IMG/VR virus record: IMGVR_UViG_3300037606_000137
Span: 32,001-96,000 of that record
Strand: one strand, 5' to 3'
DNA from: a virus
Length of the DNA: 64,000 nt
Part shown: positions 1-64,000 of the stretch, piece after piece
Position numbering within the stretch: the stretch's first letter is position 1
How the letters are laid out: the number at the start of each line of letters is the position of its first letter
Program-made: the position numbers and the translations under genes
Notes under the pieces: model-generated
What the model saw: the letters and a program-made list of their open reading frames with translations, nothing else
The model's database searches: none
What the model was told of the DNA's origin: nothing

Positions 1-8899: not shown

Positions 8900-9664
8900 A
8901 TGAGTGATATTCAAAAATATAAATTTACATTAAATAAAGATTATTTAAAAGAAATTATAGATGCATTAAAAGATTTAAATAAAATTGATGCAATGATTAA
9001 AATAAAAATTGATACTGATGATGTTTTATTTTATTCAAAGGCCGGATTACATAATAATATCCATGCGTTAAAATCTTTTATATTTCCAATTGAAAATTTT
9101 ATAATTAATAAAGATAAAGAATATTTAACAAAAGATTTTATAATTTTAAATGCAAAAGTCTTTTTAGAAAATTTAACGATTATGTTGAATAGAGATCAAG
9201 CTATTACTGGTTTATTTCAATATAAAGATAAAGATAAAATTATATCAACTTTAAATTTATCTGATGGTGCATTAAAATTTAATTTTATTACTGGTGATTA
9301 TAAGCAAATTAAAGATATATCTAAATTAGATATAGAACAAAAAATGAATCCTTCATTAGCTAATTTTACTTTTAATTTAACTAAAGACCAATTTAATGAA
9401 ATAAAAAAATTAACAACTTTAAATAAATCAGAAGTTGCATCAATTAGGGTTAAATCTGGAAAATTAGAGTTTTTTGATAAACGTTGGTCATATCATGTGG
9501 CTGATTTACCTAATGTTGATGATGAAGAATGGGGATTCAATAATAAATATTTAAAATCAATTAACGTAGTTGATAATATTGATATACATATGTTTGATCA
9601 ATTTTTATTAGTTAAAGAAGATAACATTGCATTAATGATTGGTTTAGAACTTAGCGCATTATAA
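8900..9664 (+). CDS. Putative DNA sliding clamp (gp45/PCNA-like)
   Basis: 254 aa with a two-domain clamp-like pattern (F.L.K..L..II; FTFNLTKDQF.EIKKL). Confidence 0.5.
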   Translation: MSDIQKYKFTLNKDYLKEIIDALKDLNKIDAMIKIKIDTDDVLFYSKAGLHNNIHALKSFIFPIENFIINKDKEYLTKDFIILNAKVFLENLTIMLNRDQAITGLFQYKDKDKIISTLNLSDGALKFNFITGDYKQIKDISKLDIEQKMNPSLANFTFNLTKDQFNEIKKLTTLNKSEVASIRVKSGKLEFFDKRWSYHVADLPNVDDEEWGFNNKYLKSINVVDNIDIHMFDQFLLVKEDNIALMIGLELSAL

Positions 9665-10285
9665 AAATTCATTACCACCGATAGAATTAAAATTGTTAAT
9701 ATTTTCAGCAATTTTAATTCTATCATCAACAATAGGTTTAATAAAATTATCAACAACTGTACTATTAATTCTATGTCCAAAATTTGCTGTAATTACATTA
9801 TCTGATGTATAAATTCTTTTACATAGAGTTGTAATATTAGTAACAACTGTATCATTACTACCAATTATTACATAAGTTGATTTTTTATCTTCCCATGATA
9901 ATTTATCAAATTGATTTAATTGTAATTGTTTTAAATCTGTATAATTTTTTTCAGTAAATGTGAATGATTGAATGTTATCTATTCTTTTATTAAAAAAACT
10001 ATACTCACCTGTACTAACAATATCTATAATATTAAATGCTGGATTAATTAATATTTTTAATGGACCTCTTAATAAATTGGCATAAAACGCACCCATAGAC
10101 GAAGCAATAATAATTTCAGGTAATTCTTTATTAATAATATTTTGTAAGTATTTTAATGCAACTAATGGATCAACCGGTACATCAGGACATAGTATTTTAT
10201 AGTCTTTAAATGTATTCTTTAACATTTTTGATGTATTAGAATCACCAGAAGATAACCATCCATGTATGTATAATATTTTATTCAT
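9659..10285 (-). CDS. YqiA/UPF0227-like alpha/beta hydrolase
   Basis: ILYIHGW.S; ASSMGAFYA; LINPA; ND.V; GH. Confidence 0.85.
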   Translation of the reverse strand: MNKILYIHGWLSSGDSNTSKMLKNTFKDYKILCPDVPVDPLVALKYLQNIINKELPEIIIASSMGAFYANLLRGPLKILINPAFNIIDIVSTGEYSFFNKRIDNIQSFTFTEKNYTDLKQLQLNQFDKLSWEDKKSTYVIIGSNDTVVTNITTLCKRIYTSDNVITANFGHRINSTVVDNFIKPIVDDRIKIAENINNFNSIGGNEFL

Positions 10286-10308
10286 AGTACAAATATATGA
10301 TTTATTTT

Positions 10309-10830
10309 TTAAATATTACCTATAATCATTTTTTCTTTTAAAACACCAGCAATTAATCTTGTATAATGATAACCATCATCATTTAAAGAAATAATTTCTT
10401 TATTTAATAATTCTTTAGCTTTTATATTCGGTATAGGAATTCCACCAAATTTTAACATTTTATTTTCTAACGCACCACTAACTTCAGTCCACATTTTTCT
10501 GTCTACTAATTTAATATCATCTTGTAAAACTTTAAATAACATTTGTTTTCCAATATCAGAACCATCACTACCTCCACCAATTAATTTTCTACCTTTATCG
10601 TTTTTATAAATAATTGCAGTAACTATTCTATTCTCTTTTCTAACTAATTTCCATAACCATGATTTATTAATCAAATCTTCAACAGAATCAGCAGATAAAA
10701 AACCACCAATTGATTTATAACTTGTTTGTAATATATCCCAAACTTCATCTTTATATTTATACATATCATCATTAAATAAATTAATAAAACTTTCATTCAT
10801 TAATCTGTATTTATCAATTACTGTTATCAT
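10309..10830 (-). CDS. Hypothetical phage protein with N-terminal 'NES' leader
   Basis: ORF; VWDILQTSYKSIGG. Confidence 0.6.
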   Translation of the reverse strand: MITVIDKYRLMNESFINLFNDDMYKYKDEVWDILQTSYKSIGGFLSADSVEDLINKSWLWKLVRKENRIVTAIIYKNDKGRKLIGGGSDGSDIGKQMLFKVLQDDIKLVDRKMWTEVSGALENKMLKFGGIPIPNIKAKELLNKEIISLNDDGYHYTRLIAGVLKEKMIIGNI

Positions 10831-10910
10831 ATAGTATATATATAATTATTTTAAACTATATGATAAATAATCTGTATAATACATAAATAAACAAATAAAT
10901 AAATAACAAT

Positions 10911-11186
10911 ATGAGAAAGTCAATATCACCATCAACAGCAACAATGCCTGTATCTGTAAAAGTTAAAGGTAAAACAATCAAACCAATGTATGTAACATCT
11001 GAAATTACAAATCGTACAAACAAAAATTTGTGGGTAACATTTGTAGCAGGATCTCCATCAAACGGATTAGTGTACTCAATGTCATTAACACGAGATGAAG
11101 CAAAATCAGCAGCATATAAAATGTTTGGAACATCTATTTCAAATATTCGTTCTCAACGAGTAGGAACATATAGAAAAAGTGTATAA
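10911..11186 (+). CDS. Small basic protein
   Basis: Has its own TAAAC-N18-TATAAT promoter and a terminator. Confidence 0.7.
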   Translation: MRKSISPSTATMPVSVKVKGKTIKPMYVTSEITNRTNKNLWVTFVAGSPSNGLVYSMSLTRDEAKSAAYKMFGTSISNIRSQRVGTYRKSV

Positions 11187-11201
11187 AATTATCAACATAA
11201 T

Positions 11202-11236
11202 AAAAAAACCTTCAAATTAATTTGAAGGTTTTTTTT
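11202..11236. terminator. Bidirectional intrinsic terminator
   Basis: A7-CCTTCAAAT/ATTTGAAGG-T8. Confidence 0.8.
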
Positions 11237-11238
11237 AT

Positions 11239-11646
11239 TTAAAATAATTCATTTTTAATAAAATTAAATGTTTGTCTCATTGATGGATATTGTTCTTTGG
11301 GATATGTACTAGAGAATTCCATGAATTTTTTTTCTAATTCAATCCAATTTTCAGTATTATTATCTTGTATATCATCAGATTGAACATAATCATAATCATA
11401 ATCTTCATTTTGAATAGTAGTATAATCACCCTTTTCATTAAAGTTATCCATCCATAATACTATAATTCTTGATGCTTCATCTTTTTTTAAATCTGGAAAA
11501 TGTTTTAATACATATGGTAACGATTGATACATATTTGTTCGGCCATAATTTCTCAAACTATTTAAATATGACATAACCTCTTGTTCATCATCAGTTGCTT
11601 GTCTTGATTCATTTATTTTCTTAAATTCATTTATATTTGTTATCAT
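11239..11646 (-). CDS. Putative internal head protein
   Basis: MITNINEFKKINES leader. Confidence 0.5.
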   Translation of the reverse strand: MITNINEFKKINESRQATDDEQEVMSYLNSLRNYGRTNMYQSLPYVLKHFPDLKKDEASRIIVLWMDNFNEKGDYTTIQNEDYDYDYVQSDDIQDNNTENWIELEKKFMEFSSTYPKEQYPSMRQTFNFIKNELF

Positions 11647-11649
11647 AAT

Positions 11650-12654
11650 TTAATTAGTCATTTTATATTTTATTATTTCTTCTTTCATTTTATCGAATGT
11701 ATTTTGATAAATTTCATATTCTGAATTACCTTCACACATAGCAACAATATATGGTTTAACTACCTTTTCTAATTCAACCCAATCTATATCATGATATAAA
11801 TCTTCACCTACATCATTCATAGATTCGTTAGATCTTGATAATTCTTGTGCTCGTCTAAAAAATATTTCTACATTATTTAAATAATATATTTCCATATTAT
11901 TATCTATAATATAATTCAATAAAGCAACACCTCTTTTAACAGCTTTATTTTTATCTTTAATACTATTAGCCATATTTCTAGACATTGTTGCAACATCCTT
12001 TTTAACTAATGAAATAATGCGTTCAACATCTTTAGCATCTGGTTTTACGTTATCTAAATCTAAATCTTTATATTTAAATTTTAAATCTGTTACTCTATCA
12101 TCAAATTGTTTTTTTATAGCTGCATTTTTTGTATCTTTTTCTATTTGTATTCTATTATTTTCAGCGTCAATTTTTACTTGTTTTTTAGCTTGTAATTCTT
12201 CTGGTGTATCTACTTTATAAGGAACTCCAATTTTATTCATCCATGCTTTCCATAATGAATAATAAGATATATCAAAATAATTTCTACCAATTCCACTACC
12301 TATAATATCAAGTAAGTATTCTTTTTCTTTCATTACTTCATTTGCCATTGCAAACATTGCACCACCTCTAGCACCTTCACCAATTGATGATTGCCATAAT
12401 CTAGTACCGCGTTGACCACCATATTTGTCTTGCATGACACTTTCAGCTTCATCTTGAATATAAACCAAACCTTCAACTCCACCACGACCAGCAAAACTAC
12501 TAGTTCCTGGGTCTGTTGGTGGTTTTTTCATTCTATTTGGTCTAGTTTCATCTATATCATCTAATGCTACAACCATACCATCAGGTAAAGTATTAGATTC
12601 ATTAATTTTTGATTCATTTATAGATTTTTTAAATATGTTAATATTAGTTATCAT
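11650..12654 (-). CDS. Putative internal head protein
   Basis: MITNINIFKKSINES leader. Confidence 0.5.
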   Translation of the reverse strand: MITNINIFKKSINESKINESNTLPDGMVVALDDIDETRPNRMKKPPTDPGTSSFAGRGGVEGLVYIQDEAESVMQDKYGGQRGTRLWQSSIGEGARGGAMFAMANEVMKEKEYLLDIIGSGIGRNYFDISYYSLWKAWMNKIGVPYKVDTPEELQAKKQVKIDAENNRIQIEKDTKNAAIKKQFDDRVTDLKFKYKDLDLDNVKPDAKDVERIISLVKKDVATMSRNMANSIKDKNKAVKRGVALLNYIIDNNMEIYYLNNVEIFFRRAQELSRSNESMNDVGEDLYHDIDWVELEKVVKPYIVAMCEGNSEYEIYQNTFDKMKEEIIKYKMTN

Positions 12655-12777
12655 TAATTATCATAATTATTTTTATTTAATTTATTATCTATTTTATGTA
12701 AAATAACAAATATAACGAGTATTACAATTATTATAAACATAAAATAGATTTTATTATTATATATAAAAAAAGCCGAA

Positions 12778-14685
12778 TTAATATCCAGCTTTTTTTAATG
12801 ATAAATTTAATTCATCAAGTTCAGTATTCCAAATTTCTTCGGGTGTTTTTAATTTATATAATTTTATTTCTAATTTCATATCTTTTGCTTGTTTTCTATA
12901 TTCATCATATTTTTCTTTTGATAAATGATATACTGGAATATTTAATAAATAATCATAATTATCATTATATTTATCAAATTCCATATCTTCTAAATTTTTA
13001 ATAATATCAGATTTAGATTTATTATTTATTAAAACAGCTCCATCAATTACGGCTTTAATAAAACATACAAGATTAAAATATCTAATGTATTGTTTTTCTA
13101 AAATTTTAATATATGATTCTTTACGTTTTATATAATATTGCAATCTTAAATCAAACCAAGTATTTAATAATTCTTCAGCAGTATTCCATTTAACAATTTT
13201 ATTATCTAAAAATGTATTCATATTATTAATAGATATATTTGCAGTTAATTTTAATAATGATTCTAAGTTATTAATTTTTGTTCCAGCATTTAATGTAATT
13301 GTTATATGTACTAATTCATCTGTAGAATTATCTAAATATGTTTTAATAATTTTATCATCACATAATTTATCTAAAATTGAAATATATTTATCTGTTGATA
13401 CATCTACCGGTAATTCTGTTATTAAAACTTGTAATTTATTTTTAGATAAAGTAAAAATACCTTTTGAAATATATGTATTTCTTTCTGCGTCCCAATCTAA
13501 ATCACCATTCCATTTATTATATGATGGATTAATTGCATATTTAATATCAGGTCGTGTTAATTTTTTTTGTATAACTTGAATCAATGCCATTGGATCATAT
13601 TTAGGTACGTCTGTAGACCAACCTGTACCAATTCCAGATGTACCATTTACTAAAAGTGTAGGTATAATAGGTAAAAAATATTCAGGTTCTATACGATCAA
13701 CATCTTCATATAAATAATTTAAAATTTGTTCATCTTCTTTTCTAAAAATTAAACTGGTAATTGGATTTAAATATGTGTAAATATATCTAGGACTTGCTGC
13801 AGATTTTGGATCACGTCTTGATCCAAAATTACCTTTTGGTATAAACATCGAAATATTGTTACTGAATACAAAATCCTGTGCCATATTAATAATAGTTCCA
13901 TACATGTTAGATTCGCCATGAGCATAATGTGTTTGTTCTGCAACATAAGCACCAAATTGTGCAACTTTAGTTTCTGCTTTTAAATTACGTTTAAAAGCAC
14001 CAAACATGATTTTTCTTTGAGACGGTTTGAACCCGTCAATTAAATGTGGTATAGATATAATATTATCATAATTACTAAATTGAATAAATTCAGTATCAAT
14101 AAAATCATTTATATTGTTTGGTTTTCCAAATTTATCTGGTAAAATTTCACCTTTATAATTTGTCATCCATTCTTTACGTTCATTAGCTCTTGTTTTATTA
14201 AAAACCAAATCAATTTTATCACTATCACGTTTATCGATAAATTTAAATTTAATTAAATGTTTATCAATATTTTTAAACATTTCTTTAATTTCAGGTGCTG
14301 TAATTGTACCTAAACCTTTATAATATTTTATAGTAAACCCATTTAATTTATCATTAACTTTATCTCTTTTATATTTATCAATATCGTAATACTCTTTAAT
14401 AACTTTACCTTTTGTAGCTTTTACAATAGGTGTTATAAATTCATAACAAAAACCTAATTCTAACAATTCAGGCCACATTTTATGTATAAAATTAATTAAT
14501 AAACCTTTAATTGAAATACCAAAACAATTATGTGTTAACATATATCCAAGTTCATGTTTAATATGAAATGTGTGATCATTTTCAATAGTTAAATCTATGC
14601 ATTTTGTTTCTTTGTTTATGTGTGAAATACTGTCTATTTTATGTATTTCATATTGACTCAAATCTATATTTATTTTTTCTATCAT
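12778..14685 (-). CDS. Type II topoisomerase C-terminal half (end of TOPRIM plus GyrA/ParC-like domain) with a C-intein at its N-terminus
   Basis: IDLTIENDHTF...LTHN|C intein blocks F/G; YYKGLGT; DGFKPSQRK; YAHGE; AASPRYI catalytic Tyr. Confidence 0.92.
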   Translation of the reverse strand: MIEKINIDLSQYEIHKIDSISHINKETKCIDLTIENDHTFHIKHELGYMLTHNCFGISIKGLLINFIHKMWPELLELGFCYEFITPIVKATKGKVIKEYYDIDKYKRDKVNDKLNGFTIKYYKGLGTITAPEIKEMFKNIDKHLIKFKFIDKRDSDKIDLVFNKTRANERKEWMTNYKGEILPDKFGKPNNINDFIDTEFIQFSNYDNIISIPHLIDGFKPSQRKIMFGAFKRNLKAETKVAQFGAYVAEQTHYAHGESNMYGTIINMAQDFVFSNNISMFIPKGNFGSRRDPKSAASPRYIYTYLNPITSLIFRKEDEQILNYLYEDVDRIEPEYFLPIIPTLLVNGTSGIGTGWSTDVPKYDPMALIQVIQKKLTRPDIKYAINPSYNKWNGDLDWDAERNTYISKGIFTLSKNKLQVLITELPVDVSTDKYISILDKLCDDKIIKTYLDNSTDELVHITITLNAGTKINNLESLLKLTANISINNMNTFLDNKIVKWNTAEELLNTWFDLRLQYYIKRKESYIKILEKQYIRYFNLVCFIKAVIDGAVLINNKSKSDIIKNLEDMEFDKYNDNYDYLLNIPVYHLSKEKYDEYRKQAKDMKLEIKLYKLKTPEEIWNTELDELNLSLKKAGY

Positions 14686-15719
14686 AAGTATATTATGTTT
14701 TTAATTATTTTTAATTGTTTTATTATGTCTATTAATATTTTTTCTTCTGGTACATTGTTTTCCCATAAAATAATAAGTGGTCCATTTGTTGATTCTATAA
14801 TTTGTTTATTTCTAATTTCATCATCTTTCCAAATTTCGTATGCATATTTCTTTTTTAATTTATGATAATAGTCTTTTTTGTAATTTCTTGGGTCACAGTG
14901 CCAAAATTGCCCAAAAAATTCTAAACATATATTATAATCTACTAAATAAAAATCTACAATTTTTGGTCTTATTTTGTTTAAAATATGAATTGGATATTCT
15001 TCGATATATTTAATATTGTATAATTCTAATGTTTGTTTAATTTTTTGTGATACTTTACTTATTTTTGTTCCAGTTGTAACTTTTATTAATTTTGCTAAAT
15101 ATGATTCATATTTAGTTTTACCTATATCATATCCAAATTTATTTATATACCAATCTAAAGTATTAGATTTTCCTATTTTATCACATCTCTCTTTATATTT
15201 TATTGGTCCGTCAATTTCACCATATCTTATAATATAACCAGCTAAATTTGTACGCTGTGATATTGGTACATTATCACCAGATTTATTTCTGTTTGGTAAT
15301 ACTATATATTGTGCATCTTCTAATGTTATTTTTTTTATTATTGATAAATATTTTGGATTAGAACCAATGTGTTCATATGTTTTTTTATCATATGATGTAC
15401 CCAATATTTTTAAACTTAAATCATTTTTACATTCAATACTATTACAAAAAAAACCACATTTATAGTATCTAGTAAATGTATAATTTTCATTATCTAATCT
15501 ATAAATAAAAAAAGAGTTTTTATTACAATTTCCACATTTTTCTATAGGTTTATCCTCAACATAATATCTTTTAATGTAATCATCAAATATTATATTATGT
15601 TTTCTTTTAACATGACTAATTAAACCACTATTATTATTTACTATTTTATTACATATTTTACAAGTCATACACATACCAAATTGTTTATATTTATATATTA
15701 ATTTTGGTATGTGTATCAA
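14682..15719 (-). CDS. Free-standing endonuclease (Zn fingers plus Vsr/DUF559-like domain); likely start near 15675
   Basis: CKIC..H...H; VDFY..LEFFGQFWH..D..R; IILWE. Confidence 0.75.
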   Translation of the reverse strand: MIHIPKLIYKYKQFGMCMTCKICNKIVNNNSGLISHVKRKHNIIFDDYIKRYYVEDKPIEKCGNCNKNSFFIYRLDNENYTFTRYYKCGFFCNSIECKNDLSLKILGTSYDKKTYEHIGSNPKYLSIIKKITLEDAQYIVLPNRNKSGDNVPISQRTNLAGYIIRYGEIDGPIKYKERCDKIGKSNTLDWYINKFGYDIGKTKYESYLAKLIKVTTGTKISKVSQKIKQTLELYNIKYIEEYPIHILNKIRPKIVDFYLVDYNICLEFFGQFWHCDPRNYKKDYYHKLKKKYAYEIWKDDEIRNKQIIESTNGPLIILWENNVPEEKILIDIIKQLKIIKNIIYL

Positions 15720-17497
15720 TTTCTTTTTATTAATACTAAATCTGTGTATAGCAATGATTCTGCATAAATTACTATAGTTTCACCATTGCGTAATACAATT
15801 AATTTGTGTTGTTTACTACATAAATATTCAGTGCCTGAAACCATAAATGACACCATATCATTTTTTATAGATGCAATTATATTTATAACTTTTTTATATT
15901 CTCCGGTGTGTGTTAATACATAATCATCATATGTAATATTTTTTATTTTCTTTTCGCCATCTTTTGTTAAAACTATAGTATTTTCTTCTAAACAGTCAGC
16001 ATCAGTAAAAAATACAATTTTACCATATCTTAATTCGTTTATATCTGTATATTTTTTACCCGGTACTAATCCAATAATTTTAATAATATTTGCTATTTCA
16101 TCATTATTAATTATTTTAGATACCGGTACATCTCTTACATTTAATGGTCTTCCTTTTATTGGAAAAACACCCCAATAATCTCTACCAACAACACTCAACC
16201 CTGTTATAACTGTTCCTTTTGCACTATCACCTTCTGTAATACAAAGTGTTGATTTATAACCACTTGTAGTTCCAGCTTTATGTGCATCAACTAATTTTTC
16301 TACACGAATTGTTTTACCAGCAGATTTTTTATTCATTTTATTCAATGCTGCTTGTTCTTTCATTAAAACCCATTCTAAAATAGATTCTATGATTTCAGAT
16401 TTCATTAATAATTTATATAATTTATCAGATAAATCAACATCATCTATAATTTTAGATATTAAATTTTCTTTTGTTTGTGCATCAAATTTAGGATTAGCTA
16501 TTTTACATATTAAAAACATGTGAAATTTATTTTTAATATCGTTTGGTTTAATATTAATACCTTTTCTACCTTTAGTTAAATCTGTTATTAATCTTTTAAT
16601 AACTTTACTCATTATAAAATCAACATGTGTTCCACCTTGCCATGTAGTATTACCGTTTATAATAGAACAGTGTTCAAATGTGTCTGTACTTGATTGTGTT
16701 AAACCAATATTCCATTTATCATTAATTTCTTCTTTAAATAATTCTGCATTTGGTTCTATATGTAATGACATCCAATCTGAAATATTATTAATTTTAATTA
16801 ATTCATCATTAAAATAAACTTTAATATTTGGATTGTATGCAGCAATATCATATGCTCTTTTAATACATAATTTCATTGTATCATTACTATAATCAGCTAT
16901 TGGTAGTCTTGTAATATCTGTATTATATGTTACACATGTATATGATTTTTTACATGGTTTTATAACGGGTTTTGTTTTATTTCTTGCATTATTTGATAAT
17001 TCTTGATAATAAGATTTAGATCCATCACCACAATCAATAATAAATTTTGATGAAAATAATGCAACACAACCAGAACCAACACCATTTCTACCAGCACCAT
17101 AACGTTCTTCGGTATCATTGTAATTCGACCCAGAATTTAAACGCCCTAAAACCATTTCAGGAACATACATATTATGTTCTTTATGAATTGTAACTGGAAT
17201 ACCTTCACCATCATTCCATACTTTAATAGTCCAATCGCTTTCTATATTAATTTTAATGGTTGTAACTTTTTTCCCCCTTTGTGCATGATCTGACGCATTT
17301 GTTATAATTTCATCATATAATTTCAAAAATCCGGGTATATATGTTAATGATTGTTTTCGAATATGATTATCTTCAAAACACCACATATCTTTAGTTTGTT
17401 CTTCAATAGAACCAATCATTGTATCAGGTCTAAGTAAAATTTGTTCTTCTTGACTTAATAATTTATATTCTTCTTCAACATTTATTTTTTTTACCAT
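15716..17497 (-). CDS. Type II topoisomerase N-terminal half (GHKL ATPase plus TOPRIM) ending in an N-intein
   Basis: EIITNASD, GRNGVG, EGDSA, PIKGRPLNV, TDAD|CLEENT..HKL intein blocks A/B. Confidence 0.92.
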   Translation of the reverse strand: MVKKINVEEEYKLLSQEEQILLRPDTMIGSIEEQTKDMWCFEDNHIRKQSLTYIPGFLKLYDEIITNASDHAQRGKKVTTIKINIESDWTIKVWNDGEGIPVTIHKEHNMYVPEMVLGRLNSGSNYNDTEERYGAGRNGVGSGCVALFSSKFIIDCGDGSKSYYQELSNNARNKTKPVIKPCKKSYTCVTYNTDITRLPIADYSNDTMKLCIKRAYDIAAYNPNIKVYFNDELIKINNISDWMSLHIEPNAELFKEEINDKWNIGLTQSSTDTFEHCSIINGNTTWQGGTHVDFIMSKVIKRLITDLTKGRKGINIKPNDIKNKFHMFLICKIANPKFDAQTKENLISKIIDDVDLSDKLYKLLMKSEIIESILEWVLMKEQAALNKMNKKSAGKTIRVEKLVDAHKAGTTSGYKSTLCITEGDSAKGTVITGLSVVGRDYWGVFPIKGRPLNVRDVPVSKIINNDEIANIIKIIGLVPGKKYTDINELRYGKIVFFTDADCLEENTIVLTKDGEKKIKNITYDDYVLTHTGEYKKVINIIASIKNDMVSFMVSGTEYLCSKQHKLIVLRNGETIVIYAESLLYTDLVLIKRN

Positions 17498-17667
17498 AAT
17501 CTAATTAATCCTTTTATTCATTTAAATGTATTACTATACTTTTATTATACATTTAAACTTTTATTTGTTTATTAATTTATTCTTATATAGTATTTTTTAT
17601 TTTAATACATAAAAATATTTTTTTATTAAATAAAAAATTAATATATTTGTAAAAAATAAAATTAATT

Positions 17668-17979
17668 ATGAAATATATTAAATTATCAATTACAACATTT
17701 TTCTTGTTTATATCATTTTGGTTAACAACATTAATATTCGGAAAACAATTTTCTGTGAATAACTTAGAATATGCTATTGACAATCATACAGAAAACACAT
17801 TAATGATTTTAATCATATCAACAGTGTTATCTGCAATCGGTATATTTTTGTTAGGTCTATTAGCTCTTTTTATACATTATGTTTTTGTAAAATTAACATT
17901 TCATAATGAAATTAGAAAAGATGCTTTTTTATTATTGAAATATAGACGTAATAAACAAAATAAATTAAAAACAAAATAA
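17668..17979 (+). CDS. Membrane protein
   Basis: Two hydrophobic segments; TATATTTG upstream. Confidence 0.55.
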   Translation: MKYIKLSITTFFLFISFWLTTLIFGKQFSVNNLEYAIDNHTENTLMILIISTVLSAIGIFLLGLLALFIHYVFVKLTFHNEIRKDAFLLLKYRRNKQNKLKTK

Positions 17980-17981
17980 AT

Positions 17982-18629
17982 ATGAAAGAACAAATTAAAT
18001 CATTTTTATTAAAAATTAAAATACAACTAAAATTAGTTAATTGGAATTCTATATCAGTGCGTTATAATTTATCAGAATCATTCATTAGAGAAAATAAAGA
18101 TAGAGTTGATTGGTTTCGTATATCACAATATCAAAAGTTATCAGAAGCTTTTATAACAGAATTTAAAGATAAAGTTGATTGGAATAATATATCAGGTTAT
18201 CAAAATTTATCTGAATCTTTTATCAGAGAATTTAAAGATTTAGTTGATTGGGGTTATATATCAATGTATCAAAATTTAACGGAAAATTTCATTAGAGAAT
18301 TTAAAAATGAAGTTGATTGGTATTATATATCATGTAGTCAAAAGTTATCAGAATCATTCATTAGAGAAAATAAAGATGATGTTAATTGGGATTATATATC
18401 ATGTTTTCAAAAATTATCAGAAGAATTTATAATAGAAAATAAAGATAGAGTTTATTGGGATTATATATCAAGTAATCAAAAGTTATCCGAATCATTCATA
18501 TCAAAACATAAAAGATGATATTAATTGGACTAGTTGGTTGTTGAAGTTAGAATTCATAAAGATGATCTAACTGCATTGGTTCATGATGGTGGTAAAATTA
18601 GATGTCAAAAATTTACAATTTTAAATTAA
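17982..18629 (+). pseudogene. Truncated paralog of the Trp-repeat protein (ORF 17982-18518 plus stranded C-terminal remnant ~18534-18629)
   Basis: Same N-terminal segment and same C-terminal LVVEV.IHKDDL.ALVH.GGKIRCQKFTILN as the next gene, interrupted by stops. Confidence 0.6.
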
Positions 18630-18633
18630 AAGT

Positions 18634-19974
18634 ATGAGAACATTAAAAGAAATTATAAAATTATTAGATATTAAAACTAAATCAAAAGATTTAAAAAAGG
18701 TTTTATATGATAAATTAATTAAAAACAAAATAAATATGAAAGAACAAATTAAATCATTTTTATTAAAAATTAAAATACAACTAAAATTAGTTAATTGGAA
18801 TTCTATATCACAATATCAAAAATTGTCTGAAGATTTTATGAGAGAACATAAAGATTATGTTAATTGGCATTCTATATCATATTATCAAAAGTTATCAGAA
18901 TCATTTATAACAGAACATAAAGATAAAGTTAATTGGGAACGTATATCAAGTAATCAAAAGTTATCTGAATCTTTTATTACAGAACATAAAGATAGTGTTG
19001 ATTGGAATGCTATATCACAATTTCAAAATTTATCTGAATCTTTCATATCAGAACATAAAGATTATGTTTATTGGTATAATATATCTTGTTATCAAATGTT
19101 ATCTGAATCTTTTATTACAGAACATAAAGATAAAGTTAATTGGGAACGTATATCTTGTTATCAAAACTTATCAGAAGAATTCATTACAGAACATAAAGAT
19201 AAAGTTTCTTGGTATGATATATCACAATATAAAAAATTAACTGAATCATTCATTACAGAATTTAAAGATTATGTTGATTGGGAATGTATTTCACATTATA
19301 AAAAATTAACTGAATCATTCATTGAAAAACATAAAGATGAAGTTTTTTGGCCTTTTATATGTGAATATCAAAAGTTATCAGATTCATTTATAACTAAATT
19401 TCAAGATTATGTTGATTGGTATCGTATATCAAAATATCAAAATTTATCTGAAGAATTCATTACAGAACATAAAGATAAAGTTTCTTGGACATGTATTTCA
19501 AAATTTCAAAAATTATCGGAAGAATTTATAATTGAATATAAAGATTTAATTGATTGGTCTATTATATCAAAATTTCAAAAATTATCTGAATCATTCATAT
19601 CAGAACATAAATTAGAATTGAATCCTAATAGTTGGTTATATAAGGATGGTGATTATAAATTGGAAGCTATTAGAAAGACTGGTTTATATACAACTGATGA
19701 TAATTATGTTTATGGATTTAAAGGTATTAGACGGGATCGTTATAGTAAATTTAACTTTCAATTTCAATACTTAAAAGGTCAAGAATATGAATGTCATGCT
19801 GATTTCAATAATGATAATGAAAATTCATTTGGTTTGTCTGTTTGGACAAAAAAAGAAGCAACTGATTATTGTAAACAATTGGTTGTTGAAGTTAAAATAC
19901 ACAAAGATGATTTATCAGCATTAGTGCATAATGGTGGTAAAATTCGATGCCAAAAGTTTACAATTTTAAATTAA
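18634..19974 (+). CDS. 22-aa tryptophan-repeat protein with a C-terminal globular domain
   Basis: ~13 repeats of V.W..IS.YQKLSE.FI.EHKD. Confidence 0.8.
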   Translation: MRTLKEIIKLLDIKTKSKDLKKVLYDKLIKNKINMKEQIKSFLLKIKIQLKLVNWNSISQYQKLSEDFMREHKDYVNWHSISYYQKLSESFITEHKDKVNWERISSNQKLSESFITEHKDSVDWNAISQFQNLSESFISEHKDYVYWYNISCYQMLSESFITEHKDKVNWERISCYQNLSEEFITEHKDKVSWYDISQYKKLTESFITEFKDYVDWECISHYKKLTESFIEKHKDEVFWPFICEYQKLSDSFITKFQDYVDWYRISKYQNLSEEFITEHKDKVSWTCISKFQKLSEEFIIEYKDLIDWSIISKFQKLSESFISEHKLELNPNSWLYKDGDYKLEAIRKTGLYTTDDNYVYGFKGIRRDRYSKFNFQFQYLKGQEYECHADFNNDNENSFGLSVWTKKEATDYCKQLVVEVKIHKDDLSALVHNGGKIRCQKFTILN

Positions 19975-19982
19975 TTATTAGT

Positions 19983-21236
19983 ATGAATTTTCAATTATTT
20001 ACAAAAACAAAAATAGAAAAAATTAAAAGTAATCATTCTTATGGTATACTTATTGAAGTTGGTGCTGGATGTCCGGTTTATAATGAATTATGTCAATATC
20101 AAAACACAGCTTCAAAAATTGTAATGTATGCAGAATCACCGAATTCTTGGATATATAATCAATTTAAATATAAAAATGAAAATGTAAGAGCAATATCAGC
20201 TGAAATTTGTCGTAATTTTATAGAACAAAAAAAGAATCATCATGGAATGTTAATTAATTTTGAATTAGTTAATACAATTCAAATTGCTAATGATGATAAA
20301 ACACAAACACATGGATGGTTTGGTTTAAAATATTTAGATGAAATTAAGTATTACCATTTTACTATTTCAAATAAAACAACAGACAGAAAATATTTATGTG
20401 AAATTATTTCAAAAATTGGTTTAGATATTTTAGCATCACAAAACAATGTAGAATTGTTAGATAATGGTTATATAGATCAAATTTTAGATAATAATTTAAA
20501 TCAATTAAAAGAAGAAACATTAACTGTTATTATTAATGGTAAATTAAATATTAATAATATCAATAATACAATAACTGTATTTACTCCAGATAATAATATA
20601 ATTAGATTTAATGATTATTTACGGTCTATTCAAAATAGTTCATTAACTGTATTTAAGGGTAGTTTTAATCCAATACATAAACAACATATCAATTTAATAG
20701 AAAGTGCACGAAAAGAGCTTAAATGTGATAATACAGTACTTTGTATTTCTGTTTACAATAGAGATATAACTAAAAAAATATGTGCAGAAAATTTATTAAA
20801 GCGTATACAAATATTAAATGATTTAGGATATACTGTTTTAATAGATTGTTTAGGACAATATCATTATTCATATACGTCAATGTTAAACAATGTCAATTTT
20901 AAAAATATAGAATTAAATTACATTATGGGTTCTGATATTATAAAAAGATTTTTACTTGATGAAGATGTTTATATAAAAGAGAAATCAAATAAAAACATTA
21001 CAGATTTTAATAATAAATGGGATAAATGTAATTTTCATTATGTATGTCGTGATGGTGTGTGTGATGTTAAAAAACATATTAATATAGATTTATTAAATGT
21101 TAAACATATGGATATTCATTATAACGAAATATCATCAACACAAATTAGACAATTACTATTGAATGAAGATTATGATACATTAAAAGAATTAGTTGGTGAT
21201 GAAATATTAACATTATATAAAAAACATAAAATATGA
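19983..21236 (+). CDS. NMN/NaMN adenylyltransferase-like protein with a possible CinA-like N-terminal domain
   Basis: GSFNPIHKQH, IMGSD, ISSTQIR motifs. Confidence 0.7.
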   Translation: MNFQLFTKTKIEKIKSNHSYGILIEVGAGCPVYNELCQYQNTASKIVMYAESPNSWIYNQFKYKNENVRAISAEICRNFIEQKKNHHGMLINFELVNTIQIANDDKTQTHGWFGLKYLDEIKYYHFTISNKTTDRKYLCEIISKIGLDILASQNNVELLDNGYIDQILDNNLNQLKEETLTVIINGKLNINNINNTITVFTPDNNIIRFNDYLRSIQNSSLTVFKGSFNPIHKQHINLIESARKELKCDNTVLCISVYNRDITKKICAENLLKRIQILNDLGYTVLIDCLGQYHYSYTSMLNNVNFKNIELNYIMGSDIIKRFLLDEDVYIKEKSNKNITDFNNKWDKCNFHYVCRDGVCDVKKHINIDLLNVKHMDIHYNEISSTQIRQLLLNEDYDTLKELVGDEILTLYKKHKI

Positions 21237-21547
21237 AAGAACATATATTAAAACGATTTGGTACAAAAGAATTTGAATTTAAAAATGATGTTTTTTATAC
21301 AGATGAATATTGTATAACAACATACAATTATACTGAAGGATTTGGAATTATGTTTCATCCAACACGTGATAATGGTAAAACATATCAATTACATAAAGGC
21401 ACAAAAATTTATAAACGACCAAAAAAATCAGAAATTGTATTATGTGATACTATTTATAATACTATGATACAAAATGTATCACCATTTTTTAAATGTTTAG
21501 TAAGTGACGATTATACCAATTACGAAGAATATATACAAAAACCATAA
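21233..21547 (+). CDS. Hypothetical protein
   Basis: ATGA-coupled ORF. Confidence 0.55.
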   Translation: MKEHILKRFGTKEFEFKNDVFYTDEYCITTYNYTEGFGIMFHPTRDNGKTYQLHKGTKIYKRPKKSEIVLCDTIYNTMIQNVSPFFKCLVSDDYTNYEEYIQKP

Positions 21548-21690
21548 AATAATTATATTATAATTGTAGTTTAATAATTAAAAATATTTATTATATTTGC
21601 AATAAAATGTATTACAATTAAAACAATTATATAAAATAACATATAAACTATAAGTAAAAATTAATTAATTAATAAATAAAAAATAAAATT

Positions 21691-23142
21691 ATGAAACATT
21701 TTCAAAGCATGTGGAATATCATGCTCGCAACAGATAGCTATAAAGCTACACATCACGGTATGTTACCAAAAGGATTAACATATATGGAATCTTATGGTGA
21801 ATCAAGAGGTGGAGACTATCCATTTACGTTATTTTTTGGTATGCAATATTATTTAAAATCGTATTTAGTTGGTCAACAAGTCACAGAACAAAAAATTCAA
21901 GATGCTGTTAAATTTTATAATGCACATTTTGGTGTAGATAATATGTTTAATGAAGATGGTTGGAGATATATTCTTGATAAATACGATGGAAATTTACCTT
22001 TAAAAATAGAATCAGTAAAAGAAGGATCTATTGTACCAACAAAAAATATGTTATATAAAATTTCATCTACAGATGAAAAATGTGCATGGTTAGTAAATTG
22101 GGTAGAAACATTATTAATGAAATTATGGTACCCAATTACAGTTGCTACAAATTCATTAGCTGGTATGGAAATTGTCAACATACATGCAGAAAAATCAGGA
22201 ACTAAGTCAGGTAATGAATTTAAGTTAGTTGATTTTGGTTATAGAGGTGTTGCAAGTGAAGAACAAGCATGGCTTGGTGGTGCAGCAAATTTATTATCAT
22301 TTAAAGCTACAGATACCGTTGCTGGTATTAGAATGTTGATGGAATATTATGATGCACCAATGTGCGGATATTCAATTCCTGCAACAGAACATATGGTTAT
22401 GACAATTAGAGGTCGTGATTTTGAAAGAGAAACATATAAACAAATTTTATCTGATCCTAAATACCGTAGTGGTAAATTAGCATTAGTTTCTGATACATAT
22501 GATATTTATGCAGTATGTCGAATGTTATCAGAAGATACTGAATTAAAAGAATTAATTTTAAGTAGAAATGGACAATTGATTATACGTCCTGATTCAGGTG
22601 ATCCACAAGATGTTTTACTTAAATGTTTAGAAATTTTAGGTGATGGTTTTGGTTATACCGTAAATGAAAAAGGATATAAAGTATTAAATCCAAAAATTGG
22701 TTTATTACAAGGTGATGGTATTACAATATATACTATGCATGAAATAATGGAATATTTAGAAAGTGCAACAAATATGTGGTCATTTGATAATATAGCATTT
22801 GGTTCAGGTGGTGGATTATTGCAACACTTTAATAGAGATTCATTAAAATTTGCAATTAAAGCATGTTATGCAGTAACTGATGGTGTTGCTATTGATGTAT
22901 ATAAGGATCCAATTACAGGATCAGGTAAAACATCTAAGAAAGGACAATTATATACTGTATGGAATGATAAAACCGGATATGAAACAATTACAAAAGCAGA
23001 ATTTGAAACTAATAATAGTACAAATATGTTACAAGCTGTATTTTTAAATGGTGTTTTATATAACGAACAAACATATCAAGATATTATTGATACAAAAAAC
23101 AATGAAATAAAAAAATTAGAGAATTTAGAAGATGACAAATAA
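21691..23142 (+). CDS. nadV: Nicotinamide phosphoribosyltransferase
   Basis: TDSYKATH, DFGYRG, IPATEH, SDTYD, IRPDSGDP, FGSGGGLLQ. Confidence 0.95.
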   Translation: MKHFQSMWNIMLATDSYKATHHGMLPKGLTYMESYGESRGGDYPFTLFFGMQYYLKSYLVGQQVTEQKIQDAVKFYNAHFGVDNMFNEDGWRYILDKYDGNLPLKIESVKEGSIVPTKNMLYKISSTDEKCAWLVNWVETLLMKLWYPITVATNSLAGMEIVNIHAEKSGTKSGNEFKLVDFGYRGVASEEQAWLGGAANLLSFKATDTVAGIRMLMEYYDAPMCGYSIPATEHMVMTIRGRDFERETYKQILSDPKYRSGKLALVSDTYDIYAVCRMLSEDTELKELILSRNGQLIIRPDSGDPQDVLLKCLEILGDGFGYTVNEKGYKVLNPKIGLLQGDGITIYTMHEIMEYLESATNMWSFDNIAFGSGGGLLQHFNRDSLKFAIKACYAVTDGVAIDVYKDPITGSGKTSKKGQLYTVWNDKTGYETITKAEFETNNSTNMLQAVFLNGVLYNEQTYQDIIDTKNNEIKKLENLEDDK

Positions 23143-23473
23143 AACAAATTATGCAATTATATCAATAATTTATGAGGATAAAAAATATAAATCTATATTA
23201 TTAGACATTGATGACGATTTAGATAACAGAGAATTAGTTACATTATTATCTGAATCAGGAACAACAAAATTATCAATGTTTAAAATGCCTACAAGTAAAA
23301 CAAAATTTATAATATTTTCAAGAGAACAATTAGATAAAGCAGTATTTGAAATTGAGTTATTAACAAAAATAAATAAAACGATAACTACTTGGGATGAAAG
23401 TAATGAAAATGAAATGATAAAATCATAAAAAAAGAGACTTATTAATAAATAAGTCTTTTTTTATATATATATT

Positions 23474-24283
23474 ATGAAAATCATACAACCTTTTGATTTA
23501 ACAAAAACATCAATTGAATCATTATTAAATGATAAAAAAATTTTATTAGCTAAAGATAATAAATCTTGGAGCGCATCAATATTTCCATTATCTAAAAAAT
23601 TAAATAATATTACAACATTTGATAAAGACCATATAATAACACAAATAGATGATAAATTATTTGATGATTTTTTAATAGCTGATAATGTTAATCAAACAAT
23701 TTATAATATTACTAATACCAAAAGAGATTATATAAAATGTATTGAAATTGGTGATATTAATGATAGTATAAAAAGATATACACAATTAAATGTGTCTGTT
23801 GATTATAATACCGATGCACAAAAATTTTTAAATATACCAAATCAAGATTATTCACAAAATACAAATTTAAATATTTCTAATAGAAATATATATCAATCTG
23901 AAATTGATATATTAATGAGTAAAAATAAAAAAAATAATATTTTTGATAACAATATTAATCATCCACATATTAATCAATATAATCAATCTAATAATCTAAC
24001 AAAAAATAATAATAAATCTATTATTATACAAATATTTAAGTGGGCAAAAGAAAAAGGTATTAAATATATTTATTGTATAAATGAAAATAGACCTAATGTA
24101 ATAAACAATCAATATGTTTTACCATTTGTATACTATACTATTAAAGGAACATATGATAAACAAAATACATTATTTAATGGTAATTTTGGAACAGGTAGTC
24201 AATCAATAGAAATATATACAAATATTATAGATGAATTTAATAATGATATAATAGATGAAAATAATATTGAATTAATTTATTAA
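23474..24283 (+). CDS. Hypothetical protein
   Basis: 269-aa ORF. Confidence 0.55.
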   Translation: MKIIQPFDLTKTSIESLLNDKKILLAKDNKSWSASIFPLSKKLNNITTFDKDHIITQIDDKLFDDFLIADNVNQTIYNITNTKRDYIKCIEIGDINDSIKRYTQLNVSVDYNTDAQKFLNIPNQDYSQNTNLNISNRNIYQSEIDILMSKNKKNNIFDNNINHPHINQYNQSNNLTKNNNKSIIIQIFKWAKEKGIKYIYCINENRPNVINNQYVLPFVYYTIKGTYDKQNTLFNGNFGTGSQSIEIYTNIIDEFNNDIIDENNIELIY

Positions 24284-24305
24284 AATAAAAAATAAGCATA
24301 CATAT

Positions 24306-25583
24306 ATGACACCACCAGCAAAAAAACAAATAAAAGATTTTGAAGAGACATTAACTATAAATAATTTATCGTTACATTTAATACAATTTTGGGATAGTTT
24401 AAATAATAAATATATTACCAAAACATTAAAACATTCAACATTAATAAATAGTATAAGTGGTGTAAATATACTGTTTAATGATTTTTTAGTGTTAATTACT
24501 AATGCACAATTAATACCACAAACAGTTTATAGAATAACAGATTATAAATCTTTTAATTATTTAAATGGATATAACAATTTCATTGATGGAATTCCATCAA
24601 CAACAAATTTTGATACTACTGCAATTTATGAAAGTTTAGAAGAAGTTATTTTAGTAACAGCAATAACTAATAATAAAATAGCACCGTTTACATATAGTGA
24701 AACATATCCTAATGATATTATATATTATGATCCAACAATTACTGGTATCAATACTAAAGGTAGAATTTTTAGACGAATAGATACAAAATTTAACATTGAT
24801 GTATGTTGTGATTGGAGAAATATAAAATATAGACGATTTAATGCATCAACTTTAAGTGGTATAACTGGATATATTACTATTGGTAATATGAATAGTGCAT
24901 ATATTGATACTATTAATTTAAACGATTTTAATGATTTTAATATATTTAACAATAGTCCAGCAGCAACAAATTGTTTTAATATAGTTATTAAAACAGTACA
25001 CGATAATAATTTTATATCATTTGATAATAATATTATTGTAAGTGGTAATAATGTTAATATATCATGTTCAACATTTTTTAATAATTATATAGAACAAGCA
25101 ACTAACTTAAAAATGATGGATGAAGATGTTAAGAATAATATATTTAATAATATATATTTATGTAATTTTGAGTCTAATTGTATATCAAATGATATTTTCT
25201 TTATAAGAGGATGTAATATTAAAAATATTTTTAGAGACAATATTATACGTGATAATTTTGCAAGTAATAATATTAATACACCTTTTACCAATAATATTAT
25301 TGGTAAAACCTTCACAAATAATCAAATTAATGGTGAATTTACATACAATAATATCCAAAATGATTTTAAATTGAATATTATTAATAACACATTTAATAAT
25401 AATATTGTGTTAACTAATTTTCAAGTTAATATATTTAACACTATTGTTGATCTAATTGATTTTTCAGCAGCAACACATGTTTATAATGATTATACCTGTA
25501 CAACATTGATCGGTAGTAATGGTACTAATTATTTACAATATTTTGATGGTACAACAACACAAACAACTGGTCTAAATTTATAA
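24306..25583 (+). CDS. Beta-helix, tail-fibre-like structural protein
   Basis: YRITDY motif; Asn-rich F..N.I...F..N repeats. Confidence 0.6.
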   Translation: MTPPAKKQIKDFEETLTINNLSLHLIQFWDSLNNKYITKTLKHSTLINSISGVNILFNDFLVLITNAQLIPQTVYRITDYKSFNYLNGYNNFIDGIPSTTNFDTTAIYESLEEVILVTAITNNKIAPFTYSETYPNDIIYYDPTITGINTKGRIFRRIDTKFNIDVCCDWRNIKYRRFNASTLSGITGYITIGNMNSAYIDTINLNDFNDFNIFNNSPAATNCFNIVIKTVHDNNFISFDNNIIVSGNNVNISCSTFFNNYIEQATNLKMMDEDVKNNIFNNIYLCNFESNCISNDIFFIRGCNIKNIFRDNIIRDNFASNNINTPFTNNIIGKTFTNNQINGEFTYNNIQNDFKLNIINNTFNNNIVLTNFQVNIFNTIVDLIDFSAATHVYNDYTCTTLIGSNGTNYLQYFDGTTTQTTGLNL

Positions 25584-25612
25584 ACATTTAAATAAAATTT
25601 CATATAAATTAT

Positions 25613-26146
25613 ATGAAATTAATAATAGTTGGTGCATCTGGGAGTGGAAAAGATTACGCATTAAATACATTACGTAAAAACGGATTAAATTGTGCTGTTA
25701 AATATACAACACGACCTAATAGAAATTTTGAAGAAAATGGTATTGATTATCATTTTATAAAAAATGATCAATTTGAAAAAATGATCATTAATAATACTAT
25801 GTGTGTATATCAATCATTTAATATAAATAATGATATATGGTATTATGGTTTTTCTTCAAATAGTTTTCAAGAAAATGATATTTTTATATTAACACCAAAA
25901 GAGTTATTACATTTAGCACTAGATATTAGACAAAATTGTATTGTTTTATATTTAAATATAGATAAAGAAACCAGATATAATAGATTAATTTCACGTAATG
26001 ATAATAATGATGATATAAATCGTAGAATTTTATCAGATGAAAAAGATTTTGAAAATTTTAAAGAGTACGATATTCAAATTAGTAATTCAAATTTCCATAT
26101 ACAACAGATCTACATGGCATTAAATTTAATATATAATTATAAATAA
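25613..26146 (+). CDS. gmk: Guanylate kinase-like NMP kinase
   Basis: GASGSGKD; YTTRP.R..E..G.DYHF; WYYG. Confidence 0.9.
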   Translation: MKLIIVGASGSGKDYALNTLRKNGLNCAVKYTTRPNRNFEENGIDYHFIKNDQFEKMIINNTMCVYQSFNINNDIWYYGFSSNSFQENDIFILTPKELLHLALDIRQNCIVLYLNIDKETRYNRLISRNDNNDDINRRILSDEKDFENFKEYDIQISNSNFHIQQIYMALNLIYNYK

Positions 26147-26159
26147 TTACAATAATAAA

Positions 26160-26882
26160 ATGGAATTAGCATCATGGATAAAAAAAGATAATGATAAATT
26201 TCCAATATTAGGTTTAGAAAGTTTTAATACGTTTTTAAAAGTATGTGCAGAATTTTCTGAGTGGGCATTAGACGATATAGGACTATCAAATAGAAATAAT
26301 TCATATAAAATTTGGGTTTGTAAAATTAAACCAGAACAAATAAATAAAGTAAAAGAGATATTAGAACGTTATACATCAATGGCATTAATATTACAATATT
26401 ATAATATTAATATTGTTGAAAATAATGCCATTGCATTATATGTTAAATTAGATTGGGAAGAAAATAAATGGGTTATGAGTTATGGTATAACAAATAATAA
26501 AAAATTATTTAAAGGTGGTGAATTTGATTATACTTTTAATACTGAATTACCAGAAAATAAAATATTAAAATATATTATAGAAGATATAAATGATTTTAAT
26601 CCACGAGAACATTTATTATTATTCATCATTAAAAAAAATATATTTTTATTTGATCCTGGTTATTGTCAAATTTCAGATCCTTTAATAGTTGATAAAGAAA
26701 TTGTATTATCAACATATAATTTAGGTCAATGGATAGAACAAGATATAGCTTTAGGTGAAGCTGAAAAATATTTAAATGTATTTAAAAACTGGGTTAAAAC
26801 ACAAAAATGGTGGAACCAAGTTCATTTAATTGTTAGACCAAGAAAAAATAAATGGATGGATTTTGTAATTAAATTAAAATAA
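26160..26882 (+). CDS. Hypothetical protein
   Basis: 240-aa ORF. Confidence 0.6.
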   Translation: MELASWIKKDNDKFPILGLESFNTFLKVCAEFSEWALDDIGLSNRNNSYKIWVCKIKPEQINKVKEILERYTSMALILQYYNINIVENNAIALYVKLDWEENKWVMSYGITNNKKLFKGGEFDYTFNTELPENKILKYIIEDINDFNPREHLLLFIIKKNIFLFDPGYCQISDPLIVDKEIVLSTYNLGQWIEQDIALGEAEKYLNVFKNWVKTQKWWNQVHLIVRPRKNKWMDFVIKLK

Positions 26883-26929
26883 TTTATATATTTGTATTAA
26901 ACTTTTATTAATACACTAATATAATAAAT

Positions 26930-27448
26930 ATGAATAAAGAAATTAACATAGTTTATATGGATTTTGATGGTTGCATTGCAGATACCCCACATCATGATTT
27001 TGGTAAACAACAATGGTCTGATTATTACGGTATACCATATCCACATATTGGTTGGTGGGGCAGATTAGAATCAATGGATCCTGTTGCATTTAATATTAAA
27101 ACACATCCAGAACAACATGCAGAATGGATTAAATATAATGCTTTAGGGTATAAATCATATATTCATACATCACGTCAACCGAAATTTGAACCATTAATTG
27201 CTGGTATTTTAAAAAATAACAATATAAATGTTGATGGTATTTTAACAGTTAAAGGAAACATTACTAAAGGTGAAAGAATTTTACTAGAAGTTAAATCGTT
27301 TATTGAAAATGGTTATGTTGTAAAAAATGTTGTTTTTTTCGATGATAGACAAAAAGAAATTGTTACAGTAGAAGCAGTTAAAGAAGAATTAAATCAACTA
27401 GGTGTATTAATCGATATTATTAAAGTAGAATCTGATGCATTAGATTAA
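26930..27448 (+). CDS. HAD-family phosphatase (RNA-repair-like HAD)
   Basis: DFDGC..DTP; TSR; K; FFDDR. Confidence 0.75.
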   Translation: MNKEINIVYMDFDGCIADTPHHDFGKQQWSDYYGIPYPHIGWWGRLESMDPVAFNIKTHPEQHAEWIKYNALGYKSYIHTSRQPKFEPLIAGILKNNNINVDGILTVKGNITKGERILLEVKSFIENGYVVKNVVFFDDRQKEIVTVEAVKEELNQLGVLIDIIKVESDALD

Positions 27449-27773
27449 TTCAAAATGAAATAAAATAAAATTTATAACCTTGATAATATTATCAAGGTTT
27501 TTTTTAAACAAAAAATTAATAATTCATATAAATGTATGTTAAATGAAACAGAAAATTTATTAGCGCTTGTAAACAATGATGCTAAAGTAAAACAAATTAA
27601 AAGAGCAATAAGATTAAATAAATTTTTAAAAATTAAAAAAATTTTAAAAATTATTGTATTAATATTTTTAGGTGTTGTATTATTATTTTTTCCTGTTCAA
27701 ACTGGTACAATTATTGGTACATGGATAAATGAATTTTTTGTAACAATTTATAAAAATATTATTAAATAAAAGA

Positions 27774-28448
27774 ATGGAAAACGCAAAAGACATAGCTGAA
27801 GAGTTATATAGAAGTTTTAAATCTCAAGTACTTTGGAAAGAAGTTGATTTTAAACGTATTGAAAAATTCAAAAAGATTATATCTCGTAGGTTTATATTAG
27901 AATTAAATACAGAAGTTCAAAAATTATCTATTAGTAGTGAAGAAATTATAGAAATAAAAAAAGTTGCTGATACATTAGTTTTACCAACAGATAATTTAGT
28001 TCAAGTAGATCATCAAACACTATTACAAAGAATTGTTGAAGCACAAGATGAACAATTTAATATAAATGAAAATAATATAATTGAAAACGATTTTCCTACT
28101 CAAGGTATAGATGCAGCTAAAGTACTTATGTCTGAATTAAATAAAGCTGTAAATTTGTTAAAAGATAAAAGATATTTTATTACAATTGAATGTGATGGAA
28201 TTATTAAAAAACCAAATTTTCAATTATTTAAAGATGCAGATATAATTGAAAAAAATTTTAGAACAGATCAAATAACACGACAAAGATCAATATTTAAAGG
28301 ATATGTTGATACACATGATAGAGTAAATATATATGAAACAATAAAAGAATATTTTATAAATGCTGGTATATCTGATATAATCGAAGTTTCTATTGATGAA
28401 ATACCTGTACGATATAAAGATATTTGGCAAAATAGAACAAAATTATAA
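27774..28448 (+). CDS. Hypothetical protein
   Basis: 224-aa ORF. Confidence 0.6.
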   Translation: MENAKDIAEELYRSFKSQVLWKEVDFKRIEKFKKIISRRFILELNTEVQKLSISSEEIIEIKKVADTLVLPTDNLVQVDHQTLLQRIVEAQDEQFNINENNIIENDFPTQGIDAAKVLMSELNKAVNLLKDKRYFITIECDGIIKKPNFQLFKDADIIEKNFRTDQITRQRSIFKGYVDTHDRVNIYETIKEYFINAGISDIIEVSIDEIPVRYKDIWQNRTKL

Positions 28449-28517
28449 ATAATATAAAAAAATTCAACACATGTTGGATTTTTTTGTTTATATTTGTTTA
28501 ATAAAAAAATAAAAAAT

Positions 28518-28901
28518 ATGCAAAAAAATGTTAGTGTTGTATTGATTAACGAGCACGGTAACGTGTTATGTGTTTCAAGAAAAGATAATCATTTAGATTT
28601 TGGAATGCCTGCTGGAAAAGTTGATGATACTGATTTAAATGAATTGGAAGCAGCTCATCGTGAAGTAAAAGAAGAAACCGGATTAGATATAAATAATTTA
28701 AGATTGATTTATGCTAATTGTGAAAATGAATCTATGGGATATACATATTTAGCAGATTATTCAGGTGTAATTGAGTTTAACGAACCACATGTTGTTAAAT
28801 GGGGTTCATTTAAAGATTTAATTGCTGGAACTTTCAGTAAATGGAATGAAAATGTATACAATTCATTAATTGAAATGAAAATTAATGTAAATATTAAATA
28901 A
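28518..28901 (+). CDS. Nudix hydrolase
   Basis: AGKVD...EAAHREVKEETGL. Confidence 0.9.
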   Translation: MQKNVSVVLINEHGNVLCVSRKDNHLDFGMPAGKVDDTDLNELEAAHREVKEETGLDINNLRLIYANCENESMGYTYLADYSGVIEFNEPHVVKWGSFKDLIAGTFSKWNENVYNSLIEMKINVNIK

Positions 28902-28966
28902 AATATTTTTTATTCAAAAAGTTTAGTATATTTGTCGAGTATAAATTAAATAAATTAAAATATAAT

Positions 28967-29890
28967 ATGTCAAAATTTAACATTCATGCAAAATTAACAA
29001 TAATTGAACAGGATTCAATTGATAAATATTTACAAGAATTGCGTTTAGATAAAACAACTACGCCGTTATCTCGAGCTGAACAAAATAGTTTATTTAGTCA
29101 ATACAAAATGACAGGTGACAAACTAATTAAAGATCGTTTAATTAAATCAAATTTACGATGGGTTATATCTGTTGCAAAACAATATACTTATACAAAAGTT
29201 AAATTAGCAGATTTAATTAATGAAGGAAATATTGGTATGATTGAAGCAATAGATAAATTTGATGTTTCTCGAGAAACGTCATTTATTACATTTGCGACAA
29301 ATTACATTAGATTAGCTATAACATCATATATTAATGACGTTGCTGTAGATATTCCACAACCAGCTAATCGTTTTAGAATTAATCGTTTAATTAAAAAAGC
29401 ATTATTAGATTTAAAAATATGTGGAAACAATACACCATCAGATTATCAATTAGTTGAATATTATGCATCAATTAAAAAACAATGTGATCCAATTTTAAGT
29501 GTTTCATTATTGAATGAAGTAAGAAACAATTCTAAAGATTTTGTATCAATGCATACAAGTGTATCATCTAGTAGTGAAGATTATGAATTAATTGATACAT
29601 TTAAATCTTCAAAAGAATGGAATGCAGATTTTGAAATGGAAAAAACTGAAAAAACAAATATTTTAAATGAATATTTAAAAAAACATTTAAATGAGCGTGA
29701 ATTAGAAATTATAACAATGTCATTTGGTTTAATCACACAACTGTCAATGACAAATGAAGAAATTTCATTTCGAACAGGATATACTCGTGAAAGAGTTGGA
29801 CAAATCATAAAAGAAGGTGTTAAAAAATTAAGTAAAAATAAAAACATTTTAAATGGTTTAAGTGAAACAAACTATAGCATTGTTTCTTAA
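28967..29890 (+). CDS. Sigma-70 (RpoD/RpoS-like) factor
   Basis: SNLRWVISVAKQY, DLINEGNIGMIEAIDKFD, TRERVGQI. Confidence 0.92.
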   Translation: MSKFNIHAKLTIIEQDSIDKYLQELRLDKTTTPLSRAEQNSLFSQYKMTGDKLIKDRLIKSNLRWVISVAKQYTYTKVKLADLINEGNIGMIEAIDKFDVSRETSFITFATNYIRLAITSYINDVAVDIPQPANRFRINRLIKKALLDLKICGNNTPSDYQLVEYYASIKKQCDPILSVSLLNEVRNNSKDFVSMHTSVSSSSEDYELIDTFKSSKEWNADFEMEKTEKTNILNEYLKKHLNERELEIITMSFGLITQLSMTNEEISFRTGYTRERVGQIIKEGVKKLSKNKNILNGLSETNYSIVS

Positions 29891-29966
29891 AAAAATAAAA
29901 TAATAAACCCCACACTTTTATGTGTGGGGTTTAATTTATATAATTGTTTAGATATTAAAAAAATAT

Positions 29967-30452
29967 ATGGAGAGTAATTATACTGATTGTTTACAATATA
30001 TACCAGATTTAAAAAAATATGTTAAAAAATGTGTAGGCGGAAGTGAATGGGAAGATGTTGTACAAGATACATTGTTATATTTATTTTTAAAGTATGATAA
30101 TATTAATGTTACAAATGTTAAAGGTTTATTAATAAATACATCACTATTTTTTATAAAAAAACATTTATCATATAATAGTAAAGTAAATACGTGTGAAATT
30201 AATGATACAAATATTATTATAGATTATAATAATGCAAATATTAAAATTGGAAAATATAATTCTATTTTAATAGATGATACATTATTTAATAATATTAATA
30301 GAGTATCAAAATCTTTATTTATACCATTCCAAATGCAATTAAATGGTAAATCTATAGAAAGTATAGCTAAAGTATTAAAAATAAATGAAAACACTATTAA
30401 AACACGAATAAGACGGTGTAAGTCTGTATTAAGAGAAAATATAATATTATGA
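29967..30452 (+). CDS. ECF-like sigma factor
   Basis: EDVVQDT; SIAKVLKINENTIKTRIRR. Confidence 0.75.
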   Translation: MESNYTDCLQYIPDLKKYVKKCVGGSEWEDVVQDTLLYLFLKYDNINVTNVKGLLINTSLFFIKKHLSYNSKVNTCEINDTNIIIDYNNANIKIGKYNSILIDDTLFNNINRVSKSLFIPFQMQLNGKSIESIAKVLKINENTIKTRIRRCKSVLRENIIL

Positions 30453-31342
30453 ATAATAAATTAAAATTAGATGATCGTATGAAACAATACGAACATATTA
30501 ATAGAAACTATTTAATTCCTAACATGTATAATGTTATTCGTTTAGATGGTAAAGCTTTTCATACATATACAAAGCAATTTATTAAACCATTTGATGATGT
30601 ATTTATTAATGCAATGAATGAAACTGCAAAATATATATGTGAAACAATGCAAGGTGCAAAATTTGCTTTTGTACAAAGTGATGAAATATCTATATATTTT
30701 ACAGATACTGATAACCATGAACAACAATTATGGTTTGGTGGTAATATACAAAAAATAGTATCAGTAGCAGCATCTAAAGCAGCAGCAAAATTTAACCAAA
30801 TTATATTTTTACATAATTCAAAATCTACAATAGAAGAATTACAACAACTACAATTAGCCGAATTTGATGCTCGCGTTTTTCAATTACCAAACAAACATGA
30901 ATTATTAAATTGTTTTATTTGGAGACAAGAAGATTGTATTAGAAATAGTGTATCTACTGTAGCACAATATTTTTATTCTACAAAAGAATTACATAAAAAA
31001 ACAGTAAAAGATATGAAAACTATGCTACTTGAAAGTGGTAGAGCATGGGAAAATTATAATTCAAAATATAAAAATGGTAGATTTATTTCTAAAGAAATTT
31101 ATATAAATGATATTTTAGTTGGTGATAATGAAACAGAAATTCGGTACCAACCAGATAATGAAGGTATTTTTAAATCTAAATATGGTAGAGCATTACAATT
31201 AAACACGTCTGAAAATGATGAAATTGATTGGTGTGATATTAAAATTAAAAAAATGAGATCTTTTTGGAATATTTCTAATGCTAATATATTTTTAAACGTT
31301 AGAGAAACATTAATAAAAAAATATTTTCATAATGATAAATAA
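30449..31342 (+). CDS. thg1: tRNA(His) guanylyltransferase, Thg1-like
   Basis: RMKQYE, IRLDGKAFHTYT, QSDEIS, FDARV, WRQ.D..RNS. Confidence 0.92.
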   Translation: MNNKLKLDDRMKQYEHINRNYLIPNMYNVIRLDGKAFHTYTKQFIKPFDDVFINAMNETAKYICETMQGAKFAFVQSDEISIYFTDTDNHEQQLWFGGNIQKIVSVAASKAAAKFNQIIFLHNSKSTIEELQQLQLAEFDARVFQLPNKHELLNCFIWRQEDCIRNSVSTVAQYFYSTKELHKKTVKDMKTMLLESGRAWENYNSKYKNGRFISKEIYINDILVGDNETEIRYQPDNEGIFKSKYGRALQLNTSENDEIDWCDIKIKKMRSFWNISNANIFLNVRETLIKKYFHNDK

Positions 31343-32072
31343 TACAAATAAATTTATAATTATAAATGATAATCTAATTTCAATCAGTGATATTGTATTA
31401 ATTAAACCTGCATTATATCATAATGGATATTCTGCATCATTTTCAATTATATTTAATAATAATAATATTGAATTGAATCAATATTATTATTATAATGAGT
31501 TTAGTAATAATTATGATAATTCTCCAACAGTCACTAAAAACATTATTAAAAACTCTATATTAGATTTTTTAAATGATGAAATATTAAAATTTAAATTTTT
31601 ATTAATAAATAATGACATTAATAAAAATTTAAATTATTTACAAACAAGTGATTTAAAAGAAAAATATGAAAAATGTGAAATTTATGAAAATATGATAAAT
31701 GATGTTAATAATTTATAAAATAAATATATGAAAATAATAATAGATAATGATGGTGATGCAATTTTCTTACATAAAGAAAATATTAAGAGTATTTCAAAAA
31801 TAAAAAGTAATAGTTCTTATCTTTATTTTAATGTTAATTGGATAGATGGAGCAGAGAATTCATTTATTTTTGAATATTCAAATTATGATATGGATAAAGA
31901 TATTTTATTAAATAAAATATCAAAAATACGTTTAGATATACTTAGTGATTTAAATGGTGGAATTAATCCTGAAATAATGTTTCCGGAAATTAATTTAAAA
32001 AAAGAAATTAAATTAACTACTCATCCAAATATATAAAATAAATATATAAAATAAATAAATAAATAAATAAAT

Positions 32073-32477
32073 ATGGACGTTTTCCTTGGTGGTACATGTA
32101 ATAATTCTGAATGGAGAGATGAATTAATACCTTTATTAAATTGTGATTATTTTAATCCTGTTGTAGATGATTGGACAGAAGATGCACAAAAATTAGAATT
32201 ACAAAAACGCATAGAATGTGATTTTGTGCTTTATGTAATAACACCAAAAATGACTGGTGTGTATTCATTAGTCGAAGCTACAGATGATTCAAATAAGAGA
32301 CCACAAAGAACTATATTTTGTGTTCTTACAAATGATGATGGTAACGAATTTACAGAATCACAATTAAAGTCATTAGAAATGACAAAAAATTTAATTAGAA
32401 ATAATAATGCTAGAGTTTTTGATACGTTACAAGATATTGCAAGTTTTTTAAATTATATGAATTTGGTACCAAATTAA
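32073..32477 (+). CDS. Nucleoside 2-deoxyribosyltransferase-like protein
   Basis: VFLGGT..S.WR..FNP.V.DW..E; S..E. Confidence 0.75.
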   Translation: MDVFLGGTCNNSEWRDELIPLLNCDYFNPVVDDWTEDAQKLELQKRIECDFVLYVITPKMTGVYSLVEATDDSNKRPQRTIFCVLTNDDGNEFTESQLKSLEMTKNLIRNNNARVFDTLQDIASFLNYMNLVPN

Positions 32478-32544
32478 ACTTAATTGTTTTTATTCTGTAT
32501 AATAATTCTAAATAACAAAAATAAAAAGAATTAAAATTATTATT

Positions 32545-32715
32545 ATGGACAAGAATCAAATTTTTACAGAATTAGAAACATTATGGGAAGCATTTAAAGC
32601 AGAACATGAATCAACAAAGAAAATTGCAGGTGGTAGAGCTAGAAAAGCAATTGGTGAAATGAAAAAATTAGTTACACCTTACCGTCAAGCATCTGTTGAA
32701 GCAGGAAAATTATAA
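32545..32715 (+). CDS. Histone H1-like (Hc1-family) small protein, 56 aa, absent from the ORF track
   Basis: KKIAGGRARKAIGEMKKLVTPYRQASVE resembles the Bacteroidota Hc1-like motif. Confidence 0.7.
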   Translation: MDKNQIFTELETLWEAFKAEHESTKKIAGGRARKAIGEMKKLVTPYRQASVEAGKL

Positions 32716-32811
32716 AAAATAAATAAAAATTTTTATATATCAAAATAAATTCTTATATTTGTTTTGTAAAAGTAAAAAGGGAAGAAAAAAAATTAATATA
32801 TACAATTAAGA

Positions 32812-32904
32812 ATGAAAAATTTATCAAACATATTAGTGGATCGTTATTATGATCGTGAACCGGAGAGATTACTTGGGACTAACAATGTTATGTGTAAATT
32901 TTAA
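32812..32904 (+). CDS. Putative attenuator leader peptide MKNLSNILVDRYYDREPERLLGTNNVMCKF
   Basis: Lies between promoter motifs (32754-32761, 32794-32802) and the terminator; contains GGGACT complementary to the terminator 5' arm. Confidence 0.65.
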   Translation: MKNLSNILVDRYYDREPERLLGTNNVMCKF

Positions 32905-32941
32905 TTATTAAAAAGATATTAAATTTTTAAACAAATAACTG

Positions 32942-32971
32942 AAAAGTCCCTTAGCAATAAGGGACTTTTTT
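32942..32971 (+). terminator. Intrinsic terminator (attenuator) 14 nt before tRNA-Glu
   Basis: AAAAGTCCCTTA-GCAA-TAAGGGACTTTTTT. Confidence 0.85.
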
Positions 32972-32985
32972 ATTTTAAATCATAT

Positions 32986-33057
32986 GCTCCTATCGTCTAA
33001 CGGTCAGGACTCTACCTTTTCAAGGTAGCAATGAGAGTTCGATTCTCTCTGGGAGTA
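32986..33057 (+). tRNA. tRNA-Glu(TTC)
   Basis: Cloverleaf; CTACC-TTTTCAA-GGTAG. Confidence 0.92.
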
Positions 33058-33139
33058 CAAAAAATAAATTGTAGTGTACAATAGGTGAAATTTGTATATG
33101 AATGGTAAGACAGCTCGAGACTGTATTTATTTTTTTTAA

Positions 33140-33219
33140 CTAGATGCTTGAGCAGTTGGTTGAACTCGCCTGTTTTGGGAACAGGAGCATTTGCGTAGGT
33201 TCGAATCCTACCATCTAGA
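33140..33219 (+). tRNA. tRNA-Pro(TGG)
   Basis: CTAGATG/CATCTAG acceptor; CCTGT-TTTGGGA-ACAGG. Confidence 0.88.
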
Positions 33220-33415
33220 CATAAATTATTGATAACAAACAAGTTACAATAAAAAATATATTTACTAGTAATGTTTAGTAAATTAAAGATAATAGTTGGA
33301 TAATGAAAATATGAGCTGTAACTTGTATAATAGTAATTATAAGCTAGAATATAGAAATGATATAATATTTAAGTATTATTACAGTAAGAAAGAATTAAAT
33401 TGAATTGAAGTATTT

Positions 33416-33490
33416 TTTATGTGTGGTGTAATTGGATAGGCACGCTTGCGTTGAGTGAGTAGATTATTGGTTCGAATCCAATACATGAAA
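33416..33490 (+). ncRNA. tRNA-like RNA with 5-nt anticodon loop
   Basis: GTGT..GCAC D arm, CTTGC-GTTGA-GTGAG, ATTGG-TTCGAAT-CCAAT. Confidence 0.6.
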
Positions 33491-33500
33491 CAAAAAATAA

Positions 33501-33571
33501 GGTCCATTGGTGAAATGGTATCATGACTCACTGTCTATGAGTTGTCGTCGGATCGTAACCGGCATGGACCG
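33501..33571 (+). tRNA. tRNA-Asp(GTC), atypical T loop
   Basis: ACTCA-CTGTCTA-TGAGT; G73. Confidence 0.85.
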
Positions 33572-33597
33572 CTAAAGAAACAAAAATAATAAAATAA

Positions 33598-33670
33598 GGT
33601 CCTGTAGCACAATTGGTAGTGTAACTTGTTGTCTGCGAGATGGTTGACGGTTCGAATCCGTTCAGGACCG
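33598..33670 (+). tRNA. tRNA-Asp(GTC), second copy
   Basis: GGTCCTG/CAGGACC-G; loop TTGTCTG. Confidence 0.8.
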
Positions 33671-33736
33671 CAATAAACTGAGTTAGTGTACTACAAGTTC
33701 GAAACTTGTGATCTTGACAAAAAAAAATTAAAAAAG

Positions 33737-33826
33737 ATGAAAAAAATAATAGTAAATAAAAATGTAATGATAAGTGTAAGAAATATTTCTTATTCATATT
33801 ATTATAACTTATTGAAATCTCAATGA
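33737..33826 (+). CDS. Putative Tyr-rich attenuator leader peptide MKKIIVNKNVMISVRNISYSYYYNLLKSQ
   Basis: Four TAT codons at 33791-33805; the stop overlaps an antiterminator segment. Confidence 0.7.
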   Translation: MKKIIVNKNVMISVRNISYSYYYNLLKSQ

Positions 33827-33853
33827 GACTGAAATTGTATTTTAACAAATTTT

Positions 33854-33886
33854 AAGTCCTATTGAGAAATCAGTAGGACTTTTTTT
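33854..33886 (+). terminator. Intrinsic terminator (attenuator) immediately before tRNA-Tyr
   Basis: AAGTCCTATTGA-GAAA-TCAGTAGGACTTTTTTT. Confidence 0.85.
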
Positions 33887-33890
33887 ATAA

Positions 33891-34565
33891 CCGACAGTAT
33901 GCAAGTGGTTAAAGCAGGGGGATTGTAAATCCTGTTACAGTCAATTCGAATTTAATATATAAAGATAAAAAACTATATATGTGTGATTTGAAAAAATGTG
34001 AAAATTGTGATAACGATCATAATGGTGATTATGGAAGTGGAAGATTCTGTTCGAATAAATGTGCTAGAGGATTCTCAACCAAAAATAAACGAAAAGAAAT
34101 AAATAAAAAAGTAAGTAATACATTACAGTTAAAATTAAATAATGGATTAACAACACAACAAGTAATACAAAAAAAATATGCAGCTAAACACGCTTCTTAT
34201 ATTAGAGAAACTGAAATAACTACATTATATGATTTAAGTACACGTACAATAAGTAAAATATTAAAAAGATTAAAATTACCATGTTCATTATGTAAATGGT
34301 ATGTTGAAGATGTTGTTGGTGATTTACATCATATAATAGAAAGAAAAAATGGTGGTTCAAACAATCATGATAATTTAACATATGTATGTCCTAATTGTCA
34401 TAGATTAATTCATTCTAATAAAATAGATAATAGTAAAATAATAAATCTTAAAGATTATATTGGTGACGAATGGAAAAAATATTATTATGTAATCAATAAA
34501 AAATTAATAAACAAATAATTTGTTCTCTTCGGAGTTCGTAAGTTCAAATCTTACCTGTCGGACCA
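33891..34565 (+). tRNA. tRNA-Tyr(GTA) split by an insertion (5' part 33891-33936, 3' part 34525-34565 with encoded CCA)
   Basis: CCGACAG pairs with CTGTCGG-ACCA; loop TTGTAAA; CTC-TTCG-GAG variable arm; GTAAG-TTCAAAT-CTTAC. Confidence 0.85.
33979..34518 (+). CDS. HNH endonuclease inserted in tRNA-Tyr
   Basis: C..C..GSGRFCSNKCA; DLHHII....GGSN...NLTYVCPNCHRLIH. Confidence 0.88.
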   Translation: MCDLKKCENCDNDHNGDYGSGRFCSNKCARGFSTKNKRKEINKKVSNTLQLKLNNGLTTQQVIQKKYAAKHASYIRETEITTLYDLSTRTISKILKRLKLPCSLCKWYVEDVVGDLHHIIERKNGGSNNHDNLTYVCPNCHRLIHSNKIDNSKIINLKDYIGDEWKKYYYVINKKLINK

Positions 34566-34731
34566 CAACAATTTTAAGTTGTACTTCTAATTTTATTAAA
34601 TTAAAACATAAATATGTTGATGTATTTTTGTTTTAATTTTTTTGTTTATATAATTGTATTCATAACAATTTAAACAAAGTTAAACAATTCATATATAATA
34701 CTATAGAAAATATAGTAAATATAGTAAAGCT

Positions 34732-35265
34732 ATGGGAACAATAAAAGATTATATACAAGAAAGAATAACATTAAATCATTTACCTTTAAATATTAATGAA
34801 TGTTTAGCTGTTATAGAAACATATGAAACAATATATTCTAATGTTTCAGAGAAAGAACGTTTTTTTTTATTTATCAAAAATAAAGTTGGAGAAATACTAA
34901 CAAATATTGATGAAGATTTGTCTGAAATTTTAGGATGGTTACATGTACATAAAAGTAAACAAGATATAGTTTATTTTTTATTTGAAACCGAAGAAGATTA
35001 TTATAATTGGTTAAGTGTTCGTAAAGATTTATATTTACAATTAAATGAAGATTACACAAGATTATTAAATTTTTTAGAATTATCGACTATGGATTTCATT
35101 TCTGATATAACTACTAATTGTAATTATATCTTAGAATTAAAAAATAAAAAAACAGATTTTAAAAAAGAAGGATATGGTGTTGATGTTGAATCAACAATAT
35201 CATTCATTAAATACTTAGGTGCATCATTTAAAAAAGGATATAACTTTAAACCAACAAAAATATGA
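34732..35265 (+). CDS. Hypothetical protein
   Basis: ORF with a TAAAC-N18-TATAAT promoter. Confidence 0.6.
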   Translation: MGTIKDYIQERITLNHLPLNINECLAVIETYETIYSNVSEKERFFLFIKNKVGEILTNIDEDLSEILGWLHVHKSKQDIVYFLFETEEDYYNWLSVRKDLYLQLNEDYTRLLNFLELSTMDFISDITTNCNYILELKNKKTDFKKEGYGVDVESTISFIKYLGASFKKGYNFKPTKI

Positions 35266-35762
35266 AAATAAAATTTTTGTTTTTCAATACTTTTGATAGT
35301 ACCGAACCATGTGATATTAAAATACTTTCTGGTAATAGTTTAAAAGAAATACTTTCAGATAATTATACTATTAATGATACACATTATAACGATTATAATG
35401 ATATAGAAAAAACATTATTAAATGGTGGTAAAGTTGTACTTGATGAATCATCTGATAAATCAGATGATCCACAATTTTGGCATGAAGACGATTGGATTAT
35501 AAAAATAGAAATAATAGAAATATGAATACAATTAAAATAAGACAATACACACCACCACAATTATCAGTTTTTGATTTCAATGATCAATTTATTGGATTTA
35601 TTAACCATTATGAAGAATTTAAATCGTTACAAAATGATATTTTTAATAATGCTATTACTGGTTATTACGCTACTTATGGTGAACATAAAATAATTTTTAC
35701 AGAATTTGGTTATGTTGGTATAGATAATATTATATTTTTAAAATCACTTTATAATATAAAAC

Positions 35763-36677
35763 ATGAATATTAAAAATATTGATGTTAGTAAAATTTCAGA
35801 TTTAATTTTATTAACAAAAGATTTAAGAAATTTCAAAAGTGAAATTGTATTAAAAGCAAAATTAGAAGCAATAAACAATTTTTTTAAAACACATAATTTA
35901 GATTCTTGTGTTTTAGGTTTATCTGGTGGTATAGATTCATCAGTTGTTTTAATGTTATTATTAGAAGCATCAAAATTATCAGAATCACCAATTAAAAAAG
36001 TGATTGGTGCATTTATGCCAATTTATTCTCAAGGTATTACTGGACAAGATGCTGCTAATGTATATGTAAATCAATTATTATTATTTCTTGCAGAAAGTTA
36101 TAGTGTATTTAATTATAGAAAAATAGATTTAAGTATAGTTTCAAACGAATATAGTAAAACATTAAATATACGTGATAAACGAACAGTTGGACAAATTGAT
36201 TCTATTATTAGAACACCTGCAATGTATGGTCTTGCTGCTGATTTACAATATAGAAATTTTAAATCTATTGTTGTAGGAACTACAAATAGAGATGAAGGTG
36301 CATATATCGGATTTTATGGTAAAGCAAGTGATGGAATGAATGATCTTCAACCAATTGCTGATTTACATAAATCAGAAGTTATTGAATTAGCAAAATTGTT
36401 AAACATTGATAAACATATTATAAATCGTCCACCAATGGGTGATGTTTGGGATGGATCATTAGATGAAGATACAATTGGTGCACCTTATTGGGCATTAGAA
36501 ATGTATCAAATACTTATGGAATTTAATGCAACATACTTAATTAATAGAGTTACAAATTGTCCAGAATTAATCAAATATGTATTAAATATAGAATCAATTC
36601 ATAATATAAATGCTCATAAATATATGGTTGGTTCTCCAAGTCATTATATCGATGTAATGAATAGAAAAATAAAATAA
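35763..36677 (+). CDS. nadE: NH3-dependent NAD+ synthetase
   Basis: LGLSGGIDSSV; GTTNRDE; DG..D.QPIADLHKSEV. Confidence 0.9.
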   Translation: MNIKNIDVSKISDLILLTKDLRNFKSEIVLKAKLEAINNFFKTHNLDSCVLGLSGGIDSSVVLMLLLEASKLSESPIKKVIGAFMPIYSQGITGQDAANVYVNQLLLFLAESYSVFNYRKIDLSIVSNEYSKTLNIRDKRTVGQIDSIIRTPAMYGLAADLQYRNFKSIVVGTTNRDEGAYIGFYGKASDGMNDLQPIADLHKSEVIELAKLLNIDKHIINRPPMGDVWDGSLDEDTIGAPYWALEMYQILMEFNATYLINRVTNCPELIKYVLNIESIHNINAHKYMVGSPSHYIDVMNRKIK

Positions 36678-36688
36678 TATATAAAAAT

Positions 36689-37723
36689 ATGAAAAAACTT
36701 TTAATAAGTATAATGTTCATAATTTCTGTATTTACAGTAATTGGGCAAATAATATATAGTTGGACACCTAATGTAAATCCAGGTTGGACATCAAGTAATC
36801 CATCAGTAAGTACGTTAGGTTGGCAATCTGTTGCTAATATTGTATCTACATCTGACCAAGTTGTAATAAATGGTGGGTGGTATACATATGATGATTCACA
36901 AATAACAACATATACTAGTCCATTAATTAATACAACCTGTTTATTATCTAGTGCTGTTGTAATAAATTTCACTTTAGATATAAATTTAGAAAACCGAAGG
37001 GATTGGTTATATTTTCAATATTCATCAGATGGTGGAACAACATGGTTAAATCCTGTAGTTACTAGTGGTTCTATTAATAATTCTTTTGTAAATTTATCAC
37101 CATTTCTACCTTTAACAGCATGGGTTAATAATAATTCAAACAGAAATGGTTGGACTAATAATATAGGGGTTATAAATTTAAGTTATACAATACCATCGTC
37201 TATTAATTCAAGATTTAGATTTATTTTTGCTTCGAACTTCGCTGTTAATACATATGGGTCAAATTTTATATATTATGCTGATATTTCTGTTTTCCGTATA
37301 TTATGTACAACACAGTTACCCATTGAGCTTATTGATTTTGTTGGATATAATGAAATTGATAATGTATTAGAATGGGAAACAGCTACCGAAAAAAATAATG
37401 ATTATTTTACATTAGAACATTCAGAAAATGGTACTGATTGGAATATAATCGGTAGAGTTGATGGTAAAGGTGATTCACAATCAAAACAATCATATAATTT
37501 TAAACATCAAGATTTTAAATTTATAACAAATTATTATAAATTAAGTCAAACAGATTTTGATGGTGTTGTAAGAATATATAATAATCATGTAGCAATTAAC
37601 AACACACAAGGCTTTAAACACATAGTTAGAGTTATTAATTTATTAGGTCAAACAGTTGATATAAATACAACAGGTGTAAAGATTGTTATATACAGTGATG
37701 GAACAATTAAAAAAATAATGTAA
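36689..37723 (+). CDS. Secreted protein with Bacteroidota T9SS-cargo-like architecture
   Basis: Signal peptide; LPIELIDF..WETATEKNNDYF.LE.S..G..W..YYKL.QTDFDG; C-terminal NLLGQ..YSDG..KK. Confidence 0.75.
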   Translation: MKKLLISIMFIISVFTVIGQIIYSWTPNVNPGWTSSNPSVSTLGWQSVANIVSTSDQVVINGGWYTYDDSQITTYTSPLINTTCLLSSAVVINFTLDINLENRRDWLYFQYSSDGGTTWLNPVVTSGSINNSFVNLSPFLPLTAWVNNNSNRNGWTNNIGVINLSYTIPSSINSRFRFIFASNFAVNTYGSNFIYYADISVFRILCTTQLPIELIDFVGYNEIDNVLEWETATEKNNDYFTLEHSENGTDWNIIGRVDGKGDSQSKQSYNFKHQDFKFITNYYKLSQTDFDGVVRIYNNHVAINNTQGFKHIVRVINLLGQTVDINTTGVKIVIYSDGTIKKIM

Positions 37724-39122
37724 AAATATTTTTTTATTTAAATATTTTTTATATATTTGTTATATGAAAATATTAATAAATTATTTAAGTGTACTTTTAG
37801 ATTTAAAATCATTGATGTTTTATTTTAAACGTTCTTGTGTGATGGTTGAGATTTATAAATCAAATATCTATCATAGATTTGTACCAGTATCTAATGTTTT
37901 AGTTGAATCAGATTATGCTATTAAATTTGGACTTGATTCAAGTCATACTAATCGCATAATTAAAGAAAAAGAAAAAACAAATTTACCCATACCTAGAGAA
38001 TTATATGATAACCGTACAGGATATTATATTGATGGAACACCAATTGTAACTAGATTACATCCATTACATGATAAACAATTAGTTTGTAAAAAAACAGGTA
38101 AAAGATATGTAATTGATACTGTTCATTATACAAATTATTATGGGAAACATATAATGTTAGGTATGCGTCAAGAAGGATCTAAATCACATAAACATATTAC
38201 TTGGACTAATATTTCATGCCGTGAACCAGATACAGTTAAATCTATTAAAGAAAATTCAAAAAAATATATAATAGAAGATAAAACATATTTTGAAGAATAT
38301 TAATCAATAAAAAATACAACAATAAAAACATGAAAAAAATATTAATTTTTTTATTATTATTAATTAGTAATAATTTATTTACACAAATAGTAGTAAAAAC
38401 ATATTCAAATGATCATACACTTATATCAAAAATTGAAACCGAAACATCTATTGAAATTAATTTATATTTAAATAAAAAAGATATTGCAAAAATTATAAAA
38501 TTTAATGTATATGATGGTGATGAAAAAATTGCTATGTCTAATTATGAAATTAAAAAAAATAAATTTTATGGTAATATATGGGATTGTAATTTAGTTGATA
38601 GTAATAACAATAAATTCAAAATGTTATTATTAATTTATGAAGATGAAGATGAAGATCAAATAAAAATGATTACATTCTTATATAAAGATAAATATATAAT
38701 ATTCACTGGTAATTTAACATATTAAAAATGATTAAAAGTATAACAGATATTAAAATAAGTAAACCATTATTATTAATAAGTGAAATACGTAAAGATTTTC
38801 CTAATAAACCATTTCATGAAATTAAAGAATTTGTTGTTTCATTAATTAAAAATAAAGAATTATTAGTAAGTGATAATTCTGAAAATCAAGAAATATATAG
38901 ATTATTAATTTATTCTGATAATATTGTTGGTGTTTTTAAAAACATAGACGAAGATAATTATACAGAACCATCTAAGAACAATACAGAATTAATTAATAAT
39001 GTATTAGAAAACAAATTAGGTTTAACTGATTCGGAAAGATGGTTTAATATACAAACTAAAGAAAATAAAGAATACGTTAAACAATTATCAATTATTTTTA
39101 ACCCAAATTTAATAGCACACTA

Positions 39123-39635
39123 ATGAAATTATTTATACCGGAAATTGGAACTGAATTTATACTAACTAAAGATTGGTTATTTAAATTAATTCTTGAAAAA
39201 AGAAATAATAAATTAATTAAAAGATTTTATCCAAATTATTATAATGAGTCATATTCATATTACAGTTATGTAATTGCTGATATTCTTGAATTTAAAGGTC
39301 AAGTATTACAATCAAATATATTACATGCACTTATAAATAATATACCATATAGAAGTGATATGACAAAAGATGGAAGAACACAATTTAAATTAGATTTATA
39401 TAATTTATGGATGGATAATCCAACAGAATGGATAGCTGAAGAAAAATTAGATGCAATATGTTTACCAGTTGGAACAGTATTAAAAGTAGATCGTATTTAT
39501 ATTCGTAAAGGTAAAGATATGTCAAATTATTCATCTATATCATTTTATGCACAATTACCAGGTGATAAATCAAAAATTAGATTTTTTGCAAAACTTGATG
39601 ATGTGAATACAATTGAATGTGAATTAAAATTATAA
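39123..39635 (+). CDS. Hypothetical phage protein
   Basis: LFIPEIGT..LKVDRIYIRKG. Confidence 0.6.
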   Translation: MKLFIPEIGTEFILTKDWLFKLILEKRNNKLIKRFYPNYYNESYSYYSYVIADILEFKGQVLQSNILHALINNIPYRSDMTKDGRTQFKLDLYNLWMDNPTEWIAEEKLDAICLPVGTVLKVDRIYIRKGKDMSNYSSISFYAQLPGDKSKIRFFAKLDDVNTIECELKL

Positions 39636-40289
39636 TATTTTCACTATTGAAATTATATGTATATATTTGTATCAATAATATTATAATTAAAAAATGATTA
39701 AACTTAATGAATTAATTGAATTAGGATTTTATGTTAATATACATAATAATAATGAATATTTTCTATATGGTTGGGAATATTTATATGTAGTTAGTTCTTG
39801 TGATTTTTTTTGTATATATGATGGTTGTGGTGAAGAAGAGTTTATAGCAAAAATATATAATTTAGAACATTTAAAAGAAATTATAGAATTATTACCAGAA
39901 AATAATTAATATGGAAAAACATTTTGTATCATATGATATTGCATTAGTATTAAAAGAATTAGGTTTTGATGAAATGTGTTTTGGTTATTATTATAATCAA
40001 GGAGATCTTAAAATAACAAGTGGTATTTATAATTTGACTAAAACTTGTATATTGGCACCAATATATGATCAAGTATTTGATTATATTAGTACTATTTTTA
40101 AAATTGATTGTAATATTATATCTTTTGGAAATAAATTAAATTGTTGGGAATTTACTATTTGTAATATAGTTAATTCAAAAGATGATAATTTGGATTATGA
40201 TTCATCATATAATGAATTATTATTTGATACACCAAAAGATGCAAAAGATGCATGTTTGAAGATGGTTATTGATATAATACAAAGAAAAA

Positions 40290-41087
40290 ATGGATAAAAT
40301 AGTACATAGGACAAAACCAAATAAAAAATCTTTACCAGGTTTTTTTGAACCAACTATAGAAATTAATTTACATCCACATCCTAGTATTCAAACAATACCT
40401 GGATTTTCTAGTGATGATGCAGTAATTTTAACAAATATATTATCTAAAGATGTGTGTAATAAATTAATCGATTATATGCACACATCAGATAACTTTGAAA
40501 GTGTTGGTGTTCAAGGAATGATAGATAACGAAGACAAAAAAATTGGGTCTCTTAGAACGAGTATATGGACACCAAATGTTGCAGAACAAATTTGGGATAA
40601 AATTAAAACATATTTGTCAATACAACATTGTGATAATAATAAAGCAACTGATTGGTGGCAAGGATTATGTCATAGTGTGATAACATATAATAATGTGACA
40701 ACATATGTACCTGTTGCAGTTTCACCATTATTACGATTTATGAAATATGGTAAAAATGGTCAACATTATGCTCATTATGATGCATCATTTATTTATCCTG
40801 ATAATGAATATCGATCATTAAAATCGATGATTATTTATTTAACATCAAATGATGGAGCAGCAACTAGATTTATTAATGATGGACAATCTGATATTGATAT
40901 TTGGAACCGTAAACATGAAGATTGGAATAGACCAGTAACTGATGATGAAATTATTGGTAAATCTGAATGTATTCAGGGTAATGTATTAATTTTTGATCAT
41001 AGAATTTGTCATGATGTTCAAAAATATATGGGTGATGATGTTAGAATTATTATCAGAGGTGATATAATTTATAAATTAAATATATGA
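40290..41087 (+). CDS. 2OG-Fe(II) oxygenase
   Basis: HYAHYD..IIYL..G.T.F..FDH...H..R.D. Confidence 0.85.
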   Translation: MDKIVHRTKPNKKSLPGFFEPTIEINLHPHPSIQTIPGFSSDDAVILTNILSKDVCNKLIDYMHTSDNFESVGVQGMIDNEDKKIGSLRTSIWTPNVAEQIWDKIKTYLSIQHCDNNKATDWWQGLCHSVITYNNVTTYVPVAVSPLLRFMKYGKNGQHYAHYDASFIYPDNEYRSLKSMIIYLTSNDGAATRFINDGQSDIDIWNRKHEDWNRPVTDDEIIGKSECIQGNVLIFDHRICHDVQKYMGDDVRIIIRGDIIYKLNI

Positions 41088-41525
41088 AAAAAATAGAAGA
41101 ATTAAAAAACGAATTACAACAATATCAAAAAGATTATATCAAAATTTCGGCAGAAAGAAGATTTTTAAAAAAAATTATTTTATCAACATTAAAAAATATT
41201 GATAATTTAGAACCAAAATCAGTATTTTTTAATATACATGCAAAATTAATTTACCGTGATGTAGATTTATGTGTAGATTTTATTAGAGAAAATTCTAGTG
41301 TAACATCAACACAACTAATTACATATTTAAATACGATATTAACAGATCTTGAAAAAAGATGGCCAGAAGATAAACCATTAGATGGAAATTATTTTATGGC
41401 ACGTGTTGGTAATAAATTAAAATTGGATTCTCGTATACGATATGAAAAGAATGGTATTGGTATGGCTGGAAAAAAAACAACAATTTGGGAAATTAAAATA
41501 TAATAATTATAACTATATTTACAAC

Positions 41526-43016
41526 ATGAAATTAAAATTTGAACCATATTATAATAAGTTGAGTGAAAATATTGCTATATCTACTGGATATTTTGAACCG
41601 ACACATGATGAAATTAATTGGAATGAACATGTAAATTTACCATGTACACCAATTAATTTTTTAAGAGAATGTAATGATATTCATAAACCAGCAATATTAA
41701 TATCTACTGGAGCACATTGTCCAATGCATAAAGGACACATTAGTATTATGACTAATGCCAAAAAATCTGTTGAACAAGCTGGATATACAGTGATTGGTGG
41801 TTATTTATCTCCAGGTCATGATGAATATATTAATCAAAAATTAGGTAATGATGCAATGAACATTTCAAAACGTATGCAATGGGCAAATAATTTACTTAAT
41901 GAAAATAAAAATAATAATTGGTTAGCCATTGATCCATGGGAAGGAGTTTTTGCACCTGGTGCTGTAAATTTCACATCTGTTGTATATAGATTACAATTGT
42001 ATATTAAAAAGTTTTACAAACATGCTGAAAATGTAAAAATATTTTTTGTATGTGGTGATGATAATGCGAGATTTATGGTACCATTTGAAAATACTGATAT
42101 AGGTACTGTAATAGCAACACGTCCCAATTATGAAGAAATAAGATTACAATATAAAAATGTATCAACTACAAATAATGTAATTTTTGCTGATAGTGGTATA
42201 AATACATCTTCTACAGAAGTTCGTAAAAGTAAAGAATATACAGATTTCAAAAATACAAAAGATGTTCAAGCTATTGTTAGATTAAAATACGATAGTACAA
42301 ATCATACAATTTTAAATATATTAAGAGAATATTATTCTAATGTTTGGCCACAATATATAGATAAACAAATTACATCTTTAAAATTCACAGATTTTAAATA
42401 TCCAATTATTAATATGGATAGTGAAATTGATTTGGGTACAAAATTAGAAATTTCAAGATTGTATGATAATTTTGGACAAAAACAATTAGGTTATACAAAT
42501 AGACCAGGTTCTAAAGATTTAGAAACACAATTTTATGATATTAATAGTCAAGATATAAAAGAATATTATTTATTCGATGATGATATTTTTACAGGATCTA
42601 CAATGAAATATGTTGAAAAATGTTTATCTAATTTTAATATTTTAATTAAAGGCCGATTAAGTTTTATATCTGGAAATACTGAACACGAAGTTGTAGACAT
42701 AAAAGATTTTTTAATGTATGATGGTGGTGGATTAGTTACTAAAATCGATAATGAATTAGTACGTATACCATACATTTATCCTTTTGTTGATCCATCAACT
42801 AGAGCAAGTATTAAAAATCCATTACAGTTCTCTATTGATATGTGGAAACAATCAGAAAATTATTATTATAATGTACTTACACCACCAATATTAATTGGTG
42901 AACATGAACATCTTAGATATTTAATACAATTGGGATTTAATGCTAATACATCAATGCAAGAAGTGTGTGCATATTATTATACATTTCTAACAAAAATAAA
43001 AAATTACGAATTATGA
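41526..43016 (+). CDS. HxGH nucleotidyltransferase (NMNAT-like) fused to a PRTase-like domain
   Basis: GAHCPMHKGH, SPGHDEY, SSTEVR; LFDDDIFTGST. Confidence 0.7.
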   Translation: MKLKFEPYYNKLSENIAISTGYFEPTHDEINWNEHVNLPCTPINFLRECNDIHKPAILISTGAHCPMHKGHISIMTNAKKSVEQAGYTVIGGYLSPGHDEYINQKLGNDAMNISKRMQWANNLLNENKNNNWLAIDPWEGVFAPGAVNFTSVVYRLQLYIKKFYKHAENVKIFFVCGDDNARFMVPFENTDIGTVIATRPNYEEIRLQYKNVSTTNNVIFADSGINTSSTEVRKSKEYTDFKNTKDVQAIVRLKYDSTNHTILNILREYYSNVWPQYIDKQITSLKFTDFKYPIINMDSEIDLGTKLEISRLYDNFGQKQLGYTNRPGSKDLETQFYDINSQDIKEYYLFDDDIFTGSTMKYVEKCLSNFNILIKGRLSFISGNTEHEVVDIKDFLMYDGGGLVTKIDNELVRIPYIYPFVDPSTRASIKNPLQFSIDMWKQSENYYYNVLTPPILIGEHEHLRYLIQLGFNANTSMQEVCAYYYTFLTKIKNYEL

Positions 43017-43723
43017 ATTTAATAGAAAAATATAAAAAAGATCCTAATGTATTAAACATATATCAATTTGGTTCTTTCGTTTATGGTACAAATTCAATAA
43101 ATTCTGATATAGATTTAATTTTAATAGTTAATGAATATTTTGATTCAGAAAATATTGATGTACACGTTTATACCGTTAAAGAATTTGAATTATCTTTACA
43201 ATTGCATGATATTCAATCTATTGAATGTGTATCAGCAGACTATAATTTTTGTTATAAAAAATCAATTAATTTTGAAATACCTAAAATTGATTTACAACAA
43301 TTACGTAAATCGATTTCAACTATTTGTAATAATAGTTATGTTAAGGGTAAAAAGAAATTGATTGTTGCTGGTGATTACGATATGTATATTGCAATTAAAT
43401 CTGTTTTTCATTCATTACGTATTTATGATTATGGTTATCAAATTGCATTGTATGGACATATATACAATTTCGGTTCAGTTAATTATATTTGGGATGATTT
43501 ATTAAAACTATCAGAAAAATATAAAAGAGTAGAATTATGGAATCAAATTGAATCTAAATACAAAAAAACATTTAATGAATTTGCAACTAAATTTAAAAAA
43601 GTTGCACCTAAAGATTTAGATGAAAACGATAAAAGAAAACAATTGGAAAATTTGTTGATAAATACATTTGGAGAATTAAATGATACATTAAAATATAGTA
43701 TTTTATCTATATTTGAAAAATAA
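43013..43723 (+). CDS. Pol-beta-superfamily nucleotidyltransferase
   Basis: FGSFVYGT....SDIDLILIV. Confidence 0.75.
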   Translation: MNLIEKYKKDPNVLNIYQFGSFVYGTNSINSDIDLILIVNEYFDSENIDVHVYTVKEFELSLQLHDIQSIECVSADYNFCYKKSINFEIPKIDLQQLRKSISTICNNSYVKGKKKLIVAGDYDMYIAIKSVFHSLRIYDYGYQIALYGHIYNFGSVNYIWDDLLKLSEKYKRVELWNQIESKYKKTFNEFATKFKKVAPKDLDENDKRKQLENLLINTFGELNDTLKYSILSIFEK

Positions 43724-46689
43724 ATAATATAATTGTAAATATGAATATATCATCAAACATTATTATCGGATTACAATATGCAAAATTTTGTAATTTTTAT
43801 AATAACTTACGTACATATACATTAGAATTAAATAATGTATATCCAAATACTAATGACGAGTTATTAATCGCGTTGTGTATACATATAATTAAAGTAAATA
43901 ATAAAGAATTACTAGAACATGTATACTTTACAAGTAATAAAAACGGTATTCGTAAATATACATATACTATAAATAAAGAAAATGATAATCCATTATGGGT
44001 TGATTGTGATTACGATTTAGAATTGAATGATATAAAAGAATATATTTCACTTCAACCAAATATTCACAATTTAGATTATTTTTATAAAAATGTGTAATAA
44101 TGAAAGTTTTTGATTTACTTAAAAATGTTAAAACCACATTGGTTTGAAGATATAAATAAATTATGAATCAGATATTGATATGCCTTTTATTGCAGTTTGT
44201 GTTATTTATACCATTTTATTTTATTTGGAAAAACGACTGCAAAAAAATAGGTAAAGACAACTTAGCAGTAAGTTTGGCAGAAAGATTCTTTTATTGGTTA
44301 CTTTTTTTCCCAATTTGGTTAACTGGGATGGTATCGTAACTATGGATGCTAAAAAATTATAAAGATTTGTGACCAAAAGTTTATATAAACTCAAGGTTAT
44401 TGTCATGTTTCAAATAATTTATTAAAAAATATTCAATTACCAGTATAAATATCAAATATTATTATTATATTTGTGTAAATTAAATATAGAAAATGAATAG
44501 AACAAAATTAAATTGGTTGAAAGTATTACGTTTCTTCTTTGGTCCTAAATATAAACCATACAAACCATCATTATTAAAAATACAAAAAAGTGTTGATCCA
44601 AATGGTAATGATTTAGATGCTAATGATTTAATGTTTGCTAAAAACAAATTAAAAGGCATTAATGCACTTACAGTCGATAGAAATGTATGTCATTATGACT
44701 ATGTTAAAAACACTTGTAGATGTGGTATAACATTACAAAAATTAAAAAAAGATGAAAATTGTCCATTAAAATAATAATAGTATGGAATTATTAAAATATA
44801 TATTTTGGAAAAAACATGTTTGTGTTTTTTTTAACCCATTAGCATCAAGATATGTTTCTTTTAATTGTAGAGATATAGCTTATTCATGCACATGTGGTAA
44901 AAAAACTATAAAAAGAGTACATGCATATCAAGATCAAGCTTTTCCTATTGAAACTAATATGTTAATGAGTACAAAAGAACTTGAAAATATAGCTAAAAAT
45001 TAATAGTATGCTGATTAAAAAAGAACACATAGAACAACATTTTATTATAAATAGAGATTGGAAAGCTTTATTTATTTCAAAATTTCCTAATTGGACAAAT
45101 GAAACGTGGGAACGAGATGTTTTATCAATTTTTGAAGCAAATGGGTACCGTTATGATATTCAAATAATCCAAATTCTAAATTGTATACTGCTGTTAAATG
45201 TATTGATTTATATGGTCCAATAACAGAAGAAAATGATGATGGTTTTGTAATTGGTCTAGGTGATGTAAATATTTCTAGTGCAATACAACAATTATTAATA
45301 ATGGTTATATGTGATTTTTTAGTTGATTTTAATACATTTAAATAATGAAAGAGTATAAAGATATAATAGTATTAGAAAATGATATTGAACATATTGGTTT
45401 GAATCGTTTTTTAGGAATGGTTTTAAAAAATGAAACCGTAAATGTTGACATGTTTTGGGATTTTTCATCTACATTTCATTATGAAAGAGAAAAATCCTTT
45501 GAAAGATTAAAAGCTATCAATTCAGATACATTAGTTTTAACTAATCCATCATTTGTTGGTTCTGATAATTCATTTAGTGGTTATCTTGGATTATTTCTTT
45601 TATTAAAACAAATGAATATTAAATTAGACGTTGCTATTATTTATTATGATGGTTTTTTTAAATATTTAATTGATTTTATGTATGGTGAATCAAATTATTT
45701 AAAAAATCAAAATAATCATAGAATGTTGCAAGAAGTTTTAGAATTTCATACAATTTATGAAATTGATTTTAATAATGTTAATTTAAATAATGGTACTATT
45801 AAAAATTCAAGTAAACTAATTACTTGGGATAATTTAAATAGTTATTATTTTGAAACACATCGTAAATTACCTAAAACGATGATGCGAGTTAAAGCAACAG
45901 GTGAAGTATATCATTTAATTTATATAAATAAACATGTAAATAATTTAGAAGATATGGAATTTGAATTACTTATAAGTGAAACACCATTTAAATCTGAAAA
46001 ATACACATTAAATCAAATCGAAAAAATATAATTATGACAAATAAAGAAGCAGGACAAGACGCATACCACGAAGCAAGAGCTTTTGGTCACTCAAAAAGTG
46101 AAGCACAATCCATTAGAAACAATTGGAAATATTCAAAAAATGATACTCGTAGTAATTCAAATCATTGAGATGATTCAGACGATTATGTGAATGATTCAGA
46201 ACCATATTCACAAGATTGTATTGATGATTAAATAAAACAAATATGAAACATGCATCAATTTCAAATATACCAAACAATCCTAAAGAAATTTTAGATTATG
46301 CATTAACTAAATGTTTCGATTCTTGGGTAGATGAAAAAGGAACTAAAGATAATCCGGGTATATTTCAACGAAAATTAAGTAAATTAACACACGATGAAGC
46401 GTTTGATATAATACAAAATAATAAACCACATTGGGTATTTATATTTAGAAATCTTTCAAGTATATCAAAATCCAAAAAAGATTATTGGGATATTGGTGGT
46501 TGTAATATTGGTAGTAATAATTATGGTGAAGTATTTATATGGATTCATGTTACTGTTGAAGATGCAGAATTATTATTTAAAAAATTTAATCTTAATATAA
46601 AAGAACATGGTTAAAAGTAAAAAAATAAATCAAAATAATTTTTTTATTGATTTATTATAGCTATATTTGTTAAGACAAAAAAATTATAT

Positions 46690-48621
46690 ATGGCAAATTC
46701 ATTAGATTTAACAAAATTAACAACTGACGAGGGTTTATATCTTAGAGCAAAAGCAACATATGCTATTGGTCAACCTATTATTGATGATGTTGAATTTGAT
46801 ATTTTAGAAGAACATTTAAGACAACAAGATTCGTTTGTTGTTGATATTGTTGGAGCAATTAAAATCAAAGGAAATAAAGTATCAATTTCTAAAGGAAAGA
46901 AATTGTTTATTGCACATACAACACCAATGGGTTCATTGGCAAAAATTCAGTTCAAGCCTGGTTATGTTCCACATCCAGAATTTTCACATTGGTTAACATC
47001 AAATGTTTTATCTAATACTGATCCTGTTTTAGAATTTGGTCCTAAGTTAGATGGTAATGCAATTAATATTACGTATGATAATGGACAATTAAAATCTGTT
47101 ACATCAAGAGGTGATGGTATTGAGGGACAAGATTACACAAAATGTTATCCATCAAATATACCTAAATACATTAAAGGTTTTACAGGCGAAATTAGAGGTG
47201 AAGCAGTTATGGATGTTTATGTGTTTGATAATACATATGGACCTGATTCAAATGCTGTAAAGAAATATGCAAATGCTCGTAATATTGTAGCAAGTGGTTT
47301 AACTAAAGGTGATCCATCAATGATTGCTGATATTGATTTTATTGCATTTCAAATTGTAGATTTTACTGGAGACACAAATACACAATTAATTAAATGGGGA
47401 TTTGATACATTAAATTTCTTAAAAACATATGCTTCATCACAAATGAATTTATTTGTATTTGAAAAAATGTATGCTGAATTTAAATACTATCGAGAAAATT
47501 GTAAATACCAATTAGATGGTATTGTTTGTAAAATTGAAGAAGAATATAGAGATGCAATCGGTGGTAATTCACATCACCCATATTGGGCATTAGCAATTAA
47601 GTTTGAAACTAAAGAAGTTTATACAACTATTGTTAGTATTGAATGGTCATTAGGTAAACGTGGTCAATTAGCACCTGTTGCAATTTTAGCACCTGTTAAT
47701 TTATTAGGTTCTGTTGTACAAAGAGCATCAGTATATAATGCGGATTGGATGTTGAAAAACAAATGTTATCCAGGTGCAACAGTTTCATTGATTAAATCAG
47801 GAGACATTATACCAAAAATTGTTGCTATTACAATAGAATCTACAGAAGTATTTGAATTACCTACTGTATGGAATGGTAATTCAGTTTCTTTTGATGGTGT
47901 TCAGTTGATGGTTGATGATTTTGAGCAAACGGATGCGTTTAAATCACTTCAATTACACAATTCAATTGTTGCACTAGGTATTGAAGGAATCGGTCCAGCA
48001 ACAGCATCTAAATTGCAAGATGCTGGACAAACACTTATTTCTTTATTAAGTACTAATCCTGACGGATTGAGAATGGAATTATTGAAGTCTGATGTATTTA
48101 AAGATGGTCGGGACCTTGAAATTTTAGTTGAGAATGTATTTGCATTAACTAAAACAGAATTGTGGAAAGTTATTTATGCAATGAATTATAGAAATTGTGG
48201 TAAAACAATTTCAAAACAATTAGGAAATTGGATGGCTAAAATTCCTTTTGATTTTAAAGGTTTAGAAAAAGCTGTTGTTGAAGCATTCATTATGGATATT
48301 GATAAACAAGATGAGGTTAAACATTTAGTTGGTATTTTATTAGCAAATAATGTTAATATAATTAAACCAGAAGCACCTAAAGCAGGAATCATTACTTATT
48401 GTATGACTGGTTCTCCAAGTAGCGGTCATGCAACTAAAAAAGACTATTCAAGAGACGTTGAATCAAGTGGTAAATGTATTGAATCATCTTTGACAAAGGA
48501 AACACATTATTTAGTTGCTGAATCATTAGCTGGAATGACAACAAAAATGCAAAAAGCTGAAAAGAATGGTACAAAAATAATTTGTTATTCAGATTTTTTA
48601 GATTTAATTAAATCATTATAA
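46690..48621 (+). CDS. ligA: NAD-dependent DNA ligase
   Basis: MGSLAK, KLDG, SRGDG, EIRGEA, DGIVCK, AIKF, GDIIP, C-terminal BRCT. Confidence 0.93.
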   Translation: MANSLDLTKLTTDEGLYLRAKATYAIGQPIIDDVEFDILEEHLRQQDSFVVDIVGAIKIKGNKVSISKGKKLFIAHTTPMGSLAKIQFKPGYVPHPEFSHWLTSNVLSNTDPVLEFGPKLDGNAINITYDNGQLKSVTSRGDGIEGQDYTKCYPSNIPKYIKGFTGEIRGEAVMDVYVFDNTYGPDSNAVKKYANARNIVASGLTKGDPSMIADIDFIAFQIVDFTGDTNTQLIKWGFDTLNFLKTYASSQMNLFVFEKMYAEFKYYRENCKYQLDGIVCKIEEEYRDAIGGNSHHPYWALAIKFETKEVYTTIVSIEWSLGKRGQLAPVAILAPVNLLGSVVQRASVYNADWMLKNKCYPGATVSLIKSGDIIPKIVAITIESTEVFELPTVWNGNSVSFDGVQLMVDDFEQTDAFKSLQLHNSIVALGIEGIGPATASKLQDAGQTLISLLSTNPDGLRMELLKSDVFKDGRDLEILVENVFALTKTELWKVIYAMNYRNCGKTISKQLGNWMAKIPFDFKGLEKAVVEAFIMDIDKQDEVKHLVGILLANNVNIIKPEAPKAGIITYCMTGSPSSGHATKKDYSRDVESSGKCIESSLTKETHYLVAESLAGMTTKMQKAEKNGTKIICYSDFLDLIKSL

Positions 48622-49057
48622 TTATGAAAATTAAAGCATCAAGATTCGATTTAATAGATATATTAACATATCCAATATTTTTTAATATATCTCTTATAAT
48701 TATATTGCTATCGTTAGGAACATTTAATATATTATTTGGGTGGATGCATATAAAATGTGTAGGGAAATATACGGTTTTATACATAAATAAAAAAAAATAT
48801 TTTGAAACATTACGAGATGTAATTTCTGCATGGTTATTATTATTTATAAATAGTTGGTATTGGAATATTAATTATTCACGGTTTCTTGTAGATTATTTAA
48901 TGTTTGTATTGTGGCCATATTATGAAAAAGATTCTGATTTATATAATCGTGAACTTAATGATTTTTGTACAAGTATGATTAATAGAAAAAATATAAGAAA
49001 AAACAAATAAAATAAAATATTTGATAAACAAAAATCAGAATAATTCATATAATATTT

Positions 49058-50191
49058 ATGAAATATTCTGATTTTTTACATTTAGAAGATAAATTGAAAG
49101 AACAAACTTTTAATACTTCTTATAAAACTATAAATACATTATTAACTGTATTTTCATATTTAGGAAATTTAATTTCCATATTTTTAGCATTTTTCTTTTT
49201 ATTTAGTATTATATCTATTGGTATTTCTAATATTTATATTAGTGGTGGTGTAAGTATATTATTATTAATTGGTTTAGAATTATTTAAAAGAGATGTATTT
49301 AAAAAGTTTTCTTTTGCTATTTTAAGTAAGAAAAAAAATATACAAACATATGTATCATTATTAATTTTTAGTTTGTTATTAATATTTATGTCATTTTACT
49401 CATCATTAACTGGTGCTAAAATGTTTTCAAATAAAAATACACAAATAGAAAACACACAAGATAAATTAATTGAAAATTATCGAGATAGTATTTACACTAA
49501 GAATTTATCAAAGAATAACATAATAGAAAAAGAAATTAATTTTTATAAAGAAAAATTAATTATTAAAGACAATGAGCAGTTTGAGATTAATAAAAAATTA
49601 CAAAGTAATGCAACATTATCAAGATCCGAAAAAGATCGTAATGTACAATTAACAAATGAAAAAACAGAAATTAATTCATTTATATTAAAAAACGAATTAT
49701 TATTAAATAATAATTCAAAGTATCAAGATTCATTAATAACTAATTATACGGTACAAATTAAAGATAAATCAAAAACTGAAATATTAAAAAATTCAAATGA
49801 TTCAATAATATTTATTTTATTATCAACAATTATTGAATTTGTTATTTTATTTGGTGTATTTTTTAATGTTTACTTTTTAAATAAATCATATACAGAATAT
49901 AAAAAGAATATACAATATGATCCAATATTTCAAAAGTGGTATTTATATAATGAAGTATTAAATATTTTATATCCAAAAAATATAAAAATAAATCAAAGAA
50001 TACAAACATTAAATAGTATTATTGATATGTGTAAAATAAACAATATTTATGCAGATAAAAAAGAGATTGAATCATTTTTGAAATTGTGTAATAATATTGG
50101 AATTATTACACAAAAAGGATCATACAGATATATCATGCAACAATATGATAGCGCTTATGAATTATTAAAAACACATTTTAACATTAAATAA
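49058..50191 (+). CDS. Membrane protein with coiled coil
   Basis: Multiple hydrophobic segments flanking a coiled-coil region. Confidence 0.6.
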   Translation: MKYSDFLHLEDKLKEQTFNTSYKTINTLLTVFSYLGNLISIFLAFFFLFSIISIGISNIYISGGVSILLLIGLELFKRDVFKKFSFAILSKKKNIQTYVSLLIFSLLLIFMSFYSSLTGAKMFSNKNTQIENTQDKLIENYRDSIYTKNLSKNNIIEKEINFYKEKLIIKDNEQFEINKKLQSNATLSRSEKDRNVQLTNEKTEINSFILKNELLLNNNSKYQDSLITNYTVQIKDKSKTEILKNSNDSIIFILLSTIIEFVILFGVFFNVYFLNKSYTEYKKNIQYDPIFQKWYLYNEVLNILYPKNIKINQRIQTLNSIIDMCKINNIYADKKEIESFLKLCNNIGIITQKGSYRYIMQQYDSAYELLKTHFNIK

Positions 50192-50407
50192 TTATGAAAA
50201 AAATACTAGCATATATACCACTTTGGAGCTTATACAGATTTGCTCAATTAATAAATTATATAAATAATATAATTGAAAAAACTTTTAAATTTATTGATTT
50301 ATTAAATCCAATAGATAATTTTATGATGTATATATATTACATCATAATGTTACAATGTATACAACTACAAGAGTGGTCAAAATTAACTAAACCATATAAT
50401 TTATAAT

Positions 50408-51331
50408 ATGTTATTAGAAATTGCTATAGGTGATGCTTACGGTCGTTCATTTGAGTTTAATTCAAATGAATTTATAAAAGAATTTAATATTGGATTAGAT
50501 TATGTTTTAAGAAATGATGATGAAGAAATTAATTTATTTGGTACATATACCGATGATACACAAATGTCAATTGCTTTAGCTGAATTGTTAATAGATGATA
50601 ATGCCGGATTTGATTTTAATACAATAGGTAAAAAGTTTGTAAAAACATATAAACGTGATCCACATGGTGGATATAGTAAACGGATTTTAGCTGCGTTTGC
50701 TGAAGCATCAAACCATTTACAATCAGGTAAAAAGTTTTTTAACGCATGCCAAACAGATGTATTAATACATAGTAATGGTAGTATTATGCGTTCTGTGCCA
50801 TTAGGTATCTTACCAACTGAGGGACATGTAATTAGAGCAGCACAAATGCAATCATTGGTAACACATTGTTCACATGAAGCATCAATGGGTTCACAATTAA
50901 TTGCAATAACATCTCATTATTTTTATTATAAAAAACATAAGGGAGATTTTAGTGTTAATGCATATTTAAAATATTTAGGAACACAAAACATGTTTGAATA
51001 TTATATGATTTGTGAAAATGCTTTTTATAAACATTATAAGCAGTATAAAACAATACCGTGTGATGCAAATATTACAGTAGGTGCTGTAATAAATACATTA
51101 TTTTCATGTAAAACAGCACAAGAAATATTAATTTATGCTATATCTTTTAGTGGTGATGTTGATAGTATTGCTGCAATTACATTAGGTATTGCATCGTTAA
51201 AAGATGATATTATTATGAATTTTTCTAAAAATTTAATAATTAATTTAGAAAATAAAAAATACGGAAAAAACTATTTAATTGATTTAGATAATATTATATT
51301 CAAAAAGTATAATAGAGATATTAATTATTAA
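50408..51331 (+). CDS. ADP-ribosylglycohydrolase (DraG/ARH family)
   Basis: AIGDAYG, YTDDTQM, NGSIMR, TH, GDVDSIAAI. Confidence 0.92.
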   Translation: MLLEIAIGDAYGRSFEFNSNEFIKEFNIGLDYVLRNDDEEINLFGTYTDDTQMSIALAELLIDDNAGFDFNTIGKKFVKTYKRDPHGGYSKRILAAFAEASNHLQSGKKFFNACQTDVLIHSNGSIMRSVPLGILPTEGHVIRAAQMQSLVTHCSHEASMGSQLIAITSHYFYYKKHKGDFSVNAYLKYLGTQNMFEYYMICENAFYKHYKQYKTIPCDANITVGAVINTLFSCKTAQEILIYAISFSGDVDSIAAITLGIASLKDDIIMNFSKNLIINLENKKYGKNYLIDLDNIIFKKYNRDINY

Positions 51332-51581
51332 TATATATTATTATGAAAAAACATTTAACGATATTTCTTATTTTATTCTTTATTATGTATGCAATATTGT
51401 TTTGGTTCTTTTTATTAAATGGTATTTATTTAGATACATTATATGTAAAAATAGCAGTTGGTTTCACATCACATGTTGGTGTAATTTTATCTACTGTATG
51501 GTATTATTTAAATTTAAAAGGGAAATTGTTTATAGAACAATGGGATATTTTATTTAATAAAAATAAAACAAAAAATAATAA

Positions 51582-51977
51582 ATGATAAGTGTTATTTTAG
51601 TAGTAGTTGGAATAATATTAGTAGGTTTAGCTGGTATTAGTGAAGCAATAATGGATAAATTGATTTTTCATTACGATAATAGTATTTTTAAATCATTTAA
51701 TAATCAAAAATATTGGGATCCAGAGTTATCATGGGTTAATAAATATAAAAAAGATTTAGTAACAGAAAGATTTATGTTTTCAACAACAATATTAGTTTTT
51801 CTTACAGATGCTTGGCATTTTTTAAAATTTGTACGAACATTATTTATGTTTGTTGGCTTAGTTATAATAGGCGCAAATTCATTATCTATATTTCATATTA
51901 TTATTTTCACTATAATTGCTAGAATTGTATTTGGTGTAATTTTCGAATATTTTTTTAAACATGTTTTTAACATATGA
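51582..51977 (+). CDS. Membrane protein
   Basis: EAIMDKL..SW.NKY..TDAWH.LK. Confidence 0.6.
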   Translation: MISVILVVVGIILVGLAGISEAIMDKLIFHYDNSIFKSFNNQKYWDPELSWVNKYKKDLVTERFMFSTTILVFLTDAWHFLKFVRTLFMFVGLVIIGANSLSIFHIIIFTIIARIVFGVIFEYFFKHVFNI

Positions 51978-52873
51978 GTTTTTATAAAGGATTATTACAT
52001 AATAGTAGAAAAGAATTAACATTTATGTTAACGCCAAAATATATATTACATATTAAAGAAAATGTAGATCAAACATTTGTACCAAGATTTTCTTTAAAAA
52101 ATATAGATATTTTTGATGATTTTCCAACAAATACACCAACTAAATTTACACCAGAATTAATTTTAAAAGCAATTAATTGGGGTATGATTATTCAAATAGA
52201 TTATAAAGGTGATGAAGATGATAATTTTTCAGGACATGAACGAGTAATTTATCCTGTAGCTTTTGGAAAATCAAAAGATGGTAAATATTTAATAAGAGGT
52301 TATCATTTAAAAGGTTGGTCAATTAGTCGTGGTGGTAATGTTCAAAAAGAATGGAGATTATTTAGAGCTGATAGAATATTAAATATGACTTTTAGTGGTG
52401 CATTTTTTAGATTGGCACCTGATGGATATAATGCCGACGGCGATAAAGGTATAACAAAATTAATGGCAAGAGCCGATTTTAATCAAATACGTAATAACCA
52501 ACAATCATTATTAAATAAAAATGATATTGATACATTAGATAGAGTAATTTTAAATAAAATTACAGAAGTTGAAGTAAAAGATTTAAATTATAATTTTAAA
52601 ATTTTTAGTCCATGGTCTAATAACATTATACCAAAAAAAGATGCTAAAAATATTAGAATAACTTTTGCTAAACCCTTAATTGGTAATGGTCAATGGATTG
52701 CAATTGTTGGTTCAAGCATTGAACCAAATAATATTTTTAAATTAAAATTAAACAATACAATTATTAGTTCATATAAATCTGTAAAGTGGATAATGGCTGA
52801 CGAATTAGATAAAACAAAAAATATCGAATCGCAAGTAGAATTTAAACTTTATTTATTTTTAAAAGCAAAATAA
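51974..52873 (+). CDS. WYL-like domain protein
   Basis: ERVIYPVAFG...WRLFRADRI. Confidence 0.55.
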   Translation: MSFYKGLLHNSRKELTFMLTPKYILHIKENVDQTFVPRFSLKNIDIFDDFPTNTPTKFTPELILKAINWGMIIQIDYKGDEDDNFSGHERVIYPVAFGKSKDGKYLIRGYHLKGWSISRGGNVQKEWRLFRADRILNMTFSGAFFRLAPDGYNADGDKGITKLMARADFNQIRNNQQSLLNKNDIDTLDRVILNKITEVEVKDLNYNFKIFSPWSNNIIPKKDAKNIRITFAKPLIGNGQWIAIVGSSIEPNNIFKLKLNNTIISSYKSVKWIMADELDKTKNIESQVEFKLYLFLKAK

Positions 52874-53925
52874 TGAAAGGTAAATCATTTAGTTTTTTTC
52901 GTTATAACAAATTCACATTTGGTGAACAAGTTGTATCACAATTTGTATTATTTGAATGTAAATTTTTATTTAGTATAATATTATTTTATTTTCATAAAAC
53001 AAATGGAACACAAGACCGTTATCATACACACGCATTTAATTCTTTAAGCGTTAAATTGTGGGGTAATTATAACGAATATATTTTATTAACTAAAGATCCA
53101 CAAAGTTTTAATATTAAAAAACGTACAAAAACTTTTAAATATTTTTCAAAAAACGTATATCATAAAATTGGTAAATCTAATGGGTGTTGTACAATATTAT
53201 TTTCTGGTTCATGGGATAAAACATGGGAAGAATTTTTAAATGAAAAAACATATACATATAATTGGAATAGAAAATGAAAGCAAATATAAATATAGAAGAA
53301 ATTGTTTATAATTATAAAACAGAACATATTTCTGGTTTTACATCAACAGAAGTTTTAAATATTAAAAAGTGTTTTAATTTTATAAATGAAAAAAAATTCA
53401 ATGTTGCATTAATGGGAATCAGTTGTACTCGTATTAATAATGAATTAATAATATATCACCAAGATGTAATTACAGCATTAAAATGTGGTATAGATGGTAG
53501 AAATATGTACGAAAGTGAATTTGATTAATTGTGGAATTTAAATTTTATAAAAACTTTGAAAACAAATGGTATATTGATATACCTAATTGGACTGGATCTA
53601 TAGATGATTTAGAAATGGTTTCTGGTGCTGATGTAATGTTAAATATTATGACACAAGGTGATAATGAAATATATTTAACAATTTCTGATAAACCTTTTGA
53701 ATTAATACCATTGGTTAAAAACTTAGATAATTCACATGTTGATATAAGTAAATATAAACATCCAAAAAATACAATATTAACAAAAATTAAAAACACTCCT
53801 GATATTGGTGGTGCTGAATATAATTTTGATCAATGGTGTGGAATTGATTACAACATCACTATTTGGTTGTGTGGTGTCACTGAACACGTTTTTAGCTATC
53901 TACCTGATAGAATATATATAATATA

Positions 53926-53954
53926 GAAAAGGACGCATTTAATGCGTCCTTTTC
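53926..53954. terminator. Bidirectional intrinsic terminator
   Basis: GAAAAGGACGCAT/ATGCGTCCTTTTC between convergent genes. Confidence 0.8.
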
Positions 53955-53963
53955 ACTTTATAA

Positions 53964-54608
53964 TTATTTAATTAATTGTGCATATTTATATGTTAATGCT
54001 TTACGATCATCTAAACCATTTGTTCCACCATTTATACGTTTAGATATTTTTAAAATTGTTGCATCATTAATACCACCTTTACACATATCCCATATTTTAT
54101 TTTTATCAAAGAAATATATTGCACTTTCAAAAGCATATATATCTGCAACAATATCTGGTGTAGACATAATTTCTGTTTTTTTTATAGAATTTGCAAAAGC
54201 TTGATAATTTGCACGTCCTGTTAATTGTATTGCACCACGGCCTCTAAATTTCCAACCATCACCAGATGCTTCATTTCCATTACCATTTTGATTCGCATAT
54301 ACGAAATTTGCTATTGGTTCAGGTTTGCGTGATAAAGTATTAGCTTTTATTTTTTCATTTGCTTCAATAATTCTATTTTTATTAATATCAAAATCAGATT
54401 TGAATGTTATTAATAATCCACTAGCTGAATAATTTAAATTTTCACTAAAAGCTTTAAACTTTCCGGTTTCATGGCCACATTGAGCAAAAAAATGTACCAT
54501 ATGATCTAAAGGCTTATTAAAAAAAATTGCAGCTTTTGTTATTGTTTCTTTACCAAAACTACCATCAGGTTTAGCTCCTATTTTTTGTTGTAATTTTATT
54601 AAACTCAT
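53964..54608 (-). CDS. GH19-family endolysin
   Basis: FFAQCGHETG; ENLNYS; GDGWKFRGRGAIQLTGR.NY; INGG.NGL.DR. Confidence 0.92.
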   Translation of the reverse strand: MSLIKLQQKIGAKPDGSFGKETITKAAIFFNKPLDHMVHFFAQCGHETGKFKAFSENLNYSASGLLITFKSDFDINKNRIIEANEKIKANTLSRKPEPIANFVYANQNGNGNEASGDGWKFRGRGAIQLTGRANYQAFANSIKKTEIMSTPDIVADIYAFESAIYFFDKNKIWDMCKGGINDATILKISKRINGGTNGLDDRKALTYKYAQLIK

Positions 54609-54630
54609 TTTATTTTATTTCATTTTGTTT

Positions 54631-54999
54631 TTATTTATAAATAATATTTACATTATTTACACCAAGATCTATATTTATTATTCCAATATCTTGTACAGTA
54701 CCAGATAATATATAAACGTTTATAATATAATCATTTGTAGATAATTCTGGGATATGTTCTTCAAATTGTTCTTTAATACTATCTTGTATAGTTGTTGCTG
54801 GGAAACTTGTTTTCCATAAATATTTTGGTATATCAGCACCAAAATCTGGATTGCCTAAAACATCACCTTTATTTGTCATTAAAATAACATACATTTTAGA
54901 AATAACTGTATCTAAAAATGTAGTTGTTTCAATTTGTGTTTCGTTATAAAATGGATCAGTTGTTCCTTTTATATAAATATCTGATATATCCGTTGCCAT
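54631..54999 (-). CDS. Baseplate wedge gp25-like protein
   Basis: ILMTNKGDVLGNPDFG..I..YLW. Confidence 0.8.
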   Translation of the reverse strand: MATDISDIYIKGTTDPFYNETQIETTTFLDTVISKMYVILMTNKGDVLGNPDFGADIPKYLWKTSFPATTIQDSIKEQFEEHIPELSTNDYIINVYILSGTVQDIGIINIDLGVNNVNIIYK

Positions 55000-55014
55000 A
55001 CGTTATATATTAAT

Positions 55015-55758
55015 TTATACTGTTATCTTATAAGTATTATTTTTATTATAAAAGTTTTTATGAAACATACAAGTGATAACTTTAAATGTAATTACATCAG
55101 TTTTTTTATTTGATAACAATGAACCAACAACATTTAAATCATTAGTTGAATTATGAATTAAAACTGGATCATTTATATTTAAAGTGTTATCAATTAATAA
55201 ATCAATTATTTGTTCTGTTGCATTATCTACAGTTTGTTTAATATCACCATTCTTAATATATTCACTAGATCTACCTTGTCTTTCCATTGAATGCATTGAA
55301 TGTTTTAAATCTAATTCAATTGTAATAGTTTTTGTAATTTTACCAATGTTTGCAACTGTATCAAAAGCATAATCTTCATTCATATCTACACTAATATATG
55401 ATTTAGCAATATCTATAAAATTTGTAACTTCATTTGATTTATATGTATCTAAAGATGCAATAACATCTTGTTGTACATTATCATCTTCATCATCATATCT
55501 ACGAATTAAATCATAACTAATTTCCCATGTTGTTGTACTATCAGATTCTACAATAAAATAACCATCAGATAAATCACCAGAAATATTCCATGCATGAATT
55601 CCGGCCCAATCTGTACTTGTAACAGATTCTTTTGTGAATGTATTATTTAATGTTTGTACAAAAGTTTTTTTAAATCTTTTAATTTCAATTTCTTCATGAG
55701 ATATATCACCCATAGACTCATTTATGTATTGTTTGAATTCTTTTATATTTGTTATCAT
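55015..55758 (-). CDS. Putative internal head protein
   Basis: MITNIKEFKQYINES leader. Confidence 0.5.
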   Translation of the reverse strand: MITNIKEFKQYINESMGDISHEEIEIKRFKKTFVQTLNNTFTKESVTSTDWAGIHAWNISGDLSDGYFIVESDSTTTWEISYDLIRRYDDEDDNVQQDVIASLDTYKSNEVTNFIDIAKSYISVDMNEDYAFDTVANIGKITKTITIELDLKHSMHSMERQGRSSEYIKNGDIKQTVDNATEQIIDLLIDNTLNINDPVLIHNSTNDLNVVGSLLSNKKTDVITFKVITCMFHKNFYNKNNTYKITV

Positions 55759-55775
55759 AATATTTATTTATATTT

Positions 55776-56531
55776 TTAATTAGTTTTATTGAAAAAGAAT
55801 GATGCTCTTGTAATACCTTTAATATATTCTTTTGTTTCTATAACAAGTTTGTCACCACGATCATAAATACGATCTGTGCTTATTTTTGAGTTACCTGCTA
55901 ATTCCATGTCAACAAAAGACAAGTGTGTTGCATAATCCATCATTGCCATACCTGTAACATATTTAATAAACCATGGATCAGCGAATAAAAATTGTTCAGG
56001 TATAGATGCATAAACTTCTAATATTAAATTATTACGTAATGATGTTTGAACTTCAAATCTTTTACTATTTGGATCAAATGCAAACTTAACGGTAGTTTTA
56101 ACAAACATAGAAATTGCATCTTGTAATGTTTGCATTACACCTACAGATTGTGCAAATTCAGAAACATTAATAGCTGCAACATATGGTGTTGATGTCATTC
56201 CTAAAGCAACGCTGTTATTAGGCATTAAATATCCTAAATTACGCATATTACTAAAATTAACATTATAAATCCATCTGATAGCTTGTATTTCTTTAGGTAA
56301 TGTTATAAACTTTACACCATTTGAATTGTTTTTAAATAATGATTGTAAATCAACGTAATAATATGTTCGTTGTGTTGCATATTTGTATTCACGATAAAAC
56401 CAAGGTAATGCATCATATTGAATAACTCTTTCAATATTTTCATTACCTAATGTATACGGAAGTTTACAATTGAATGTAATATTTTGTCGAATTATATCAA
56501 TAAATTCATCTAGGCCATATTCATTTTCCAT
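55776..56531 (-). CDS. Putative neck/head-completion protein (gp13-like)
   Basis: Size, LFADPWFIKYV..ELAGN..I pattern, and position next to gp25. Confidence 0.55.
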   Translation of the reverse strand: MENEYGLDEFIDIIRQNITFNCKLPYTLGNENIERVIQYDALPWFYREYKYATQRTYYYVDLQSLFKNNSNGVKFITLPKEIQAIRWIYNVNFSNMRNLGYLMPNNSVALGMTSTPYVAAINVSEFAQSVGVMQTLQDAISMFVKTTVKFAFDPNSKRFEVQTSLRNNLILEVYASIPEQFLFADPWFIKYVTGMAMMDYATHLSFVDMELAGNSKISTDRIYDRGDKLVIETKEYIKGITRASFFFNKTN

Positions 56532-56534
56532 TAT

Positions 56535-57872
56535 TTATTTTAAATCTTTTTTCTTTTTATCAATTGGATTTACTCTCCAAAAAGTATCTTTATTTGCCAT
56601 TTTAACACTCATATCAATATCTGCATCAGATCCAACAGTTCCAGATCTAAATACACCGTTTTTCATTATACAATTTAATGTACCACCATCAAATAAACAG
56701 TTATTTAATTCAGTCCATTCTAAACCATTACAATTAGATAATCTAGTATTTGTTATTTCAGATTCATATATATTTGAATTATAAATATGTCCATTTTCAA
56801 TAGTTGTACCAATAATATCACAGTTAAAAATTGTACAATTTTTAATTTGACAATCAATAAAATCAACATGTTTAATATAATGTATATTATTTAATAAACC
56901 ATTTAATAATTCTAATCTATTTGTAGTACTATTATAATTAATTGTTAAATCGTTAATACTATCACATGAACGAATCACTTCAAATAATTTATTTTTAAAT
57001 TTATCCCATGACATTTTAATCATTTTATATGATGCGTTTTTATCTACTTGAACATTAACCCCTGATATATTAGCTAAAAAGTCATCATATGTTTTATATT
57101 GTTTCATCCAATTAATATTATCTTCTAAATATGATAATAATTTAATTTGATCTTCATCGTTTAAATCATTAGTTATTGCCAAACGTGTTTGTAATATAAA
57201 ATAATCCATTGCTGATAATATTTCATCAGTTTTTTCTTCATATTTTTCTCCACCAATATATCTAAATTCTAAATAACCATTAATTTTTTTTTGAAAGTTT
57301 ATACCATAATATTTAGTATTATCTGGTATTTTTAATGTTTGTAAAATTGAATCTAAAGCTGATTGTGAATTACACCAATCTTCAAATGGTACGATCCATT
57401 TAATAGATCTCGCATAAATATTATTACGTCTAGTAGGAAATAAATCATAAACAAAATCTTCATTGAAATTTAAAATTAATTTAATAGGATTTAAATCCAT
57501 CATTTTAATATCTGTAAATGAAATATTTATATGTATTGAACAATGATCATCAGTATATCCATGTTTTTTAATAAATTCTAACATTTTAATAATAATAACT
57601 CTTGCATCAATCCAAGACATTTGTCCTGTAATTAATTCAACCATTTCTGATCCACCAGAATAATCGGGTTCTATTTTAAAATGTTTATCATCAACTTTAA
57701 ATGCAGAATGATAAACATTAAAACCCCATATCTCTATTGGCTGAAATTCTAAATTTAATAATTCCATTGTTTTAATATAAGAATAGTTTGAAAAAAATTC
57801 AAACTCCAATCCAATAACCGCAGTTTGTAAGTCTTTCCAATTATTAATAAATTTGTTATTAAATGAATTCAT
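56535..57872 (-). CDS. Amidoligase (COOH-NH2 ligase) family protein with C-terminal beta-helix
   Basis: IGLEFEF; IEPDYS; ELIT; CSIHINISF; KYYGINF; LEFR. Confidence 0.75.
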   Translation of the reverse strand: MNSFNNKFINNWKDLQTAVIGLEFEFFSNYSYIKTMELLNLEFQPIEIWGFNVYHSAFKVDDKHFKIEPDYSGGSEMVELITGQMSWIDARVIIIKMLEFIKKHGYTDDHCSIHINISFTDIKMMDLNPIKLILNFNEDFVYDLFPTRRNNIYARSIKWIVPFEDWCNSQSALDSILQTLKIPDNTKYYGINFQKKINGYLEFRYIGGEKYEEKTDEILSAMDYFILQTRLAITNDLNDEDQIKLLSYLEDNINWMKQYKTYDDFLANISGVNVQVDKNASYKMIKMSWDKFKNKLFEVIRSCDSINDLTINYNSTTNRLELLNGLLNNIHYIKHVDFIDCQIKNCTIFNCDIIGTTIENGHIYNSNIYESEITNTRLSNCNGLEWTELNNCLFDGGTLNCIMKNGVFRSGTVGSDADIDMSVKMANKDTFWRVNPIDKKKKDLK

Positions 57873-59037
57873 ATGTTTTATATATTAAAAAAGTCCATCA
57901 TTAATGATAGACTTTTTATGTAATTTGTTTTTATTTATTTTGATTTAATATCATTAAGTAATGATATTTTATCTCGAATGCTATCTTTTAAACATTCTTC
58001 TAATTGATCTGTTTCAAATTGAATATTTTCAATTGTTAATTTACGGTATACACGATTATAAATGAATTTATAATTATCTTCATCAATATTTAAAAAATTC
58101 ATTAAATGTATCGGTTTTATACCTTCACTAATATAATCATTTAATACATCATTAATATAAAAGTAAATCTTATTTATAATCATAGTTTATCTATTAAAAT
58201 ATTGTTCTAATTTAGCTTTTAATACCAATTTATGGTAATCTGTTTCAATAGAATTTTTTTTAGTTTCATACATTGCAATAATATTATTATATGCAATATT
58301 CATTTCTTCTTCTTCGGTATTATTTAATTGTGCTGATTCTTTAACTGTTTCAACTACATTTAATGAATTCATTTCATAATCAACAACATTATCAATTGAA
58401 TCTATTACACTATCAACTAATTCACCTGCATTACTTTCAGAATTTGCTACAACTGTACCTTCTATTTTAACAGTTGCCATATACTTATATGTTTTAGTTT
58501 CATCTTGTTCTTTTATTAATTCTGTTAAGTTTCTCATTTTGTTTTTTATTTGTTTTTTATTTTATAAAATTTCATTCATTAACTCGTTTATTAATGATAT
58601 TGATTTTGTATTTATTTCTTCGTTATTCATATCACTAATAGATACAAAATCAATATCATTACCATTATCATCAATAAAGTATTTAGAATAATTAATTGAT
58701 TTAATATTTATATCATAATTATCATCTGAATATTCAGCTGGTTGTAATTGTGTTTCTCCCGTTTCTAATTTACCGCCATTATTTATTACAGTATATTCAA
58801 AATCTAACTGTTCATCAAAATCCACTTCTTCATTTCTTATAGAAACTTCAGCATTGAACATTTCACCTGGATTTTCATATCCATTATTACTTGTTATAAC
58901 GAATTTACCAACTTTCAAATCTGTATGAATTTTACGTTTAAAATCATATTTATAATTAGTAATTATAAAATCAATTATTTCGATGGTTCTATTTTTTGAA
59001 AAATCTCTATCAGATTTGAATTCTTCAAATAATTTAA

Positions 59038-59658
59038 TTATAATTTTCTTTTCCATTTTAATTGTGTGCTAATATTTTTTGCATTACATTGTTGTAATAA
59101 TTTCATAATAGTATTTCTGTTTTTATCATTCAATTTATCAATTGAATTTATAAAAAATATATTATTTTCATATAACGATTTAAAATCATTTTTAGTTATT
59201 TGTGTATTTAATATCTTAGTTAATTTTTCAATCTTTAAATTTTCTTTTACATACATTACACATTCAAACGGAAATTCATTTTCAGTCATATCTGTTGTAA
59301 ATGTTAATGGATTTTCTGGATATTCATCATCTGGAATATTATCTAAAATTTCTACAATTTCACCCATATTATTTTGTACAAATGCAACAGATATATCATC
59401 TGGTGCTTGTGTAGGATCAACAAATATTTTTTGTACCATTCCAATTGTGTCTGGTTTAGACATATCAAAATCTTTAGCATACATTGCAATATCTAAACAT
59501 TGTTTAGACACAACACTATTTATTGTTTTATCTGCTGGAAAATTAATATCATCTGAATTTGAAACAGCAATTTCGTTGATTTGTTTATTTTTAAACTCAC
59601 AAACAGCTATAGCAATTAGAGTTTGTTTCTTTTTCCACTCATTTAAAGATATAATCAT
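59038..59658 (-). CDS. Hypothetical protein (late gene cluster 57935-59658)
   Basis: One of four coupled minus-strand ORFs. Confidence 0.55.
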   Translation of the reverse strand: MIISLNEWKKKQTLIAIAVCEFKNKQINEIAVSNSDDINFPADKTINSVVSKQCLDIAMYAKDFDMSKPDTIGMVQKIFVDPTQAPDDISVAFVQNNMGEIVEILDNIPDDEYPENPLTFTTDMTENEFPFECVMYVKENLKIEKLTKILNTQITKNDFKSLYENNIFFINSIDKLNDKNRNTIMKLLQQCNAKNISTQLKWKRKL

Positions 59659-59695
59659 ATTTAAAATTGTATTTATTTGTATTATATATATTTAT

Positions 59696-60580
59696 TTAAA
59701 AATTGAATTCATCATAATTTTCATCGTCTACATCTTGTTTAAATGCACCAACCGTATAAGAAATTATTTCTTCTTCCTGTGTATTAACATACATATCATA
59801 ATGATATAATTTCCAGCCTTGTGTTTTACCGTATTTGGGCGCAATAGATGTATTAATTCGTTTATCTAATGTTGATTTAGATATATTGTATTTTTTACAA
59901 AAATCTATTATATCATTACCTTTTACATTATATACACCATTTAATGATGATGTAAATATATAATTTAATGCACGTTTACTTTTTTTCCCTTTATTGGCTT
60001 TCCCTATTTTATTTCTTATTTCTTGTGTAACTTCAACACCATATCTAGCATTACCTTTACCACTCTGTAATTTCGATAATAATTTTAATGTTTCTGTTGT
60101 ATGTTTTTTTCCTTTAAAATATCCACCTGCATCTTTTTGTAATTTGTTTCTTAATTTTCTTTGTATTTTAGCTTTTTCAACACCATATATTTCTTCATAT
60201 GTTTTACCGGCATGATTAGGAGGTCGATTATCAATACAAAAATTACATAAAGTTCCACGTTTAATAGTTTCACCATCAATTGTTCCTATTTCTTTAATTA
60301 AAATAGATTCTAAATCATATACAATACTTTCATTTGTATTTTGATTTATTTCTATAATAAATGGATTTAAATTCAATTTAAATATTTTATCTAATTTATT
60401 ATATAAAATTGAATTTATTCTACTTTTACGGTTTGTTTTATAATATGTTATATGATTATTTTTTCTCTTGTTTTTACCTTTTCCAACATAAATTGGTTCA
60501 TATAAAAAACAAATATCATTATATTCATATTTTCCTGGTTTTCTTGGGTCTAAATATATGTAATTATAAAAAATATCCAT
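59696..60580 (-). CDS. GIY-YIG homing endonuclease fused in frame to a copy of the NrdB C-terminal tail
   Basis: YNYIYLDPRK..PIYVGKGK..R..H; NUMOD3 GKKHTTET; ends QEEEIISYTVGAFKQDVDDENYDEFNF. Confidence 0.85.
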   Translation of the reverse strand: MDIFYNYIYLDPRKPGKYEYNDICFLYEPIYVGKGKNKRKNNHITYYKTNRKSRINSILYNKLDKIFKLNLNPFIIEINQNTNESIVYDLESILIKEIGTIDGETIKRGTLCNFCIDNRPPNHAGKTYEEIYGVEKAKIQRKLRNKLQKDAGGYFKGKKHTTETLKLLSKLQSGKGNARYGVEVTQEIRNKIGKANKGKKSKRALNYIFTSSLNGVYNVKGNDIIDFCKKYNISKSTLDKRINTSIAPKYGKTQGWKLYHYDMYVNTQEEEIISYTVGAFKQDVDDENYDEFNF

Positions 60581-61016
60581 TAGTATTAATCGTTGTATTT
60601 ATTGTTTCTATTTTGTATTCAGAATATAATATTTGTTTAAAAATATTTATATTTTTTCCATAAACAAACAATTTTTTATCATAAATACGACATGGTGTAA
60701 TATCTAAAACGTTTTTTGTTTTTTTGTTAATAACAACAGAATGTAAAATACATAATAATGTTGTGTTTTCTTTATTAATTAATACATAAAAACCTAATAA
60801 TTTATCATATGTTTTATTTTTTTTAATGAATATATTAACATTATTATGACAATTATTTTCACCATATATACTAAAATTTGTATTTGTAGATAATAATTCA
60901 ATTGAATCATTATTAATAAAAACTTCTAATTTTTTAAATATTTTAGAAGTTTTTATTGGTAAATACCACTTATGTATTATATCCGATTTAAAAATTGAAT
61001 TCATCATAATTTTCAT
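60564..61016 (-). CDS. Hypothetical passenger gene in the cassette
   Basis: NCH.NV..HSVV..DITP. Confidence 0.5.
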   Translation of the reverse strand: MKIMMNSIFKSDIIHKWYLPIKTSKIFKKLEVFINNDSIELLSTNTNFSIYGENNCHNNVNIFIKKNKTYDKLLGFYVLINKENTTLLCILHSVVINKKTKNVLDITPCRIYDKKLFVYGKNINIFKQILYSEYKIETINTTINTNGYFL

Positions 61017-62061
61017 CGTCTACATCTTGTTTAAATGCACCAACCGTATAAGAAATTATTTGTTCTTCCTGTGGTGCTTCCTGAACAGTATTACCACCAA
61101 TCCAATTACCAATCCATGAAATTGGGTTTTTAACTTTATCAAAAATTGGATCTAATTTTATCATTTTTAATCGATTATTAGTTAACCATTGCATATATTC
61201 AATTAATATATCTGAATTTAACCCAATAATAGATCCATCTTTAAATAAATATTTAGCCCATTCAATTTCTTCATCTGCTGCATCTTTATACATTTGAATA
61301 ACCGTTTCTTTACAATCTTCTGCAATTTGTAGAAAACCTTCACTTTCATCTTCACCCATGCGTTTTAAAACAAATGAACTAAAACCCATATGTAAATTTT
61401 CATCTCTTGCAATTAACGATATAATTTTAGCATTACCTGTCATTTTTTTATTTTGTGCAAAAGCAAAAGAACATGCAAATGATACATAAAATCTAATACC
61501 TTCTAAAATGTTAATAGAAACTAAAGTTAAATATAATTTCTTCTTTCTATCATATTCAGATTCATCTGGTATTTTATTAATCAATGCATCGTAATATTTT
61601 GTAACCGAACTTGCTCTTTTAATAATTTCTTCATCTTCTAAAATATTATCCAATACTTCTGTAGGATTTGTATAAATTTGTTTAATAATATATGTGTACG
61701 AATATGAATGTATTGTTTCAGAAAACTCCCATGCTTTAGCAAATGCCTCTATTTCAGAATTTGTACAATTTTCTAATAAATTAGAAATACCTCGTGATTG
61801 AATACTGTCTAGTAATATTTGGTACCCAAGATTTTTTGTAAATATAAATTTCTCATGTTCAGATAAATTATTAAAATCACTTTTATCTTTACTTACATTA
61901 ATTTCTTCTGGTCTCCAAAAGTATGATAATTGTTGTTTAAACATATTAAACAATTTTTCATATTTTGGTTGATCATATCGTTGTATTCCCATTCCTTCTT
62001 TACCGAAAAAAATTGGTTGTAACGAATTTTTTTTTTGATTTGTATTTATTATTGATTTCAT
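60988..62061 (-). CDS. nrdB: Ribonucleotide reductase class Ia beta subunit
   Basis: FWRPEEI, LLDSIQ, ETIHSYSY, LEGIRFYVSFAC, RDENLH. Confidence 0.97.
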   Translation of the reverse strand: MKSIINTNQKKNSLQPIFFGKEGMGIQRYDQPKYEKLFNMFKQQLSYFWRPEEINVSKDKSDFNNLSEHEKFIFTKNLGYQILLDSIQSRGISNLLENCTNSEIEAFAKAWEFSETIHSYSYTYIIKQIYTNPTEVLDNILEDEEIIKRASSVTKYYDALINKIPDESEYDRKKKLYLTLVSINILEGIRFYVSFACSFAFAQNKKMTGNAKIISLIARDENLHMGFSSFVLKRMGEDESEGFLQIAEDCKETVIQMYKDAADEEIEWAKYLFKDGSIIGLNSDILIEYMQWLTNNRLKMIKLDPIFDKVKNPISWIGNWIGGNTVQEAPQEEQIISYTVGAFKQDVDDENYDEFNF

Positions 62062-62155
62062 ATTATTTATTTGTTTATTTTATATAAATAATAAAGAAAA
62101 ATGTTTATATAATACATAAACATTTTTCTTTATTTATTTTATGTTTTATATTGTT

Positions 62156-64000
62156 TTATAAAGAACAACCACCACTATCACAGCCACTATCACTACCCAT
62201 ATCATCAACATTGTCTGATTTTTTATCATCTGTATTTGCATAATATAAAGTTTTTAATCCCATTTTATATGAATATAAAATATCTTTAATTACACCACCT
62301 AATGATATACCCTCACTTGAATATTGATAATAATGGTTAGCACTTATAGATTGATCCATCCATTTTTGTATAACTGCTACAATGTTTGTATAACCATCAT
62401 TTGTTTTCATATCATATGCCATTTGATATTTATTTTTCAATTTTCTCATTTCAGGTAATACTTGTTTAACTAAACCTGATTTTGATCGTTTAGATGTTAT
62501 TAAACCTCTAGGTGGTTCAATTCCGTTTGTAGCATTTTGTATTACAGATGAACTTTCAGCTGGAAATTCAGCAGATAGTACAGAATTTCTTAACCCGTGT
62601 AATTTTATATCTTTTCTTAATTTTTCCCAATCACACGAATGTTCTCTAGTTACAATTGTATCAACATTTTTATTATATCTATCAATCGGTAAAACACCTT
62701 TACTATATGTTGTTTTATCGAACCATTCACATGCACCAAATTCTTGTGCTAATTTATTAGATGCTAATAATAATGAATACTGGAAGTGTTCAAATAATTC
62801 ATCAACTTTTTCTAAACTTTCACTATCAGTATATTTTAAATTCTGTTTAGCTAACCAATATGCAAAATTAGTAACACCAACACCAATTGAACGTCTTTTT
62901 AACATTTTACGAGATGCATTAATTGGATAATCTTGATGTGTAATAACAAAATCTAAAATTCGAACCATATATTCAGAACATTTATACAATTCTTCATTGT
63001 TTTTTATATTACCTAAATTATGTCCAGCTAAAACACATAAAGCAATTTCACCCTCAGATAAATGTTCTGTTGCAGGATTCCAATCAATATCATAAATACT
63101 TTTTAATGGTGAAACCGGTAATAAAATTTCTTGACATAAATTGCTCATTGTCAAATGATCAGTGAATGGTGAATTTTCATTTACATTATCTATAAACATT
63201 GCATATATTCTACCAGTACCGATTCTTTCTTGTGCAAAAGCATTCATTAAATCACGAGCATTTACAGTTTTACGTTTGATTTTTTTATTTGATTCATATT
63301 TGATATACAATTCGTCAAATTTATCATTATAACCAAAAACGTCATATAAACCTGGAACATCATTTGTAGAAAATAATGATATAGTTTTGTTTTCAATAAA
63401 TCTTTGGAAAAATAATTTAGAAAATTGAATTGAATAATCAACATGTCTTACTCTATTATCGTCTGTACCTTTATTGTTTTTTAATACTAAAATATCTTCA
63501 ATTTCTTGTGTCCACCATGGAAAATGTATTGTTGCGCCAGCTTTTCTAATACCACCTTGTGAACATGAATGTACTGATGCTTGTGCTTGTTTTAAAAATG
63601 GAACAATTCCTGTATGAATAACTTCACCACCACGAATCTCTGCACCTTCTCCTCTAATACGACCCATATTTAAACCTATTCCAGCTCGTTTAGCAACATA
63701 TTTTGTAATTGCTGTATTCATACTTGTTATTGTATCTAAATCATCAGCAGAATCGATTAAAACACAACTACTATATTGTCTATTAGGTGTTCTTACTCCA
63801 GCCATTATTGGTGTAGGTAATGATATTTTTTGTGTTGATATTAAATCATAAGCTTCTTTAATATGATTAATTCTTGTATCAATTGGATAATTCATAAAAG
63901 ATGTCATAGCAATTAGCATAAATGCATATTGTGGTGTTTCATAAATTGTTTTGCTTTTTCTATGTTGAACTAAATATTTGTCCATCAATTGCTGTAATCC
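62156..64000 (-). CDS. nrdA: Ribonucleotide reductase class Ia alpha subunit (5' end beyond the window)
   Basis: PTPIMAG, SSCVL, SNLCQEI, TNGIEP, KTLYY, C-terminal CDSGGC. Confidence 0.97.
   Translation of the reverse strand, partial: GLQQLMDKYLVQHRKSKTIYETPQYAFMLIAMTSFMNYPIDTRINHIKEAYDLISTQKISLPTPIMAGVRTPNRQYSSCVLIDSADDLDTITSMNTAITKYVAKRAGIGLNMGRIRGEGAEIRGGEVIHTGIVPFLKQAQASVHSCSQGGIRKAGATIHFPWWTQEIEDILVLKNNKGTDDNRVRHVDYSIQFSKLFFQRFIENKTISLFSTNDVPGLYDVFGYNDKFDELYIKYESNKKIKRKTVNARDLMNAFAQERIGTGRIYAMFIDNVNENSPFTDHLTMSNLCQEILLPVSPLKSIYDIDWNPATEHLSEGEIALCVLAGHNLGNIKNNEELYKCSEYMVRILDFVITHQDYPINASRKMLKRRSIGVGVTNFAYWLAKQNLKYTDSESLEKVDELFEHFQYSLLLASNKLAQEFGACEWFDKTTYSKGVLPIDRYNKNVDTIVTREHSCDWEKLRKDIKLHGLRNSVLSAEFPAESSSVIQNATNGIEPPRGLITSKRSKSGLVKQVLPEMRKLKNKYQMAYDMKTNDGYTNIVAVIQKWMDQSISANHYYQYSSEGISLGGVIKDILYSYKMGLKTLYYANTDDKKSDNVDDMGSDSGCDSGGCSL

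Follow-up and report, generated by a model that had tools for sequence, protein, structure and literature searches.

Unit B, a short leader reading frame placed between a promoter motif and the intrinsic terminator of a tRNA cluster, is probably a working attenuator of the ribosome-mediated (leader-peptide) kind, controlling transcription of a phage tRNA operon. That this phage and its group use such attenuators at all can be stated with greater confidence. Judged from sequence, the strongest support for the attenuator reading lies outside unit B: units A and C of the same genome and a comparable unit in the phage L005 carry most of the weight. The window, that is, the whole stretch of 64,000 nucleotides analysed in this paper, comprises bases 32001-96000 of the 110-kb IMG/VR virus record IMGVR_UViG_3300037606_000137, which was assembled from a salt-lake metagenome, and its GC content is about 23%. 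It is 28% complete according to CheckV and thus represents only part of a very large uncultured phage. Positions refer to the window unless another locus is named.

Genomic setting and anatomy of unit B

The protein-coding genes around the tRNA operon include the following.

30449-31342: Thg1-type tRNA-His guanylyltransferase, 1.5 kb upstream of the tRNA operon
32073-32477: PF15891 nucleoside deoxyribosyltransferase-like protein
32545-32715: Hc1 histone-like protein
35763-36677: NAD synthase

The closest relatives of the PF15891 protein, found in Logan contigs, are 73-78% identical to it. A weak match to sigma-70 region 4 is seen at 29967-30452. With this and the Thg1 gene, the phage has additional functions in tRNA maturation and transcription.

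The elements of unit B, including the helices P1 to P4 of its leader RNA, are as follows.

32754-32761, plus strand: promoter -7 box TATATTTG, of the Bacteroidota sigma-A type TAnnTTTG
32812-32904, plus strand: leader reading frame B, with ATG, 30 sense codons and TAA
32815-32825, pairing with 32892-32902, plus strand: P1, outer helix joining the first codons of the frame to the last
32833-32837, plus strand: 5' strand of P2 (TTAGT), pairing with ACTAA at 32878-32882; part of the protector
32839-32865, plus strand: control codons D-R-Y-Y-D-R-E-P-E (GAT CGT TAT TAT GAT CGT GAA CCG GAG)
32839-32854, plus strand: P3, hairpin of GATCGT, loop TATT and ATGATC, built from the first control codons
32860-32877, plus strand: P4, hairpin of CC.GAG with CTT.GG and a 6-nt loop, sequestering the first bases of region 2
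32875-32880, plus strand: region 2, the antiterminator strand GGGACT, complementary to 32945-32950
32941-32970, plus strand: intrinsic terminator (regions 3 and 4), with 13 pairs, a 4-nt loop and a T run

Transcription would start at about 32768. The TAnnTTTG element is the -7 consensus of Bacteroidota sigma-A (PMC9723704, PMC7366714), and in Flavobacterium, where such promoters are the norm, strong clues for leader-peptide attenuation before amino-acid operons have been described (PMC9723704). The motif TATATTTGT is over-represented, with 18 copies in the window for 7.6 expected, and its orientation tracks gene direction. Because this over-represented motif fits the TAnnTTTG consensus, the host is likely a member of the Bacteroidota. 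Boxes of the TATATTTG type are also present upstream of unit A and of the two unit B homologs, L002 and L128. L128 has two tandem copies of its promoter region, a segment of about 60 nt that contains the TATATTTG box, upstream of the leader (6650-6790). A sigma-70 promoter for unit B was rejected, as the number of matches, 44, was close to the 36.7 expected from shuffled sequence.

The start context of leader frame B is A-rich, and the frame would be translated from its ATG. A preliminary description of this DNA had pointed out a 30-codon leader with the residues D-R-Y-Y-D-R-E-P-E-R, and a GGGACT hexamer complementary to AGTCCC in a strong terminator just before tRNA-Glu. Both observations hold: the residues are encoded at 32839-32868, AGTCCC lies at 32945-32950, and a second GGGACT is present at 32961-32966, the last two both inside the terminator. 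The stop codon, placed there about 22 nt past the antiterminator, does lie beyond GGGACT, although the exact distance is 21 nt. The coordinate 32754, with which that description opened, is the first base of the -7 box. The hexamer is not explained by chance: counting both strands, GGGACT occurs 3 times in 64 kb, each time within unit B. When the frame is paired with the 5' arm of the terminator, the best duplex exceeds those of 99.2% of random segments from the same genome. The terminator ends 15 nt before tRNA-Glu, and there is no room for another promoter between the two. Downstream, the following genes were found.

32986-33058, plus strand: tRNA-Glu (TTC), by ARAGORN
33140-33220, plus strand: tRNA-Pro (TGG), by ARAGORN
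33501-33572, plus strand: tRNA-Asp (GTC), by ARAGORN
33598-33671, plus strand: second copy of tRNA-Asp (GTC), by ARAGORN
33891-34565, plus strand: tRNA-Tyr (GTA) with a 594-nt insertion, by ARAGORN with introns allowed
33979-34518: HNH endonuclease frame within the tRNA-Tyr insertion, by Pfam HNH

As had been claimed, the cluster covers every control residue except Arg: 7 of the 9 control codons are cognate to the downstream Asp, Tyr, Glu and Pro tRNAs. If tRNA-Tyr, which has a gate of its own (unit C), is left out, only 5 of 9 match the sub-cluster of unit B. Tyr can reasonably be counted for unit B, since unit C lacks its own promoter and relies on transcription that has passed through unit B. 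For neither of the two CGT (Arg) codons is a cognate tRNA present, whether in the cluster or elsewhere in the 110-kb record; the first sits in the P3 stem, and the second is the Tyr codon TAT in L128. The suggestion that decayed Arg tRNA genes occupy gaps in the cluster was not borne out, as none were found there by relaxed ARAGORN or Rfam searches.

Several other observations concern the cluster itself. A tRNA-Gln (TTG) reported by ARAGORN at 33416-33491 is doubtful or degenerate, since the Rfam tRNA model gave no match to it in a small search with E as permissive as 10. Just before tRNA-Pro (33100-33135), a 13-codon frame enters a short hairpin with a T run, which is too weak to count as another gate. 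The insertion in tRNA-Tyr lies between the anticodon stem and the variable arm and not in the anticodon loop, the usual position of group I introns in bacterial tRNAs, and no group I intron was found in it by Rfam. In L128 the orthologous tRNA-Tyr lacks any insertion; L002 has a homologous HNH frame immediately after tRNA-Glu. If the insertion is not spliced out, unit C gates a broken gene.

Conservation and folding of the leader RNA

Homologs were sought through the neighbouring PF15891 protein, which gave 161 loci. Two of these have unit B: L002, the only real homolog from viral contigs, and L128, from metagenome contigs. Identity of the neighbour protein at these loci is about 51-65%. L002 has the same -7 box, a 31-codon frame with one 3-nt indel relative to the window, a 27-nt control core identical base for base, and an identical motif CTTGGGACT; 15 nt past its terminator follow tRNA-Pro and tRNA-Glu. 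L128 has a 36-codon frame (an 18-nt length difference) and a terminator quite different from that of the window, and its core is the same save for the sixth codon, CGT to TAT. In this locus Pro, Asp, Glu, Asp and Glu tRNAs come first, and behind them stand a homolog of the Tyr gate and the uninterrupted tRNA-Tyr; 8 of 9 core codons are cognate to downstream tRNAs. Short contigs of a further relative were found in run X2, from another salt-lake study. One covers 32839-32908; the P4 loop there has two 1-nt indels that together leave the frame intact, and apart from a substitution no other difference is reported. Among the sequencing runs listed for this DNA, none is an RNA run. Scans of genome contigs for unit B homologs were empty, and in the cultured-phage collection no homolog was found by blastn of the region or tblastn of leaders B and C. 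The candidates L163-L167 and L169 were discarded as chance matches in unrelated coding DNA. Full unit B homologs number only three, so the counts of covarying pairs are small. At 4113-5590 of L002, the PF15891 gene is followed by about 270 codons of open frame on the reverse strand, beyond which the C-terminal half of PF15891 recurs; the arrangement resembles an insertion accompanied by partial duplication, the inserted element being possibly a mobile endonuclease gene.

Within the conserved core, 12 of 12 codons are identical between the window and L002 (baseline 0.71 per codon, p ~0.017), including codons that are rare in this phage (CCG 6%, GAG 6%, CTT 5%, GGG 4%). This identity indicates constraint at the RNA level as well as at the codon level. 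Outside the core, substitutions between the two are mostly non-synonymous, with start, frame and stop retained, which fits a frame that must be read and whose product is of little importance.

The pairing of region 2 with the terminator is conserved by position. In the window, in L002 and in L128, positions +10 to +15 counted from the GAG codon hold a hexamer that pairs with the GC core in the 5' arm of the terminator. In L002 the terminator has the same stem core, with compensatory changes next to the loop, and the GGGACT-AGTCCC pairing is lengthened to 8 bp. In L128 the same frame position holds TCAGGT, which matches GCCTGA in that locus's own terminator arm. Only about 0.15% of L128 hexamers could pair in this way with at least 3 G-C pairs (chance ~0.0015). 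As the position of the hexamer is fixed by homology, the covariation of the 2:3 helix is regarded as real. The L128 terminator falls out of register in three-way alignments, and the 'broken' pairs seen there are alignment artefacts. Taken singly, the units give modest duplex p-values, from 0.008 to 0.2. Those for L128 unit B (0.09), L005 unit D (0.20) and L128 unit C (0.02) are noisy, as is the mask modelling of these units, and in L128 unit C the best duplex differs from the duplex spanning the stop codon.

The leader region is more strongly folded than shuffled sequence, with z-scores of -4.1 for the window and -6.5 for L002, and the two fold independently into one common shape comprising P1 to P4. 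Between them, P1 shows one compensatory and one half-compensatory pair, and P2 shows a compensatory change to TCAGT/ACTGA in L002. All three homologs can form P3, in L128 with G-U in place of one G-C pair. The stems of P4, which join the Pro and Glu codons to CTTGG, are invariant, and its loop is different in every homolog. Because GGGACT is divided between P4 and P2, it would be hidden unless these helices are opened. The preliminary description had noted, given the position of the stop, that a protector helix might be needed; P2 and P4, both conserved, supply one.

The exact nucleotide conservation of the core would equally suit a protein- or RNA-binding site. It could be supposed that a protein or a tRNA binds the 27-nt core directly, as in switches of the T-box or PyrR type, and that the frame is incidental; the core is indeed invariant rather than covarying, and an alternative pairing with the terminator is present. 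No Rfam family reached its gathering score in the unit B region, however, and no T-box (RF00230; specifier loop and T-box sequence) was matched in the Rfam search even at lenient E-values. The sub-threshold matches to BTnc231, Phe_leader, RefA9, PyrR and PyrG_leader were taken as chance hits driven by the terminator. Moreover, the frame survives the 3-nt indel in L002 and the length difference in L128, and the sister units share the design and codon content of unit B but not its core sequence. Direct binding is considered very unlikely on these grounds.

A folding model with a ribosome mask was then applied. The transcript was cut just before the 3' arm of the terminator, and 27 nt around the P site (P-12 to P+14) were masked; the model is one of equilibrium thermodynamics, with kinetics and transcription-translation coupling assumed. 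In L002 the probability of the 2:3 pairing, P(2:3), is 0.3-0.9 for every P-site position as far as the Pro codon, and is then 0 through the stop. Without a ribosome it is 0.01 in L002, the values for unit B being 0.00-0.01. The window shows the same boundary with lower values, 0.04-0.79, which are low at most control codons. The antiterminator helix of the window has only 6 bp, against 13 bp in the terminator, and a non-conserved pairing of the 5' UTR competes with it. This pairing, of AAGGGA with the terminator arm, was discounted, for it competes in the window model but is missing from L002. In unit C, P(2:3) stays at 0.98 until the P site has passed the last Tyr codon and then drops to 0. 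It can be seen that in units A, B and C and in L002 the modelled boundary falls directly after the last control codon, and that the conserved core ends exactly where, in the model, a stall ceases to be productive. The switch is thermodynamically feasible, and according to the model the antiterminator can form only with a ribosome on the control codons and not once it is at the stop.

Sister units and control sets

Two further units were identified in the same genome. Their elements are as follows.

33737-33826, plus strand: leader frame C, the nested Tyr gate, with 29 codons and TGA, and Y-S-Y-Y-Y at 33791-33805
33808-33815 and 33818-33830, plus strand: region 1 and region 2 of unit C, region 2 spanning the stop codon
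33854-33881, plus strand: terminator of unit C, 10 nt before tRNA-Tyr
L168 3080 to 2936, minus strand: leader and terminator of unit A, about 3 kb before the window

Unit C (33737-33881) has the four regions of an attenuator: region 1 pairs with region 2, and region 2 pairs at 12 of 13 positions with 33855-33867. Four of the five codons in its Tyr run are cognate to the gated tRNA. Its homolog in L128 has the same Tyr run and a different terminator, with a matching region 2. The Tyr-specific gate that had been proposed as nested with unit B is therefore real, and is present in L128 also.

Unit A, whose locus (L168 2848-3200, minus strand) corresponds to G000:C1:28848-29200, is the cleanest case in this genome. 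Its promoter type and first codons are as in unit B, and they lead into a run of 15 consecutive codons, all 15 of them codons for Lys, Asn, Phe, His or Trp. Beginning 15 nt past the terminator, the tRNAs that follow are CCA(A), Asn (GTT), Phe (GAA), His (GTG), Lys and Lys (TTT). A GGCTCAG segment of the unit is complementary to its own terminator arm. Among 717 small frames (15-60 codons) in the 110-kb record this run is unique, the next best being 7. The tRNA at L168 2848-2921 (minus strand) has an 8-nt anticodon loop, in which ARAGORN reads CCAA as a four-base anticodon; although shaped like a quadruplet decoder, it is probably specific for Trp. In the 184-kb phage L005, 14 of 15 consecutive leader codons of unit D are cognate to the eight-tRNA cluster behind it (Cys, Pro, Ser(TGA), Tyr, Arg(ACG), Gln, His, Ser(GCT)), and the leader uses both Ser codon boxes.

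Control sets were compared with these units. The 110-kb record has 28 terminator-like hairpins, and only 3 of them are located 10-16 nt before a tRNA; these belong to units A, B and C, and each follows a leader frame. By comparison, none of 25 tRNA blocks from other phage loci is preceded by a frame that matches it, the best score being 4/10. Some ungated tRNAs, such as tRNA-Glu of L005 and the Met tRNA in L168, have their own promoters. The matrix of leaders against clusters is diagonal, and the true pairing is the best of all 24 permutations; the unit B leader scores fairly well against the L005 cluster also.

These comparisons bear on whether unit B could be a coincidence, in which an unrelated short frame merely adjoins the terminator of upstream genes. 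The DNA is AT-rich and, as the number of small frames counted above shows, rich in such frames, and the control window had been picked after the fact in the preliminary description. Set against this, the unit is conserved in three phages with a covarying 2:3 pairing, the leader-cluster matrix is diagonal, the run of unit A is unique and the control tRNA blocks are negative. A chance arrangement is accordingly held to be extremely improbable.

A fixed, leaky terminator behind a small gene or a structured RNA deserves more weight. There would then be constant partial read-through and no codon sensing, and the product would be the 30-residue peptide, or a stable RNA freed by RNase P cleavage at tRNA-Glu. 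In phage T4, small stable RNAs are co-transcribed with tRNAs, which speaks for such an arrangement. So do the own promoter and strong terminator of unit B, its highly structured RNA, the binding-site-like conservation of the core at the nucleotide level and the weakness of a 6-bp antiterminator. It would leave unexplained why the frames of units A and C and of L005 consist almost entirely of the amino acids of the downstream tRNAs, why hexamer and terminator arm covary in L128, and why each control run ends exactly where region 2 would start to be covered by a stalled ribosome. In addition, the peptide varies freely outside the core while its frame is kept, unlike a functional small protein. 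This explanation is judged unlikely, though less so than the two others.

For the attenuator reading, then, the anatomy, conservation, covariation, protector, geometry and sister units all favour the original proposal of an OR-gate attenuator that induces the tRNA operon, whereas the Arg codons are left unexplained by it.

Proposed mechanism, known systems and implications

In the proposed mechanism, transcription would begin at the TATATTTG promoter, and the 30-codon leader would be translated on the nascent RNA, with translation coupled to transcription. When no ribosome is present, P1 to P4 would bury GGGACT, the terminator would form, and transcription would stop 15 nt before tRNA-Glu. When the Asp, Tyr, Glu, Pro (and Arg) codons at 32839-32865 are decoded slowly, a stalled ribosome would keep the 5' strands of P2-P4 open. 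The GGGACT freed by the stall could then pair with AGTCCC as it emerges from the polymerase, and formation of the terminator would be delayed. Read-through would extend into tRNA-Glu, tRNA-Pro and the two tRNA-Asp genes, and on to the second gate before tRNA-Tyr. Under fast decoding the ribosome would reach the stop, P2 to P4 would re-form behind it, and termination would follow. The outcome would be a negative feedback in which tRNAs are supplied on demand, one slow codon class being enough to open the gate. It counts against this scheme that extra tRNA is of no help if the amino acid, and not the tRNA, is limiting.

The mechanism itself is classical leader-peptide attenuation. The ilvGMEDA leader senses Ile, Val and Leu, the thr leader senses Thr and Ile, and starvation for any one of them relieves termination. 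These leaders share with the phage units a translated, multi-amino-acid leader, the 1:2, 2:3 and 3:4 pairings and an intrinsic terminator. They differ in that they regulate biosynthetic enzymes, whereas the phage units would regulate tRNA genes. Furthermore, the phage leaders list up to seven amino acids, one-to-one with the tRNA genes behind them, and have a promoter and start context of the Bacteroidota type. In unit B, a ribosome at the stop leaves region 2 uncovered, and the re-formed protector would do its work instead. Unit C is a near-exact copy of the E. coli trpL design, with control codons directly before region 1 and the stop in region 2, but its control codons are for Tyr, the gated gene is one tRNA-Tyr, and the unit is nested in the operon gated by unit B. 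The pheM leader of pheST also provides attenuation of a gene of the translation apparatus by sensing the decoding speed of cognate codons. The target of pheM, however, is a synthetase for one amino acid, and the phage product is the tRNA itself, which would make a direct feedback loop. T-box elements likewise sense tRNA status and switch a terminator and antiterminator before translation-related genes, but they bind uncharged tRNA directly, without a ribosome, and unit B has no T-box match. A full-text literature search found no description of leader-peptide attenuation of tRNA genes, of its occurrence in phages, or of a leader that lists a tRNA set. What is apparently new is therefore the use of the mechanism on phage tRNA genes.

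For decades it has been debated whether phage tRNA genes serve codon compensation or escape from tRNA-cleaving defences (PMC10264068, PMC11555353). It is tentatively suggested, and seems possible rather than probable, that the leaders serve as a surveillance circuit for tRNA-attacking host defences, each gate watching the codon classes whose tRNAs lie behind it. If so, host tRNA cleavage, for example by anticodon nucleases, would turn on replacement tRNAs within one round of leader translation, and the nesting of unit C in unit B would give tRNA-specific fine control. If the attenuator reading is true, phages tune tRNA output to decoding demand, and these units offer a handle for testing which demand matters. 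Attenuation would then extend from amino-acid operons and one synthetase operon to tRNA genes, to phages and to signals of the Bacteroidota type. A single leader reading up to seven amino acids would represent a compact, many-input OR logic. Leader frames could also predict the tRNA genes of one regulatory block in the genomes of uncultured phages.

Follow-up and report, generated by a model that had tools for sequence, protein, structure and literature searches.

A putative tyrosine-codon leader attenuator ahead of a split tRNA-Tyr gene in an apparently Lak-like giant phage

A short open reading frame with sensor codons, an RNA that can pair as helices 1:2, 2:3 and 3:4, a terminator just ahead of the regulated gene and a stop codon so placed that a finishing ribosome masks the antiterminator are common to the enterobacterial leaders trpL, hisL, pheL, leuL, thrL and ilvL, and all of these features are found again in the viral locus described here. 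Attenuation also governs a part of the translation apparatus in Escherichia coli, where the pheM leader exerts attenuation control over pheST, the phenylalanyl-tRNA synthetase operon.

The role of tRNA genes in phages has been debated for decades, with codon compensation on one side and escape from tRNA-cleaving defences on the other (PMC10264068, PMC11555353). Phage tRNAs have been described as counter-defence (PMC10264068), and T5-like phages use a tRNA-Tyr of their own to escape the retron-Eco7 PtuAB, from a gene that has a strong promoter and for which no sensing element was described (PMC11555353). A full-text search of the literature, covering few subscription journals, found no paper in which phage tRNA genes are controlled by an attenuator or a leader peptide.

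In this study we examine a stretch of 64,000 nucleotides (hereafter the window; all positions are given in its numbering unless a locus is named) that constitutes bases 32001–96000 of a 110,380-bp virus record estimated to be about 28% complete. An initial annotation of the window had proposed that a tyrosine-sensing leader gates a tRNA-Tyr gene. We find it likely, as judged from the sequence, that positions 33737–33886 form a leader-peptide transcription attenuator that senses the speed at which tyrosine codons are decoded and that gates a tRNA-Tyr locus, and we find that the tRNA-Tyr gene itself is split by an HNH endonuclease gene.

Genome setting and the operon ahead of the tyrosine unit

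The G+C content is 20–29% in 2-kb windows, mostly 20–26%, and the only DNA matches in the phage collection, tRNAs excepted, are to the Prevotella Lak megaphages; the source appears to be a giant, Lak-like phage. The standard genetic code applies, a recoded one having been rejected on the grounds that reading TGA or TAG as sense hardly lengthens the long frames, and the TGA at 33824 is therefore a stop. Shine-Dalgarno sites precede 2 of 99 genes of the phage, which is the background level. Its real genes start in an A-rich context without such a site, as does the Tyr leader, and because the real genes lack the site too, a Shine-Dalgarno test of the leader is uninformative. Many genes have ahead of them TATATTTG, a motif of the −7 promoter type of Bacteroidota (TAnnTTTG), and AATATATA, often directly after the T-run of a terminator.

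The operon that contains the Tyr unit, all of whose features lie on the plus strand, is headed by promoter-like motifs at 32754–32802, with TATATTTG at 32754 (TAnnTTTG) and AATATATA at 32795, the only such plus-strand motifs in 32700–33953, that is, upstream of a motif at 33954 that belongs to the insert described below. They are followed by a first, operon-level leader frame of 30 amino acids (32812–32904), whose patch D-R-Y-Y-D-R-E-P-E-R (32839–32868) combines D, Y, E and P ahead of tRNAs for Glu, Pro, Asp, Asp and, further on, Tyr. Seven of the ten residues of the patch fall within the downstream tRNA set (P 0.003–0.013), and arginine alone is unpartnered. The first intrinsic terminator (32941–32976) stands before tRNA-Glu, 9 nt away counting from the end of its T-run and 15 nt counting from the end of its stem, and its upstream complementarity (z = −2.3) ranks 5th among 32. 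The tRNA block that it precedes (32986–33671) consists of Glu (32986–33058), Pro (33140–33220), an odd tRNA-like element (33416–33491), Asp (33501–33572) and Asp (33598–33671); Rfam confirms the Glu, Pro and both Asp tRNAs, while a 'Gln' call is unconfirmed. The same operon also holds a Tyr-rich short frame with YYY at 33296–33403 that is without a terminator, and it is closed by a predicted terminator at 34599–34643.

An independent promoter past the terminator of the Tyr unit, a point on which the initial annotation had laid weight, was sought by motif search, and none of the three motif classes (TAnnTTTG, AATATATA and sigma-70-like sites) occurs on the plus strand in 32803–33953, a result that applies to these classes, as other promoter types may exist. 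Given this absence, the leader would be transcribed from the operon promoter at 32754–32802, past the first attenuator and five tRNA-type genes. It tells against the attenuator that a leader lacking its own promoter has to be translated on the precursor RNA of tRNAs. Thus arranged, the Tyr unit would be nested in the Glu/Pro/Asp operon as its second gate.

The putative tyrosine leader, its alternative folds and codon-matched leaders elsewhere

The Tyr leader is the ATG-initiated portion of an open frame at 33686–33826. It extends from the ATG at 33737 to the TGA at 33824–33826 (33737–33826), encodes 29 amino acids, and has an A-rich, unstructured start. Its sensor codons, Y-S-Y-Y-Y at 33791–33805 (TAT TCA TAT TAT TAT), include four TAT codons of the kind read by anticodon GTA, and a check against the sequence found the positions of frame and codon run in the initial annotation to be exact. 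No tRNA-Tyr gene other than the one behind the leader occurs in the 110-kb record. Runs of at least four tyrosines in five residues are found in 2 of 717 short frames (15–60 amino acids, ATG start, six frames, 110 kb), the Tyr leader being one of the two, and a composition model puts the chance of such a run at P 0.0008–0.0024. By themselves, the four Tyr codons reach no more than P about 0.001–0.003.

The intrinsic terminator 3:4 (33854–33886; −16.4 kcal/mol) has a 12-bp stem (33854–33881) with a GAAA loop and a run of seven Ts (33880–33886), after which come the four nucleotides ATAA and then position 1 of the tRNA-Tyr at 33891, so that the reported distance of 4 nt between terminator and tRNA is also exact. 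The antiterminator strand, which is an extended segment 2 (33818–33830), runs across the TGA stop and can pair with the 5' arm of the terminator (33855–33867), with 11 of 13 positions matching. The near-complementarity that had been noticed between these two segments is far beyond chance: the upstream RNA forms a duplex with the terminator 5' arm of −13.8 kcal/mol, compared with −4.9 ± 1.45 for dinucleotide shuffles, of which 0 of 2000 are as strong. For upstream complementarity, the Tyr terminator ranks 1st of the 32 predicted terminators in the genome. In hairpin 1:2 (33808–33827; segment 1 at 33808–33815 and segment 2 at 33820–33827; −6.9 kcal/mol) the terminator hairpin recurs in diverged form, and 1:2 could be no more than a decayed tandem copy. 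Further upstream a long imperfect hairpin of 44 nt (33763–33806; −12.7 kcal/mol) uses the Tyr-codon run as its 3' arm and is possibly a pause or protector helix that is melted by the ribosome. The whole 221-nt spacer has a folding z of −5.9, and it contains no Rfam family, T-box included; as RF00230 gave no hit at E up to 10 in 32500–35000, a T-box riboswitch was rejected.

The trp/his-type geometry that had been ascribed to the locus is borne out by the three pairings 1:2, 2:3 and 3:4 and by folds in which the ribosome is represented as a mask. With the A site on YYY, segment 1 is covered and 2:3 forms on the nascent RNA (−15.7 kcal/mol), and with the ribosome at the stop, segment 2 is covered and the terminator (−16.4 kcal/mol) alone is left. 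Full-length RNA without a ribosome folds as 1:2 plus the terminator. In context, the energies of the antiterminator 2:3 (−15.7 kcal/mol) and of the terminator 3:4 (−16.4 kcal/mol) are nearly equal in these folding models, as would be expected of a kinetic switch. On free RNA truncated at 33868, 2:3 wins thermodynamically even without a ribosome; the switch therefore depends on folding kinetics, and the off state in the absence of stalling rests on 1:2 forming first.

The initial annotation had suggested looking for leaders whose codon runs co-vary with the identity of the tRNA downstream, and such leaders occur in two further units of this genome and, as analogous units, in independent phages. 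When all tRNAs in the record were checked, the three tRNA blocks that follow a gap were each seen to have a strong terminator 4–15 nt upstream. The upstream complementarity of these three terminators ranks 1, 2 and 5 of 32 (hypergeometric P ~0.002), and all three blocks carry a short ATG frame rich in amino acids that match the tRNAs downstream. In the unit that lies outside the window (L094, 1104–1181, minus strand), leader residues 2–16 consist only of K, N, F, H and W, and leader and terminator precede tRNAs that are Trp-like (CCA, 8-nt loop), Asn, Phe, His, Lys and Lys; a matched run of 15 residues has P < 5e-6.

For the independent phages, metagenome loci were fetched via the HNH protein described below, not via leaders, and were scanned for terminators at most 60 nt upstream of a tRNA. 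One leader (L017, 1255–1347) draws residues 2–18 entirely from P, Q, Y, G, T and K, the very set of its own tRNA cluster, and both a near-consensus promoter and the terminator were confirmed for this unit. Matched runs of 13 residues (L041, P 7e-5) and of 7 residues (L087, P 1.5e-3) occur in two further leaders, and a fourth (L025) matches its cluster weakly. A permutation of leaders against clusters that took in all 12 units from the pipeline, including the non-significant L027, L049/L050, L063/L064, L075 and L043, gave an observed score of 94.2 against 37.5 ± 8.5 (P ~5e-6). Eight of the 12 leaders scored their own cluster best, among them the Tyr leader, for which its own cluster came 1st of 12, and in all seven of the good units the strand that can pair with the terminator is situated towards the end of the frame or at the stop codon. 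No close relatives of the phage were found among viral contigs with exact patterns for the tRNA halves or with two neighbouring proteins, and the support across phages comes from analogous units, not from orthologous ones.

The split tRNA-Tyr gene and its HNH cassette

Free-standing HNH homing endonuclease genes adjoin their target genes, and the known group I introns of bacterial tRNA genes sit in the anticodon loop. The tRNA-Tyr gene behind the leader has been invaded in another manner. The GTA identity that the initial annotation had given it holds, but positions 33891–33936 are the 5' part only, the gene being split by an HNH gene. This part comprises the acceptor strand, a 3-bp D stem and the anticodon arm and runs to a TGTT repeat; the inserted cassette (33954–34518) has the AATATATA motif at 33954 and an HNH endonuclease open reading frame at 33979–34518 (Pfam HNH, PF01844, E 2e-07); and the 3' part (~34521–34565) provides TGTT, a variable arm capped by UUCG, the T arm, the acceptor strand, an A and CCA. 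Default ARAGORN and Rfam make no tRNA call at 33891–33936. With introns allowed, ARAGORN calls a tRNA-Tyr at 33891–34565 with an insert of 594 nt. Joined in silico, the halves yield a tRNA-Tyr of canonical class II form, in which the acceptor stem is paired at 7/7 positions and the CCA is encoded.

The insert (33934–34522; 589–594 nt) is bounded by the TGTT repeat and is located where the anticodon stem meets the variable arm, and the HNH frame takes up 540 of its ~590 nt. A search of the insert with Rfam at E up to 10 gave no match to group I, group II or other ribozymes. A group II intron was rejected on this result, and a group I intron on three counts, namely that no ribozyme is matched, that the frame fills the insert and that the site is after the anticodon stem. 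In Lak-A, Lak-B and Lak-C, homologues of the HNH protein are encoded directly beside tRNA-Tyr genes that are intact, and in 35 of 91 metagenome loci the HNH gene has a tRNA-Tyr gene no more than 150 nt away; in one locus (L017) the HNH gene is flanked by tRNA-Tyr on both sides, and in another (L025) tRNA-Tyr fragments surround it. Since the homologues sit beside tRNA-Tyr genes, we take the insert to be a homing endonuclease cassette of the free-standing type that landed inside the gene, and the tRNA-Tyr gene behind the gate may now be dead. Families of RtcB, archaeal splicing endonuclease, RNA ligase and TyrRS have no match in the 110-kb record, which says little, as the record covers only ~28% of the genome.

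Proposed mechanism, rival explanations and comparison with known systems

Transcription would enter from the operon promoter near 32754–32802 and pass the multi-amino-acid attenuator and the Glu/Pro/Asp tRNAs before reaching the Tyr leader. A fast ribosome that arrives at the stop would cover segment 2 (33818–33830), or 1:2 would re-form after its release; 3:4 would fold and RNA polymerase would halt at the T-run, 4 nt ahead of tRNA-Tyr. Were charged tRNA-Tyr scarce, the ribosome would stall on the YYY codons (33797–33805) and cover segment 1, leaving segment 2 to pair with the emerging 5' arm of the terminator and allowing read-through into tRNA-Tyr and the HNH gene. If the leader were left untranslated, 1:2 and 3:4 would both form and the gate would be off. 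Translation of the leader, stalling of the ribosome, the response in read-through and the physiological trigger are what we infer from this arrangement, which suggests that the phage probably transcribes tRNA-Tyr only when ribosomes decode tyrosine codons slowly. As to the trigger, we conjecture that it could be loss of host tRNA-Tyr to a defence nuclease, which is plausible given earlier work (PMC11555353, PMC10264068), and plain codon-demand homeostasis fits equally well. It is also conceivable, but in our view unlikely, that the locus is a two-tier circuit in which the operon leader senses Asp, Tyr, Glu and Pro and the nested leader senses Tyr, that it evolved against attack on host tRNA-Tyr of the kind mounted by retron-Eco7 PtuAB in E. 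coli, and that the split tRNA-Tyr is matured without a self-splicing ribozyme.

Several other accounts of the locus have to be weighed against a working attenuator. Our starting view was that of a noise frame in AT-rich DNA, an ordinary terminator and a promoter overlapping the T-run, and it was dropped on the pairing energy, the terminator ranks, the matched leaders, the permutation and the absent promoter motif. A related account by chance would have a fortuitous frame and an ordinary terminator that ends the upstream tRNA transcript, with 33808–33827 as a decaying duplicate, the Tyr run as AT-rich noise, and tRNA-Tyr made by leaky read-through or not at all. There is something to be said for it, as TAT is common at a G+C of 20–29%, 19 runs of at least four Tyr in five codons occur in the six frames of the window, a Tyr-rich short frame without a terminator lies nearby, and the homology between hairpin 1:2 and the terminator is plain to see, which is what a duplication would produce. 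We nevertheless consider it improbable, for such a Tyr run is present in just two of the short frames counted above, and chance leaves unexplained why codon-matched frames stand before every one of the three terminator-preceded tRNA blocks, why their terminators rank so high, and why the design is repeated in independent phages. Decidedly less credible still is an independent gene for a small protein or small RNA with its own terminator, or a terminator switch that answers to a protein or, in the manner of a T-box, to the binding of a tRNA. The high degree of structure in the spacer (z = −5.9) speaks for some such element, and small stable RNAs are often carried in the tRNA regions of phages, but no promoter-like motif lies upstream of the frame, the peptide has no Pfam match, no Rfam family, the T-box included, is matched at E up to 10, and a switch that is independent of the ribosome would need no in-frame codon runs matched to tRNA identity.

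The last account grants that the unit is an attenuator by design and holds that it is now a relic, in which the HNH cassette has killed the tRNA-Tyr and the gate is useless or adds read-through transcripts of the HNH gene. It draws on the insert itself, which is a promoter-like motif plus a frame homologous over its full length to free-standing HNH genes, with neither room for a ribozyme nor an Rfam match, and on the habits of the HNH family, whose members adjoin intact tRNA-Tyr genes in Lak phages and in more than a third of the loci fetched (35/91) and in one locus (L025) are flanked by tRNA-Tyr fragments; the TGTT repeat at the borders of the insert points the same way. Set against it are the two tRNA-Tyr halves, which are undamaged and join into a canonical tRNA with its complete acceptor stem (7/7) and encoded CCA, and the leader, terminator and pairing, all of which are intact. 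We hold a relic to be possible, if rather doubtful, as intact halves behind an intact gate could equally reflect a recent insertion or continued function.

A functioning attenuator at this locus, which we continue to prefer, would mean that a phage gauges the speed of decoding for each codon and replenishes only the scarce tRNAs, in a closed feedback on the translation apparatus. Attenuation of the trp/his type would thereby gain a new class of product and would reach viruses and translation without Shine-Dalgarno sites (probably of the Bacteroidota type), and the sequence of a leader would predict both the tRNAs of one transcription unit and the amino acids that the phage expects to become limiting. 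What the Tyr unit adds to its siblings is a gate for a single amino acid nested in a multi-amino-acid operon, and a target gene that has been invaded by a homing endonuclease.

In terms of described systems, this is a known mechanism, ribosome-mediated attenuation, applied to a new product, a tRNA, in a virus. The multi-amino-acid sibling units resemble the multivalent thr and ilv leaders. Compared with the enterobacterial leaders as a group, the element is viral, it regulates the tRNA itself and not the enzymes of amino-acid biosynthesis, it is nested in a tRNA operon behind a first attenuator, it lacks a Shine-Dalgarno site, and it has no sequence homology to known leaders. The HNH cassette belongs to a family that adjoins tRNA-Tyr as free-standing HNH genes do, but here it is placed inside the body of the tRNA; it also differs from the group I introns of tRNA genes in its site, at the junction of anticodon stem and variable arm, and in having no detectable ribozyme. 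The T-box shares with the Tyr unit a terminator/antiterminator switch that answers to the state of one tRNA species, but it recognizes the uncharged tRNA directly, by means of a specifier codon and the T-box sequence, and needs no translation, whereas the sensor codons here stand in an open frame. In pheM, as here, a leader peptide with cognate codons governs a gene of the translation apparatus whose product raises the very charged tRNA that is sensed, which makes for negative feedback; pheM regulates a synthetase in a cellular operon, whereas the Tyr unit would regulate a viral tRNA gene. Finally, the tRNA-Tyr of T5-like phages is, like the one described here, encoded by the phage and of consequence when the tRNA-Tyr of the host is destroyed, but in the present phage its expression appears to be conditional on the slow decoding of tyrosine codons.

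Promoter-like motifs and the operon-level leader

Two promoter-like motifs recur throughout the genome, with instances at 32754, 32795 and 33954, and each lies upstream of both operon-level leaders, the one that heads the Glu/Pro/Asp operon and the one at L094, a minus-strand locus of the same genome. The motif TATATTTG has 44 copies in 110 kb, frequently with an ATG 20–50 nt downstream; AATATATA frequently stands directly 3' of a terminator T-run, with an ATG 4–30 nt further on. The residue patch of the leader heading the Glu/Pro/Asp operon (32839–32868) includes three arginine codons (CGT, CGT and AGA) and no glutamine codon; among the genes of the operon behind it, none can be recognised as a tRNA-Arg.

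Unusual tRNA-like elements

Within this operon ARAGORN calls a tRNA-Gln(ttg) at 33416–33491, an element for which Rfam gives no tRNA match and whose T arm is similar to that of an element in the Prevotella megaphage Lak-C1 (L002, about 3520–3575). Between tRNA-Pro and this element lies a short tyrosine-rich frame (33296–33403), in which six of the last 30 residues are Tyr, including a YYY run; no terminator follows the frame, which may be a decayed leader or mere AT-rich noise. Directly 3' of tRNA-Asp there is a hairpin shaped like a tRNA T arm (33692–33710; 5-bp stem, TTCGAAA loop), and a similar motif, TTCGAAT, occurs at 33946–33952 in the tRNA-Tyr insert; the two may be what is left of former tRNA genes. 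Outside the window, on the minus strand, ARAGORN reports a Trp-like tRNA (CCA) at genome positions 28848–28921 (L094 950–1022), whose 8-nt anticodon loop it reads as carrying a four-base anticodon (ccaa). Inside the window, also on the minus strand, it calls a tRNA at 2115–2186 whose anticodon has only two bases (aa).

An HNH gene inside tRNA-Tyr

A cassette of 589–594 nt, flanked by a TGTT repeat and made up of the AATATATA motif and the HNH ORF (33979–34518), interrupts the tRNA-Tyr(GTA) gene (33891–34565) at the point where its anticodon stem meets its variable arm; a search of the cassette for a ribozyme detected none. The HNH family, represented by this ORF and at the phage loci L001–L003, L015–L030 and L041–L091, is a family of tRNA-associated homing endonucleases. 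A tRNA-Tyr gene lies no more than 150 nt from the HNH gene in 35 of 91 loci (upstream in 16, downstream in 18 and on both sides in one), and at many other loci a tRNA-Leu gene lies within 150 nt. At one phage locus, L025 (2393–3125), a 5' fragment of tRNA-Tyr and the 3' fragment that matches it lie around the HNH gene, and the locus also includes a complete tRNA-Tyr-like gene.

Joined in silico, the two halves of the interrupted gene give a predicted canonical tRNA. No tyrosyl-tRNA synthetase (TyrRS) was found within the 110 kb of the record. The joined tRNA has a long variable arm and a first pair of C1:G72 in its acceptor stem (33891–33897 with 34555–34561), in contrast to the tRNA-Tyr genes of the Lak phages, in which this pair is G1:C72.

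Follow-up and report, generated by a model that had tools for sequence, protein, structure and literature searches.

A single tRNA-Tyr gene with the anticodon GTA lies in the window, the whole stretch of 64,000 nucleotides that we analysed (bases 32001-96000 of one linear 110,380-bp IMG/VR virus record), and it is divided into two parts by an insert whose sole ORF encodes a protein with an HNH domain (Table 1). The 5' part comprises the acceptor strand CCGACAG, a D arm with a stem of 3 bp and an 11-nt loop of the class II type (AAGTGGTTAAA), and the anticodon arm GGGGA-TTGTAAA-TCCT(G). The 3' part continues with the variable hairpin CTC-TTCG-GAG, the spacer TTC, the T arm GTAAG-TTCAAAT-CTTAC, the acceptor strand CTGTCGG, A73 and an encoded CCA. 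All canonical features are kept in the two halves, including U8, A14, G18G19, U33, G53-C61, the T loop and an acceptor stem (CCGACAG/CTGTCGG) that pairs perfectly over all 7 bp. The original prediction had described two intact tRNA parts with a perfect 7-bp acceptor, a TTCG variable hairpin and an encoded CCA, and each of these elements was read in the sequence.

Table 1. Features of the split tRNA-Tyr locus and its surroundings (window coordinates).
Feature	Position	Strand	Basis or remark
Terminator-like hairpin (12 bp, 4 G-C pairs) with T-run	33854-33887	+	ends 3 nt before tRNA-Tyr
tRNA-Tyr(GTA), 5' part, CCGACAG...CCTGTT	33891-33936	+	sequence read, ARAGORN, fold, intact alleles
8-bp inverted repeat GATTGTAA/TTACAGTC across the 5' junction	33921-33942	+	junction scan, leader comparison
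Insert, 588 nt in the register of the original prediction	33937-34524	+	sequence read
Cassette leader, 42 nt, promoter-like	33937-33978	+	homology to intergenic cassette leaders
HNH ORF, 179 aa	33979-34518	+	PF01844, homologues, predicted structure, composition
Trailer TTTGTT, 6 nt	34519-34524	+	final 4 nt repeat the TGTT of 33933-33936
tRNA-Tyr, 3' part, CTCTTCGGAG...CTGTCGGACCA	34525-34565	+	sequence read, fold, intact alleles

ARAGORN in intron mode calls tRNA-Tyr(gta) across exactly 33891-34565, and the joined halves fold into a class II cloverleaf (-22.7 kcal/mol). The D arm and the long variable arm are of the bacterial class II tRNA-Tyr type, with the same layout as in the tRNA-Tyr of the megaphage Lak-B3, and the GC content of the halves is 45%, versus 23% for the genome. 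The gene had been thought to be split at the variable arm; the break does border this arm, but the site is the junction between anticodon stem and variable arm (positions 42-45) and not the hairpin itself. The intron model that ARAGORN proposes, i(39,594), and the C1:G72 pair would also be suggestive of a eukaryal- or archaeal-type tRNA-Tyr with a 37/38 intron. We rejected this assignment. A 37/38 join produces a class I tRNA of weaker folding energy (-19.2 versus -22.7 kcal/mol), ignores the native 3' strand of the anticodon stem and is contradicted by intact class II homologues; other tRNAs of the phage also begin with a base other than G.

The record has a GC content of 23.5% and an estimated completeness of about 28% (CheckV). 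It encodes a T4-type split topoisomerase II, NAMPT together with a CTP_transf_like (cytidylyltransferase-like) protein, an NAD-dependent ligase and ribonucleotide reductase. The top phage match of the topoisomerase II belongs to a 735-kb uncultured phage, which indicates that the record is part of the genome of a huge phage with a very high AT content. There are two tRNA clusters on the record, with several odd tRNAs, and the split gene is the only tRNA-Tyr that ARAGORN detects in the 110 kb. Relatives identified through the topoisomerase II (72% amino acid identity) are short fragments with no tRNA on any of them, the ORF downstream of the split locus has no relatives in IMG/VR, and no exact match was found to 32 nt of the 5' half of the tRNA-Tyr. 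None of these searches yielded a close relative of the phage in which the locus is present.

The ORF fills nearly the whole insert, as had been claimed, leaving 42 nt before and 6 nt after it. Its product is assigned to the HNH proteins by PF01844 (E=2e-7) and consists of an N-terminal FCS-type zinc finger, a helical, HTH-like middle region and a C-terminal HNH domain (DLHHI...N...CPNCHRLIH). Residues D115, H117, H118, N132, C137-C140, H141 and H145 are conserved across 29 homologues, and the protein keeps every Cys, His and Asn that is invariant in the family. We found 542 homologues, about 60 of them with 55-73% identity, and the nearest (P0002 and P0003) are 72-73% identical. Profile searches match McrA, the maturase En domain and the HNH of IscB, and the best Foldseek match of the predicted model (mean pLDDT 82) is McrA (6ghc). 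The reading frame is intact, with a GC3 of 8.3% that equals the level of the resident genes. Judged by its sequence, the protein is a predicted homing endonuclease of a zinc-finger/HNH family with an intact catalytic motif. A relationship with PtuB of Septu, which cleaves tRNA-Tyr, was considered and rejected, as PADLOC gives only generic McrA and homing-endonuclease models.

Uninterrupted alleles, a search for which had been proposed with the original prediction, were found in IMG/VR with the T-arm sequence as query. Three AT-rich phage contigs (L187, L189 and L190) carry an uninterrupted tRNA-Tyr in which the D arm, the T arm and the ACCA end are identical to those of the split gene. The joined halves are identical to the alleles of L187 and L189 at 67/85 positions (79%) and to that of L190 at 62/84 positions. 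The presence of such alleles in other phage contigs establishes, beyond chance, that the two halves represent one gene. No HNH gene is located near the intact tRNA-Tyr of any of the three contigs. Alleles with and without the HNH gene at the same site exist, across lineages, and the three contigs are not close relatives of this phage.

The intact alleles also bear on where exactly the halves should be joined. In every one of them positions 27 and 43 are paired, and one base separates the anticodon stem from the variable stem. A gap-free alignment with all intact alleles requires that 33933, as the final base of the 5' exon, is joined to 34523, where the 3' part then begins. This join defines a 589-nt insert that starts and ends with G, and yields a tRNA with a G27:U43 pair, a 1-nt spacer and a folding energy of -22.3 kcal/mol. 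It also places a U at position -1 and a G as the final base of the insert, as group I splicing requires, a combination that none of the registers of the TGTT model provides. The joined gene, or empty site, would read ...AAATCCTTTCTCTTCGG... or ...AAATCCTGTTCTCTTCGG....

The original prediction had interpreted the TGTT at the two borders of the insert (33933-36 and 34521-24) as a duplication. The exact repeat is there, but because the intact alleles fit the join of 33933 to 34523, it is not necessarily a target-site duplication. If it were a true 4-bp duplication, left by a transposon-like or staggered-cut insertion, the original tRNA would have read ...TCCTGTTCTC... and the empty-site allele would be expected to read ...ATCCTTTCTC...; the gene would be knocked out all the same, by a different chemistry. 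The corresponding register folds marginally better (-22.7 versus -22.3 kcal/mol). However, it exceeds every intact allele by one base and contains a G27xG43 mismatch, the insert has neither a transposase (the HNH gene is its sole ORF) nor terminal inverted repeats, and a 4-nt repeat is weak evidence in a sequence of 77% AT. We therefore regard a genuine TGTT duplication as unlikely.

Group I introns occur in the anticodon loops of bacterial and phage tRNAs, and some of them carry homing endonucleases. The locus resembles such introns in that the coding sequence of a nuclease splits a tRNA gene from whose halves a normal tRNA can be rebuilt; one register also offers U(-1) and a terminal G. It differs from them in the lack of a ribozyme core, in the mere 48 nt of non-coding sequence in the insert, and in the site of insertion, which follows the 3' strand of the anticodon stem (positions 42-45) and is outside the anticodon loop. 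An Rfam search of 3 kb (32500-35500) detected neither a group I nor a group II intron at E ≤ 10; as a control, RF00028 scores 49.2 bits on the 189-nt intron of a phage tRNA in one of the surveyed loci (L058). R- and S-like group I elements were not seen in the sequence of the insert either. The earlier argument that no ribozyme core could be accommodated outside the ORF is upheld by the missing Rfam match and the 48 non-coding nucleotides. The final 110 nt of the insert are AT-rich codons for a DYIGDxWKKYYY motif that is common to intergenic homologues. By junction scan and cofolding we found no bulge-helix-bulge of 3-4-3 geometry, and the ends of the insert form no long duplex and no acceptor-like or T-arm-like structure. 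EndA (PF01974), RtcB, Rnl1 and Rnl2 are absent from the record, which represents about 28% of the genome.

Two of the surveyed loci contain tRNA inserts of the group I type that are unlike the one in the window: the intron of L058, with its score of 49 bits, and a second HNH insert in L016, with R/S-like elements. The former interrupts a tRNA with the anticodon UCA in a phage tRNA cluster (L058 653-926, and also in L059), and its RF00028 score lies just below the gathering score. In the latter (L016 2616-3301, and also in L017, L097 and L098), a tRNA with the anticodon UUA, of the ochre-suppressor type, is split in the anticodon loop by 603 nt that include a different HNH ORF of 169 aa. R- and S-like group I elements (AGAGACTATA ... 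ATAGTCC), which Rfam does not detect, are located just past this ORF, and the sister contig L015 is devoid of the whole 603-nt insert.

We surveyed 160 loci that encode relatives of the HNH protein, with 132 distinct ORFs, almost all of which lie within tRNA clusters of phages. Typically, a tRNA is followed by 40-70 nt, the ORF, 0-15 nt and another tRNA, and the 42 nt and 6 nt of the window fall in these ranges. The same spacing, together with a homologous leader, indicates that the insert is a complete free-standing cassette of a known type and nothing more. Its closest relatives are tied specifically to tRNA-Tyr. Seven of the 10 full-length homologues with at least 50% identity are in direct contact with a tRNA-Tyr (ARAGORN), a species that accounts for 6.6% of all tRNAs in these loci. 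In Lak-B3 the HNH gene begins 5 nt past an intact tRNA-Tyr, and the HNH gene of the window shares 69% DNA identity across 220 nt with the Lak-B gene that abuts tRNA-Tyr. In three further loci (L010 1438-1517, L014 2502-2588 and L084 about 1580-1632), the HNH ORF does not carry its own stop codon; it reads into tRNA-Tyr, where the TAA within the anticodon loop CTGTAAA terminates it. C-terminal sequences of family members, GSVPAG among them, stem from translation of the tRNA gene.

A related arrangement is found in L031 (1158-1450, and also in L104), where a tRNA-Tyr has a 208-nt insert inside the anticodon, between GU and A. This insert has U(-1), a terminal G and the group-I-like motifs CAGACTATAGA and GAGATAGTC, with no Rfam match at E ≤ 0.01, and an HNH gene of the present family begins 62 nt downstream. 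The locus could exemplify an intron and a free-standing nuclease that collaborate.

The leader of the cassette contains a TTCGAAT element (33945-33951) followed by a TAATATATA box (33953-33961), and no Shine-Dalgarno sequence. TTCGAAT and ATATATA(AA) boxes are common to the leader in the window and to the leaders of intergenic cassettes, for example those of L021 (GTTCGATTTAATATATAAA) and L012 (GTTCGAATATATAC). The inverted repeat across the 5' junction is composed of the real anticodon loop and the first bases of the insert, and as RNA it would fold into a hairpin in competition with the anticodon stem. The repeat matches a leader motif, (A)CTGTAAA...TACA, which is present in 11 of 103 leaders versus 1% of background windows. 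The motif is positioned 45-70 nt upstream of the ATG, and 55 nt upstream in the window. Its first half equals the anticodon loop of tRNA-Tyr. In the other cassettes, we interpret the motif as what is left of the left half of the homing site, or as an imitation of it.

Strong terminator-like sites are enriched around the locus, with three in 2.1 kb versus 0.3 expected. One of them immediately precedes the 5' half (Table 1), and a second hairpin (32941-32970) is located directly upstream of tRNA-Glu at the head of the cluster. The original prediction had suggested that an attenuator would co-induce the nuclease. A terminator-like site does end 3 nt ahead of the 5' half, and the cassette brings its own promoter-like box, so that the two halves may be on different transcripts.

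Scanning for acceptor-complementary halves around all 132 ORFs revealed three other lineages in which an HNH gene of the family is located inside tRNA-Tyr, and in none of them can the tRNA be restored. In the first (L015, L016, L017, L097 and L098; 44% identity), the 5' part stops right after CTGTAAA and the 3' part consists only of the T arm, the acceptor strand and CCA, so that the 3' strand of the anticodon stem and the variable arm are missing; in addition, L017 and L098 carry U8G, and the acceptor complement is lost in L015. The same two elements are missing in the second lineage (L092 to L094; 60% identity, from a 388-kb phage), in which a tRNA-Tyr-like piece is nested behind the HNH ORF and an intact tRNA-Tyr follows (L092 1382-2203). 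In the third (L038 55-865; 36% identity), the outer tRNA-Tyr is without its D arm, and an intact tRNA-Tyr is located between the HNH gene and the outer 3' remnant. The acceptor strands of L016, L092 and L038 are still complementary at 7/7 positions, although other parts have been lost.

These sister genes would not produce a tRNA even if their parts were joined. The state inside the gene is therefore damaging and transient in this family, and often compensated by an adjacent intact copy. Decay of the halves in relatives, which the original prediction had named, along with the lack of a spliced or annealed product, as the sign of a simple knock-out, is seen in three sister lineages, across lineages and not in close relatives. 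Among the split tRNA-Tyr genes of the family, the window is the only clean case. The order in L092 and L038 is a nested one, in which the 5' part of a broken tRNA-Tyr is followed by the HNH gene, an inner tRNA-Tyr (or tRNA-Tyr-like piece) and the outer 3' part. Such an order would fit cassettes that, in some cases, move along with a tRNA-Tyr as a substitute for the broken one. A comparison of L016 with L017 was considered as a measure of selection on halves of the L016 type; the flanks are identical too, and nothing follows from it.

We consider it probable that the insert is the cassette of an HNH homing endonuclease specific to tRNA-Tyr, lodged in the very gene that it targets, and that the gene represents a recent, clean knock-out, whether the cassette entered by homologous homing or by a staggered-cut or microhomology event. 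The anatomy of the locus, the family membership, the linkage to tRNA-Tyr, the absence of known intron features and the decay in sister lineages were observed directly; where the protein cuts, by which route it homes and that the gene has lost its function are matters of deduction. Three explanations had been offered originally. Of these, an inactivating insertion is favoured by the homology to free-standing cassettes and by the broken sister genes; a protein-spliced intron and a two-piece tRNA are neither supported nor excluded by these data.

In the proposed mechanism, the HNH protein would recognise tRNA-Tyr genes that are free of the nuclease, in relatives infecting the same cell, by their conserved anticodon-loop region and would cut close to it, and repair of the break would copy the cassette into the tRNA-Tyr gene. 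The interrupted gene would most likely yield no tRNA-Tyr, because there is no ribozyme, and the cassette would persist by drive and not by benefit. Tyrosine decoding would then rest on the host, or on another copy of tRNA-Tyr in the remaining 72% of the genome. The flawless halves, in combination with a fully ameliorated HNH gene, imply either that the event is recent or that the halves are under selection; under the proposed mechanism, the insertion may be recent, or homing may keep refreshing the halves.

Some caution is in order. The flawless halves, the status of the gene as the only tRNA-Tyr in 110 kb, and the U(-1) and terminal G all count against a knock-out. Furthermore, phage-encoded tRNA-Tyr counters tRNA-cleaving defences such as Septu and retron-Eco7 and can be a valuable anti-defence gene (PMC13096335). 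We nevertheless judge it improbable that the interrupted tRNA-Tyr is still functional, either as a gene with a ribozyme-free intron at a non-canonical site, the halves of which are religated, or as an annealed two-piece tRNA. If it were, a route of tRNA maturation that is not known in bacteria or their viruses would be at work.

For religation, the insert would have to be removed at the RNA level without a recognisable ribozyme, which would give a functional tRNA-Tyr about 85 nt in length whose junction reads AAATCCT(G)TTCTCTTCGG. Host or phage nucleases could cut at the junctions and a ligase rejoin the ends, or a very degenerate self-splicing RNA could be hidden within the coding sequence. 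The perfection of the halves is consistent with such removal, as are the join that aligns without gaps to the intact alleles and offers U(-1) and a terminal G, and the fact that the fragment has no second tRNA-Tyr. 'Enigmatic' tRNA introns have also been described in Lak megaphages (PMC6784885). Against this stand the lack of a group I signal with only 48 non-coding nucleotides, and the use of the 3' 110 nt as codons for a motif that intergenic homologues share. The missing bulge-helix-bulge geometry and the absence of tRNA-like or long duplex structure at the insert ends also argue against removal, as does the absence of EndA, RtcB, Rnl1 and Rnl2, a weak point in a record that covers about 28% of the genome. 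Moreover, the sister insertions are destructive, and the terminator-like hairpin and the promoter-like box may place the halves on separate transcripts. Taken together, we hold removal of the insert at the RNA level to be quite unlikely.

The halves might also work unjoined. The HNH message could decay and leave an annealed two-piece tRNA, or the tRNA-like ends could have a role only in the processing or stability of the HNH mRNA as part of a tRNA operon. A 7-bp acceptor stem and D and T loops that are both intact could keep the pieces associated, and the break is at a position that we take to face away from the tRNA core. The acceptor strands of L016, L092 and L038, complementary at 7/7 positions despite the other losses, would fit such a role. 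Intervening sequences in bacterial 23S rRNA provide a parallel, in that they are excised without religation. However, the insert ends form no long duplex that would suit RNase III, and we know of no natural two-piece tRNA in bacteria or phages. U8G in L017 and L098 and the acceptor loss in L015 point to relaxed constraint, and most members of the family have no flanking halves at all. We consider a function of the unjoined halves very unlikely. Finally, although the record is a linear, 28%-complete fragment assembled from a metagenome, a chimeric contig that artificially joins tRNA-Tyr and the HNH gene can practically be dismissed, as a chimera would not set the ORF exactly between halves that rebuild a complete tRNA, the composition is uniform, and the same architecture recurs in independent contigs.

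The favoured reading, a homing endonuclease cassette that has invaded and disabled its own target, has its closest known counterpart in SegB of phages T4 and T6. This free-standing GIY-YIG homing endonuclease is encoded in a tRNA gene cluster, cuts within tRNA genes, is inherited preferentially with the neighbouring tRNAs and adjoins tRNA-Tyr in T6 (PMC2330249; PMC13096335). Homing endonucleases in phage tRNA clusters are therefore already known, and SegB shares with the present cassette the nature of a selfish nuclease gene in such a cluster that is linked to tRNA-Tyr. The differences are the fold, which is GIY-YIG in SegB versus a zinc-finger HNH here, and the location, since SegB lies between genes and interrupts no tRNA; the cleavage target of the HNH protein, moreover, is a deduced one.

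The tRNA region of phage T5 contains the site-specific HNH endonucleases F-TflI, F-TflII and F-TflIV. These, too, are HNH-type nucleases among phage tRNA genes, with the difference that they are intergenic. Lak megaphages, in which one of the 'enigmatic' introns is found in tRNA-Tyr (Devoto et al., 2019), are similar to the phage studied here as AT-rich huge phages with non-canonical inserts in tRNA genes; they differ in that the homologous HNH gene of Lak-B3 is outside an intact tRNA-Tyr. In a limited literature search we found no paper on the present zinc-finger/HNH family or on an intron-less nuclease gene lodged in a tRNA. The locus in the window and the approximately 130 related loci apparently constitute a large, undescribed zinc-finger/HNH family.

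Three states of this family have been caught: cleanly inside tRNA-Tyr, as in the window; within a decayed gene that has a replacement tRNA-Tyr beside it; and next to an intact tRNA-Tyr, with an anticodon-loop-like relic in the leader. The loci may serve as a model for how intron-less homing elements invade and break dispensable RNA genes and how the damage is compensated, and the target site that the homing model predicts lends itself to a simple test. In this family at least, the sister copies show that insertion of an HNH gene into a tRNA is destructive; if tRNA-Tyr is nonetheless made from the locus in the window, a new route of tRNA splicing or assembly would be revealed.

Several further observations concern tRNA genes and split genes. 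The T-arm search also returned the 3' part of a tRNA-Cys that follows unrelated sequence from the anticodon loop on (L182, about 1-110), and a tRNA-Leu(UAA) with a 463-nt insert (L185 1169-1706). On the minus strand of the window, the topoisomerase II (12778-17497) is spread across three adjacent ORFs, an ATPase/GyrB-like ORF, a middle ORF of 345 aa and an ORF with TOPRIM_C and the A subunit; the middle one may correspond to the Toprim part or to a further insert. Also on the minus strand, at 799-2830, there are several tRNA-like genes with good acceptor, D and T arms and abnormal anticodon regions, namely a 17-nt loop (914-997), a short arm (2116-2186) and no anticodon arm (2756-2817). These could be decayed genes, nuclease-evading variants or decoys. 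Many tRNAs of this phage start with a base other than G. Outside the window, the tRNA-His and tRNA-Asn genes of the same genome (C1 28508-28593 and 28732-28817) are 86 nt in length and have long variable arms.
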